48,066 bases of DNA from a virus. Its lineage: Duplodnaviria; Caudoviricetes. Every line of letters begins with the position of its first letter. The first letter of the stretch is position 1. The position numbers and the translations under genes were made by a program. Positions 1-48,066 of this stretch are shown one piece after another. The stretch lies in the IMG/VR virus record IMGVR_UViG_3300031857_000325, positions 1 to 48,066 of that record; one strand, written 5' to 3'. The notes beneath the pieces were generated by a model that made no database searches, was not told the origin of the DNA, and saw only the letters and a list, made by a program, of their open reading frames with translations.

Positions 1-198
1 ATGATAGCTAGTAGAGTGATTCGTCTTACAGCAGGATGTGTTAGTAAATGTAACACACCTATTCCTTGCGTAGAAGAACCTTGTGATATTAAAATCATAC
101 CAAATCCAACAACAACAACAACTAGTACAAGTACAATAGTTCCAACAACAACTACAACTAGTAGTTCAACTAGTACAACTACCACTACGATAGTTTAA
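1..198 (+). CDS. Probably 5'-truncated Cys/Thr-rich virion protein
   Basis: Starts at the window edge; Cys-rich segment followed by a PTTTTTSTS tail like neighbouring structural ORFs. Confidence 0.6.
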   Translation: MIASRVIRLTAGCVSKCNTPIPCVEEPCDIKIIPNPTTTTTSTSTIVPTTTTTSSSTSTTTTTIV

Positions 199-220
199 AC
201 CTTTTAAAAAATAAAATAAT

Positions 221-1381
221 ATGTCCACTTGCTCAAATTGTTATAACGGATGTACAGAGATTGTCTCTGACAGATGTGTTAGATATACAGGAATAGATGT
301 TCCTGTCCTAGGAATCCAAACAGGTGATTCTTTGTCTTATGTAGAACAAGCTCTTATTACATTCCTTACATCTACATTAGATGGTACAGGAATTAAGCTT
401 GATATTCCTTCTTCAATTATTTGTGAGGTTGTTAATAAATATCTTCCTACATGTAGAGATATTAATGTATTAGATCTTTCTATAGCTCTAATAAAAGCAG
501 CTTGTGATTTACAAAATCAAATCAATGATTTAGATGATGCTATAAATGTTATAGAAGCTCCTTATACAGTTAATTGTTTAACAGGTGTTACAAGTACATC
601 AGGTACACACGCTTTGTTACAAGCTACAATTGATTCATTGTGTACATTAAGAACTAGTTTCAATGCACTTCTTATTAATATTCCAAATACATATGTTGCT
701 ATTGATGATTTAGATCAATTGATTCAAGACTATTTAGATAGTATTGGAGTTTCAACATTAATTAAAAATAGAATGGTTCCTTATTCTGCAGTTCCTTATT
801 ATGGACCTTTAACATATTTTGATGGTACAGGATCTGGAACAGGTGATTGGGTTGACATCTATCTTTGTAATGGATTAAATGGAACACCAGATTTAAGAGG
901 AAGAACATTAGTGGGAGTTACAGATGGAACAATGTTAGGAGGAACAATGGATCCACAAGTTATACCAACCACTCCAGGAAACCCTACATATTCATTAGGA
1001 ACTACACAAGGAACTAATCAAGTTACATTAAACACTACACAGATTCCTAATCATACACATATTGCCACTGTTAGCACTATTCCTAATCATACACACTACA
1101 CTGTTGCTGCTGCAACTTTTACTAGTACAAACGATAACAGTTTATTTGACGGTACTGCAACAAATAGAAATGAATGGCCTCTTACATCAAGAGCTCTTAA
1201 TGCAAGTGCTGATGCATATGATTATGAATTAACTAGTACAAATAATACAGCAAATGCTGGAAAAACTAGTGAAGCTGGAGGACATACTCACACTGTTACT
1301 AATGCCCCTATAGGAGGAGGACTTCCTCATTCAAATATTCAACCTTCTTCAGGATGTCTTTATATAATATATATTCCTTAA
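221..1381 (+). CDS. Tail fibre/appendage protein with tail-collar-like domain
   Basis: LCNGLNGTPDLRGRTLVG and GGGLPHSNIQP resemble phage tail-collar/fibre tips; HxH motifs (NHTH twice, GHTH); Cys-rich N-terminus and short coiled coil. Confidence 0.75.
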   Translation: MSTCSNCYNGCTEIVSDRCVRYTGIDVPVLGIQTGDSLSYVEQALITFLTSTLDGTGIKLDIPSSIICEVVNKYLPTCRDINVLDLSIALIKAACDLQNQINDLDDAINVIEAPYTVNCLTGVTSTSGTHALLQATIDSLCTLRTSFNALLINIPNTYVAIDDLDQLIQDYLDSIGVSTLIKNRMVPYSAVPYYGPLTYFDGTGSGTGDWVDIYLCNGLNGTPDLRGRTLVGVTDGTMLGGTMDPQVIPTTPGNPTYSLGTTQGTNQVTLNTTQIPNHTHIATVSTIPNHTHYTVAAATFTSTNDNSLFDGTATNRNEWPLTSRALNASADAYDYELTSTNNTANAGKTSEAGGHTHTVTNAPIGGGLPHSNIQPSSGCLYIIYIP

Positions 1382-1393
1382 AACTAACAAATT

Positions 1394-1936
1394 ATGAATC
1401 CTTATTTACCAGTTAACCCTTGTTGTACACCCACTCCTGTTAGCACTGGATGTCATCAATCTAATTCAGTTTCACAATGTAACAATGCTTGCTCTACAAA
1501 TTTACCTGTATCAAGTGATGTTATATATAATGGTCCTGAATTAACTTGTACATTAATTGCTCCTTGCGATACAGTGAATGTAGCGTTACAAAAAGCTGAT
1601 GCTATTATTTGTTCCTTATTAAGTCAAATTACAAGTTTGACAAACTTAGTTAATGTTTTAACAGAACAGATAGTTAACATTAATAGTGAACTTATAATAA
1701 TAGAAAATAATTTAGATGAATGTTGTAACACTACCACTACTACCACTACAGCTAGTTTGTGTAATCAATATACAATTATTGGACTATCAGGTGGTGGATT
1801 TTTTACTTACACTAATTGCGAGAGTGGATTTCAAGAGGGAGCAGTAGGTTCTGGAAATGTTGTTACATTTTGTGCAATAAGTATAGATACAGACGATAAT
1901 GTATATATAATAAATGATGGTCCATGTGTTTTATAA
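1394..1936 (+). CDS. Cys/Thr-rich putative virion fibre/decoration protein
   Basis: DVIYNGPEL motif shared with neighbours, heptad coiled coil, Thr tract, 4-Cys C-terminal module. Confidence 0.65.
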   Translation: MNPYLPVNPCCTPTPVSTGCHQSNSVSQCNNACSTNLPVSSDVIYNGPELTCTLIAPCDTVNVALQKADAIICSLLSQITSLTNLVNVLTEQIVNINSELIIIENNLDECCNTTTTTTTASLCNQYTIIGLSGGGFFTYTNCESGFQEGAVGSGNVVTFCAISIDTDDNVYIINDGPCVL

Positions 1937-1948
1937 AACTAATAAAAA

Positions 1949-2929
1949 ATGAGTAATTGTCCTCAAATAAATAATACAACAATAATAGGAACGAGTGATG
2001 TCTTTTATGATGGTCCTCAATTGCCTTGTTCTAATATAGAAACATGTGACACTTTGAATGTAGCTTTTGAAAAGTTAGATGGAGTGGTGTGTGTTATTAT
2101 AGAAGATGTAGAATCTTTAACAAATGAAGTGAATAACATTGAAGAAAATTTAGTGGATATAAATAATACATTAGTTATTATAAACAATCAATTAAATATT
2201 TGTTGTCCAACAACCACTACTACATCATCTTCTTCTACATCAACTACCACCACTTCTACTAGTTCAACTACCACTACTACCACCACAGAACCACCTCTTG
2301 ATTTAATATGTTTCTGTTTATTTTTAGAAAGTGTTGGTTGTGGAGTTCAATATTCATTCTTGCTATCAGGAAATGGTCCTTTGTTTAATGGAAGACCTAC
2401 ATACAATTTTCTTCCTTTCTTAGGATATCCTGCTCAAGTGTATTATAATGGTTCAAATTGGGTGTTCTATAGCAGTGATCTTGATCTAACTCAACCATTA
2501 ATTAATTCTAACTATTATCCAGTGGGTGATTATCTTGATTGGGGAACTGTAATTGTAACTGGTTTAATGAATTCTAGTTCACTTGGTCCTTGTCCAGAGA
2601 TTACCACTACCACTACTAGTAGCAGTAGTTCAACATCAACAACCACATCTACTAGTAGTACAACCACTACATCTACCAGTACATCTACTACAACTACAAC
2701 AACGACTGTAGAACCTACAACAACCACTACTACCACTTTTGGTGCATGTACTGAATTTGTTGCAGATGGTTCAGATGCTGGTGGAACAGTTGATTATGTT
2801 GATTGTGATAGTAATCCTGTATCACTTCCAGTAGCTCTTGGTGAGATCAGTGCTCCTTTCTGTGGGCTACTTGGTTCAGTAACAACAAATGGTCCAATAA
2901 TAAGTATAATAGGAACTTGTCCAGTTTAA
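1949..2929 (+). CDS. Cys/Thr-rich putative virion fibre protein (paralog of 1394..1936)
   Basis: DVFYDGPQLPC..I.TCDTLNVAFEK motif, coiled coil, two long Thr/Ser tracts, 4-Cys C-terminal module. Confidence 0.65.
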   Translation: MSNCPQINNTTIIGTSDVFYDGPQLPCSNIETCDTLNVAFEKLDGVVCVIIEDVESLTNEVNNIEENLVDINNTLVIINNQLNICCPTTTTTSSSSTSTTTTSTSSTTTTTTTEPPLDLICFCLFLESVGCGVQYSFLLSGNGPLFNGRPTYNFLPFLGYPAQVYYNGSNWVFYSSDLDLTQPLINSNYYPVGDYLDWGTVIVTGLMNSSSLGPCPEITTTTTSSSSSTSTTTSTSSTTTTSTSTSTTTTTTTVEPTTTTTTTFGACTEFVADGSDAGGTVDYVDCDSNPVSLPVALGEISAPFCGLLGSVTTNGPIISIIGTCPV

Positions 2930-2947
2930 TTTAAAAATCAATAAAAT

Positions 2948-3232
2948 ATGACAGTATTAATAACATTAACAATAGCAGGAACAGACAGTGGACCTTTTGA
3001 TCTTTATTCAGATCTAGATGGATATATATCAGCATTTGAAACAGGAGTGTCTAAAGCTTCTTTGTTAGCAGGGTATTCATCTGCTTTAGTTCCTGATTAT
3101 ACAACAACAATTAGAGTGAAATCTAATGGTGTATGTTTAAACTATATAGATATTCTAGTTGTAACACCAACCACTACAACTACTACTAGTAGCAGTTCTT
3201 CTACAACTACTACCACTACAACTCTACCATAA
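2948..3232 (+). CDS. Small beta-rich virion-associated protein with Thr tail
   Basis: 94 aa; aligns by eye with the N-terminus of 12716..13582 (GPF, VS..L..G, KSNGxC). Confidence 0.65.
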   Translation: MTVLITLTIAGTDSGPFDLYSDLDGYISAFETGVSKASLLAGYSSALVPDYTTTIRVKSNGVCLNYIDILVVTPTTTTTTSSSSSTTTTTTTLP

Positions 3233-3242
3233 AATAAAATAA

Positions 3243-3274
3243 AAAATCTTGTTTTGTTGGTTTTACAAGATTTT
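3243..3274. repeat. Inverted repeat just upstream of the terminator
   Basis: AAAATCTTGT (3243-3252) and ACAAGATTTT (3265-3274) with a 12-nt loop. Confidence 0.55.
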
Positions 3275-3276
3275 AT

Positions 3277-3307
3277 TCCTAGGGACAAATTGTCCCTGGG
3301 ATTTTTT
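3277..3307 (+). terminator. Intrinsic (Rho-independent) terminator
   Basis: Stem TCCTAGGGACA / TGTCCCTGGGA (one G-U pair), 3-nt loop, followed by TTTTTT; lies just downstream of the fibre gene cluster. Confidence 0.8.
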
Positions 3308-3308
3308 A

Positions 3309-3331
3309 TTTATAACTAATTTAATTATAAA
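3309..3331. promoter_or_regulatory. Imperfect palindrome, candidate regulator-binding site
   Basis: TTTATAACTAA-T-TTAATTATAAA (1 mismatch); a related copy lies at 20666-20684 at the same distance from a promoter. Confidence 0.45.
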
Positions 3332-3355
3332 GAATTAACACTCTAACTAAAATAA

Positions 3356-3388
3356 TTTGGAATTTATAAAAACAATTATTTATCTTTA
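3356..3388 (+). promoter_or_regulatory. Bacteroidota-type primary-sigma promoter (-33/-7)
   Basis: TTTG (3356-3359), 21-nt spacer, TATCTTTA (3381-3388; consensus TAnnTTTG, last base differs), 24 nt before the ATG at 3413. Confidence 0.6.
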
Positions 3389-3412
3389 CAATATTTTTAT
3401 AAAAATTAGTTT

Positions 3413-4639
3413 ATGTCTGACAATCAATCGTTGTTATTCCAATTGCAAGAATTGCTACATTGGAAAAAAAGTAAAAAAGTTTATGCTGAAAAATTAGGCA
3501 TAACTGAAGAAGAAGTTTCAGAGTTACTAAAGGAGCTTAAAAAGAAAAAAGAATTTGAAAATTTTATAGATGATGTAAATATAAATTCTTCAACAAGAAA
3601 AATAAATAATGAAAAAGGTACAATAGAAAGTACATTGGTATTAGACTTTGAACCTAAGAATGATATTGAATTAGCAGCATTACATAAAATAGACCTTAAT
3701 AAATACATTATTACAAACTACTGGTCTAAACTATTACCAAACGGTAAATTTACTTCCTCTGTTTTTTCCAAAAGAAAACAACCACAAGATTATTCTCCAG
3801 AAGACTTTGCTAAATTTTTAGAAAACTACAAACCAAATAATATAGAGATTACAAAACCAGGAGTTAGCTCTAATAAAGATTTTGTAAATGTGGAAATATC
3901 CCTCTCTGATTATCATCTAGCTAAAAGAACTATTGATGGTGACAATAGTCCACAAACAAGAGCATTAAGATATTTCAATGTGGTCCAATCTTTGATCTGT
4001 AAAGTGAATGCTAATTACAATATAGACACTATAGTTTTTCCAATATCAAATGATTTCTTTCACACTGATAACTATCAACATAACACTACAAACGGTACTC
4101 CACAAGATACTATAATGGATTATGCTGATGAGTATGAACTAGGTTTTACAATTCTTGTTGATGCAATTAATCTATTAAGACAGTATTCAAATCAAGTGGT
4201 AGTAGTTCTTGTACAAGGAAATCATGACAGAACTAAATCTTTCTACCTAGCACATGCACTAGATGTATTCTTTAAAGATGCATATGATGTAGACTTTATA
4301 AGAGAACATAGTGTAGTTAAAGGAATAACGTTAGGTAATACATTTATTGGTTGGCACCACGGTAACTGTAAGATAGAAGATCTTCCATTATTGTTTGCAA
4401 CGCATCCTCAGTATAGTTCTCAATTTGGGAATGCTGTATATAGAGAAGTTCATACAGGTGATAAACATCACTATATGGCTAAAGAGGTGAAGGGAGTTAG
4501 AATACAACAAATGCCTAGTCTTTCAGGTACTGATAGATGGCACTTAGATAATAACTATGTACATTCAGTGAGAGCAGCTTTAGCTTTAGTTTATGACAAA
4601 GAGCTAGGTAAAATTGCTGAATTTGAAAGTCGAATATAA
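3413..4639 (+). CDS. Calcineurin-like metallophosphoesterase with N-terminal HTH-like segment
   Basis: Motifs SDYH, NDFFH, GNHD, WHHG and GDKHH in canonical order; N-terminal KKVYAEKLGITEEEVSELL resembles an HTH. Confidence 0.8.
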   Translation: MSDNQSLLFQLQELLHWKKSKKVYAEKLGITEEEVSELLKELKKKKEFENFIDDVNINSSTRKINNEKGTIESTLVLDFEPKNDIELAALHKIDLNKYIITNYWSKLLPNGKFTSSVFSKRKQPQDYSPEDFAKFLENYKPNNIEITKPGVSSNKDFVNVEISLSDYHLAKRTIDGDNSPQTRALRYFNVVQSLICKVNANYNIDTIVFPISNDFFHTDNYQHNTTNGTPQDTIMDYADEYELGFTILVDAINLLRQYSNQVVVVLVQGNHDRTKSFYLAHALDVFFKDAYDVDFIREHSVVKGITLGNTFIGWHHGNCKIEDLPLLFATHPQYSSQFGNAVYREVHTGDKHHYMAKEVKGVRIQQMPSLSGTDRWHLDNNYVHSVRAALALVYDKELGKIAEFESRI

Positions 4640-4641
4640 TT

Positions 4642-5367
4642 ATGGCAACATTAAGAAAATTAATATCAGATGTGCGTTCTATGCACAAGATTTTATCAAC
4701 AGATTCTTTAATTACAGATAGAGCAATTGCTTCTGAGATAAGAAACAACTCTCTATTGTTAATTAAGAGAGAGACAAATCTTAGAAAACTTTGGGCCACT
4801 GATACAGTGTTTACAACTATTCCTTGTTTGGAAATGGTTGAGGTTCCTATTTCTGAATGTTGTGAGTATGTTGATGAGTGTACAATAGCAAGAACAAAGT
4901 TTAAAATTCCAGGTATAGCAGAAGGTAATTACCAATATGTAATACAAGGGGTTTATTCAATAAATGCATTAGGAGGTAAAGGAAAAAAATTAAAAGAAAT
5001 AACTGTTAACAGATATATCAATTTATTAAAACTTCCTATCATTAAGAAAGAAGAATATTATTGGATTACAAATGAATATTTATATGTAAACAATCCAATG
5101 ATTAAATCTATTAGATTTGTAGCTTTGTTTGAAAAAGATATTCCAAATGAAATTATGTATCCAGAATGTGGATGTGGAACAAATGTAACAGATGAAGAAT
5201 GGTGTAAAAATCCTTTAGATAAAGAATTTGCTCTTCCTGGATATCTGGAAAAAGATGTTCTTGAGCTCACTTCTAAGAAGTTATTACAAACATACTTCTC
5301 TATTAAAACAGATGTTAGTCAAGAAGGAATAGATGGTCAAGCTCCAAACTCAAAACCAACTAATTAA
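4642..5367 (+). CDS. Putative tail ring/connector structural protein
   Basis: 241 aa; first gene of the ring-HU-tubular-stabilisation block; assignment from synteny and size. Confidence 0.5.
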   Translation: MATLRKLISDVRSMHKILSTDSLITDRAIASEIRNNSLLLIKRETNLRKLWATDTVFTTIPCLEMVEVPISECCEYVDECTIARTKFKIPGIAEGNYQYVIQGVYSINALGGKGKKLKEITVNRYINLLKLPIIKKEEYYWITNEYLYVNNPMIKSIRFVALFEKDIPNEIMYPECGCGTNVTDEEWCKNPLDKEFALPGYLEKDVLELTSKKLLQTYFSIKTDVSQEGIDGQAPNSKPTN

Positions 5368-5843
5368 TGAGTAGAACAAAAATTGATTGGAGATCTTCCA
5401 GTAAAGAAAACTACAATGATTTCTGTAAAAAGAATCCATTAATCAAATTAAGCTTTGATCAATGGAAAAACATTATTTATAAATTTAATGATTCTTTTAG
5501 AAACCACATTTTAGAAACTGGAGAAAAAATAAAAATGCCAAATGGTTTTGGAGAATTTTCAATTAATAAAAAGAAGAGAAGAAAAAAGAAAGGATTGAAT
5601 GATGAATTTGTAAATTTACCAATTGACTGGCAAAAAACTAGAGAAAAAGGAAAGGTTATTTACAATTTTAATTACCACACAGAAGGGTATTTTTTTGGAT
5701 GGATGTGGTTTAAAAAAACAGCAAGGTTTAGAAATTCTGAGTTTTGGTATTTTAAAGCTTGTAGATTTACATCAAGATTAATCAATCATTATATTAAAAC
5801 AGACGATAAATATCAACACATCTATAAAGAGTGGAAATCCTAA
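5367..5843 (+). CDS. HU/IHF-like DNA-binding protein
   Basis: Basic protein; ILETGEKIKMPNGFGEFSINKKK resembles the HU/IHF 'GxxVxLxGFGxF' signature; IHF-like genes are known in crAss-like tail modules. Confidence 0.65.
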   Translation: MSRTKIDWRSSSKENYNDFCKKNPLIKLSFDQWKNIIYKFNDSFRNHILETGEKIKMPNGFGEFSINKKKRRKKKGLNDEFVNLPIDWQKTREKGKVIYNFNYHTEGYFFGWMWFKKTARFRNSEFWYFKACRFTSRLINHYIKTDDKYQHIYKEWKS

Positions 5844-5847
5844 TATT

Positions 5848-6816
5848 ATGAGTTACTATTATAAATACCAGTTTATATCACCAGAGCCAGTTTATGCCAC
5901 TGTTAAAGAGGAACTTAAAAGTTACTTTGATACAGGTGCAATAGATGATCTTTTATTCCCTACTTATTTAGACAAAGCACTAAGAAAGTTAGGAAGAACA
6001 ACTTATGTTATACATGAACAAGTTTTGTTTATTGAAGACTTTCAAGCAAGACTTCCAGATAACTTTTATGCTGTTAGAGAAGCTTGGATGTGTGTTGAGA
6101 TTCCTGGATATCCATATCAAACAGCTAATTCATTTTATTCTCAAGCAGCAAATGCTACAACAATACAAGTGAGTCCTGTTGTATCAAATGGTGTTCCATG
6201 TACAAATTTAGAATGTACAACAGGATGTCCTGATTGTATGCCAGAATTAGTACAAGCTGTATACAAAACAAATAATCAAGTGGCTAGAAGTTTTAGACAT
6301 GAATATTTATTACAACCAGGAAATATATCAGCAAAACAAAATTGTGATGTTGAATATACATCTAATTGGGATTATGAAATAGGAGTTTCTCCTGTGCGTG
6401 AATTCACTCCAGGATCTGCTAGTTATGACTCATTTGACATTAGAGATAATAAATTTGTTACCAACTTCAGAAGTGGTGTTGTTCATTTATTGTTCTATGC
6501 TACAGAATATGATGGAGTGGGTAATCAATTAATTCCAGATAACTATCGTATTAGAGAATATGTTGAAGCGTTTCTTAAATTCAAAATATTTGAAACTTTA
6601 ACAAATCAAACTAATGATGAAACATTCAATCAGCTTCAACAAAAAATGATGTACCATAAACAAATGTATGAAGAAGCATTTATTATGGCTGATATTGAAA
6701 CTAAGAAACAAACTCCTTGGGAAAAACAAAGAAGAATTAAAAACGATCTTAATAGATTTAATATGTATGAACTTCCTAACAGAACAAATCGTTATGGAAG
6801 AAGACGTAATAATTAA
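5848..6816 (+). CDS. Putative tail tubular/ring protein
   Basis: Lies between the HU-like gene and the stabilisation gene; FDIRDNKFVTNF..G.VHLLFYA...LIPDN segment followed by a helical C-terminus; call mainly from synteny. Confidence 0.55.
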   Translation: MSYYYKYQFISPEPVYATVKEELKSYFDTGAIDDLLFPTYLDKALRKLGRTTYVIHEQVLFIEDFQARLPDNFYAVREAWMCVEIPGYPYQTANSFYSQAANATTIQVSPVVSNGVPCTNLECTTGCPDCMPELVQAVYKTNNQVARSFRHEYLLQPGNISAKQNCDVEYTSNWDYEIGVSPVREFTPGSASYDSFDIRDNKFVTNFRSGVVHLLFYATEYDGVGNQLIPDNYRIREYVEAFLKFKIFETLTNQTNDETFNQLQQKMMYHKQMYEEAFIMADIETKKQTPWEKQRRIKNDLNRFNMYELPNRTNRYGRRRNN

Positions 6817-6821
6817 TCATT

Positions 6822-9800
6822 ATGGCAGAAGAAACACAACAAGGAAATATAAGACAAGAGTTTAATAGTGCTAATGTAGGGCTTAATATGGATCAAACTT
6901 TGAACCAAATTAAACCAGGTACATTAACTTATGCATTAAATGCTACTGTAGAAAACTTTGATGCTAGTTCTGTAAATTATCAGAATGAGCCAGGTAATGA
7001 ATTATGTATTAGTTTTCCTAATGGGTTTTCATTAATTGGTAGTCACTTTATTCAAGAAAAAAACAAACAAATTTTCTTCTTAGTAAACTCTTCTACAGGA
7101 GAAAGTGAAATAGGACAAATGATTAACAATGATTGTGTTTACAGAAAAATTGTAAATGCTAATTGTTTAAATTTTAACATCAACTATCCAATCCATAAAG
7201 TGGTTCATAGAATAACAAATTGTTCTACAGAAATTTATTGGACAGATGGACTTAATGTTAGAAGATATTTAGATATTGATAATGTTCCTTACATCACAGA
7301 AATTGTTCCAAATAGTTGTGATACATTTACATTAGATGAACTAGATTGTAATAAAATAAAAGTTCAACCTAATTTCAATATTCCACAACTAGAGGTGATT
7401 GATGTTGTATCTGGAGGAGATTTAATTGCAGGTACATATCAATTTGCTATACAATATTCAGATGCAGAAAGTAATGCTTACACGTCCTATCATTCTGTAA
7501 CAAATCCTTGCCCTATTGCAGATCCTGATTTCACTACAGTTAATTTTAATTATCCTGTAGGTAAATCAGTAGTTATTAATATTTCAAACTTAGATGTAAC
7601 AGGTACATTTAGATATTTTAATTTAGCTGTTATTAAAACAATTAATAATATTACTTCTGTACAATTAATAGGAACTTACAATATTGATAATTCAACAAAA
7701 CAGATTACATATACAGGACAAAATAAATCAAGTGAAGATCTTTCTATAAATGATATATTTCAAAAATATCCTTATTATGATGTAGCACAAGATGTCACTG
7801 TTGTACAAGATATTCTTGTATGGGATCAACTTACAACTATTGATAGAGTTAATTATCAACAAATAGCAAATCAAATTTCTCTACAATGGGAAACTTGGAG
7901 AATACCTGCTACAGAAAATTATGCTGATGAATTAAATGCTACAAACTTACGTGGGTATTTACGTGATGAAATTTATCCATTTGAGATTGTATTCTTATTG
8001 AAGAATGGAAAACAAACAGATGGATTTCATATTCCAGGAAGAGAAAAAAACAGTAATGAAATTTTTCAACCAGATATTCCATTTACAGATCCTGATTTTA
8101 TTGGTACTCCTGATCCATTAACATTATCTAGTCCTTATTGGAAAATATATAACACAGCATCTGTTCTAGGTTTAGATCCAAACTTTTCAAATGATTCTAA
8201 TTACAAAGGACCATACCAATATGGTGATTTTGCTTATTGGGAATCTTTAGAAGAATATCCATGTAATAAAGAAGTGTGGGGAGATTTAGCAGGAACTCCT
8301 ATAAGACATCATAAATTTCCAGATGTATTAGTTAGTCCATTTTATGAATCAACAACTCCTCAAATTGTTTCAGATAGATATCAAGTGCAATACCAAACAA
8401 GTAATGCAATTTATCCAATAGGTGTAAAGGTTGATATTGACCAACTTAAAACTTTAATAGCTAATTCAAATCTTTCTAAAGAAGAAAAAGCAGACATTGT
8501 AGGATTTAAAATAGTTAGAGGAGATAGAAGTACAAATAGATCTATTGTTGCTAAAGGTATGCTTCGTAATGTGGGAAGCTATGAAAGAAAACAAGAAACT
8601 TTCTACTATCCAAACTATCCATATAATGATCTTAATGAAGATCCTTTCTTAGGAGCAACTAATAATGCATTTCAAGATGTATGTCAATCTTTTGATATTG
8701 TTGTTCGTAAACTTAATAAAGAAGATGAATTAGGTCCTTATATAGAAATTAAATATACAGATTGTAATACAAATAAACCTATAACAGAAAAAATTAGAAG
8801 ATTATATTTAGACGATGATCCTTATAGAGTTTGTTCAATTACAAAACCTACATTTTTAGGAGAAGGTGTTTTTGATAAAATAGAACAACAAAGAGGAAGA
8901 AGAGGTCCTATTGCATATGGATATGCACCTTATCAAATAAATCCTAATTCTGGTGCTGGTAATTATGTACCTGAAGATAAAAAGTGTACAGCATATTCTA
9001 GATATTCTAACTATGATATATGGATTGTAGCAGCTGAAAATGGTAGAGCAGGTATGGCAGCATGCTGGAATGATGCTGTAGAAGGAAACATTGAAGGTCC
9101 TTGGCTTAGTTCTGGTAGAGGATTGAGGATATATGTTAGAGAAGGAACTAGTCCTACTTTATGTAGAGGAAATAGAAAAAACTTTGAGTTTATAGGAGAA
9201 GTGAGAGTAGAAGATTGTGAAATTTTTACACCTCTTCCTCCTTTATCACCATCTCTTGCAAATAGACAAATATTTAATTCTCCTGAAACATCTTTTGGTC
9301 AACCATTCTTAGGTGATGTATTAAAACTTGAAAATGTAATGTTTGGTGCTGGAAGAGCTCATTTTGTTGAAGTGAGAAATAATGCTAAGTATAGACTGCT
9401 AAGTAAAGAGGCACAGCAAGTTGCATTAAATAGTTCTTCAAATATTGCTGGAGGAGATATTGTTGCATTGTTTGCAGCATATCAAGCATATTTAACAATA
9501 TATGTTAATGGAATAACAAGAAAGAATTATGCTTATTCATTTAATTCAATTGCTAGTTATTCTCATTCTTCTGAAATAAATAATAATTTAGGAATAAAAC
9601 AAAGAACTCTTGATATAAAAAGATATTTAATTCCTGGTGTTCAAAACGTAGGAGATAATAATAACATTAATAATTTTAATAGAGAAACTTCTGTTTACAT
9701 AAAAACAGATGAAGATAAACCTTTTTTACCCTTTCCAAGTAAGACAAACTCTTTAATGTATTTAGGAAATTCATTAATTGAAGATTATTCTAGATTTACA

Positions 9801-12716
9801 ATTGGAGAAACAAATGCTTGTGCCACTCCAGAAAGAGAACAAGATATACAAGTTGTTTCTTATTATGGAAGTATAAAAAATATTATTCCTAATCAATGGG
9901 GTCAAATCTATTCTTATGAAACAATTGACACAGGATTTCAATTGATATTTAATCAATTTAATCCTGAATCAGTTACAGTGTTTGGAGGAGATACATTTAT
10001 TGGTAAATTTGCATTTAAAACAAAGGTGCCTTTCTTTATTGAAAATAGAGTGAATGCTCCTGATGACAGTGATGTATTCTATGATCAATTAGGAAACATT
10101 GCCTATCCAAAATATTGGCATTCAGCAAGAAGTGTATTATCAAATGCTACAGGAGCAAATACACAATTAGTAAACTTTATTTCATATAAAGCAAATAACT
10201 TTGATTGTCCTAATGATACAAGACAATATACAGATTCAAATTCTCCTAGTGAATTAACATATTACGATGGGTATTTTTATATGTTTACATATGGAGTGCC
10301 AAGTTTCTATTGTGAGAGTTCTTACAATTTAGATCTTCGTCAAGCATTCAATAATAGAGAAGGTGATTTCTGGCCACATGTATCAACAGGTATTCCTGAT
10401 GATTGGGTACAACAATCATTTGTTCCTATTGAGCAAGACAATACATATTATTATAATGTAACATTCTCTAAACAAAATAAAGAAAATGTATTTACACATC
10501 TACCTTCTGATTGGAATGCTATTTGTTCCACTTTCTTTCCATTTAGAACAATATATTCAGAAAGACAAACAGTAGATGCTGATAATAGAATAAACAATTG
10601 GTTAATATATAAAGCACTATCTTATTATGATTTTCCTCAAAACTACGGAAACTTAGTTTCATTAGATGGTATTCAGAATAGAGCTATTCTTGCTAGATTT
10701 GAGAATAAGACATTAATGTACAATAGTTTATTAACAATTGATACAAGTAATCCGTTAGCTGCATATGTAGGTAACCCTAGAATGTTTGAGAATCCTCCAA
10801 TTGATTTTGCTGAAACTGATCTCGGCTATGTAGGAACACAGAACAAAATGTTATTAAAAATTCCTCAAGGACAAATAACTGTAGATGCTAAACGTGGACA
10901 AATATTTCTTATATCAGGAACACAAGCTGTAGATTTAACAGCATTTGGTTCTGGCGTGAATAGATTTATGACAGACAATCTTTCATTCCAAATACTTAGA
11001 CAATTTCCAAATATCCCTATTGATAATCATTTTAATGGAATAGGATTACATGGAATATTTGATAGTAAGTTTGATAGAGTTATTATAACAAAACTTGATT
11101 ATTTAGCAATAGATAATGATGTTAAATATGATGCTGAGTTAAATGAATTTTACATTGAGAATAAAGTGAACAATAGTGTTATAAGAACACAAGTTTTTTT
11201 AGATGACACTGATTTCTTTTGTAATAAGTCTTGGACAATGTCATTTAATTTTAACACTAAATCTTGGGTGAGTTTCCATAGTTATCTACCAAACTTTTAT
11301 GTAGGAGAAAATAATTTCTTCTATTCAGGACTTAATGGATGTTGTGATAGTGTAGATGGAGAAGCTACATTTACAGCTTTAGTTGGACAAATAGACAGAG
11401 AACCTGTAACTACCACTACAACATCAACAGGAGCACCTATACCATTAGCAACCACTACAACAACAACTACAGTTATAGATTGTGATTTAGATGGAACAAT
11501 CATTGAAATATTCTGTAATGTAGAAGGAGAAGCAGTTGTTACAGTGCCTCCTACACCAACAACAACAATATGTCAAAGACCTGCAGAAGTTCAAGGATAT
11601 AATTTTATAACTGGTTATATAGATTTAGATTCTAATACAATTGACACTACAATTAATCTAGAACAAGCTTGTTCTGGAGTTGGATTATTTAATAATGAAA
11701 GTGTAACATTTGAATTTACATCAATTGAAGTTAGTGTTATTTCTTTAGAAGTTGGTCAAACTGTTTATGAAAATATATTTGACACTAGTTGTAATGTAAT
11801 ACCTGATGGTTGGTATTATACAGACGAAAGTGCTTTTGATGAAAAAGTTTATTACGTTGAAAATGGTGTTATTGTAGAAATTGCAGAATGTGATTGTAGC
11901 ACTGTGACAACAACTACCACTATTCAACCTATTATAGAAGAATGTTGTGATGTAGTGGTTAATACCACCGATGAACTATATGTTCTTAAGAGTGATGGAA
12001 CATTAATAGAATTAAATGTTCCTGAATATACATCTTCTAAAGGAGTGGCTATTAATAACACATTATTATGGTCTATAACTAATACAGAAGTTAAAGAGTG
12101 GAACATTACATTGAATCCATTCACTTCTATATTTAATAGAACTATATCTCTTCCTTTAGGGTTTTCAATAAACTCTGGAATAGTGGCATTAAATCCAAAT
12201 ACATTAATTGCAATTACAGATTCTGCTTCTCCACAAGATGTTGTAGAAATTGACATCACTGGAACATCTGCTGTAGTTACAACAATGTTTACATTACAAG
12301 CAGATAGAGAAGCAACTAGTAATATTTTATACACTGTAGATGGCAAGTTAATAGTTGTAAATCAAGATGTAATTACGTCAGATTATTACATAACACAATA
12401 TGACTATTTAACCACTACATTAGAATATGACATACTTATTGATAATGTTTCTGGAATAGTTTTATATGAATGTGATTGTAATATTTATTTAATTGATAAA
12501 CCAGGTAATGTATACATGATATCAAACTATGGAGTTTTTGAATTAATATATATTGCTAATGTAAGTTTAGCTGTTGTTTCAGGAAGTCAAATTATGGATT
12601 GTGCTACAATATCATTAAGTAACACTCCTCCAACAACTACAACAACTAGTTCATCTTCTACCACTACATCTACAACAACAATATCACCAACAACAACTAC
12701 TACCACCACTTTATAA
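6822..12716 (+). CDS. Tail stabilisation (muzzle; P22 gp10-like) protein with Cys/Thr-rich C-terminal extension
   Basis: N-terminal GLNMD...YALNA, IYWTDG, GTYQFAIQY, GYLRDEIYPF and WVSFHSYLP motifs as I recall them from crAss-like stabilisation proteins; 1964 aa; position after the tubular gene. Confidence 0.7.
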   Translation: MAEETQQGNIRQEFNSANVGLNMDQTLNQIKPGTLTYALNATVENFDASSVNYQNEPGNELCISFPNGFSLIGSHFIQEKNKQIFFLVNSSTGESEIGQMINNDCVYRKIVNANCLNFNINYPIHKVVHRITNCSTEIYWTDGLNVRRYLDIDNVPYITEIVPNSCDTFTLDELDCNKIKVQPNFNIPQLEVIDVVSGGDLIAGTYQFAIQYSDAESNAYTSYHSVTNPCPIADPDFTTVNFNYPVGKSVVINISNLDVTGTFRYFNLAVIKTINNITSVQLIGTYNIDNSTKQITYTGQNKSSEDLSINDIFQKYPYYDVAQDVTVVQDILVWDQLTTIDRVNYQQIANQISLQWETWRIPATENYADELNATNLRGYLRDEIYPFEIVFLLKNGKQTDGFHIPGREKNSNEIFQPDIPFTDPDFIGTPDPLTLSSPYWKIYNTASVLGLDPNFSNDSNYKGPYQYGDFAYWESLEEYPCNKEVWGDLAGTPIRHHKFPDVLVSPFYESTTPQIVSDRYQVQYQTSNAIYPIGVKVDIDQLKTLIANSNLSKEEKADIVGFKIVRGDRSTNRSIVAKGMLRNVGSYERKQETFYYPNYPYNDLNEDPFLGATNNAFQDVCQSFDIVVRKLNKEDELGPYIEIKYTDCNTNKPITEKIRRLYLDDDPYRVCSITKPTFLGEGVFDKIEQQRGRRGPIAYGYAPYQINPNSGAGNYVPEDKKCTAYSRYSNYDIWIVAAENGRAGMAACWNDAVEGNIEGPWLSSGRGLRIYVREGTSPTLCRGNRKNFEFIGEVRVEDCEIFTPLPPLSPSLANRQIFNSPETSFGQPFLGDVLKLENVMFGAGRAHFVEVRNNAKYRLLSKEAQQVALNSSSNIAGGDIVALFAAYQAYLTIYVNGITRKNYAYSFNSIASYSHSSEINNNLGIKQRTLDIKRYLIPGVQNVGDNNNINNFNRETSVYIKTDEDKPFLPFPSKTNSLMYLGNSLIEDYSRFTIGETNACATPEREQDIQVVSYYGSIKNIIPNQWGQIYSYETIDTGFQLIFNQFNPESVTVFGGDTFIGKFAFKTKVPFFIENRVNAPDDSDVFYDQLGNIAYPKYWHSARSVLSNATGANTQLVNFISYKANNFDCPNDTRQYTDSNSPSELTYYDGYFYMFTYGVPSFYCESSYNLDLRQAFNNREGDFWPHVSTGIPDDWVQQSFVPIEQDNTYYYNVTFSKQNKENVFTHLPSDWNAICSTFFPFRTIYSERQTVDADNRINNWLIYKALSYYDFPQNYGNLVSLDGIQNRAILARFENKTLMYNSLLTIDTSNPLAAYVGNPRMFENPPIDFAETDLGYVGTQNKMLLKIPQGQITVDAKRGQIFLISGTQAVDLTAFGSGVNRFMTDNLSFQILRQFPNIPIDNHFNGIGLHGIFDSKFDRVIITKLDYLAIDNDVKYDAELNEFYIENKVNNSVIRTQVFLDDTDFFCNKSWTMSFNFNTKSWVSFHSYLPNFYVGENNFFYSGLNGCCDSVDGEATFTALVGQIDREPVTTTTTSTGAPIPLATTTTTTTVIDCDLDGTIIEIFCNVEGEAVVTVPPTPTTTICQRPAEVQGYNFITGYIDLDSNTIDTTINLEQACSGVGLFNNESVTFEFTSIEVSVISLEVGQTVYENIFDTSCNVIPDGWYYTDESAFDEKVYYVENGVIVEIAECDCSTVTTTTTIQPIIEECCDVVVNTTDELYVLKSDGTLIELNVPEYTSSKGVAINNTLLWSITNTEVKEWNITLNPFTSIFNRTISLPLGFSINSGIVALNPNTLIAITDSASPQDVVEIDITGTSAVVTTMFTLQADREATSNILYTVDGKLIVVNQDVITSDYYITQYDYLTTTLEYDILIDNVSGIVLYECDCNIYLIDKPGNVYMISNYGVFELIYIANVSLAVVSGSQIMDCATISLSNTPPTTTTTSSSSTTTSTTTISPTTTTTTTL

Positions 12717-13582
12717 TGGAAAAAGAAATTACAATAAGATTAACACAGACAGGTCCTAATGCAGGACCTTTCAGTGTTGTTGATAATTACGGAAATGTAA
12801 TTGATGAAAATGTTAGTAGAAAAGATTTAATTAAAGGAAGAACATATCTAGTTGATTTTAAAGTTACAGTTATAATTATAAAATCAAACGGTGATTGTAG
12901 TTTTGAAAAAGCTTTTCCTTTAAAAACTATTAATTATATTGATTATCAACAAAGTAAATTTACACAAAGTAAAACAGCATGTTTGTGGAGACACTTAACA
13001 GGCACACGTTTGTATAATCACTTCTATGGAACAATAAATCCATATATAATAGAATATCCATTTGCTTATCAATATCAAGATCAAATTTTACAGAATGTCC
13101 AAGATTATACAAAAGCATATGAATACCTACCTAGTGACACTGGTAGTTTTAATTATAACACAAAAATAGAAACAGACAACAAATGGTTTAACAAAGCTGT
13201 CTTATATAATGGACAACAAAGTTCTGGAATATTAAATCTCATCCCAAAACCATTAAACAATTTACATGCATATTCACAATATCCAAAATACAATACAGAT
13301 AGTAAAGACATTCTTTATACAAAGAATGACAATTTCTATCAATACAATACATTTTGGGCTTTACAAAAATCTTCACAAGTTCCATTATTTTATACATCTT
13401 GTGAATCGCTTTCTATAGATAAAGAAGTGAACCAAGACAATATGGATTATGGAATGAGAAGTTTTAAAAAGGCTCCATTAAGAGCTAAGGAGCTCAAAGT
13501 GAGACACATTCTTGATAACAATAGTGATGTACATTTAGTGTCTCAATTTATATTAACCCCTGCACAAATAAGTTATAAATAA
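12716..13582 (+). CDS. Tail protein, probably the detached C-terminal part of the stabilisation protein
   Basis: TAATG coupling to the upstream gene; LWRH...YNHFYG...PYIIEY segment; first ~70 aa paralogous to 2948..3232. Confidence 0.55.
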   Translation: MEKEITIRLTQTGPNAGPFSVVDNYGNVIDENVSRKDLIKGRTYLVDFKVTVIIIKSNGDCSFEKAFPLKTINYIDYQQSKFTQSKTACLWRHLTGTRLYNHFYGTINPYIIEYPFAYQYQDQILQNVQDYTKAYEYLPSDTGSFNYNTKIETDNKWFNKAVLYNGQQSSGILNLIPKPLNNLHAYSQYPKYNTDSKDILYTKNDNFYQYNTFWALQKSSQVPLFYTSCESLSIDKEVNQDNMDYGMRSFKKAPLRAKELKVRHILDNNSDVHLVSQFILTPAQISYK

Positions 13583-16500
13583 TGAGTGGTAAAGTAAAAT
13601 GCACATGCGGTTGGTCCTGGAACAAATCTGATTCTAGTAAGAAAGACATGTATGTATGTCATGAGTGTGGTAGAGATAATTCTAACAACATGAAAAATGG
13701 TGGATGGTTAGATGGTTATGCTGATGATGTTTCTCAAGCACAGAATGGCATAGAAGGAACAATGGGAGGATTAACAGACAAAGGCTTTAATTATAATGGA
13801 GCTTGGGGAGGACAGTTTGAAGATGGTGGACTTATTCCTATTGCTCAAAAAGGAAAGAAAGTTAAACCTATATACGTAGAGTCAAAAAATGATCCTAGAT
13901 ATAGAGCGTATCAGGACAGTTTAAGTTTATATAATTATGGTAAAACAATCCCAAATAAATTTCCAGATGAAAAGCCTATATCAAAAAAAGATTTTATTAA
14001 AAAAAATAATATTGAAAAAACTTTTAAATATTATGATATAAAAGGAGATGAATTTGAAAAAGATTCAAAATCAAAAAAAAATAAACCTTTAAAAAATTAT
14101 TATAAAGAAAAAGGAATTAGTCCTAATTATAAAGAAAATGTAGAAAAAGCAAAACAAGAAATAATAAATATGAGTTTTGAACCATATTTTAATGATAAAA
14201 AATTATATACAGATGGTAAATATAGAGGAAGTAAACAGTATATAAATGATAAAGATTATAGTCAAATTGAATATGACCCTGTATCTGGGACATCTGTTCA
14301 ACGTATTTATTTAGATGGTAAATTACAAAAAGAATCAGGTGTAGTATCCAGCAATAAAATAAAACCAATTGGTGTTACTTATAGTGCTTACGATAATCCT
14401 TTAGTTTATAATATGATTCAAAGAAATAATGAAAAAGTTGAAAATAAAACTTTTGGATTACATATAAGTCCTTATTATAAAAAGCCAACAACACCTGTAA
14501 TTGTAAATAAAGGTAAATATAATCCAAATGATCCAAGATTATTAGATTTACAAAAAAGATTAGAAAATACTTTACTAAAACCACAACAACCAGTAATAGT
14601 AAAATCTACTACAACTAAACCAAGTACAAAATCTAAACCAAGTACAAAACCGCAACAAAAAGAAGTTAATGTAAAACCACAACTGCAACCAATGGTGGAA
14701 GCTATAAACTTATCACCAATACAAAGTGCACCTGTATCTTTTCCTATACAAGAAATAGATACAACAAAACGTTTTGAAGAACCTAAATCATTTAATGTAT
14801 CTTCTCAAAGATATAACATGCAAGGACCAAGTGATTATTATAATTATAACCAAGAAGGTGTTGATTATGAAACAGCTATGAGAGTACAACGAGCTACTGA
14901 AGCATACAATAAATATATAGAAGAAAAATATGGAAATCCAGAAGCTTTAAAAAATCCTAAAGCTGCAGAGAGATTAAAACAATTAAGACAAGATGTACAA
15001 ATTACACCTCAATATCAAATGGGTGGATATGTATATCCAGTTAATTATGTTCCTCAAGCACAAGATGGTTTCACTTCATTTATGTCTAATTTAGGAGATA
15101 ATATTGTAGAATTTTTCTCTGATGAAAAAGAAGAAAAAATTAAACCAATTAAAAAAACATCAGTTAAAAAATCTGGAAATAAAGATAATACTAGAACACT
15201 TAATATAGTTGATCCAAGAAAAAAATTAGCAACTACTAATCAACCTCTTAGACCTAATTCTGATTTAGTTGGAGGTAAATACAGTTCTAAACATTTAGAT
15301 AGATTGATACAAGAAGCTAAAAGACAAGGAATGTCTAAACAGGATATTATGAATCTTAGTGCTATGGGATTTCAAGAAACTAAGTGGGGAAAAACTGATG
15401 GTAACATTGGTCATGTTATGGGTGATTGGGGAGGAGATGATGACTATCAACTATTTATTAATGCATATAATGCAAAAATGAAAGAGGCTGATAGACTTGG
15501 TATTACAGATCCAGCTATGCGTTTACAAGTGTATAATGGTCTTGGAACCATCACTCCTAGTACAGAAAAAGATTATCACGGTTTTGAAATGCAAAAGATA
15601 TATGGCGTTCCTATTCCTAAAGGAGGAATAAGTATGAAAAAAAATCCTTTGTATGGAAAACAGGTTATGGATATTAGAGATAATGTCTTAGCAAAGAATC
15701 CAGAATATATAAAATACATGGATAGTATTTATAAAGCACCTCTTAAGAAAAAAGCAATGGGTGGTTCTATTCCAGGAGCTGTAGGATTTACATATGCACG
15801 TACAAAGGGTATTCCATCTGAAGGACCATATGCAAAGAAAACTATGCCTAGTGCACAAGAAGGAAGAACTATTACAATAGATGAAGGAGATGGAAAGAAA
15901 AGAAAAATATTAACAGATTCTTCTGAATATGCTAAACTATATAATGAAGGAAGAATAGGTGTACAAAACGATGATGAAAGTATTTCTTTCAATCCACTTA
16001 ATGAAGTGGTTGTCACTCCTTATGATAAACAATTTCCATATTATCAACAACTAACTCCAAGTGAACAAAAATATTTAAGAGAAAATTTAAATTCAAATGA
16101 CCCAATAACAAGACAGTTAAAAGCAAGAGCTACAGATGGTAGAGGATTTGATGCAGATAAAGCAACAGATTTTGCAATGGGTTGGTTGAGAGATCTTCCT
16201 TTAGCTTCTTTACAAGCTCCTCAATCTGCGTTAGTAGAAGGGGTGGAAGCTCTTAGAGGAAATGACTATAATTTTTTAGACGCAATTACTCCAGGAGAAC
16301 AAAGACGTCCTTCTGATGTTTGGGGTATAGAAAATGATTATTATGGTATTAATCCACTTAATCCAATGTTACCTCCTGTAAATTATAAAACAGTTGGAAA
16401 TACAGCAATGGATATTGTAACAGATCCTTTATTAATAGAAGGACTTGCTAGACAACCTTTACAACAAGGATTAAATAAAGCAGGAAAAGCTTTAGGAACA

Positions 16501-17364
16501 GAATCAGGTTTATTATCTAATACTTATAAATTAAATCCTTTTGCAAATAAAAAAGTTCCTATGAATAAATTATTTCATGGAAGTGACAATCCTAATTTAT
16601 TATTAGATGATATAAAATTTACTGAACCTAATCCAAATGTAGGCTCAAGACCAGGTCAATTTAAAAGAAGAGCTATTGAATCAGGTGACCCATTAGAAAT
16701 GCCTGGAGGATTTTATACTAATGACCGTTCTATACCTAAATTTATGGGTAATGCTCCTTATAGATATAGTATGGAAATCCCTGCAAATTCTAAAGTATTT
16801 AAATGGGAAAGTGGTGTTTCTGATAATATTTCTGTAAAAAAATTACAAGAATTAAAAAATAAAGGTTATGATGTAATTGAAGGAAAAAATATATTAGGAG
16901 AAACAGAGCATATTCCTTTAAATAAAGATTTAATAAGTAATTGGAAAATGCATCAAAAAGGAGCACCTGAATTAGAATTGTTAAAAGATTCAAATTTTGA
17001 AACAATAACACCACATTGGTTGAAAGGATATAAAAAAATTCCTAAACAAGAAGATGGAGGAGTGATAAAAGATGATCTTGGACAATGGAAACACCCAGGA
17101 GAAATAACAGAAATCAATTCTCCATATATAACAATGAAAGGAGTACCTTATCCTGTACTTGGAATATCAGATACAGGAGATACACAGATGATGTATCCAG
17201 AAGAAGAATATGAATTTGATGGTACAAAGGTGACAGAGTTTCCTATGGCTAAAAACGGATTAAGACAAGAACAAAAAGGTTTGGTTAATTTAGACAATCT
17301 ACTTAACTTTACAAACTATAATACAAAACAACCTGGCGGATGGCTAGATAAATATTCTAAATAA
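13582..17364 (+). CDS. Modular putative ejection/cargo protein (Zn-ribbon, lysozyme-like and ART-like modules)
   Basis: CTC...CHEC N-terminus; repeated xxxGG/AQxG linkers; QETKWG...YNG module; LFHG...GFYT...ETE module. Confidence 0.6.
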   Translation: MSGKVKCTCGWSWNKSDSSKKDMYVCHECGRDNSNNMKNGGWLDGYADDVSQAQNGIEGTMGGLTDKGFNYNGAWGGQFEDGGLIPIAQKGKKVKPIYVESKNDPRYRAYQDSLSLYNYGKTIPNKFPDEKPISKKDFIKKNNIEKTFKYYDIKGDEFEKDSKSKKNKPLKNYYKEKGISPNYKENVEKAKQEIINMSFEPYFNDKKLYTDGKYRGSKQYINDKDYSQIEYDPVSGTSVQRIYLDGKLQKESGVVSSNKIKPIGVTYSAYDNPLVYNMIQRNNEKVENKTFGLHISPYYKKPTTPVIVNKGKYNPNDPRLLDLQKRLENTLLKPQQPVIVKSTTTKPSTKSKPSTKPQQKEVNVKPQLQPMVEAINLSPIQSAPVSFPIQEIDTTKRFEEPKSFNVSSQRYNMQGPSDYYNYNQEGVDYETAMRVQRATEAYNKYIEEKYGNPEALKNPKAAERLKQLRQDVQITPQYQMGGYVYPVNYVPQAQDGFTSFMSNLGDNIVEFFSDEKEEKIKPIKKTSVKKSGNKDNTRTLNIVDPRKKLATTNQPLRPNSDLVGGKYSSKHLDRLIQEAKRQGMSKQDIMNLSAMGFQETKWGKTDGNIGHVMGDWGGDDDYQLFINAYNAKMKEADRLGITDPAMRLQVYNGLGTITPSTEKDYHGFEMQKIYGVPIPKGGISMKKNPLYGKQVMDIRDNVLAKNPEYIKYMDSIYKAPLKKKAMGGSIPGAVGFTYARTKGIPSEGPYAKKTMPSAQEGRTITIDEGDGKKRKILTDSSEYAKLYNEGRIGVQNDDESISFNPLNEVVVTPYDKQFPYYQQLTPSEQKYLRENLNSNDPITRQLKARATDGRGFDADKATDFAMGWLRDLPLASLQAPQSALVEGVEALRGNDYNFLDAITPGEQRRPSDVWGIENDYYGINPLNPMLPPVNYKTVGNTAMDIVTDPLLIEGLARQPLQQGLNKAGKALGTESGLLSNTYKLNPFANKKVPMNKLFHGSDNPNLLLDDIKFTEPNPNVGSRPGQFKRRAIESGDPLEMPGGFYTNDRSIPKFMGNAPYRYSMEIPANSKVFKWESGVSDNISVKKLQELKNKGYDVIEGKNILGETEHIPLNKDLISNWKMHQKGAPELELLKDSNFETITPHWLKGYKKIPKQEDGGVIKDDLGQWKHPGEITEINSPYITMKGVPYPVLGISDTGDTQMMYPEEEYEFDGTKVTEFPMAKNGLRQEQKGLVNLDNLLNFTNYNTKQPGGWLDKYSK

Positions 17365-17371
17365 AAATATT

Positions 17372-20300
17372 ATGAAAGATCAATTTTTAAAAATAGCTGG
17401 AGTTAAAACAGAAGCAGCTTTTTACAAAAAATATAAAACTGAAAAAGATTTTTTTTCTGCTCATCCAGAAGCCAAGAAAATGGTGAAGAAAGCACAAGCT
17501 GGAACAATTATGTCTGGAATGAGTTCTTATTTGCAAGGAATGCAAGGAGCTCAGAATATTCCTAATATGCAAAATGTTATACAAGGACAAATGCAATCTC
17601 CTGGTGTAAATGCTGGAATGTTTCAATCTTCTCCTCCTGATTATAATCAGATGTACATGAACATGTCTACAAAAGATGAACAGTTAAAACAACCTCAAAG
17701 TGGTGGAGTTGCTAAAGGACTAGAATCTCTTCCAGGTTTAGGTGGAGATTTGGTTAAAGGATATAATAATTTAAGAGCAGGAAGAAGAGCTAAGAAAGAA
17801 GCACAGAAATGGGCAGCTGTTTCAGATGTTCAAGCTAGAGCAGCTGAAACTGAAGATATTGATGACTACAGACAATATGCTGAGAGTGCAGACAGAAGAA
17901 GAAATGCTATGATGCCTGTTACAACAGGTGAAGAATTTTTTCCTGTATATGGTGTAGGAACAAATGTTCTTGCAAGAAATGGTGCTAGATTACAATATGG
18001 TGGAATGGTTGGTGGTAATCCAACAGAAATACAAAATACATACACTCCAGGTACATTATATGATGATCTTGGATATGAACCATTAGATGATTCAAATCAA
18101 GTTAAACAGTTTGCTTATGGAGGAGGTATTCCTGTAGCACAAAATGGTTTTTCTAATTGGATGAATACAATGGGAGGAGGAGGAAGTGGTTTTTCTGGTG
18201 CTGCAGGTGCTAGTGGTGGAGGAACTCCTTGGGGAATGATTGGTGGAATGGGAAGTAATCTTGCTGGTAGCATTGTTGGAAAAGATGGTGGTAGTCAAAT
18301 TGGTGGTACAATTGGTGGAGCTGCTGGTAGTATGTTTGGACCTGCTGGTCAAGCTATTGGTCAAATTGCAGGAACAGCTATAGGAGGATTATTAGATACA
18401 AATGATAGAGATCAAAGAAAAGCAGAAGCTAAAATTAGAAATAATCAAAACAGAATGATGGCTGCTCAATATAGAGGAAATCTTCAAAGTCAATTTAGTG
18501 GATATATGGAAGATGGTGGAAATGTAAATCCACAAATTATTTCTCAATTTGGTGGAAACAATCTTATGTCACTTCTTGCTCCTCCTAATGATGCAGATAT
18601 GTTAAGAGCTGGTGGGCACATAAGAGGAAGATATGTTGAACCTAATGAGTCAGGTCTTTCTACAATGGAACAAGGTGGGGATCTTGCTACACATTGGGGA
18701 GGATATGCAGAACCTATGTCTTACAATCCATATCTACCTGATGGTGGAGAAACTGTAATGTTCAGAGGACAATCACATGATGAGTCTGATGGAATGGGTA
18801 ATACAGGAATTGGTGTAAGTTATGGAAACACAGATGAGCCAAATGTAGAAGTGGAAAGAGGAGAACCTGCTGTTAAATTAAGAGATGGTGGAACAGGAGA
18901 AGAAAACTTAACAGTGTATGGAAACTTAATGATTCCTAACTATGGAGTGGATATACTTGGAGATAAAAAAGCAAAAGGTAAAAAATTCAAGAGTTATATT
19001 GCTGGTATATCAAAGATGGAAGATAAACAAAATAAACTAGTTGAGAAATCAACAGATGAATTAGATGCACTAGATATAAAAACTCCTTTTGATAAACTAA
19101 AACTTTCTTCTTTACAAGCAAACATTCTTGGAGGAAATATGAAATTAAAAGATGTAGCTGATAAAAAAATAAAAGCTGCTGATATTCAAAATGCAATTAA
19201 CGAAACAGCTGAAGAATATTCTTTAGTTGCAGATGATCTTGCAAAAGGTAAAATTAAAATAGATAAGAAAGCTATGAATATGAGAGAAGCAATGTTTGGA
19301 ACAAAACTAACAAAAGCTCAGGATGGTGTAACAGAATCTGCTAAAGCTTCTACGCTTGATCCTAAAAAAGCTGAAGAAATTAAAGAGTTATATAGAGAAG
19401 CTAAAGCTAAAGGAATAAAAAGTAAAGAAGCTTTAGCATTGCAACAAAAGTTTCATGAATATTTTCCTGACGTAGCAAAAGAAATAATTTTAGGTAATCC
19501 TGAAATTACAGGAAAAGCAAGAAAAATGGGTTATAAAAATATTGCTGATTTATCTAAAGCTGACAGAAATATAATTTTAAATACCAATGTAGATGAATAT
19601 ATGGGTCCTAGAACAGAACAATATATGGCTGCTCTAGCTAGACTTGAAAGACCTAGATCTGCAGATTTAACTGCTCCTACTGTTACATCTGATAAAAAAG
19701 ATGATGTTAAAACAGAAGAAAATAAATTTGAAATAATCAAGAACAAGAAAAATCCTTGGATAAACTTAGGTTATCAAACTCTTAAAGGAATATTAGACAG
19801 ACCATATGAAGAAGAATTAAGTCCTGATCAATTGATGGGAGAATACTATGCTATGTCTGCAAATCAAGTGGAACCTGTACAAGCCACTCCATATAGTCCT
19901 CAATTAAGAGTGCCTTATGATATTTCATTACAAGATCAAATAAATCAAATAACATCTGATCAAAGAGCTACACAAAAAATGATGGGATATAATCCAGCTG
20001 CTCAAGCAATGGTTGCTTCACAAGCATATGATGCAAAATCAAAAGTGTTAGCTGACCAATTCAGAGCTAATCAAGCTATGAAGGATCAAGTGTATTCTGG
20101 AAACATTGCAACATTAAATGATGCAGAGCTTAAAAACTTAGCTATCTACGATCAACAATACACAAGACAAGAACAAGCTAAGAGTAATACAAAAGCTATT
20201 GCACAAGCTGCTTTAAGTTCTATTGGAGATAAACTTGCTAAACACAAAGCAGATGTTAGAGAATACAATGTTTATAAAACATTATTCCCACAATATGGAT

Positions 20301-20668
20301 TTGAAAGATCTGGTAGAGGAAGATTTGAAGGTGGCTATGCTGATTTCAACACTCCTCAAAGTCAATATCCATTCTACAACAATCCTAATTATGCATTAGT
20401 AAAAAATTCAGATGGTACATTTACATATAAATTAAAAGATCAAGTGACAGAAGATGATCAAGTGGTTGAACAACCTGTACAAACTCCTTCTAGTCCTACA
20501 CCTGGATTTAATCCAAACAGTAATGTAGCATATGAAGATGATGAATACGAATATGAATTAGTTCCTATGAATCAAACAGAAACAATGAACGAGGTTGCTC
20601 CTAAAAAATATGGAGGGAAGGTTAAAAAAAATTATTCACAAAGCTCAATAGTTAAAGCATTTAAGTAA
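17372..20668 (+). CDS. Putative ejection/cargo protein with glycine-zipper membrane-like segment
   Basis: GGTIGGAAGSMFGPAGQAIGQIAGTAIGGLL; RGQSH and VEVERGE motifs; Gln/Ala-rich helices; repeated xxxGG motifs. Confidence 0.6.
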   Translation: MKDQFLKIAGVKTEAAFYKKYKTEKDFFSAHPEAKKMVKKAQAGTIMSGMSSYLQGMQGAQNIPNMQNVIQGQMQSPGVNAGMFQSSPPDYNQMYMNMSTKDEQLKQPQSGGVAKGLESLPGLGGDLVKGYNNLRAGRRAKKEAQKWAAVSDVQARAAETEDIDDYRQYAESADRRRNAMMPVTTGEEFFPVYGVGTNVLARNGARLQYGGMVGGNPTEIQNTYTPGTLYDDLGYEPLDDSNQVKQFAYGGGIPVAQNGFSNWMNTMGGGGSGFSGAAGASGGGTPWGMIGGMGSNLAGSIVGKDGGSQIGGTIGGAAGSMFGPAGQAIGQIAGTAIGGLLDTNDRDQRKAEAKIRNNQNRMMAAQYRGNLQSQFSGYMEDGGNVNPQIISQFGGNNLMSLLAPPNDADMLRAGGHIRGRYVEPNESGLSTMEQGGDLATHWGGYAEPMSYNPYLPDGGETVMFRGQSHDESDGMGNTGIGVSYGNTDEPNVEVERGEPAVKLRDGGTGEENLTVYGNLMIPNYGVDILGDKKAKGKKFKSYIAGISKMEDKQNKLVEKSTDELDALDIKTPFDKLKLSSLQANILGGNMKLKDVADKKIKAADIQNAINETAEEYSLVADDLAKGKIKIDKKAMNMREAMFGTKLTKAQDGVTESAKASTLDPKKAEEIKELYREAKAKGIKSKEALALQQKFHEYFPDVAKEIILGNPEITGKARKMGYKNIADLSKADRNIILNTNVDEYMGPRTEQYMAALARLERPRSADLTAPTVTSDKKDDVKTEENKFEIIKNKKNPWINLGYQTLKGILDRPYEEELSPDQLMGEYYAMSANQVEPVQATPYSPQLRVPYDISLQDQINQITSDQRATQKMMGYNPAAQAMVASQAYDAKSKVLADQFRANQAMKDQVYSGNIATLNDAELKNLAIYDQQYTRQEQAKSNTKAIAQAALSSIGDKLAKHKADVREYNVYKTLFPQYGFERSGRGRFEGGYADFNTPQSQYPFYNNPNYALVKNSDGTFTYKLKDQVTEDDQVVEQPVQTPSSPTPGFNPNSNVAYEDDEYEYELVPMNQTETMNEVAPKKYGGKVKKNYSQSSIVKAFK

Positions 20669-20684
20669 TTAATTTGATTATAAA
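20666..20684. promoter_or_regulatory. Imperfect palindrome, second copy of the 3309-3331 element
   Basis: TAATTAA-T-TTGATTA; TAATTTGATTATAAA (20670-20684) matches 3317-3331 at 14 of 15 bases. Confidence 0.45.
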
Positions 20685-20710
20685 AATTACTTAAAAATAT
20701 TATTCTTCTA

Positions 20711-20741
20711 TTGTATAATAAATTAATTAACAATAAATTTG
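20711..20741 (+). promoter_or_regulatory. Bacteroidota-type primary-sigma promoter (-33/-7)
   Basis: TTG (20711-20713), 20-nt spacer, TAAATTTG (20734-20741; perfect TAnnTTTG), in the intergenic gap before 20782. Confidence 0.7.
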
Positions 20742-20781
20742 CTAACATACATAACATGTTAGATTAAAATAATAAATAAAC

Positions 20782-23628
20782 ATGGCAAGTTTTACCGATA
20801 TTATTCCTCAATTTACTCCTTACGTGCAACAGCTTCCAGTGGAAGCTATGGTTGCTGTAGGTATGGAGAAACAAAAAAGATATGACGAGGGAGTTCAAAA
20901 AATACAACAAAGTATAGATAAGATTGCTGGATTGCAAGTTGATAAAGATGTAGAAAAAGCATACCTACAATCTAAATTAAACCAACTTGGTAATGATCTT
21001 ACATTTGTTGCAGCTGGTGATTTTTCTAATTATCAAATTGTAAACTCTGTAGATGGAATGGCAAAACAAATAGCCTATGATCCAAACATACAAACAGCTA
21101 TAAGCTCTTCTGCAAAAAGAAGAAAAGAATATGAATTCATGGAAGAAGCTCGTAAGAAAGGAGAGCTAACACCACAAAATGAATTATATTTCAAAACCAG
21201 AGATTCAGATTGGGTTAATAATACAGAATTAGGACAATCTTATAATGCTAAATATGTTCCTTATGTAGATAGATTTAAACTTGCTAAAGAAAAGTTTGAT
21301 GCAATTAAACCAGACAATCTTACATTTGATGAAGTGTATCAAAAAGGTCCTGATGGTAAATATGTAACAGATAAAAAAGGAAATCTTGTTTTAAGTGAAG
21401 CTATGACAAGAGTAAAAGAAGAAGGATATTTACCAGCTAAACTTCAAGCAACAATTGATGAAATTTTTTCTGATCCTAGATTTAATCAACAATTAACAAT
21501 TGATGCAGAATATAATTATAGAGGAGTTGGTAAAGAAGACTTAGCAATCTCTGTTACAAAAGAAGCAAATAAAATAAAAAATACATATGAGGATAAATTA
21601 GATGAATTAAATATTCAACTTCAATTAGATCCTGATAATGATGATTTAAAACAACAGATAAAAAATACAGAATTAGCAATTTCAAAACTTGGAGAAAATC
21701 TTCAAGAAACAGGAAAGTTAATTTCTGAAAATCCTAATGCTGTAAAAACTTCTTTATATAAAAGTTTACAAAAAGATAATTATACAGCTATGTTTAACGT
21801 TTCTAAAAAATCTACAGAACTTTTAGAAAATCCTCTTTGGCAAGCTAAATTTCAAGTACAAAAACTTGCTAATGAATATAGTAGATGGGCTCAAGAGTTT
21901 GCTTGGAAAAAACAATCTGAAGCTGCAAACTATGAACAAAGAGAAAGATTTAAAAAACAAGATGTTGAACTAGCTAAATTAAAAGTATTAAAAGGTAAAT
22001 CTGGTACTGGAGAATCTGGAGAATTATTTACACAAGGTGATGGTTTACGTCAAACTACAGAAAGTCAAGATTATGAAACAGTTTCTATGCATGAAGAGGA
22101 ACTTGCAGCTTCTGCCCAAAGATATAACAATTCATCAGTAAATTTAATTTGGTCTTCTCTATTTGATGTTCAAGGTAAACAAGGTGATGTAAATAGACAA
22201 AAATTAAGAGAAGAACAAAAGAAAGGTTATAACTTAGAACAATCTAAACAAAACATTATAAATAGAGTGGCTAAATCAAGAGGATATAGCAATCCTGAAG
22301 ATTATGTTTTAGAATTAAAAAATATAACATTAAGTAAATATAATACAAGTGATTCTAAGAAAAAACTAAAAAATAGTAATTACGTTGTGTATCAAGCTCT
22401 TGAAGATTATGAATCTTCTGAATTAAATTTCAGAGTTCAGCAAAATTTTGATAAAGATATAAAAGGATCTAATTTAGCTGAGTTTTATAAACAAATGGAA
22501 AAAGTTCCATTTCAAGAAAAAAATTTAAAGATTGGTGATAAATCTTATACGTTAACAAAACAAGATGCAATAGATCTTGCTTTAATAGCAAAATATGAAA
22601 ATAAAAGCTGGGCAAGTAAAGATACTCCTTGGAAAACTGAAGAAGCTAAAGCTTTGTCAGATTTAGCTAATATTGCAAGAAGTAGATTAACACGAAATGG
22701 TAAATCTCAACTTATTAATAATTTTTTAGATAATGCATTATTAGATAAAACTACAAGAAAAAAATTAAAAAATAGCAAAGCTATGCCTTCTGAATTAGAA
22801 GATGATGATGCTGTAGGAGAATGGATGTTTGGTGTAAGAGATAATCATAACAGACAAAGAACATATTTTAACAATAGAGCTTTTGATGGAATATATGATA
22901 TATTTGATACTATAGATCCTTCTAAAGTTAAAACTCAAATTAAGAATACAGCAGAAGCTATACGACAATTTAAAACTATATCTCCAAACTTAATAGGAGA
23001 AGTTGCTGCAGGAGATGATAAAATGGATAAAGTGATTATGACTTCATTAGGTGGAATTGTTGCAGAGTATTCTAGAAATGTAAAACCTGTAGGTGTTAAT
23101 GTAGATGATTTTTTTGATGATGTTAAAGGAAATACAAATGACTTAAAAAACTTCAGAGGTTTAAATTTACAAAGAGGTATAGAAAAAGATGCAACAGGAA
23201 ATTTAATACCTTACTTACAATCAGAAAATGGTAAAATATATTTAAATAAAGAAGAAGCTAGTAAATTTGGCATTGATCCTGATAAAATTTATCAAAATGA
23301 ATATACGATGATGGTAGAATCTACTATATCTGTAAATGGAGGAACTAGTTGCGATGGTTTTATTAAAGATGTTAATACTTACAGATATAATGATGTAGTA
23401 ATGAACAATTCTAATTTTCCACAATTAAATGGTACAAACTATACAGCAAAAGTAAATTTTCAAAAAAATGGAGATACATTTATTCCTTATATTTATATAA
23501 ACAATGGAGTAGAAGAAAGAGTTAGAGAATTACCTGTTAAATCTGATAATTTAGGAAAATTAATAATGCAAGATATTCCTAGTTTTATTTCTCCTGCTAC
23601 ATTGCAACAACTTTTAATTACGAAATAA
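20782..23628 (+). CDS. Putative ejection/internal virion protein
   Basis: 948 aa, helical and coiled-coil rich, directly upstream of the vRNAP gene; no catalytic motif recognised. Confidence 0.55.
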   Translation: MASFTDIIPQFTPYVQQLPVEAMVAVGMEKQKRYDEGVQKIQQSIDKIAGLQVDKDVEKAYLQSKLNQLGNDLTFVAAGDFSNYQIVNSVDGMAKQIAYDPNIQTAISSSAKRRKEYEFMEEARKKGELTPQNELYFKTRDSDWVNNTELGQSYNAKYVPYVDRFKLAKEKFDAIKPDNLTFDEVYQKGPDGKYVTDKKGNLVLSEAMTRVKEEGYLPAKLQATIDEIFSDPRFNQQLTIDAEYNYRGVGKEDLAISVTKEANKIKNTYEDKLDELNIQLQLDPDNDDLKQQIKNTELAISKLGENLQETGKLISENPNAVKTSLYKSLQKDNYTAMFNVSKKSTELLENPLWQAKFQVQKLANEYSRWAQEFAWKKQSEAANYEQRERFKKQDVELAKLKVLKGKSGTGESGELFTQGDGLRQTTESQDYETVSMHEEELAASAQRYNNSSVNLIWSSLFDVQGKQGDVNRQKLREEQKKGYNLEQSKQNIINRVAKSRGYSNPEDYVLELKNITLSKYNTSDSKKKLKNSNYVVYQALEDYESSELNFRVQQNFDKDIKGSNLAEFYKQMEKVPFQEKNLKIGDKSYTLTKQDAIDLALIAKYENKSWASKDTPWKTEEAKALSDLANIARSRLTRNGKSQLINNFLDNALLDKTTRKKLKNSKAMPSELEDDDAVGEWMFGVRDNHNRQRTYFNNRAFDGIYDIFDTIDPSKVKTQIKNTAEAIRQFKTISPNLIGEVAAGDDKMDKVIMTSLGGIVAEYSRNVKPVGVNVDDFFDDVKGNTNDLKNFRGLNLQRGIEKDATGNLIPYLQSENGKIYLNKEEASKFGIDPDKIYQNEYTMMVESTISVNGGTSCDGFIKDVNTYRYNDVVMNNSNFPQLNGTNYTAKVNFQKNGDTFIPYIYINNGVEERVRELPVKSDNLGKLIMQDIPSFISPATLQQLLITK

Positions 23629-23649
23629 CCAACAATATAAATTTATATT

Positions 23650-26600
23650 ATGGAAAATAATTCTGTCAACGATAAATTTTTTAACAATAGTCCTTTCAAT
23701 GAAAAGAATCAAAGTACTGAAAACTTTATAAATAGGCCTTCTGTTGCAGTGGGTCTTCCTGTTCTTCCTAAAGTTCCAGATGTACAATTTTCAAACTTAA
23801 GTAGTAATAATGGTAATCAAGATCCAATATCATTATTACAAAGTATTATTGATTCTCCAGAGATAGGTCCTAGTAGAAAAGGGATTCCTATGTCTTCTTT
23901 TTCAGATGATCCAAGATATTCAAAAGGAACTAGACCTGGTGACAACTGGGAAGAAGCATATGCTCAAAACCAAACATTAACAGAAAAAGCAATAAATGGA
24001 GTTACTAAGGGATTGAACTTAGCAGCAACTACTGTAGCTGGAGGTTTTGCAAATGTTTTAGTTGGTCTTCCTGCTTGGGCATTAACTGGAGATATTACAA
24101 AAATATGGAACAATCCTGTTAATCAAGGATTGCAAGAATGGAATGAAAAAGTTGATAGAGAAATTCTTCCAAATTTTTATACACAACAAGAACAAGATGC
24201 TGAATGGTGGAGTACAGATAACTGGGTTACAGGAAACTTTTTATTTGATAAACTTATAAAAAATTCTGGGTATGCTGTAGGAGCTATGGTTGGTGGTAAT
24301 ATTGCAAATGCTCTTTTAATGAGAGCTGGAGCAGGAATAGGTGCAGCTGCTACAAACCTTGCGTCAAAAATAACTACAACAGGAGAAATGTCACAAGCAT
24401 TTAAATTATCTTCTGGGTTATTAAAAAATACAGCAAGAGCTTTTTCTAGAGGGAAAAATATTGAAGCTTATGAAGCATCTGTTGGTAAACTTTCATCAAT
24501 TGCTGATTTAGCTAAAAGAGAACAACAACTTGCTCAATTAACAAAAACTACTTCTAAATATGCTAACTTTGGAGATAATGGAAGAAGAACACTTGTTGCA
24601 TTATATTCTTCTGCAGGAGAAGCTTCTATGGAAGCTATCATGGGAGGAAATCAAATGAAGGATAATTTAATCCAGAAATATATAGATGAGAATGGTATTG
24701 AACCAACTGGTCAAGCTTTAGAAGATATTAATAACACTGTAAGAGAATTTGGTAAAGTTTCGTTCTTTGGAAACATGGCTTTATTAGGACTTACAGAATA
24801 TGTACAACTTCCATACTTAGCAGGATCTTCTTGGAAAAATACAAGAAATGCAATTAAGAATACAACTAATGATGTAATTGCTAAAGGAGGAAAGTTAGTA
24901 GAAGATTTACCAACAACAAGATTTGGTAAGTTGTATAAAGGTGCTAAAAATTATGGAAAATATGTATTTGACCCAAAAGAAGCAGGGCAAGAAATTGGTC
25001 AGTTTGCTTTAGAGGTGGGTACATCTAACTATTTTGAAAAAGCAAATGAAACAACAGCTGCTGAAGATTGGATGGATGCTGTATTAAATATTCCAGGTAT
25101 AGCAAAGTATGGATTCTTTGGTAGAGATGAGAAAGGTGAAGGAGTGGGAGCATTAGTTTCTAAAGAAGGAATTGAAGGAGGTATTCTTGGAGGTATCACT
25201 GGAGGACTTATGCAAGCTCCTATGAAATTTGCTGAAACAAAAGCAAGAAAAACAAACACACAAAGACTTATAGAAGAATCTAATAATGCTCCTTTAGTAA
25301 GAGATGTTGTAATAGATAGAATTAATACAGCTAATAGAGGAACTGTATTGCAGCAACAACAACAAGTGGCAGCTTTACAAAATGATATTCTTGAATCTAA
25401 AGACTTAAAAACAGATCTTGCTTTTAACTATGCTATGCATAAAGTTAAATATGGAAGAACTGATCTTGTATTAGATGAACTTGCAGATATGAAACAGCAA
25501 GTGATGACAGGTAAAGAAGGTTTTCCTGAACTACAAGGAGAAGGGATAGGAAATACAAACGATACTAAAGAAGAATTCTTAGCTAGAATTACAGAATTAG
25601 AAACTTTTGTAAAAGATCTTGATAGCACATATGAACAATTAAACACTATATATGGAGCAGAAACTATCAAAGATGCTTCTACAGGAGAATTGAGAAGAAG
25701 ATTTTCTGACGCTGCTATTGAAAGACTTGCATATGCTACAACCAAAATGAAAGACTATGATGCACGTATTCCGCAGCTTAAATCTAAACTTGCTTCTAAA
25801 GGAATAGTGGTAGACCAAGCTCTTTCTGATGTAGTGAATAATCCTGAATCAACTTCTATTGATGAAAAACTTTTAGAAGTGGATGCATTTGATTCTACAA
25901 TGTATACAGATGCAGACAAGAATGAATTAAAACAAACAATGTTAGATGTAACAGATCTTACATTAAGAAAAAAATTATTTATTGATGAGTTTAATCAGAT
26001 AATTAAAAAACCTGAAAATTTTACACAAAATGTTTCTACAAAATCTTCTATTGAAACAACAGAAGAAAGTGATGTTCCTAAAAATGTAATAAAAATAAAA
26101 ACAAAAGCAGGAGATAGAAATATTGAAATAGGTACAGAATACTTCTTAGGTAAAAGAACATTCTATTCTAAAGATGGAAAAGAAGTGTATAGAACACCTA
26201 AATTAACTATTCTTGGAGAGAATGAAGATGGTACAATTAAAATAAAAGACTCCAAAGGAGAAGTAAGAGATATTTCTAAAGATGAATTAGAAGATTATAA
26301 ATTAGCTAAAGTTTCTTCTACATTAAAAAATAAAGTGGCTAAGTATTACTTAGAACACATGAACTCTGTATTTGAATTCTATGGTAAGAAAGTAACAAAT
26401 GAAAAAGGAGAAAGAGTTCCTGTAAGAGGAAGACTTGAATATGAGCAAACAGAAAAAGGAGAGAAAGATAAATTATTTTTTGTTTATAAAGATGAAAAGG
26501 GTAAGATAGTTAGAAAAGAAATAGATGGATCTATGGTTAAACCTAAACCAGGATACAAACATGCTATTATAAAACATATAGGAAATCTTACACCTGCACA

Positions 26601-29600
26601 ACAACAAGCAGAAACAGAGTTTGGAAAAACAACATCAGAGAATGTACAAGCTAAATTACAAAGAAGAGCTGATACACTTATTGAAATGTATGAAGAAGTT
26701 TTAGATAAAAAACAAAACTCTGAAAAATTAATTGCTGAAAAAACAAATAAGTTAGAAAAACTTAGAGAAGAAATTGCTAAGATTACAGAACAAATTGAAA
26801 CTAATAAAAATCCTCAAGACAAGAGAGTTAAAGAGTTTAAGTTTAAAAAGGAAATTAAAGATGCAATTGCTAGAGTGAATGATTTATCAAGAATGGAGCA
26901 AGCTCTTAAATTAGAATTAGAAGAGTTATATTCTGTTGATGATGAATTAAGACTTAATGTGGAATATTTGGAAGATCTTATAGAAAACATAGAAGAGCTT
27001 CCTGATTCTACAAAGGAGTTTATTGCTCAATTAAATGATGAATTAATTGATCTTAATATAATGGTTGAAGAAACAGGCAAACAAATTAATGCTGTAAGTT
27101 CTTTAATTAAAGCTACAAGAGATGCAATTAATTCTGCTATAAAATATTTAACAAGTCTTGTAAAAAGTTTTGAAAGTAAATATCCAAATGTTCCTAGAGT
27201 GATTGGACAAGATTGGATTGATTACATTCAAAACAATCCATTATTTAAAATGGACCCTTCTTTGATAGAAGATTGGTCTGCTACATACAAGGAACAATTA
27301 TTCAAAATAGATAATACATTAGCTTTTGTTGAAGAAGAAACAATTAAACCTAATGAGACAAGACTTGAAGATCTTAATGAACATTTAGATATATTACAAG
27401 GAGCTCTTAAAGATTATGAGAATCAAATTAAGGTGAGAGAGAATGTTCTTGAAAAGCTAGAAGGTATTCTTGCTAAATATAAAGAACAAAAAAGACAAGA
27501 ACAAGAATTAGCTAGAAACGAAAAACTTATTCAAGAATGGGTAGGTACAATGGATAATTCTATTCAACCTGTTGCTGCAGATAATGATGAAGAGAAGGTG
27601 TATGAAGGACCTTCAAAGAAAAGTGATAGAGATGTTGTACAAGGAACAATTCCTGTTTCTAGTGATAAACGTCCTCACAATTTAAGATCTAATAGATTTG
27701 GTAATAGATTTAATTCTTTTCCTGAAAAGAAACAAAGAGCCATCAAAGGAAGAATTGTTACATTAAAAACAGAAGAACTTCAAGGAGTAAAAGGACTTTC
27801 AGAATTAATCACTGCAGGAGAAGCATCTCCTTCAGATGTGATTGCTATGGTGATGGTGATTGAAACTCAAGATGGTACATATTCATTAGTAGATGAGTTT
27901 GGTAATGCTTTTACAGAAGAACAAAAACAAAATCCTTTAGAACATGCTGTATTTCAAGTGTTTCCTAGTGACAAACTAGAACAGAGATACATGAAAGATG
28001 GTAAGTTTGTAATGGAAACAATGTTTAGAGAAACCACTGATAAAGATTTAAAAGAGTCACTATCTAAACAATATAGAGAATGGAGAGCATCAATAATGGC
28101 TCAAGAAACTCTTTCTCCACCACTAGGAATAAATGCTTCATTTGGATTACCAGAATATGTAACAAGACTTGTAGAAAAAGTTGTTAACGGTAAAACAATG
28201 CAAGTTGAAGAAATTGATTATAATGCTACCACTCCTGTAGAAAAAACAGGACTTGTATCAAAAACAGATTTAGGTAATAATAAACTTGTTACAGTTTCTA
28301 CATCTAATGGTGTAAGTGAAGGATCAGTTACATTTAATACAAATCCTGGTAGAGTGTTTTTAACACTTCCTGGAGGACTTATTAAACTTAATAATAGAAA
28401 ACTTAATTCTAAAGAAGCAACTTCTGTTTATGAAGCTATATTACAGCTTTCTAAAATTGCTTTTGAGAAAGGAACAATAAAAGATGATGTACAAGCACAA
28501 CAAATTGTGCGTTGGTTAAAAACTGTTGTCTATTGGGGAATAGCTAAAAATCCACAAACAGGTCAGAGAAAACAAGCTGGGTATAACAATATCTGGTTTG
28601 AAGATGTTGTAGATGCAAAAGGACAAAAGTCTTCTAAATTGTTTATATCTGGAATGGGTGGAAACTTAAGTTTCACTCCTTCTGAAATATCAAACAGAAG
28701 AAGTGAATTAATCTCTATGATTGGAGCTCTTTATCACAATGTAAATAAGACATTGACAGATGATAGATCTTGGGATAATCCTTATACAGAAATTCTAGGA
28801 ATAGATAAAAATGGAGAAACTGTAACAAGAGAATGGCCTAATTATCAAACATATCTACTATCTTCTGAAGGAAGAACAGAAGAAGAAATTCCATTAACAA
28901 CAATTGTAAGACCTAAAACATCAGAAAATGATGTTGTTAAAAAAGGAGTTTATTTTACATACATTGACAATGCAGATACATTTAATTTTGAATTAACAAA
29001 ACCTGCAGAAGTTGTTGCTAAAGAAACACAACCTGTTTCTAAACAAGAAGCTCCAGTAGAACAAAAACCTGCTCAAGCTCCTGTTGCTTCTAAACTTGTA
29101 TTTGATAACAAAACGCCTAATGTTTATACAGAACTTAAATCAGGAAATGTTACAATAACTCTTGATAAAGATGGTGTAGCTAGTTTTGTTGTTAACAATA
29201 ATGGTGAACTAGATGCTGAAACATCTAAAACAATAACTAATGTAGTAAATGCCAAAAATATTTCTGAACAAGAAGCTCAATCGTTAGTCTTAACAGCAAT
29301 TGAAGCTAAAACAAAACCTATGGCTGTTGCTCTTGCTACACCAGTAGATACAGCTTTAACAGCAGCTCCTGTTCAAGAAGCTCCTGAAGTAGTAGTTCCT
29401 ACAGCTCCTGTTTCTACAGATGTAAAACCAGAAAATATATCATCTAAAGGTTCTGAATTTGCTAAGAAATTAACCAATGTAGGAAATACTGTAGGATTAA
29501 CCTATAAAGGTAAACAATACGTTAATTCTGAACATGCTTATCAAACTTGGAAATCTGGAGAATTTAATCAAGCAGGTTATGATTTAAAAGGTGGTAAAGT

Positions 29601-32600
29601 AAGAGGTGGTAAAATAGGTGATACTTTCTCAATAATGACTGATATTCTTATAGAAAAACTTAAACAACATCCTGAGTTAGTTCAAGGAATAGATGAAAGA
29701 GGAGGATTAGCATATATTGAACAATCTACACACAATGTAATAGGTGATAAGTTTTGGGAATCTACAGGACAAAATAAATTTATTGAGGCATTAGCTCAAG
29801 CATATAAAAATATCAAATCTCCTAGTGTTTCTACAGATGCTAAAGCTGATATAGAAAGAAGTGTTCAAATAGGTAATTTGCAAATTACTCAAACTATTAA
29901 TTCTAAAGGTAACATAGAAAGAGAGATAAAGAATCTAGATAATGGAAAATCTTTATTGAACGTAATTACCCCTGAAGGTAAGAGTATGTTCTTCTCTCTT
30001 CCAAACTTGAATGAAGCAATAGATAGTCAGTCAGAAGCTGTCAAAGCTGTAGTGGGTAACATCAACATTAATGCAGAACTAGATGCTTTAGAAGGTGGTG
30101 CTAAACCTGTAGAACAAAAACCTACAACACCTACTAATAATCTTATTAATAGTGCTCCTCAAACTAATGGTATAGAAGGACTTGATGCAAACTTTAGAAT
30201 AGCATATAAAGAAGCTACTACTTACCCTACAGAAAACTTTAATAAATTAGAAGCTTGGTTAAAAGCTAACTTCCCAAATATTCCTATATATAGAGTGAAG
30301 AATATTATTCAAGCTACAAACGGAAGACAAGCATGGGGAATGCTACACAAAGGAGCAATTTATTTATATGAGAATGCAGAAATAGGAACAGCTTATCACG
30401 AAGTGTTTGAAGCTGTATGGGCTATGATGACAACTCCTGCTGAAAGAATAGCTATTGCAAAAGATTTTAGAAATAGACAAGGAAGTTATGTTGATCGTTT
30501 TACTGGAGAAATTATAAAATATAGTGAAGCTACAGATGATCAAATGAGAGAAGAACTTGCTGAAGAGTTTAGAGATTATGTGTTATATGATAAAAATCCT
30601 AAACAAGCTCCTGCTCCAAAAACTCCTTCTTTCTTAAGAAAAATATTTGATGAAATAATTAACTTTTTTAAATCATTCTTCACTGGAGAAAATTATGCAC
30701 AGAATACAAAAGAATTATTTGATAGAATTGGTAATGGGTATTACGCAAAATATATTCCTGCTGAGCAAAAACTTTCATTTGCTGAAGCAGGATACATTGA
30801 TATTAATTCTGTAATTCCTGATGCTTCTTCTAGATTTAGTCTTGTTAAAACTATTGAAAATATTAGTGCTACAGAGATACATCAGTTGATGCAACAAATG
30901 ACATCAAGCACTATTCTAAGTATGATTGGTAATAATGAAGATTTATTCAATATTACCAAAAAGAATAGAACAGAGATGTATAATGCTCTTAGAGAGGAAA
31001 TTCTTAATAGAAGAATTAAAGGAATGTATGATCAAGTGAGCATTGATGAAGTTAATGGTAAAATATCAAAAGAAGATGCTGATTTTTCTCGTAACAATTT
31101 TGGAACATTATACAATAATATAGCTAATCAATGGCCTTTAATTCAATCAAAACATCAAGAATACTTACTATCTTATGGAATTACATTTGATGAAAATGAT
31201 GAAATAGATTATAATGAATATGAAAAATCTAAAGATGAAGGATGGGGAGATGCTAGAAAAATAGATGCATTTAAAAAACTTAATTCTACAATCAAGTTGT
31301 TATTAGCAAGTGTTGCTGAAACACAGATTGTAGATGGAAAAATTAGAGCAAGAGTTAATAATATAGGAGGAGTGACACTACTTCCTTTAGGAGCTGTATA
31401 TGTTGATCTTATGAATCAATTATATGAATCTACAGATCAGTTAGACATGATTAGAAAGTTTAGAGAAATATCTAGACAAAATCCTAATTACAATGCTTTA
31501 TTTACAAGAATATTTAAAATTGATCCAGCTTCTGAACAACCTATTGATTATAACAAATTAAATAAGAGTGATTTAAGAATTGTTGAAGGATTTTGGAAAA
31601 CATTTAAAAAACAATCTCCTACAGTGAGTGCATTATTTATTCTTCCTAATGGAGAAGTGGTAGTTGGTGATTCTAATACATCAGGACTTGTTAGAGAATA
31701 TAGAAGACAATTCTTAAATAATTTTATAACAAAAGCTAGATCTAACGACACTCCATATATTGCTAAAAATGAAAAGAAAGGATTTATTCCTACAAACAAA
31801 TTATTAGCTTTACAAGAAACACAAGATCTTGGAGTGTTAGTTAAATTTTTAGATAATATAGGAATTGAGTTTTCTGAGAAGAAATTAATCAATAGAAAAG
31901 ATTTACAAAAAGATTTTAGAGAAGCTACAAATGGACTTATTAGAAGTTTAAAAGAAAGAATAACAGATGAAGGTATTGAAAGAATCAACACTGAAACTTT
32001 AAATGCTTCTGGTAGACTTTTAGAATTAGGTATGATTAAGGCTAAGTTAGAAAGTTCTGAAGCTGAAACTACTTATTTTAATATTAATGGAGAAAGATCT
32101 CAAACATATTTGGGTCCTAATCTATTAAGTTCTTTCTATGATTTAATTTCTAAAGTGGATAATATTTCTGAATTAGAAGGAACAAACTTTGGATACTTAT
32201 TAACTGATTCATTTTCTACAATAGGAAGTGTAATGCTTAATAAAATATTTGATGAGAATGGAAATAAAAGAAAAGGAGTTTCTATTGAAGTGTTAAAACC
32301 TTTTCTTGTTGATGGAACAATTAATGAAGAATCAGGAAAAAATACAGAGTCTTCTAAATTAAATAAAAGACAAAGATATATTCAAGAATTAAATATGAAC
32401 ATTAATGGTGTTTATATGAATTTGGTTCCTGGAGATGCTAATATGCAAACAGCTATTAAACTTCATGATAAAGGAAATGCATTTGTAACAGAAGATATGT
32501 TATTGAATAAAACCTATATGGAGATATTCAAAAATCAATTATTATCTGAAATTACAATGTCTAGAGAATTAGATAGACCTGTAGCTAAAAACAGAAATAA

Positions 32601-35600
32601 AGAAGATTTAAGATTTTACAAAGAAATCTTAGGAGAAACTTTACATAAAAAAATAGTTAGAGCTGCTCAAAATTCTGATATTTCTGCAGAAGAAATATAT
32701 AATAATAATGAATCTGAAATAAAACAAGCTATTGATAAATTTATTAATGATAAAGCAAATAAATCAATTGATAAATTAAAAACATTTGGTATCATGTCAC
32801 TTACAGAAGATGGAAAATATTCTGTAGAAGACATTGCTTTGTTTAATAATGAAGACACATATACATTAGAAAATATTAGAAATCAAATGAAAATTCAACA
32901 AATGAATTTTATGATTGCTAATACGGAACTTCACAAGCTTATATATTCAGATCCTTATCAATATTCTGACGAATTAAAACGTATTAAAAACTTCTCTTCT
33001 CCAAGACAAATTCTTTCTTATGGAAATAGTGGAATTAACTCTAGATATAATACATTATATAATAATGAAGGTGAAGATAAATTATTCAACACTAATTTTA
33101 ATAGAGATACAATAAATGGTGCTACAATATCTGATGTTCTTTCTGATAATGAAGAATTAGGATATGATCCATTTGAAGAAACAGATGGTGGAGGTATAAT
33201 TACTGATAAGGGAAATAGATATATAATGATTAAAAATGGAGAATGGACTCCAGAGAATGAAGAACAATACATATATGACATGGCATATATGAAGAGAGTG
33301 TTAGGTGTAAAACTTTCTCCTTCTGAATTAGAAAGATGGAAAAAAGGTAATCCTATGGAACAAAGCAATTACACTCCTAAAAAACCTATTGTTGCAGGTA
33401 ATAAAGACATGGGTAGAAGTTATAATGAAATGCTTTTAGATAAATTTGCATTATTCCCTATTTCATTTAGAATGATTCATGAACTTAATCCTGATGCAAA
33501 TATGTTGAAACTTTATCAAAAAATGATTGAAGATGAAGTGGATTATGTTGTATATCAAACTGGTAGAAAGGTGGGAGCTGAAAATGTTTATCAGTTGTAT
33601 AATAAAAATGGATCATTTAATGAAGCTCCATTGATTAGTGAAGAAGAAAAGAAAAATCCATTAGGAAAACAAACTGTTCTAAGTCTTCCTCTTTCTATAT
33701 TTGCAATTCAAACTGAGGTTCCTACAAAAGAAAACAACGAGGTTACTCAAGGTTCTCAGCCTACAAAACTTGCCACTATGGATTACATGGAGGCAGGAGT
33801 TCCTATTGATTTTATGTCAGAAGAAACTGATTTTGAAAAACGTTTTAATGAGTGGACAAAATTATTAGACAAGGGCTCTTATAACAATGGAGATAACTTA
33901 TATAATGAATTAAAGAATAACCAAGCTTTATTAGAAGCAAGAATTGAGAATGGTCTTGAAAAGTTATTTAAAAAACTTGGTATTAAGAAAACAGGAGCTG
34001 ATAGTTATACATTAGACAAACCAGAATTAACATTTGAACTTCTTAAACAAGAATTATTAAAACGTGAAGTTAATGACAATATTGTTGCTGCTTTAAATGG
34101 ATATGAAGATGGTAATTTTGTATTAGAAGCAATTCCTTCTTATCAACAAATAAGAAACATATTATATTCTGTAGCACATAAAGCTGTTGTATCTCCAAAG
34201 GTTAAAGGTGGACAAAAGGTGCAAGTGTCTTCTGCATTATTAGAATCTGTAAGAAGAGAAGCAAAAGAAGTGAATGGAAAACTTGTATATTCTTCAGACA
34301 TTCTTAAATTCTATACAAATGCTGACGGAAAACGCACTTGTCAAATAATGATTTCAAGATGGTTTAACAGTCCTCTTTCTGATGAAGAATTAATGAATTA
34401 TTTTAATAATACAGAAGAGGGTAAAAAACAACTATCTGCATTAGCTGGTGTAGCATTTCGTATTCCTACACAGAAACAAAACTCTATAGAGGCGTTTGAA
34501 ATTGCTAAATTTCTTCCACAAGGATTTGGTGATTCAGTAATTGTTCCTTCTGCTCTTGTTAAGAAAGTGGGATCTGACTTTGATATTGATAAACTTTTCA
34601 TCTATTTAAAAAGCCTTTATACAACAAAAGAAGGAAACTTAAAAGTGGTTCCTTATTTTGGAATAGGAGAAGAAGCTAAGTCTAAAATTGAAGAATTATA
34701 TGATAAAGGAGAATTAGATGAATATATTAAATCTGTAAAAAATGCTCTTCCTGAAGGAGAAGCTGAAGACAGATTATTTAAAAGTTTGTTTCCAGAAGAA
34801 TATGCTGCTTCTAAACAAGAAGTGGTTGAGAAGTTTTATAGAGAGTCTTTAGACAATGCTTACATATCTTCTTTTGAAAAACTTGTTAGTCATCCTTTAA
34901 ACTTTGTTAATTTAGTTAAACCTAACTCTGCAAAACAAATGCAAGATTTAACATCAGAGATTGAAGAATTAGTTGGTATACAAAAACCAAACTATATGGA
35001 TGTTTCTTTGATGTTAGATAGAGAGTTTATGTCTGAATTAAGAAATGACTTTGTTAGAGGTAAGTATAATATTGGTATTGCAGCAACATCACAAACTGGT
35101 AATGCTCAAGCTCAAAGAGAACTTTTAACAATAGATGCAAGTAAATTAAATCTAGCTTCAGAAAAAGATAGAAGATTTTTAAAAGATGCATCTATAAGAT
35201 TTACAAATTACAATTCTGTAAAAGGAATGCCAACACTATCTAAAATACAAGATGATAATTCTATTCCTGAAGATAGAAACTATATATCAGACGTTATTGG
35301 TCAGGTGATTGATGGATTTGTGGATGTTAATAAAGATCCATGGGTTATGCGTTTAGGTATTACAACTAATACAGCAGGAACATGGTTATTCTTAATTAGA
35401 CTTGGTGTACCATTAAGAGATGTAGCTTTCTTTATGAATCAACCTATTATTCGTGATTTCTTACAAACATTAGAGAACAATGGATATTCTTACTTGTTTA
35501 GTTCTAATGTAATTGAGGCTATTAAGGAAGATTATTCTACTAAAGTTGATAATGTTGAATTTTCTACAATTCCTTCAGAAACAGAATTAAAATCAATGAT

Positions 35601-37734
35601 GGATGAAGAAGAGTTAGGTCCTTTAGAGAATGCTAAACAGTTATTTATTTTAGATGAGTTTTTGAAATATGCTAAGATGGCTGAACATTTATTAGCATTT
35701 ACACAAGCTACAAACTTTGATACAGCTACGTTTAATGATCCTTTCTTAGTATTTAAGAAAAGAATGCAAATTGAAAGAGCAAGAAAAACTATTTTTTCTG
35801 ATGTAGATAATTTCTTAGATGCTTCGTTTATTGGTAAACTTAGAGAATCAATAGATTCTTTTAGAGATGGTATTGCTGAAATACTTCTTTCTGATAAAAA
35901 AGATAACCCAAACGGTGAATCTATTAGAAGTGTATTAGAAAGTGTATTAATGCCTTATGTAACTAAAAGTGATGCAGATTTTATTTCTATTAGTAAAAAA
36001 GCAGTATTGACATTATTTGATTGGGCTGTTCAAACAGACAGAAATATAAATACAGAAATTTCTAGAGTGTTGTTATATAAAGAAGGACAAGATTCTGTTG
36101 CTAGTAGAGTGATGAAACTTAAGAGAGAAGCAGAAAATCCTAAACATCCTTTACATAATAATTATGTTTTAAAAACTATACAAGCAGAAGTTACAGAAAA
36201 ACCAGGAGAACCTGATAATTTATATATTTCTGCAAAAGGAAATAAAGTGTATGATCAAAATCAAATCATATATGGATTAAGAGAGATTAAAAAATTATTA
36301 CCAGAAAATCAGAAAGACTTATATGGAGGAATTGTTAGACTTGCTGTTTTACAATCAGGTCTTTCTAACTCAAGAATATCATATACATCTCTTCTTCCTT
36401 TTGAAGACTTTGTAGAAGTGTATAACCAAACTCTTTCTAAAATAGATATAATGCCAAATCTTGCTGATTTTAGAGATATTAATAGTTTTGAAAGAAGTAA
36501 TTGGAATGATACAGATCTTGTTCCTTATCACAAAGAAAAAGTTATTAAAACTAAAAAAGGAAGATGGTTTAAACCAGAAACAACAATGGTTAGTAAAAAG
36601 TTATTTGCTGCTATGAACAATGGTGAGATTCCAAGAACTATTAATATTTCTACATATTCTCAAGAAGCACAAAGTGATGTAATTACATTTGTTTGGTCTA
36701 ATATGTCAATATCAAAAAATGAAAAGAAAGATATGATTAAAAGAGGAGACTATTCTTTTATGAATAAAGGACTGTTTAAAAAAGTGTATGGAATTAATCA
36801 AAAAGGAATGCCTGCTCCAGTAGTATATGAAACTTCTTCTAAGGATAAACAAACAGGTGAAGTTAGAATTTATAAAAATTATGTTTATAAAATGATTAAT
36901 GCTTGGGGTGATTCCATATATGCAAATGAGTTTTATGGAAAAGCTAATCCTTTAATACCATCATCAACATCTTCATACCCTTCTGTTATTAATAATGGAT
37001 ATGAAAAAGTGATAGAAAGAGCAACTACATCAACTGTTGCTGGTATGGAGTTTACAGGTAAATCTAGTGGAGAAGTGGAAGATTCTAAAATTGTTGATAT
37101 ATTAGGAACCTCAGCATATTTAGAAGGAGATGAAGATTTTATTTTTAATTCTCAAAAAGAATCTATATCTTTACCTGAACAAATGGTTACACCTATTCAA
37201 AAAGAATATACTCCTGAAAAACTAACTAAAGAAAATATGCCATCAAATGGAATATTTGTATTTGGATCTAATGATAGAGGTATCCATGGACTAGGTGCAG
37301 CTAAAACTGCGATGGATGAGTTTGGAGCTACTAGAGGTCAAGCAATTGGTAAACAAGGTAATGCTTACGCAATAAGAACTAAAATGCATCAAAACAATAA
37401 GCTTACTAGATATAATGAACTTACTGAAGAGAATAAAGTGTTAATGGATAAAATGACTATTGAAGACTTGAATAAATTAAGACTTGATGCATTAGCTAAT
37501 CCAAATAACAAATTCTATGTTACAGAAATAGGAACTAAGTTGGCAGGAAGAACAGTGGAAGAAATAAAAGATTTATTCAAAAGAATGAATGATAAATTTG
37601 GTATTCCTGATAATATTATTCTTCCTGAAGTATTTGAAGTAAGAGGAGAATCTCTACCTTTACAAACAGAAGAAAGTGAGATTAATGATATATTATCTCA
37701 AAAAGAAAATGAATCAAAACGTTGTAACCAATAA
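23650..37734 (+). CDS. Virion-packaged RNA polymerase polyprotein (crAss-like) with NADAR, zincin-like and macro-like accessory domains
   Basis: RIPTQ...GSDFDIDK (DFDID at 34576-34590), the catalytic motif form known from phi14:2 gp66; ETDGGG, KPIVAG and DKFALFP upstream; HEVFE at 30397-30411; 4694 aa. Confidence 0.85.
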   Translation: MENNSVNDKFFNNSPFNEKNQSTENFINRPSVAVGLPVLPKVPDVQFSNLSSNNGNQDPISLLQSIIDSPEIGPSRKGIPMSSFSDDPRYSKGTRPGDNWEEAYAQNQTLTEKAINGVTKGLNLAATTVAGGFANVLVGLPAWALTGDITKIWNNPVNQGLQEWNEKVDREILPNFYTQQEQDAEWWSTDNWVTGNFLFDKLIKNSGYAVGAMVGGNIANALLMRAGAGIGAAATNLASKITTTGEMSQAFKLSSGLLKNTARAFSRGKNIEAYEASVGKLSSIADLAKREQQLAQLTKTTSKYANFGDNGRRTLVALYSSAGEASMEAIMGGNQMKDNLIQKYIDENGIEPTGQALEDINNTVREFGKVSFFGNMALLGLTEYVQLPYLAGSSWKNTRNAIKNTTNDVIAKGGKLVEDLPTTRFGKLYKGAKNYGKYVFDPKEAGQEIGQFALEVGTSNYFEKANETTAAEDWMDAVLNIPGIAKYGFFGRDEKGEGVGALVSKEGIEGGILGGITGGLMQAPMKFAETKARKTNTQRLIEESNNAPLVRDVVIDRINTANRGTVLQQQQQVAALQNDILESKDLKTDLAFNYAMHKVKYGRTDLVLDELADMKQQVMTGKEGFPELQGEGIGNTNDTKEEFLARITELETFVKDLDSTYEQLNTIYGAETIKDASTGELRRRFSDAAIERLAYATTKMKDYDARIPQLKSKLASKGIVVDQALSDVVNNPESTSIDEKLLEVDAFDSTMYTDADKNELKQTMLDVTDLTLRKKLFIDEFNQIIKKPENFTQNVSTKSSIETTEESDVPKNVIKIKTKAGDRNIEIGTEYFLGKRTFYSKDGKEVYRTPKLTILGENEDGTIKIKDSKGEVRDISKDELEDYKLAKVSSTLKNKVAKYYLEHMNSVFEFYGKKVTNEKGERVPVRGRLEYEQTEKGEKDKLFFVYKDEKGKIVRKEIDGSMVKPKPGYKHAIIKHIGNLTPAQQQAETEFGKTTSENVQAKLQRRADTLIEMYEEVLDKKQNSEKLIAEKTNKLEKLREEIAKITEQIETNKNPQDKRVKEFKFKKEIKDAIARVNDLSRMEQALKLELEELYSVDDELRLNVEYLEDLIENIEELPDSTKEFIAQLNDELIDLNIMVEETGKQINAVSSLIKATRDAINSAIKYLTSLVKSFESKYPNVPRVIGQDWIDYIQNNPLFKMDPSLIEDWSATYKEQLFKIDNTLAFVEEETIKPNETRLEDLNEHLDILQGALKDYENQIKVRENVLEKLEGILAKYKEQKRQEQELARNEKLIQEWVGTMDNSIQPVAADNDEEKVYEGPSKKSDRDVVQGTIPVSSDKRPHNLRSNRFGNRFNSFPEKKQRAIKGRIVTLKTEELQGVKGLSELITAGEASPSDVIAMVMVIETQDGTYSLVDEFGNAFTEEQKQNPLEHAVFQVFPSDKLEQRYMKDGKFVMETMFRETTDKDLKESLSKQYREWRASIMAQETLSPPLGINASFGLPEYVTRLVEKVVNGKTMQVEEIDYNATTPVEKTGLVSKTDLGNNKLVTVSTSNGVSEGSVTFNTNPGRVFLTLPGGLIKLNNRKLNSKEATSVYEAILQLSKIAFEKGTIKDDVQAQQIVRWLKTVVYWGIAKNPQTGQRKQAGYNNIWFEDVVDAKGQKSSKLFISGMGGNLSFTPSEISNRRSELISMIGALYHNVNKTLTDDRSWDNPYTEILGIDKNGETVTREWPNYQTYLLSSEGRTEEEIPLTTIVRPKTSENDVVKKGVYFTYIDNADTFNFELTKPAEVVAKETQPVSKQEAPVEQKPAQAPVASKLVFDNKTPNVYTELKSGNVTITLDKDGVASFVVNNNGELDAETSKTITNVVNAKNISEQEAQSLVLTAIEAKTKPMAVALATPVDTALTAAPVQEAPEVVVPTAPVSTDVKPENISSKGSEFAKKLTNVGNTVGLTYKGKQYVNSEHAYQTWKSGEFNQAGYDLKGGKVRGGKIGDTFSIMTDILIEKLKQHPELVQGIDERGGLAYIEQSTHNVIGDKFWESTGQNKFIEALAQAYKNIKSPSVSTDAKADIERSVQIGNLQITQTINSKGNIEREIKNLDNGKSLLNVITPEGKSMFFSLPNLNEAIDSQSEAVKAVVGNININAELDALEGGAKPVEQKPTTPTNNLINSAPQTNGIEGLDANFRIAYKEATTYPTENFNKLEAWLKANFPNIPIYRVKNIIQATNGRQAWGMLHKGAIYLYENAEIGTAYHEVFEAVWAMMTTPAERIAIAKDFRNRQGSYVDRFTGEIIKYSEATDDQMREELAEEFRDYVLYDKNPKQAPAPKTPSFLRKIFDEIINFFKSFFTGENYAQNTKELFDRIGNGYYAKYIPAEQKLSFAEAGYIDINSVIPDASSRFSLVKTIENISATEIHQLMQQMTSSTILSMIGNNEDLFNITKKNRTEMYNALREEILNRRIKGMYDQVSIDEVNGKISKEDADFSRNNFGTLYNNIANQWPLIQSKHQEYLLSYGITFDENDEIDYNEYEKSKDEGWGDARKIDAFKKLNSTIKLLLASVAETQIVDGKIRARVNNIGGVTLLPLGAVYVDLMNQLYESTDQLDMIRKFREISRQNPNYNALFTRIFKIDPASEQPIDYNKLNKSDLRIVEGFWKTFKKQSPTVSALFILPNGEVVVGDSNTSGLVREYRRQFLNNFITKARSNDTPYIAKNEKKGFIPTNKLLALQETQDLGVLVKFLDNIGIEFSEKKLINRKDLQKDFREATNGLIRSLKERITDEGIERINTETLNASGRLLELGMIKAKLESSEAETTYFNINGERSQTYLGPNLLSSFYDLISKVDNISELEGTNFGYLLTDSFSTIGSVMLNKIFDENGNKRKGVSIEVLKPFLVDGTINEESGKNTESSKLNKRQRYIQELNMNINGVYMNLVPGDANMQTAIKLHDKGNAFVTEDMLLNKTYMEIFKNQLLSEITMSRELDRPVAKNRNKEDLRFYKEILGETLHKKIVRAAQNSDISAEEIYNNNESEIKQAIDKFINDKANKSIDKLKTFGIMSLTEDGKYSVEDIALFNNEDTYTLENIRNQMKIQQMNFMIANTELHKLIYSDPYQYSDELKRIKNFSSPRQILSYGNSGINSRYNTLYNNEGEDKLFNTNFNRDTINGATISDVLSDNEELGYDPFEETDGGGIITDKGNRYIMIKNGEWTPENEEQYIYDMAYMKRVLGVKLSPSELERWKKGNPMEQSNYTPKKPIVAGNKDMGRSYNEMLLDKFALFPISFRMIHELNPDANMLKLYQKMIEDEVDYVVYQTGRKVGAENVYQLYNKNGSFNEAPLISEEEKKNPLGKQTVLSLPLSIFAIQTEVPTKENNEVTQGSQPTKLATMDYMEAGVPIDFMSEETDFEKRFNEWTKLLDKGSYNNGDNLYNELKNNQALLEARIENGLEKLFKKLGIKKTGADSYTLDKPELTFELLKQELLKREVNDNIVAALNGYEDGNFVLEAIPSYQQIRNILYSVAHKAVVSPKVKGGQKVQVSSALLESVRREAKEVNGKLVYSSDILKFYTNADGKRTCQIMISRWFNSPLSDEELMNYFNNTEEGKKQLSALAGVAFRIPTQKQNSIEAFEIAKFLPQGFGDSVIVPSALVKKVGSDFDIDKLFIYLKSLYTTKEGNLKVVPYFGIGEEAKSKIEELYDKGELDEYIKSVKNALPEGEAEDRLFKSLFPEEYAASKQEVVEKFYRESLDNAYISSFEKLVSHPLNFVNLVKPNSAKQMQDLTSEIEELVGIQKPNYMDVSLMLDREFMSELRNDFVRGKYNIGIAATSQTGNAQAQRELLTIDASKLNLASEKDRRFLKDASIRFTNYNSVKGMPTLSKIQDDNSIPEDRNYISDVIGQVIDGFVDVNKDPWVMRLGITTNTAGTWLFLIRLGVPLRDVAFFMNQPIIRDFLQTLENNGYSYLFSSNVIEAIKEDYSTKVDNVEFSTIPSETELKSMMDEEELGPLENAKQLFILDEFLKYAKMAEHLLAFTQATNFDTATFNDPFLVFKKRMQIERARKTIFSDVDNFLDASFIGKLRESIDSFRDGIAEILLSDKKDNPNGESIRSVLESVLMPYVTKSDADFISISKKAVLTLFDWAVQTDRNINTEISRVLLYKEGQDSVASRVMKLKREAENPKHPLHNNYVLKTIQAEVTEKPGEPDNLYISAKGNKVYDQNQIIYGLREIKKLLPENQKDLYGGIVRLAVLQSGLSNSRISYTSLLPFEDFVEVYNQTLSKIDIMPNLADFRDINSFERSNWNDTDLVPYHKEKVIKTKKGRWFKPETTMVSKKLFAAMNNGEIPRTINISTYSQEAQSDVITFVWSNMSISKNEKKDMIKRGDYSFMNKGLFKKVYGINQKGMPAPVVYETSSKDKQTGEVRIYKNYVYKMINAWGDSIYANEFYGKANPLIPSSTSSYPSVINNGYEKVIERATTSTVAGMEFTGKSSGEVEDSKIVDILGTSAYLEGDEDFIFNSQKESISLPEQMVTPIQKEYTPEKLTKENMPSNGIFVFGSNDRGIHGLGAAKTAMDEFGATRGQAIGKQGNAYAIRTKMHQNNKLTRYNELTEENKVLMDKMTIEDLNKLRLDALANPNNKFYVTEIGTKLAGRTVEEIKDLFKRMNDKFGIPDNIILPEVFEVRGESLPLQTEESEINDILSQKENESKRCNQ

Positions 37735-37737
37735 ATT

Positions 37738-40700
37738 ATGGCTTGTAGTATATTAAGAAATAGTGAAACTAATGAAATAGAAAAAGTAATAGCTCCTAAT
37801 GGTAAGGAGTCTATACTTTATTCTAATATTCTAAATGTAATAGAAAATAAAGAAGAAGCTTTAAAAGCTTGGGCACAAGTTTACACGCCTTCTTTTAAAG
37901 CATGGTTTGGTGATTGGGAAAAAGAAGAAGGCTCTAAAGTTGTAGACTCTAATGGAGAACCTTTATTAGTATATCATGGTACTGGTAATAAGTTTGATGA
38001 ATTTGATAAAGCTTTAAGAGGAGAAACTACAGGAAGATCTACTACAGGAGAATTTGATTCTGAAAATGCTTTTTTCTTTTCTAATAATGAGAATGTCTCT
38101 TTTAATTATGCTATAATGGCTAGACAAAAAGAATTAGAATTTATTGCTAGTTCTCTTATTGATTTAAGATCTAGTTTTATTAGTTCAGAAAAAAAACAAG
38201 AAATCTATAATAATTTAAGAAAAGAATCTCCAAAGTTTGCTAGTTATATAGATGGTTTAAAATCTAAAGGGTTAAACCAACAACAAATTATGGAAAAAGT
38301 AACAGAACTTTCTATAAAGTATTCTAATTTAAATAGAGAGTATAGTAAAGGAGGGTCTATAAGTAATCCTAGACGTTATTATAGAAATGTAAAAGAACAT
38401 GTCTCTAGATTGATTGAAAATAAAGAAAATATATTACGAGGAAATTATGATGTAAAAAGTATATATGATGATAAAACATTAAGAACTACAGATAAAAATA
38501 ATAAAAATTTAGCTATTTATGATGATGGGCTTATTATTTTTAATGAGGAGGCTTTTCCAGAAATATCAAGTTTACAAAGAAAAAAAATTACCGAATTATC
38601 CTCTAGTGAGTTTGACAAGTTGATGGATGCTTTTTTAAAAACAGTTAAACAAGGTGAAGAAAAAATTGCAGAGGATTTAAAAAAAGGAGGATTTACTCCT
38701 GAAATAATGCCTGTTTTTTTAAATGCTAGAAATGTTGTTAAAAAAGATTTTGAAGGCGAACCTTTTGTTATGCAAATAGATGGAAAAGGTGCAGCAAATG
38801 AAGCTTCTAAATTAACTTTAAAAGCTAAAGAAGAAGGTAAAGATGGTGTAATATTTGAAAATATTAAAGACCCAGAACTTGCTAATAATTATGGCGTGTT
38901 TGAACCTAATCAAATTAAATCACTTTATAATAAAGGACAGTTTTCAGAAAAAACAAGTAATATTTATAATCAAGTTGAAAGTGTTCCTGCTTCAAGAGCT
39001 TCAAAAGAAACAATAGAGAAAGTTAAGAAGTTAATAGAAAACACTGGTGTTAGTATTTCTACATTACAAGATTATCTAAAAGGGAATCCAGATGTAAATG
39101 CTAAAGGAGTGGCAGGTCTTGCTGATCTTGTACAAGGAATTATTGCTATTGCTGAAGGTAAAGAAGATGTAGCTTTAACAGAAGAATACGTTCACGTAGC
39201 TACAGCTATATTAGAACAAGTGAATCCTCAATTAATTACAAATCTTATTGGTAAAATATCTCAATATAAAATATACAATATTGTATTAGAGAAATATAAA
39301 ACTAAAAAAGAATACCAACTTCCTAATGGTAAACCAGATATTCGTAAAATCAAGAAAGAAGCTGTAGATAAACTTATAGCAGAGATGATTATTAACATGT
39401 CTGAAGGCTCTACAGAGTTTCCTGAATTAATGGAAAGAGAAAAAAGAAACATTGTACAACAAATGTGGGATGCTATTCTTGATGCTATTAGAGTGTTTTA
39501 TAAAAAAGGAAATGTTAATTTATTTGAAGAAACAGCTCAAAGAATATCTGAAGGTAATTTAGGAGCTGGTGTAGAAGTTTTAACTGGAGAAGGGGGTGTG
39601 TTCTTTCAATTAGAAAAAAATGAACAGGTAGATTCTGCATTCAATAAGTTTAAAGACATGAATGACAGAATGAACTTTGTTGATGCTACAGAAACAGAGA
39701 AAAGACATTACACATTTGATGGAGAAAAACTTGATAAAACTGTAACAACATTAAAAGGTCCAAAGAATATAGAACAAACACCTGATAATATTGCTAAAAA
39801 GGAATGGGGAACAGAAGGACATAATTATTTAGAACAATACATTCGTACAAATCTTATTGATGAAAATGGATACGCTCTTCCTTTAGAACAAAGAAAAAAT
39901 ATAGAAATAGATAGTCCTATTAAACAAGAAGTTAAAAAAGCTATTAGAACATTTGCTGATGAGTTAATTTCTTCTTATAAACCTGGTACAAGATTTTTAA
40001 TTGAAACCATGGTGGCTAATTTGCAAACAAAAGAAAAGATTGGTTCTAGAATAGATTTCATGGCTTTTGAACCAATAGAAAATAGTAAAGGAGAACCAGA
40101 TGTTAGAATTGATATATTAGATTGGAAGTTTGCTGGTTTTAATACAGAAAAAAATAAAGATGTTCCTATATATAATCAGAAAGATTGGAAGGAACAAATG
40201 GGTGAATATTCTAAAATGGCATATAATTTAGGAATAGAAAGAAATCAATTAAGAAAAACTAGAATGATTCCTTTTGTTCTAAATTATAGATATGCTATTA
40301 AAGGAGATAAAGCATCTGGTCTTTACCCAAGTTCTGTTGAAATAGGTAAACTTGACACTACACAAGAAACAAATGTTTATTTACTTCCTGTAGCAACTGA
40401 TTTTGAATCTACAGGAAATGAAAAGGTAGATGGGTTATTGGCATCTTTAAGAAGATTGTACGATAAAATGTATATAGGATATGTTGCTCCTGAAGAAAAG
40501 TTTACAAAAATTACAAAACTAGATCAGTTGAGTCTTGCTATAAGAAACTTACATTTAAAATTAAACTTCTTTCCTATTTATGATGTTGCTGTTTCATTTT
40601 TAAATGATGTAAAAAATACAATAAAAGAATTTGAAGGAGTGGATTATACAACTCTTTCAAAGGAAGAATTGACAGCAAAACTCCAAAAAATAGAAGAATA

Positions 40701-43581
40701 TCAAAGAAGTGCTAATAAGTTTATTGGACTTGATGAAGTTTATCTTTCACACATTTCTAAAGAAAACATGTCTTCTGAAGAAAAGAAATTGTTAGATAAT
40801 TTTGGTAGAATAACTGTTTCTACAAAAAGAGCTTTAGAAGAAATGTTAGAACTACAGAAAGCTTATGTTGTACAATATGCAATAAAAGAAGGAATAGCTG
40901 AAACACCTGAAGATGTTTTACAAGCTGAAAGAGTTGTATCTAGTCTTGATAGAAACTTTTTAGAAACATCAAAACTTGCTCCTGCAATTATTAAATTAGC
41001 TGCTAAAGTTTATTTAAAAGCAAAGAGTGTTCTTAATATTAATTTTAGTAAAGCTGCTAATGATTATTCTAAAATACTAATTCCTTTAGAAGAAGAAGCA
41101 AGATCAAAAGGAAAATCTGCTTTTGAGATGATTGGTAGAGTTACAGATAAAGGACTTAGACTTATTAAAAAATTAGATTCTGAATTCTTAAAACAAATAA
41201 AAGAAGCTAAAGAAAAAGAAAATAAACAATTCTTATTAGATAATCTAGATGTTGAAAAATATAAATCATTAGTAGATCCTATTATTGAAAAAACACTTAA
41301 TGATTTAGATAGAACTCAATTCTCTTTAAACGAAGAAGAAGATGCTCAAAAAAGAGAATGGAGAAAACAACAAATAAAAAATACATTAGACATAACTTCT
41401 AAAACATTTGATGGGTATAAAAACTACACATTTGATAGTTATTATAAACAAGCAATGATAGAAGAAGGACATTATTCTAAAGATTATTTAGAAATGAGTA
41501 AAAGTGAGAATGCTTTAAGAATGTGGCAATTCTTTACAGCTCTAAATCAAAAAGCATATAAATTAGGATATTTAGATAAACAAGGACTTTCTTTTTTCCC
41601 ATTAGTAGAAGCTACCACTCTTCAAAAAATGTCACAAAGCGGAAACATTCTTAAAGAATCAAAAGATTTCTTTAAAGATATGTATAGCATCAATCCAAAT
41701 GAAGAGCAATTGTTTGCTAAAACAGATGATGAAACAGGAGAGTTAAAAAGAATGATTCCTAAATATTTTACAAGAACAAACAAAGATGTTAATCAGTTAT
41801 CTACAGATCTTAATAGAGTGGGACTTATATGGATTAAATCTCTAATGGAATATGAAACTACAAAAGAGTTAGAATATCCTTTATTGACAATGCACTCTGT
41901 TGAGCAATCTAAAGGAACATTAATAACTGATAATAAAGGAGATGTTATATTTGAAGGAAGTAAAGCTAAAGAAAGAGAAGAAAATGAAAATGCAATGTTT
42001 TTCCAATCTGTCCTTGATGATTACTTATATGGAATAACAGAAAATCTAAATTCTATGGGTAACATTTTAATGACATCAACAGCTGCAAAATTAAGCAAGA
42101 ATGAAGAAAAGTTAGAAGGAAATGTAATTTCTGCTAAGAAAGTGCTAAAAACTGGAGATACATATTTAAGAAGTCTTGCTCTTGGTTTAAAACCTTTATT
42201 AGGAATTGCTAACTTTGTTGGAGCAAACGTTCAATCTTTTATTTCTTCATCTGGAATTTATGGCAAAAGAGAATTTGTAAAAAATGTAGGTAGGGTGATT
42301 CTTCCTTTTGATAAAGGAATAAATCTTATTGAAAGAGCTTTAATTGATACATTAGTTCCATTAACAGGAGAAGATCCTTTAGTTATAAAACAAAGACTTA
42401 TTGCTGAGAAAAAATCTTATGCAAATTATTTATCTACATGGACTTTTTCAGATGTAATGATGACAACAAATTCATTTGGTGAAAAAAGAATTGAACTTGC
42501 TAACGCTCTTTCCATGATTGATAATGCAATTGTCATTAATGGAAAAATATTAAATATAAGACAATATTTAAAAGCAAAAGATAGAGAAGCTAAAAAAGGA
42601 ATGACATTTGAAGAAAGAAGAGCTTTAGAAAAATCTTTTGATCAAAGAGTTAAGGAATTACAACAAGGAGATAATACATTAAAGAAACTTTCTAAAATGG
42701 TGAATGATGAGCTAGTTATTGAAGGAGTTTCTGTTGAAGAATTAGCTAAGTTTAGAATGTCTGTAATAGATAATTCTAGAAACATAACTGGACAAATGAG
42801 TTATGAAGATAAAATGGGATTCAGAAGAGACACTCTTTTTAATTCATTTATGATGTTCAAGGGATGGATTCCTAAACAATTATCTGTTAGATATAAAGAC
42901 ATAACTAAAAACACAGCAACAGACGAATGGGAATATGGAAGATTTAGAGCTTTCTTTTCTACATTAAGACACATTGGAATCAAGAATATTACAGATCTTA
43001 GAGATATAACATTAGGAACTGATAAAGGATTGGCTTTGATTAATGAAATGTTAGAAAAAAAGAAAAGATTATATTTCTTAAAAACAGGAAAAGAATTAAA
43101 AATAACTCCTGAAGAATATCAAGATTTAATAAGAGCACAAGTTACTAATATGTATAAAGAACTTGCTCTTATTGTTGGTATAATTGGATTATTAATCACT
43201 GCTAAGATTATTGCTCCTGATGATGATGAAGATGATCTTACTAAAAATAGATATAAGTATTTTGCAAAAGCTGTTAATAAAATTTCAGATGAGCTTTTAT
43301 TCTATGTAAATCCTGCTTCTGCAGATGAAATGACAAGAGGATCTATTATTCCTTCTTTAGGAATATTAAGTAAAGTTGGAAGTTTATTAAAAGCACTACT
43401 TAAAGAAGTTTATTATACAGCTAGCGATGATGATAAAGCTGATAAAACTTACCCATTAAAATACTTCATTAATTTAATTCCTATAGGATCTCAAACATTA
43501 AACGAAGCTCTACCTTTAGTTAATCCAGAACTTGCAAAAGAAATGGGAGTTAGGGTGACATCAGAATCAAGAAGAAAATAA
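37738..43581 (+). CDS. Large putative ejection protein with N-terminal ART-like (polyvalent type) and PD-(D/E)XK-like domains
   Basis: FKAWFGDW...GEPLLVYHGT...FFFS...MPVFLNARN...DGVIF...FEPNQIKS; later GTEGH...RIDF...ILDWK...QMGEY. Confidence 0.7.
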   Translation: MACSILRNSETNEIEKVIAPNGKESILYSNILNVIENKEEALKAWAQVYTPSFKAWFGDWEKEEGSKVVDSNGEPLLVYHGTGNKFDEFDKALRGETTGRSTTGEFDSENAFFFSNNENVSFNYAIMARQKELEFIASSLIDLRSSFISSEKKQEIYNNLRKESPKFASYIDGLKSKGLNQQQIMEKVTELSIKYSNLNREYSKGGSISNPRRYYRNVKEHVSRLIENKENILRGNYDVKSIYDDKTLRTTDKNNKNLAIYDDGLIIFNEEAFPEISSLQRKKITELSSSEFDKLMDAFLKTVKQGEEKIAEDLKKGGFTPEIMPVFLNARNVVKKDFEGEPFVMQIDGKGAANEASKLTLKAKEEGKDGVIFENIKDPELANNYGVFEPNQIKSLYNKGQFSEKTSNIYNQVESVPASRASKETIEKVKKLIENTGVSISTLQDYLKGNPDVNAKGVAGLADLVQGIIAIAEGKEDVALTEEYVHVATAILEQVNPQLITNLIGKISQYKIYNIVLEKYKTKKEYQLPNGKPDIRKIKKEAVDKLIAEMIINMSEGSTEFPELMEREKRNIVQQMWDAILDAIRVFYKKGNVNLFEETAQRISEGNLGAGVEVLTGEGGVFFQLEKNEQVDSAFNKFKDMNDRMNFVDATETEKRHYTFDGEKLDKTVTTLKGPKNIEQTPDNIAKKEWGTEGHNYLEQYIRTNLIDENGYALPLEQRKNIEIDSPIKQEVKKAIRTFADELISSYKPGTRFLIETMVANLQTKEKIGSRIDFMAFEPIENSKGEPDVRIDILDWKFAGFNTEKNKDVPIYNQKDWKEQMGEYSKMAYNLGIERNQLRKTRMIPFVLNYRYAIKGDKASGLYPSSVEIGKLDTTQETNVYLLPVATDFESTGNEKVDGLLASLRRLYDKMYIGYVAPEEKFTKITKLDQLSLAIRNLHLKLNFFPIYDVAVSFLNDVKNTIKEFEGVDYTTLSKEELTAKLQKIEEYQRSANKFIGLDEVYLSHISKENMSSEEKKLLDNFGRITVSTKRALEEMLELQKAYVVQYAIKEGIAETPEDVLQAERVVSSLDRNFLETSKLAPAIIKLAAKVYLKAKSVLNINFSKAANDYSKILIPLEEEARSKGKSAFEMIGRVTDKGLRLIKKLDSEFLKQIKEAKEKENKQFLLDNLDVEKYKSLVDPIIEKTLNDLDRTQFSLNEEEDAQKREWRKQQIKNTLDITSKTFDGYKNYTFDSYYKQAMIEEGHYSKDYLEMSKSENALRMWQFFTALNQKAYKLGYLDKQGLSFFPLVEATTLQKMSQSGNILKESKDFFKDMYSINPNEEQLFAKTDDETGELKRMIPKYFTRTNKDVNQLSTDLNRVGLIWIKSLMEYETTKELEYPLLTMHSVEQSKGTLITDNKGDVIFEGSKAKEREENENAMFFQSVLDDYLYGITENLNSMGNILMTSTAAKLSKNEEKLEGNVISAKKVLKTGDTYLRSLALGLKPLLGIANFVGANVQSFISSSGIYGKREFVKNVGRVILPFDKGINLIERALIDTLVPLTGEDPLVIKQRLIAEKKSYANYLSTWTFSDVMMTTNSFGEKRIELANALSMIDNAIVINGKILNIRQYLKAKDREAKKGMTFEERRALEKSFDQRVKELQQGDNTLKKLSKMVNDELVIEGVSVEELAKFRMSVIDNSRNITGQMSYEDKMGFRRDTLFNSFMMFKGWIPKQLSVRYKDITKNTATDEWEYGRFRAFFSTLRHIGIKNITDLRDITLGTDKGLALINEMLEKKKRLYFLKTGKELKITPEEYQDLIRAQVTNMYKELALIVGIIGLLITAKIIAPDDDEDDLTKNRYKYFAKAVNKISDELLFYVNPASADEMTRGSIIPSLGILSKVGSLLKALLKEVYYTASDDDKADKTYPLKYFINLIPIGSQTLNEALPLVNPELAKEMGVRVTSESRRK

Positions 43582-43613
43582 TTATTCAAAACAACTTATA
43601 AATTTTTTTAAAC

Positions 43614-44006
43614 ATGAGAACAGCTGAAATTTGCCCAACGTGTGCTACATATGAAAATGCTTTATGCATTATATATGATGGGCCCTATCTATCTAATATA
43701 GATGCAGATCCTTTAGATGATTTACCAACAATATTAGGTAAGATAAATACTAACTTAGTTACAACAGTTGGTTTATCTGCTCCTATTACATCAGCAGGTT
43801 ATAGAGGTAAAACCTATCTTAACACAACTACTAATTTATTTTACATTGCTAAGTCCTCTGGATCTGGTGCTTCAGATTGGTTAATGCTACCAACCATACC
43901 TTCTACAGGAGTTCCTGAATATGCCAATAATGGTGCAGCAATATTAGCTGGATTACAAGTTGGTCAATTTTATAGAACAGGAGATATTCTAAAAGTTGTA
44001 CATTAA
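43614..44006 (+). CDS. Small fibre-like virion protein with the shared Cys/YxGP N-terminal domain
   Basis: CPTC...CIIYDGPYL..I...D.L..IL.K resembles the N-termini of ORFs 221, 1394 and 1949; C-terminal YANNGAAILAGL.VGQFYRTG. Confidence 0.6.
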   Translation: MRTAEICPTCATYENALCIIYDGPYLSNIDADPLDDLPTILGKINTNLVTTVGLSAPITSAGYRGKTYLNTTTNLFYIAKSSGSGASDWLMLPTIPSTGVPEYANNGAAILAGLQVGQFYRTGDILKVVH

Positions 44007-44078
44007 AATATTTTATTGTTTTTGCTATATTATGTCAATAATATAACTATAACATTTTATATTTCCAAATAAACAATT

Positions 44079-44086
44079 TACATTTG
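44079..44086 (+). promoter_or_regulatory. Candidate -7 promoter element for the lysis cassette
   Basis: TACATTTG (TAnnTTTG) in the intergenic gap; the -33 position has only TTTT (44055-44058). Confidence 0.5.
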
Positions 44087-44161
44087 TTATTTAATTAAAT
44101 ACACCAAAACCCAATCATTATGCATTGGGTATTTGTGTTTATTAATAAATCATTTAAAAAC

Positions 44162-44479
44162 ATGGCTCAAGCATTTGAACAACAAGTAGAAAAAGAATTA
44201 AAAAGCATGGATCAACGCCTACATGATCTAGAGGAGAAAATGACCTCTATAGATACAAAACTAACACAAGTTGTAGATGCGATATTGGGAAACTCACTAA
44301 CAAAAACTGGTGGGTTTGTTGCAGAGATAACTGATCTAAAAGAAAAAATAAAAGAATTAGAAGCTAAGCTTCAGAAACAAGAAGAGTTTAAAAAGAGATT
44401 TACCTGGACTGTAGGTATAATCATAGGGGTAGGTGTCTTGTTACAATACTTAACCACACTATATAGAAACATCAAATAA
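44162..44479 (+). CDS. Coiled-coil protein with a single C-terminal TM helix (holin/antiholin- or XhlA-like)
   Basis: Start reassigned from 44120 to the ATG at 44162 (A-rich context TTTAAAAACATG); coiled coil then FTWTVGIIIGVGVLLQYL; first gene of the lysis cassette. Confidence 0.6.
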   Translation: MAQAFEQQVEKELKSMDQRLHDLEEKMTSIDTKLTQVVDAILGNSLTKTGGFVAEITDLKEKIKELEAKLQKQEEFKKRFTWTVGIIIGVGVLLQYLTTLYRNIK

Positions 44480-44482
44480 TTT

Positions 44483-45229
44483 ATGAAAAATTTGTCAAAA
44501 GAAGAGCTATTGAGTAGACTCGAAGCAATTAATAGGAGTAATGCTATTATTTACTTTGATCTTGACGGTTATATTCTGGGTATGAATTCTATATTTTTAG
44601 TAACAATGGGTTATGAAGATGGAGACCACAAACAACTTATTGGAAAACATCATAGTATTTTTGTTAGTTATGAATATTCAAAATCAGATGAATACAAAAA
44701 GTTTTGGGAAACATTAAAAGATGGGAAGTTCTTTGAAGGTGAGTTTGAAAGAAAAAAAATAGATGGTAGTCCTATCTATTTACAAGCAACTTACAATCCT
44801 ATTTTTGATGAAAACAATAATATAACAAAAATAATGAAGATTGCTACTGACATTACTGAAACAGTAAATAGTAAAAATAAGGTAGATGCTCTCTCAAAAG
44901 ATTTGCAGATTGAATTAGAGAAGTCAGAACAACTAAAAAATGCAATCGAGAAAGAGAAAGATGCTGCTTTAAATGACTTAGATGTAATCATAAAAAAAGG
45001 TCAAAGCGAGTTAATAAAAGTGATTGTTAAATGTGCTTTGGCAGTTATAATAGGTGTTGGAATTGTAACCACTTTATTATATTGGGCAGCTATTATAACA
45101 AATAAAGAAACTCAAATAATTGGTTCAACTTGGAGTAATATGTTTAGTGTTTTATTAACAAATGCATTTTCAATAGTTGGTACAATTATGGGTATTAAAT
45201 ATGCTACACAAGAAAGTAATAATAAATAA
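44483..45229 (+). CDS. PAS-domain membrane protein (PAS - coiled coil - 2 TM)
   Basis: AINRSNAIIYFDLDG.I...N..F...MGY...LIGKHHSIFV...EYKKFWETL..G.FF.GEFER....G..IYLQATYNPIFD.....KIMKIATDITE is a complete chemoreceptor-type PAS/PAC; two hydrophobic helices at the C-terminus. Confidence 0.9.
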   Translation: MKNLSKEELLSRLEAINRSNAIIYFDLDGYILGMNSIFLVTMGYEDGDHKQLIGKHHSIFVSYEYSKSDEYKKFWETLKDGKFFEGEFERKKIDGSPIYLQATYNPIFDENNNITKIMKIATDITETVNSKNKVDALSKDLQIELEKSEQLKNAIEKEKDAALNDLDVIIKKGQSELIKVIVKCALAVIIGVGIVTTLLYWAAIITNKETQIIGSTWSNMFSVLLTNAFSIVGTIMGIKYATQESNNK

Positions 45230-45236
45230 AATAATT

Positions 45237-45491
45237 ATGGGATTTTGGAAAGAATTAATTAGTGATGACAATAACATAAATGAAAAATCATTCGTTGGTG
45301 TTATTTCTTTTTTCATGATGGTACTTGCATTTTTTGTAGATATAGTTACAGGAATATGGGGTGTCAAATTAGTAGTTGAAGAATTTATTTTCAACGGTTT
45401 TTTAATGCTAACATCAGTGGCTTTTGGTATAGCTACAGCAGGTAAAATTTTTAATAAAAATAAAAAACAACAAGAAGATGCAACTGAGTAA
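45237..45491 (+). CDS. Putative class II holin (2 TM)
   Basis: Start reassigned from 45177 to the ATG at 45237, just after the upstream stop; 84 aa, two TM segments, charged C-terminus; overlaps the endolysin start. Confidence 0.65.
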   Translation: MGFWKELISDDNNINEKSFVGVISFFMMVLAFFVDIVTGIWGVKLVVEEFIFNGFLMLTSVAFGIATAGKIFNKNKKQQEDATE

Positions 45492-45945
45492 ACACTTATC
45501 ACTTGCTGAAGTTACAAGAAGTGAAACAGCAAAAAGAAATGGTATTAGTAATATGCCAACTGAAGAGCATGTAAAGAATTTCAAATTACTTGCTGAAAAG
45601 ATATTTGAACCAATTAGAGAACACTTTAAAGTGCCTATCCATATATCAAGTGGATATAGAAGCAAGGCTCTTAATACTGCTATCAAAGGAAGTTTGTCTT
45701 CTCAGCATTGTTCTGGTGAAGCGATTGATATTGATATGGATGGTAGTACAAATGGGGTTACTAATAAAATGGTGTTTGATTACATCAAGGACAACCTAAA
45801 TTTTGATCAACTTATTTATGAGTTTGGAAATGCTAACAATCCTGATTGGGTTCATGTATCATACGAATCAACTGGTAAACAACGTAAGCAAGTTTTGAAA
45901 GCTATCAAACAAGGTGGAAAAACAACTTATGCTCCTTATAAATAA
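45478..45945 (+). CDS. Endolysin, peptidase M15 (Zn D-Ala-D-Ala peptidase fold)
   Basis: SSGYRS..LN, SQHCSGEAID (SxHxxxxAxD) and WVHVSY provide the H/D/H zinc ligands. Confidence 0.88.
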   Translation: MQLSKHLSLAEVTRSETAKRNGISNMPTEEHVKNFKLLAEKIFEPIREHFKVPIHISSGYRSKALNTAIKGSLSSQHCSGEAIDIDMDGSTNGVTNKMVFDYIKDNLNFDQLIYEFGNANNPDWVHVSYESTGKQRKQVLKAIKQGGKTTYAPYK

Positions 45946-45951
45946 TAACAA

Positions 45952-46089
45952 ATGGCAAAAGTAACCAACACAGTAGAAAAAGTAGCTAAACCAAAGGTTA
46001 ATCGCCCAGGGGTGCATGCTAAATCTCAAACATCAAGTTTGAAGACTAGTAAAAATTACAAAAAACTTTATAGAGGTCAGGGTAGATAA
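45952..46089 (+). CDS. Small basic protein (45 aa; absent from the ORF track)
   Basis: MAKVTNTVEKVAKPKVNRPGVHAKSQTSSLKTSKNYKKLYRGQGR; fills the gap exactly and its stop overlaps the next ATG (TAATG). Confidence 0.75.
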   Translation: MAKVTNTVEKVAKPKVNRPGVHAKSQTSSLKTSKNYKKLYRGQGR

Positions 46090-46388
46090 TGGAAAGAATA
46101 TATCAAGGAGAAATAAGACTAGATGGTAGTACAACTATTGAAGCAGTTGATAATGTTATTGTAATTAATTCAATTATTATAAATAACTTATCAAGTGATT
46201 ATTATTTTATATTGTACAGAAGATCTTCTGATTCTCCTAATAATATTGTTCCTTTGTATAAGTTCAATTTAGAACTTGGTGATATAATTAGAGATTCTGA
46301 AACTTACACATTAAATCCTGGTGATTCATTGTTATTAATAACAAATGTTAATAGAACAACGTATTATGTAAGTACTACAGAACAATGA
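46089..46388 (+). CDS. Hypothetical beta-rich protein, probably structural
   Basis: 99 aa; coupled to both neighbours; I..IIINN...Y.LNPGD.L pattern. Confidence 0.6.
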   Translation: MERIYQGEIRLDGSTTIEAVDNVIVINSIIINNLSSDYYFILYRRSSDSPNNIVPLYKFNLELGDIIRDSETYTLNPGDSLLLITNVNRTTYYVSTTEQ

Positions 46389-46672
46389 TACAAATAATAA
46401 ATAAAAACGGTGAAAATTTATCTGAACTAGGAGAGTTAGTTGTTATAGATAAAAATGGTTTTATTAAAACTGTAGGAGGAGGAAGTGGTCCAACAACAGG
46501 ATATATTAGAAGAAACTCTATGTTTTCTAATATTAATTATTGTGGATTTGCTCCAACAGGTTCATTAGAAACTGATGCTGTATGGACAGTGACAAAAATC
46601 ACTGTAGCTTTAAATGGAACTGTAACAACACAAGTCTTTAATAATGTAACTTGGACATCTGTCCCAATTTAA
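46385..46672 (+). CDS. Hypothetical virion-associated protein
   Basis: 95 aa; ATGA overlap; GGGSG linker then a YCGFAP.GS.ETDAVW..TKI module. Confidence 0.6.
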   Translation: MIQIINKNGENLSELGELVVIDKNGFIKTVGGGSGPTTGYIRRNSMFSNINYCGFAPTGSLETDAVWTVTKITVALNGTVTTQVFNNVTWTSVPI

Positions 46673-46684
46673 AAATAAAATAAT

Positions 46685-46981
46685 ATGCCAATAGTAAGTA
46701 CAAACCCAATAGAAGTAGATGGTAAAATCTATCCAAATTTCTTAATCAACCTATCAATGTCTCCATTATTAGGAAATGATAAGGTGGGACAAAGTGTTGC
46801 TTTACGTTTAACTCCTGAAAGAGTTGAAGATGGTGTTTCATATCAATTACAAGAAGAAGCAAAACACATACACATTCTAGATGTTTATAAAAACATTGAG
46901 AATGGAGATGAAGATTTACAGAAAGCTGTAACAAAAATAAGTGAAGCATTACAAGAATTCATAATAGCTAAAGGATTATAA
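46685..46981 (+). CDS. Hypothetical protein
   Basis: 98 aa, co-oriented, A-rich start context; lies directly before the spike gene. Confidence 0.6.
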   Translation: MPIVSTNPIEVDGKIYPNFLINLSMSPLLGNDKVGQSVALRLTPERVEDGVSYQLQEEAKHIHILDVYKNIENGDEDLQKAVTKISEALQEFIIAKGL

Positions 46982-46984
46982 CAA

Positions 46985-48066
46985 ATGGCTAATTATAGAG
47001 CGATAGCAAATGGTAATTGGAGCAGTTTAGCAATATGGGAAGATGATTCTTTAGGATACTTCTCTACATCTTCTGTATTACCTACAACTGCTGATAATGT
47101 TTACGCAAATAACTTCACTGTTACTATTGACGGAACAAGAAATGCCTTTACAATAAGAAACACTGCTTTTACACCTCCTACTAATTTAGGTGCAATGTCT
47201 ATTCCAGAAATGACAAGTAATACTACACCAAGTGGTGCTGCTATTGCAAGTAGTGTAGGTGGTGGGGCTAATTTTAATCAAATTTGGTTTGCTTACGATA
47301 GATTAACAACAAGAGGGTGGCAATCAAGTGTTGCTAACACAGGTTGGTTAGGATATAATTTTCCAACAGGAAAAATAATAAAAAGATATGGATTTTTTAG
47401 TTTTTCTACTAATTCTTCGAATCCAAGAACTTGGACTTTTGAAGGAAGTAATGATGGTTCAACTTGGACAACATTAGATACACAAACAAATTTTGTTACA
47501 GGAGTTTCTACTTTTTATTCTTTTGATATTTCTGCGAATACAACATCATACACATATTATAGAATTAATATTACTGCGGTTCAAACATTAGGACTACAAC
47601 CTGCAATAGTAGAACTTGAAATGTCAGAGGTTACAAACCTATACGGAAGCATTGTTGCAGGTGGTGGTTTTACCTTTGCTAATGGTGGTAATTTAACTTG
47701 TTCTGCTCCTACTAATAGTGTTTTTAATAGAGCGGTTGCAAATGTTTATTGCTTAACCTTTGATTTACCAAGTGGACAAAGTGCTACGTTTAATGGAAGT
47801 GCTAATAGTCCAGGTTCAATAGATAATGGTAAATCTATTTTAGTTCAAAATACAGGAACTTTTAATATTGTTGGTAATTATGGATTGACTAATGGAGCTC
47901 AACTTGGTAGAAATACAATATTAGTAAATGGCTCTACTACAATTAATATAATAGGAAATATAACAAGCTCTCAATCAAGTGTGGTAAATGCAATTTATAC
48001 CTTATTTGTAAGTGGTGGAAATCCAATTATAAGCATAACAGGAAATGTAAGTGGAGGTAATACAGG
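46985..48066 (+). CDS. 3'-truncated tail spike/receptor-binding protein with discoidin (F5/8 type C)-like domain; absent from the ORF track
   Basis: Open from the ATG at 46985 to the window end. MANYRAIANGNWSS..W...LPTTADNVYANNFTVTID, then GWLGYNF...PRTWTFEGSNDGSTWTTLDT...YTYYRINIT, then Gly/Asn/Thr 'I.I.GN' beta-solenoid-like repeats. Confidence 0.8.
   Translation, partial: MANYRAIANGNWSSLAIWEDDSLGYFSTSSVLPTTADNVYANNFTVTIDGTRNAFTIRNTAFTPPTNLGAMSIPEMTSNTTPSGAAIASSVGGGANFNQIWFAYDRLTTRGWQSSVANTGWLGYNFPTGKIIKRYGFFSFSTNSSNPRTWTFEGSNDGSTWTTLDTQTNFVTGVSTFYSFDISANTTSYTYYRINITAVQTLGLQPAIVELEMSEVTNLYGSIVAGGGFTFANGGNLTCSAPTNSVFNRAVANVYCLTFDLPSGQSATFNGSANSPGSIDNGKSILVQNTGTFNIVGNYGLTNGAQLGRNTILVNGSTTINIIGNITSSQSSVVNAIYTLFVSGGNPIISITGNVSGGNT

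What the first reader, a model, noticed from the sequence alone, without database searches (positions are those of the whole stretch)
44162..45945. PAS sensor-membrane protein inside the lysis cassette: candidate signal-responsive lysis regulator
Seen: four tightly spaced genes (coiled-coil/1-TM protein, PAS-coiled-coil-2TM protein, 2-TM holin-like protein, M15 endolysin) behind a candidate TAnnTTTG promoter. The PAS domain (~44510-44860) is complete but has no kinase, MCP or GGDEF output, only ~50 aa of coiled coil and two TM helices. Established: this PAS type occurs in soluble chemoreceptors such as AerC and BdlA, and related FAD-binding PAS domains (Aer, NifL) use a conserved Trp that appears retained here (KKFWETL). 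Inference: a captured redox/oxygen/energy sensor is wired to a holin or antiholin so that lysis timing follows host metabolic state. I know of no characterised phage system with this layout.
Basis: partly seen in the sequence, partly recalled or inferred. Interest (0 to 1): 0.92.

Follow-up and report, generated by a model that had tools for sequence, protein, structure and literature searches.

The report
Phage sensor-hairpin protein among lysis genes
An uncultured crAss-like phage carries, among its cell-bursting genes, an optional protein that links a probable flavin redox sensor through one rigid helix to a virus-only membrane hairpin, so it may tune when the host bursts, which is untested.

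Summary
Observation confirmed. In a crAss-like phage, gene 44483-45229 encodes a complete PAS domain, one continuous helix and two membrane helices, between an XhlA-like gene, a small 2-TM gene and an M15 endolysin. The PAS keeps the His and Trp of AerC-type FAD sensors. The output is not missing: the hairpin is the output. Its second helix is invariant in 92 of 92 relatives while synonymous sites vary, and the PAS-to-membrane distance is fixed in 212 of 213. Other phages drive the same hairpin by a second PAS, a GAF, or a kinase plus receiver, where the stalk changes in 7-residue steps (127 of 137). An endolysin lies within 1.5 kb in 27 of 30 PAS-hairpin lineages, yet the gene is optional (5 of 58 sister cassettes). 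The promoter box is conserved (51 of 57), and the four genes moved recently as one block. The hairpin is almost confined to viruses and matches no family or cultured phage searched. Best reading (0.55): a signal-gated membrane modulator of lysis timing. Binding to the neighbouring holin-like gene is unshown, and that gene is not a proven holin. This scan noted the family before in other genomes.

The parts
44023..44033 (+). Upstream motif TGCTATATTAT, about 50 nt before the promoter box; possible second promoter or regulator site
   Evidence: Only exact match in the window (7 matches at 1 mismatch, 3.2 expected); seen by eye upstream of gene A in many relatives, not counted
44079..44086 (+). 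Bacteroidota-type promoter box TACATTTG (TAnnTTTG; consensus recalled)
   Evidence: position, chance-level genome-wide; 51 of 57 upstream regions against 9.6 shuffled
44109..44130 (.). Stem-loop in the leader, terminator-like on both strands
   Evidence: folding z-score only -1.4; similar stems visible in several relatives. Function open
44162..44479 (+). Gene A: 105 aa coiled coil plus one C-terminal TM; XhlA-like, first gene of the lysis cassette in this clade
   Evidence: phrog_937 E 1.5e-6; Pfam XhlA E 0.003, below cut-off; 106 viral loci; start chosen from homologues
44483..45229 (+). PAS - signalling helix - two-TM hairpin protein, 248 aa
44510..44860 (+). PAS domain (residues 10-126), AerC-like FAD-type pattern: His57 (44651-44653), Trp75 (44705-44707), Arg90 at the Asn site
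   Evidence: PMC10468136 passages
44855..45100 (+). One continuous helix: coiled-coil stalk (125-176) running into TM1 (177-206); length fixed across the family
45110..45208 (+). Invariant second membrane helix (T210-T242) with a Ser/Thr/Asn/Gly face and a GxxxG motif (G233-G237)
45237..45491 (+). 84-aa two-TM protein, virus-only family of lysis cassettes; candidate holin or holin accessory
   Evidence: relative beside endolysin and an annotated holin in Flavobacterium phage immuto
45478..45945 (+). Peptidase M15 endolysin, 155 aa
44216..45900 (+). Block shared nearly unchanged with the otherwise diverged phage L001 (12 differences in 1,685 nt): recent transfer of the whole cassette

Best explanation
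The protein is a one-piece, signal-gated membrane effector that modulates lysis timing. SHOWN by sequence analysis: cytoplasmic PAS with the FAD-type His/Trp, a stalk of fixed length, a virus-restricted hairpin whose second helix is invariant, late-type cassette position, optional presence, and interchangeable inputs (one or two PAS, GAF, kinase plus receiver). INFERRED: it is made late with the lysis genes, dimerises through PAS and stalk, binds FAD and reads host redox or energy state; the stalk rotates TM1 and repacks TM2; the TM2 state then advances or delays membrane permeabilisation. For the last step I favour self-assembly of TM2 into a small gated leak or a tight bundle (about 0.25), then binding to a holin (about 0.15), then binding to a conserved host envelope protein (about 0.15). 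The direction (hasten or delay) cannot be told.
For: Endolysin within 1.5 kb in 27 of 30 PAS-hairpin lineages clustered at 90% identity, and directly adjacent in 15 of 30, with four unrelated endolysin families and varied gene orders, in contigs up to 272 kb with unlike flanking genes. Seen from the other side, a hairpin gene lies near 14 of 39 distinct M15 endolysins of this type and 5 of 36 GH19 ones. Four-gene block transferred intact. TM2 invariant in 92 of 92 with synonymous heterozygosity 0.44; dN/dS about 0.01 against 0.14 for PAS and TM1; exact in 118 of the top 120 database hits. Distance last PAS to W217 is 115 residues in 212 of 213; in kinase-driven forms the stalk varies in steps of 7 in 127 of 137, the signature of phase-dependent coiled-coil signalling (established knowledge, recalled). 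Kinase-driven forms have a receiver gene within 1.5 kb in 44 of 44 and a kinase in 42 of 44, and an endolysin within 3 kb in 18 of 30. Polar and small residues S215, S218, N219, S222, T226, S230, G233, G237 fall within a 120-degree arc.
Against: All evidence is contextual; nothing shows expression, cofactor or a lysis phenotype. Lysis cassettes in these phages are slots for many optional membrane genes, so position alone may reflect late expression and recombination. 3 of 30 PAS-hairpin lineages lack a nearby endolysin, one among replication genes (L068); 11 of 27 kinase-driven lineages have none within 4 kb, and L158 and L159 sit by topoisomerase or unrelated genes. The loci are the best 80 per scan, biased to close relatives, and no formal null for adjacency was computed. 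Most sister cassettes do without it (53 of 58). A role of depolarisation in triggering canonical holins is disputed in PMC8385771 (passages).
Confidence: 0.55

Rival explanations
1. A sensor-gated membrane effector that acts on something other than lysis: superinfection exclusion, receptor or motility shutdown, or slowing of host metabolism. It rides in the lysis cassette because that is the late-expressed, recombination-prone slot for membrane genes.
For: Hairpin genes without lysis neighbours exist in both classes. TM2 is invariant although the neighbouring 2-TM proteins are only 29-88% identical to the window's (5th-95th percentile) and fall into two subtypes, which suits a fixed host target. 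The same slot holds other optional genes.
Against: The lysis link persists across four endolysin families, many gene orders and unlike phage groups; exclusion genes of lytic phages are typically expressed early (recalled), while this one is behind the cassette promoter.
Confidence: 0.27
2. The hairpin is itself a holin or pinholin whose triggering is held by the PAS-stalk dimer; the 84-aa neighbour and gene A are accessory.
For: Amphipathic TM2 with a small-residue face and GxxxG; no annotated holin in the window's cassette; directly adjacent to an endolysin in 15 of 30 lineages.
Against: Optional: cassettes with gene A directly followed by the 2-TM gene and endolysin exist (L175, L223, L224). 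It co-occurs with Phage_holin_4_1 genes (10 of 19 hairpin-bearing endolysin loci). Holins are usually variable, not invariant (recalled). No holin family match.
Confidence: 0.1
3. The PAS domain does not sense; it is a dimerisation or folding cap for a constitutive membrane accessory protein.
For: No ligand shown; PAS dN/dS (0.14) equals that of TM1; the FAD Asn is absent.
Against: His, Trp and Arg kept in 385 of 385 PAS repeats; inputs are exchanged for GAF, another PAS type or a kinase-receiver pair; fixed stalk length and heptad steps.
Confidence: 0.08

Closest known systems
T4 lysis inhibition: holin T with antiholins RI (periplasmic) and RIII (cytoplasmic); PMC11413866 and PMC8385771, passages read
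   Same: Accessory phage proteins couple a signal to lysis timing at the inner membrane.
   Different: T4 senses superinfecting DNA in the periplasm through a holin-antiholin complex; here the sensor is cytoplasmic, probably flavin-based, fused to its own membrane hairpin with a three-residue periplasmic loop. No sequence relation found; holin T appears in the fold search only at E 0.04-0.06.
AerC/BdlA/McpS-type soluble multi-PAS chemoreceptors (FAD-binding PAS cluster 9, PMC10468136; PMC8694187), passages read
   Same: PAS subtype with His and Trp and no Asn; tandem PAS repeats; nearest cellular relatives are multi-PAS MCPs and GGDEF/EAL proteins at a median 44% identity.
   Different: No MCP signalling domain; the JGI label 'methyl-accepting chemotaxis protein' on homologues comes from the PAS only.
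Pinholins such as phage 21 S21 (recalled; only a reference title seen)
   Same: Two TM helices, the second with a polar small-residue face.
   Different: No sensor domain in pinholins; they need SAR endolysins, whereas the M15 enzyme here has no hydrophobic segment; no homology detected.
Sensor-2TM effectors of bacterial immunity such as SAVED-2TM (recalled)
   Same: Cytoplasmic sensor joined to a two-helix membrane effector.
   Different: Encoded by the virus, in lysis cassettes; only a weak PADLOC hit over the stalk and TM1 (E 0.018).

Membership tests
FAD-binding PAS cluster 9 (AerC type) | PAS fold | tested here: met
   Pfam PAS models above cut-off; model and Foldseek hits MmoS 3EWK rmsd 2.4 over 120, NifL 2GJ3
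FAD-binding PAS cluster 9 (AerC type) | Trp on the F-alpha helix | tested here: met
   W75 aligns with MmoS and Aer Trp; kept in 385 of 385 repeats
FAD-binding PAS cluster 9 (AerC type) | His kept, Asn not required | tested here: met
   H57 aligns with the Aer His; the Asn site is R90; pattern as in PMC10468136 passages
FAD-binding PAS cluster 9 (AerC type) | Clusters with AerC sequences | not tested
   The paper's supplementary sequence sets were not read; assignment is by residue pattern
FAD-binding PAS cluster 9 (AerC type) | Binds FAD and responds to redox | not testable with these tools
   Needs spectroscopy
LOV domain | Flavin-adduct cysteine | tested here: not met
   The Cys of phototropin LOV1 aligns with H57
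Methyl-accepting chemoreceptor | MCP signalling domain | tested here: not met
   No PF00015 hit; the protein ends 6 residues after TM2
Holin (for the hairpin) | Small TM module next to an endolysin | tested here: met
Holin (for the hairpin) | Homology to a known holin family | tested here: inconclusive
   No Pfam, PHROG or PDB sequence hit; holins are too diverse for absence to exclude
Holin (for the hairpin) | Forms lesions that release the endolysin | not testable with these tools
   Needs complementation
Holin (for the 84-aa gene) | Homology to a known holin family | tested here: inconclusive
   1 of 55 relatives hits a PHROG holin at E 0.046; Atlas lead to DUF2644, score 0.91, on 38% of members
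Antiholin (T4 RI/RIII type) | Binds a specific holin and delays lysis | not testable with these tools
   Needs pull-down and lysis curves
Antiholin (T4 RI/RIII type) | Strict co-occurrence with one holin type | tested here: inconclusive
   Hairpin with the 2-TM family in 23 of 24 anchored loci against 58 of 109 without hairpin; only the gene A set discriminates (5 of 5 against 12 of 53, p 0.0014, lineages not independent); both subtypes occur
crAss-like phage (Crassvirales) | Muzzle and ring tail proteins, block of very large genes | tested here: met
   PF25731 E 1e-36, PF24228, PF25702; ORFs of 4,694 and 1,947 aa
crAss-like phage (Crassvirales) | Terminase, portal and capsid phylogeny | not tested
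   Record is 41% complete; these genes were not identified

The most novel reading that the evidence does not exclude
Aquatic phages of Bacteroidota-type hosts share a dedicated signalling output, a two-helix membrane hairpin, that they wire to redox (PAS), GAF, kinase-receiver and possibly light (rhodopsin-like) inputs to decide when the host bursts. The window holds the compact one-component form. This would be active, environment-gated lysis control by a virus-encoded signal transduction system.
Probability: 0.45. Interest if true: 0.93.

Novelty: categorically new. Interest (0 to 1): 0.8.

Why it matters
Lysis timing is thought to be set by holin accumulation, with superinfection as the one well-studied external signal. 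A widespread phage module that reads host redox or energy state and acts at the membrane would show that lytic phages can schedule release by host physiology, which bears on burst dynamics in lakes and seas. It would also supply a new, portable two-helix output for PAS, GAF and two-component inputs. The four-gene, 1.8-kb cassette makes the question directly testable in a laboratory strain.

Tried and rejected
Complex prediction of two copies of residues 150-248 with the 84-aa protein: no answer, score 0.00 in both runs, controls not folded, partner fold uncertain; not evidence either way. RNA evidence: one run with share 0.06; it gave a single 168-nt contig over 45075-45207 with adapter-like ends, not evidence of expression. 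Fold search of a kinase-driven hairpin model: only generic helical hairpins, best Z 8.8. A recalled likeness of the TM2 GTIMG motif to MotA/ExbB helices: no PDB hit for the hairpin profile at E 10, none meaningful for the second profile, no such Pfam family among the 25 of 134 shown, and the predicted orientation is opposite; dropped. Hairpin and 84-aa family are not homologous (probability 2%). Origin of the PAS from the phage kinase: PAS repeats of hairpin proteins form one group (support 98) whose sister is two phage kinase PAS at only 84, in a quick tree of 97 rows because the careful search did not finish; 50% pairwise identity is not above the best cellular value (54%); unresolved. Sigma-70 scan uninformative (21 found, 16.4 expected). 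Atlas search of the hairpin: best score 0.89, viral clusters only, lead level. The 4,687 hits include unrelated PAS proteins and were not used as family size. Several of the 102 profile hits look chimeric or truncated, and one (P0329) is low-complexity; they were not used for architecture claims. Literature searches (listings only) found no description; the library lacks most subscription papers.

Full report
Setting. The window is a 41% complete virus record, about 29-30% G+C, with crAss muzzle and ring proteins and ORFs of 4,694 and 1,947 aa: a crAss-like phage. The host is inferred to be Bacteroidota from the promoter type (recalled consensus) and from a relative of the 84-aa gene in Flavobacterium phage immuto.

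Observation. The four genes are as described. The 248-aa protein folds as PAS (21-123), one helix (125-206) and a second helix (211-245); with no signal segment before the PAS, the sensor and C-terminus are inferred to be cytoplasmic with a three-residue periplasmic turn. The TAnnTTTG box at 44079 is chance-level by count but is present upstream of gene A in 51 of 57 distinct regions against 9.6 after base shuffling, so the promoter guess holds.

Sensor. The nearest solved sequences are MmoS PAS-A, phototropin LOV1 and Aer. W75 and H57 match the Aer Trp and His, the Asn site is R90, and the LOV Cys is absent. PMC10468136 (passages; supplements not read) gives Trp plus His without Asn for cluster 9, which contains AerC; PMC8694187 (passages) predicts FAD for the related BdlA and McpS domains, although haem was reported for BdlA (recalled). 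The His, Phe-Trp and Arg pattern is present in 385 of 385 PAS repeats of hairpin proteins. Cellular relatives are multi-PAS chemoreceptors and GGDEF/EAL proteins at a median 44% identity. FAD binding is a prediction.

The output is the hairpin. In 92 distinct coding sequences, T210-T242 is invariant while its synonymous sites vary as freely as elsewhere (heterozygosity 0.44); dN/dS is about 0.01 against 0.14 for PAS and TM1 on 46 of the 92. One search pattern lay in this helix, so part of it is selected for, but 118 of the top 120 hits of the independent protein search are also exact. Small and polar residues line one face. The distance from the last PAS to W217 is 115 residues in 212 of 213 proteins. 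Of 87 distinct PAS-hairpin ORFs away from contig starts, 55 have two PAS and 32 one.

The hairpin takes other inputs. Earlier notes of this scan suggested this and I tested it. A profile search of 1.84 billion representatives gave 102 hits, among them GAF-hairpin (P0253), another PAS type (P0255) and a class of 190-240 aa proteins with a small unknown N-terminal domain. After clustering at 90% and requiring 1.5 kb flanks, 44 of 44 have a receiver gene and 42 of 44 a histidine kinase within 1.5 kb, and the stalk length changes in steps of seven in 127 of 137 sequences. In six loci a bacteriorhodopsin-like gene lies directly upstream. A fixed or heptad-stepped stalk between interchangeable sensors and a constant membrane element is what a signal-transmitting coiled coil predicts.

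Range. 271 viral loci match the whole protein and 281 the hairpin. Among 185,579 prokaryote genomes only 5 loci were found, all on MAG contigs of 3-32 kb; one has the length and match coordinates of viral locus L053 and another carries T4-type topoisomerase-like genes. No full-length or hairpin match exists among 50,697 GenBank phage records, and no Pfam, PHROG or PDB family fits.

Link to lysis. From 326 hairpin ORFs, 206 distinct, clustering and flank filters left 30 PAS-hairpin lineages: 27 have an endolysin within 1.5 kb, 15 directly adjacent, 21 have the 2-TM family. The endolysin profiles were built from neighbours annotated separately as GH19, M15, GH24 lysozyme, amidase and phrog_3000/33083. 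Misses: L068 among replication genes, L104 among unknown membrane proteins, L060 with the 2-TM gene only. For kinase-driven forms the link is weaker: 18 of 30 within 3 kb, and 11 of 27 with none within 4 kb. Anchoring on neighbours shows the gene is optional: 5 of 58 distinct gene A cassettes (7 of 80 before filtering), 14 of 39 M15 loci, 5 of 36 GH19 loci. L001 shares 44216-45900 with only 12 differences while the upstream gene differs at 105 of 393 positions and 42400-43599 is 59-76% identical: the four genes travelled together recently.

Partner. The hairpin accompanies the 2-TM family in 23 of 24 anchored loci against 58 of 109, but only the gene A set discriminates and lineages are not independent. 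It goes with both subtypes of that family, whose members are 29-88% identical to the window's. An invariant helix beside a variable neighbour points to self-association or a conserved host target rather than a co-evolving holin pair (inference). In phage immuto the 2-TM relative sits beside an endolysin and a separately annotated holin, so its own role is open.

Mechanism and verdict. Most likely (0.55) a late, FAD-based redox or energy sensor that switches a membrane hairpin and thereby shifts lysis time; rivals are a non-lysis membrane function (0.27), the hairpin as the holin itself (0.10), and a non-sensing PAS (0.08). The closest known system is T4 lysis inhibition (PMC11413866, PMC8385771; passages), which senses periplasmic DNA and is unrelated. 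Eight searches (listings only) found no description; subscription papers and bioRxiv supplements were outside reach. The module is rated categorically new as a virus-encoded signalling output, with function untested; interest 0.8. This scan reported the family before in other genomes (look-alikes in 27 windows of 24 genomes).

Noticed in passing
L273:5423-6004, L288:5415-5993, L337:737-1318, L357:5423-6010, L361:12-362 (partial), L363:459-1046: A short (about 193 aa) bacteriorhodopsin-like gene (PF01036, E 1e-13 and 4e-12) with the helix-G D-x-x-x-K pattern (motif recalled) lies directly upstream of the hairpin gene, after kinase, receiver and a 165-aa membrane gene: possibly a light input on a tailed phage.
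   Followed up: partly
L181:3325-4415 (also L182-L184, L186, L189, L190): The same slot between gene A and the 2-TM gene holds a 129-aa multi-TM gene and a 233-aa TM-4HB_MCP_1-TM protein (PF12729, E 2e-10): a periplasmic sensor with no catalytic output, a second sensor type in these lysis cassettes.
   Followed up: partly
L241:4132-4320 and 80 similar ORFs: A 62-66 aa membrane protein with a G-x-C-P motif, weakly YgaP-like (E 0.03), precedes the kinase in many kinase-receiver-hairpin operons.
   Followed up: partly
window 45945-45952 versus L001:6447-7158: The window lacks the two-gene spanin-like pair that L001 carries after the endolysin, and also the 203-aa TM gene that takes its place in other cassettes; how it breaks the outer membrane is unclear.
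   Followed up: partly
window 37738-43581: The 1,947-aa protein has an ART-PolyVal ADP-ribosyltransferase-like domain at its N-terminus (E 9e-14), split by an insert.
   Followed up: no
window 44023-44033 and 44109-44130: A second conserved upstream motif and a leader stem-loop, both seen in relatives; possible late promoter and attenuator.
   Followed up: partly
window 46600-47199 versus L001: A second near-identical tract (96-100% per 100 nt) shared with L001 over two small genes and the start of the tail-fibre-like gene: another recent exchange.
   Followed up: no
L155, L157, L104: PAS-hairpin genes in contigs packed with small proteins that begin or end with one membrane helix; an unfamiliar virus group, two binned into MAGs.
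   Followed up: no
L158:1557-6255: Two kinases, an exported 245-aa protein, a receiver and a hairpin gene directly before T4-type topoisomerase-like genes: a multi-input version away from lysis genes.
   Followed up: partly
L040:7190-9439, L055:3475-4569: Neighbouring genes include a TonB-dependent receptor-like protein and a polyphosphate kinase 2 on viral contigs.
   Followed up: no
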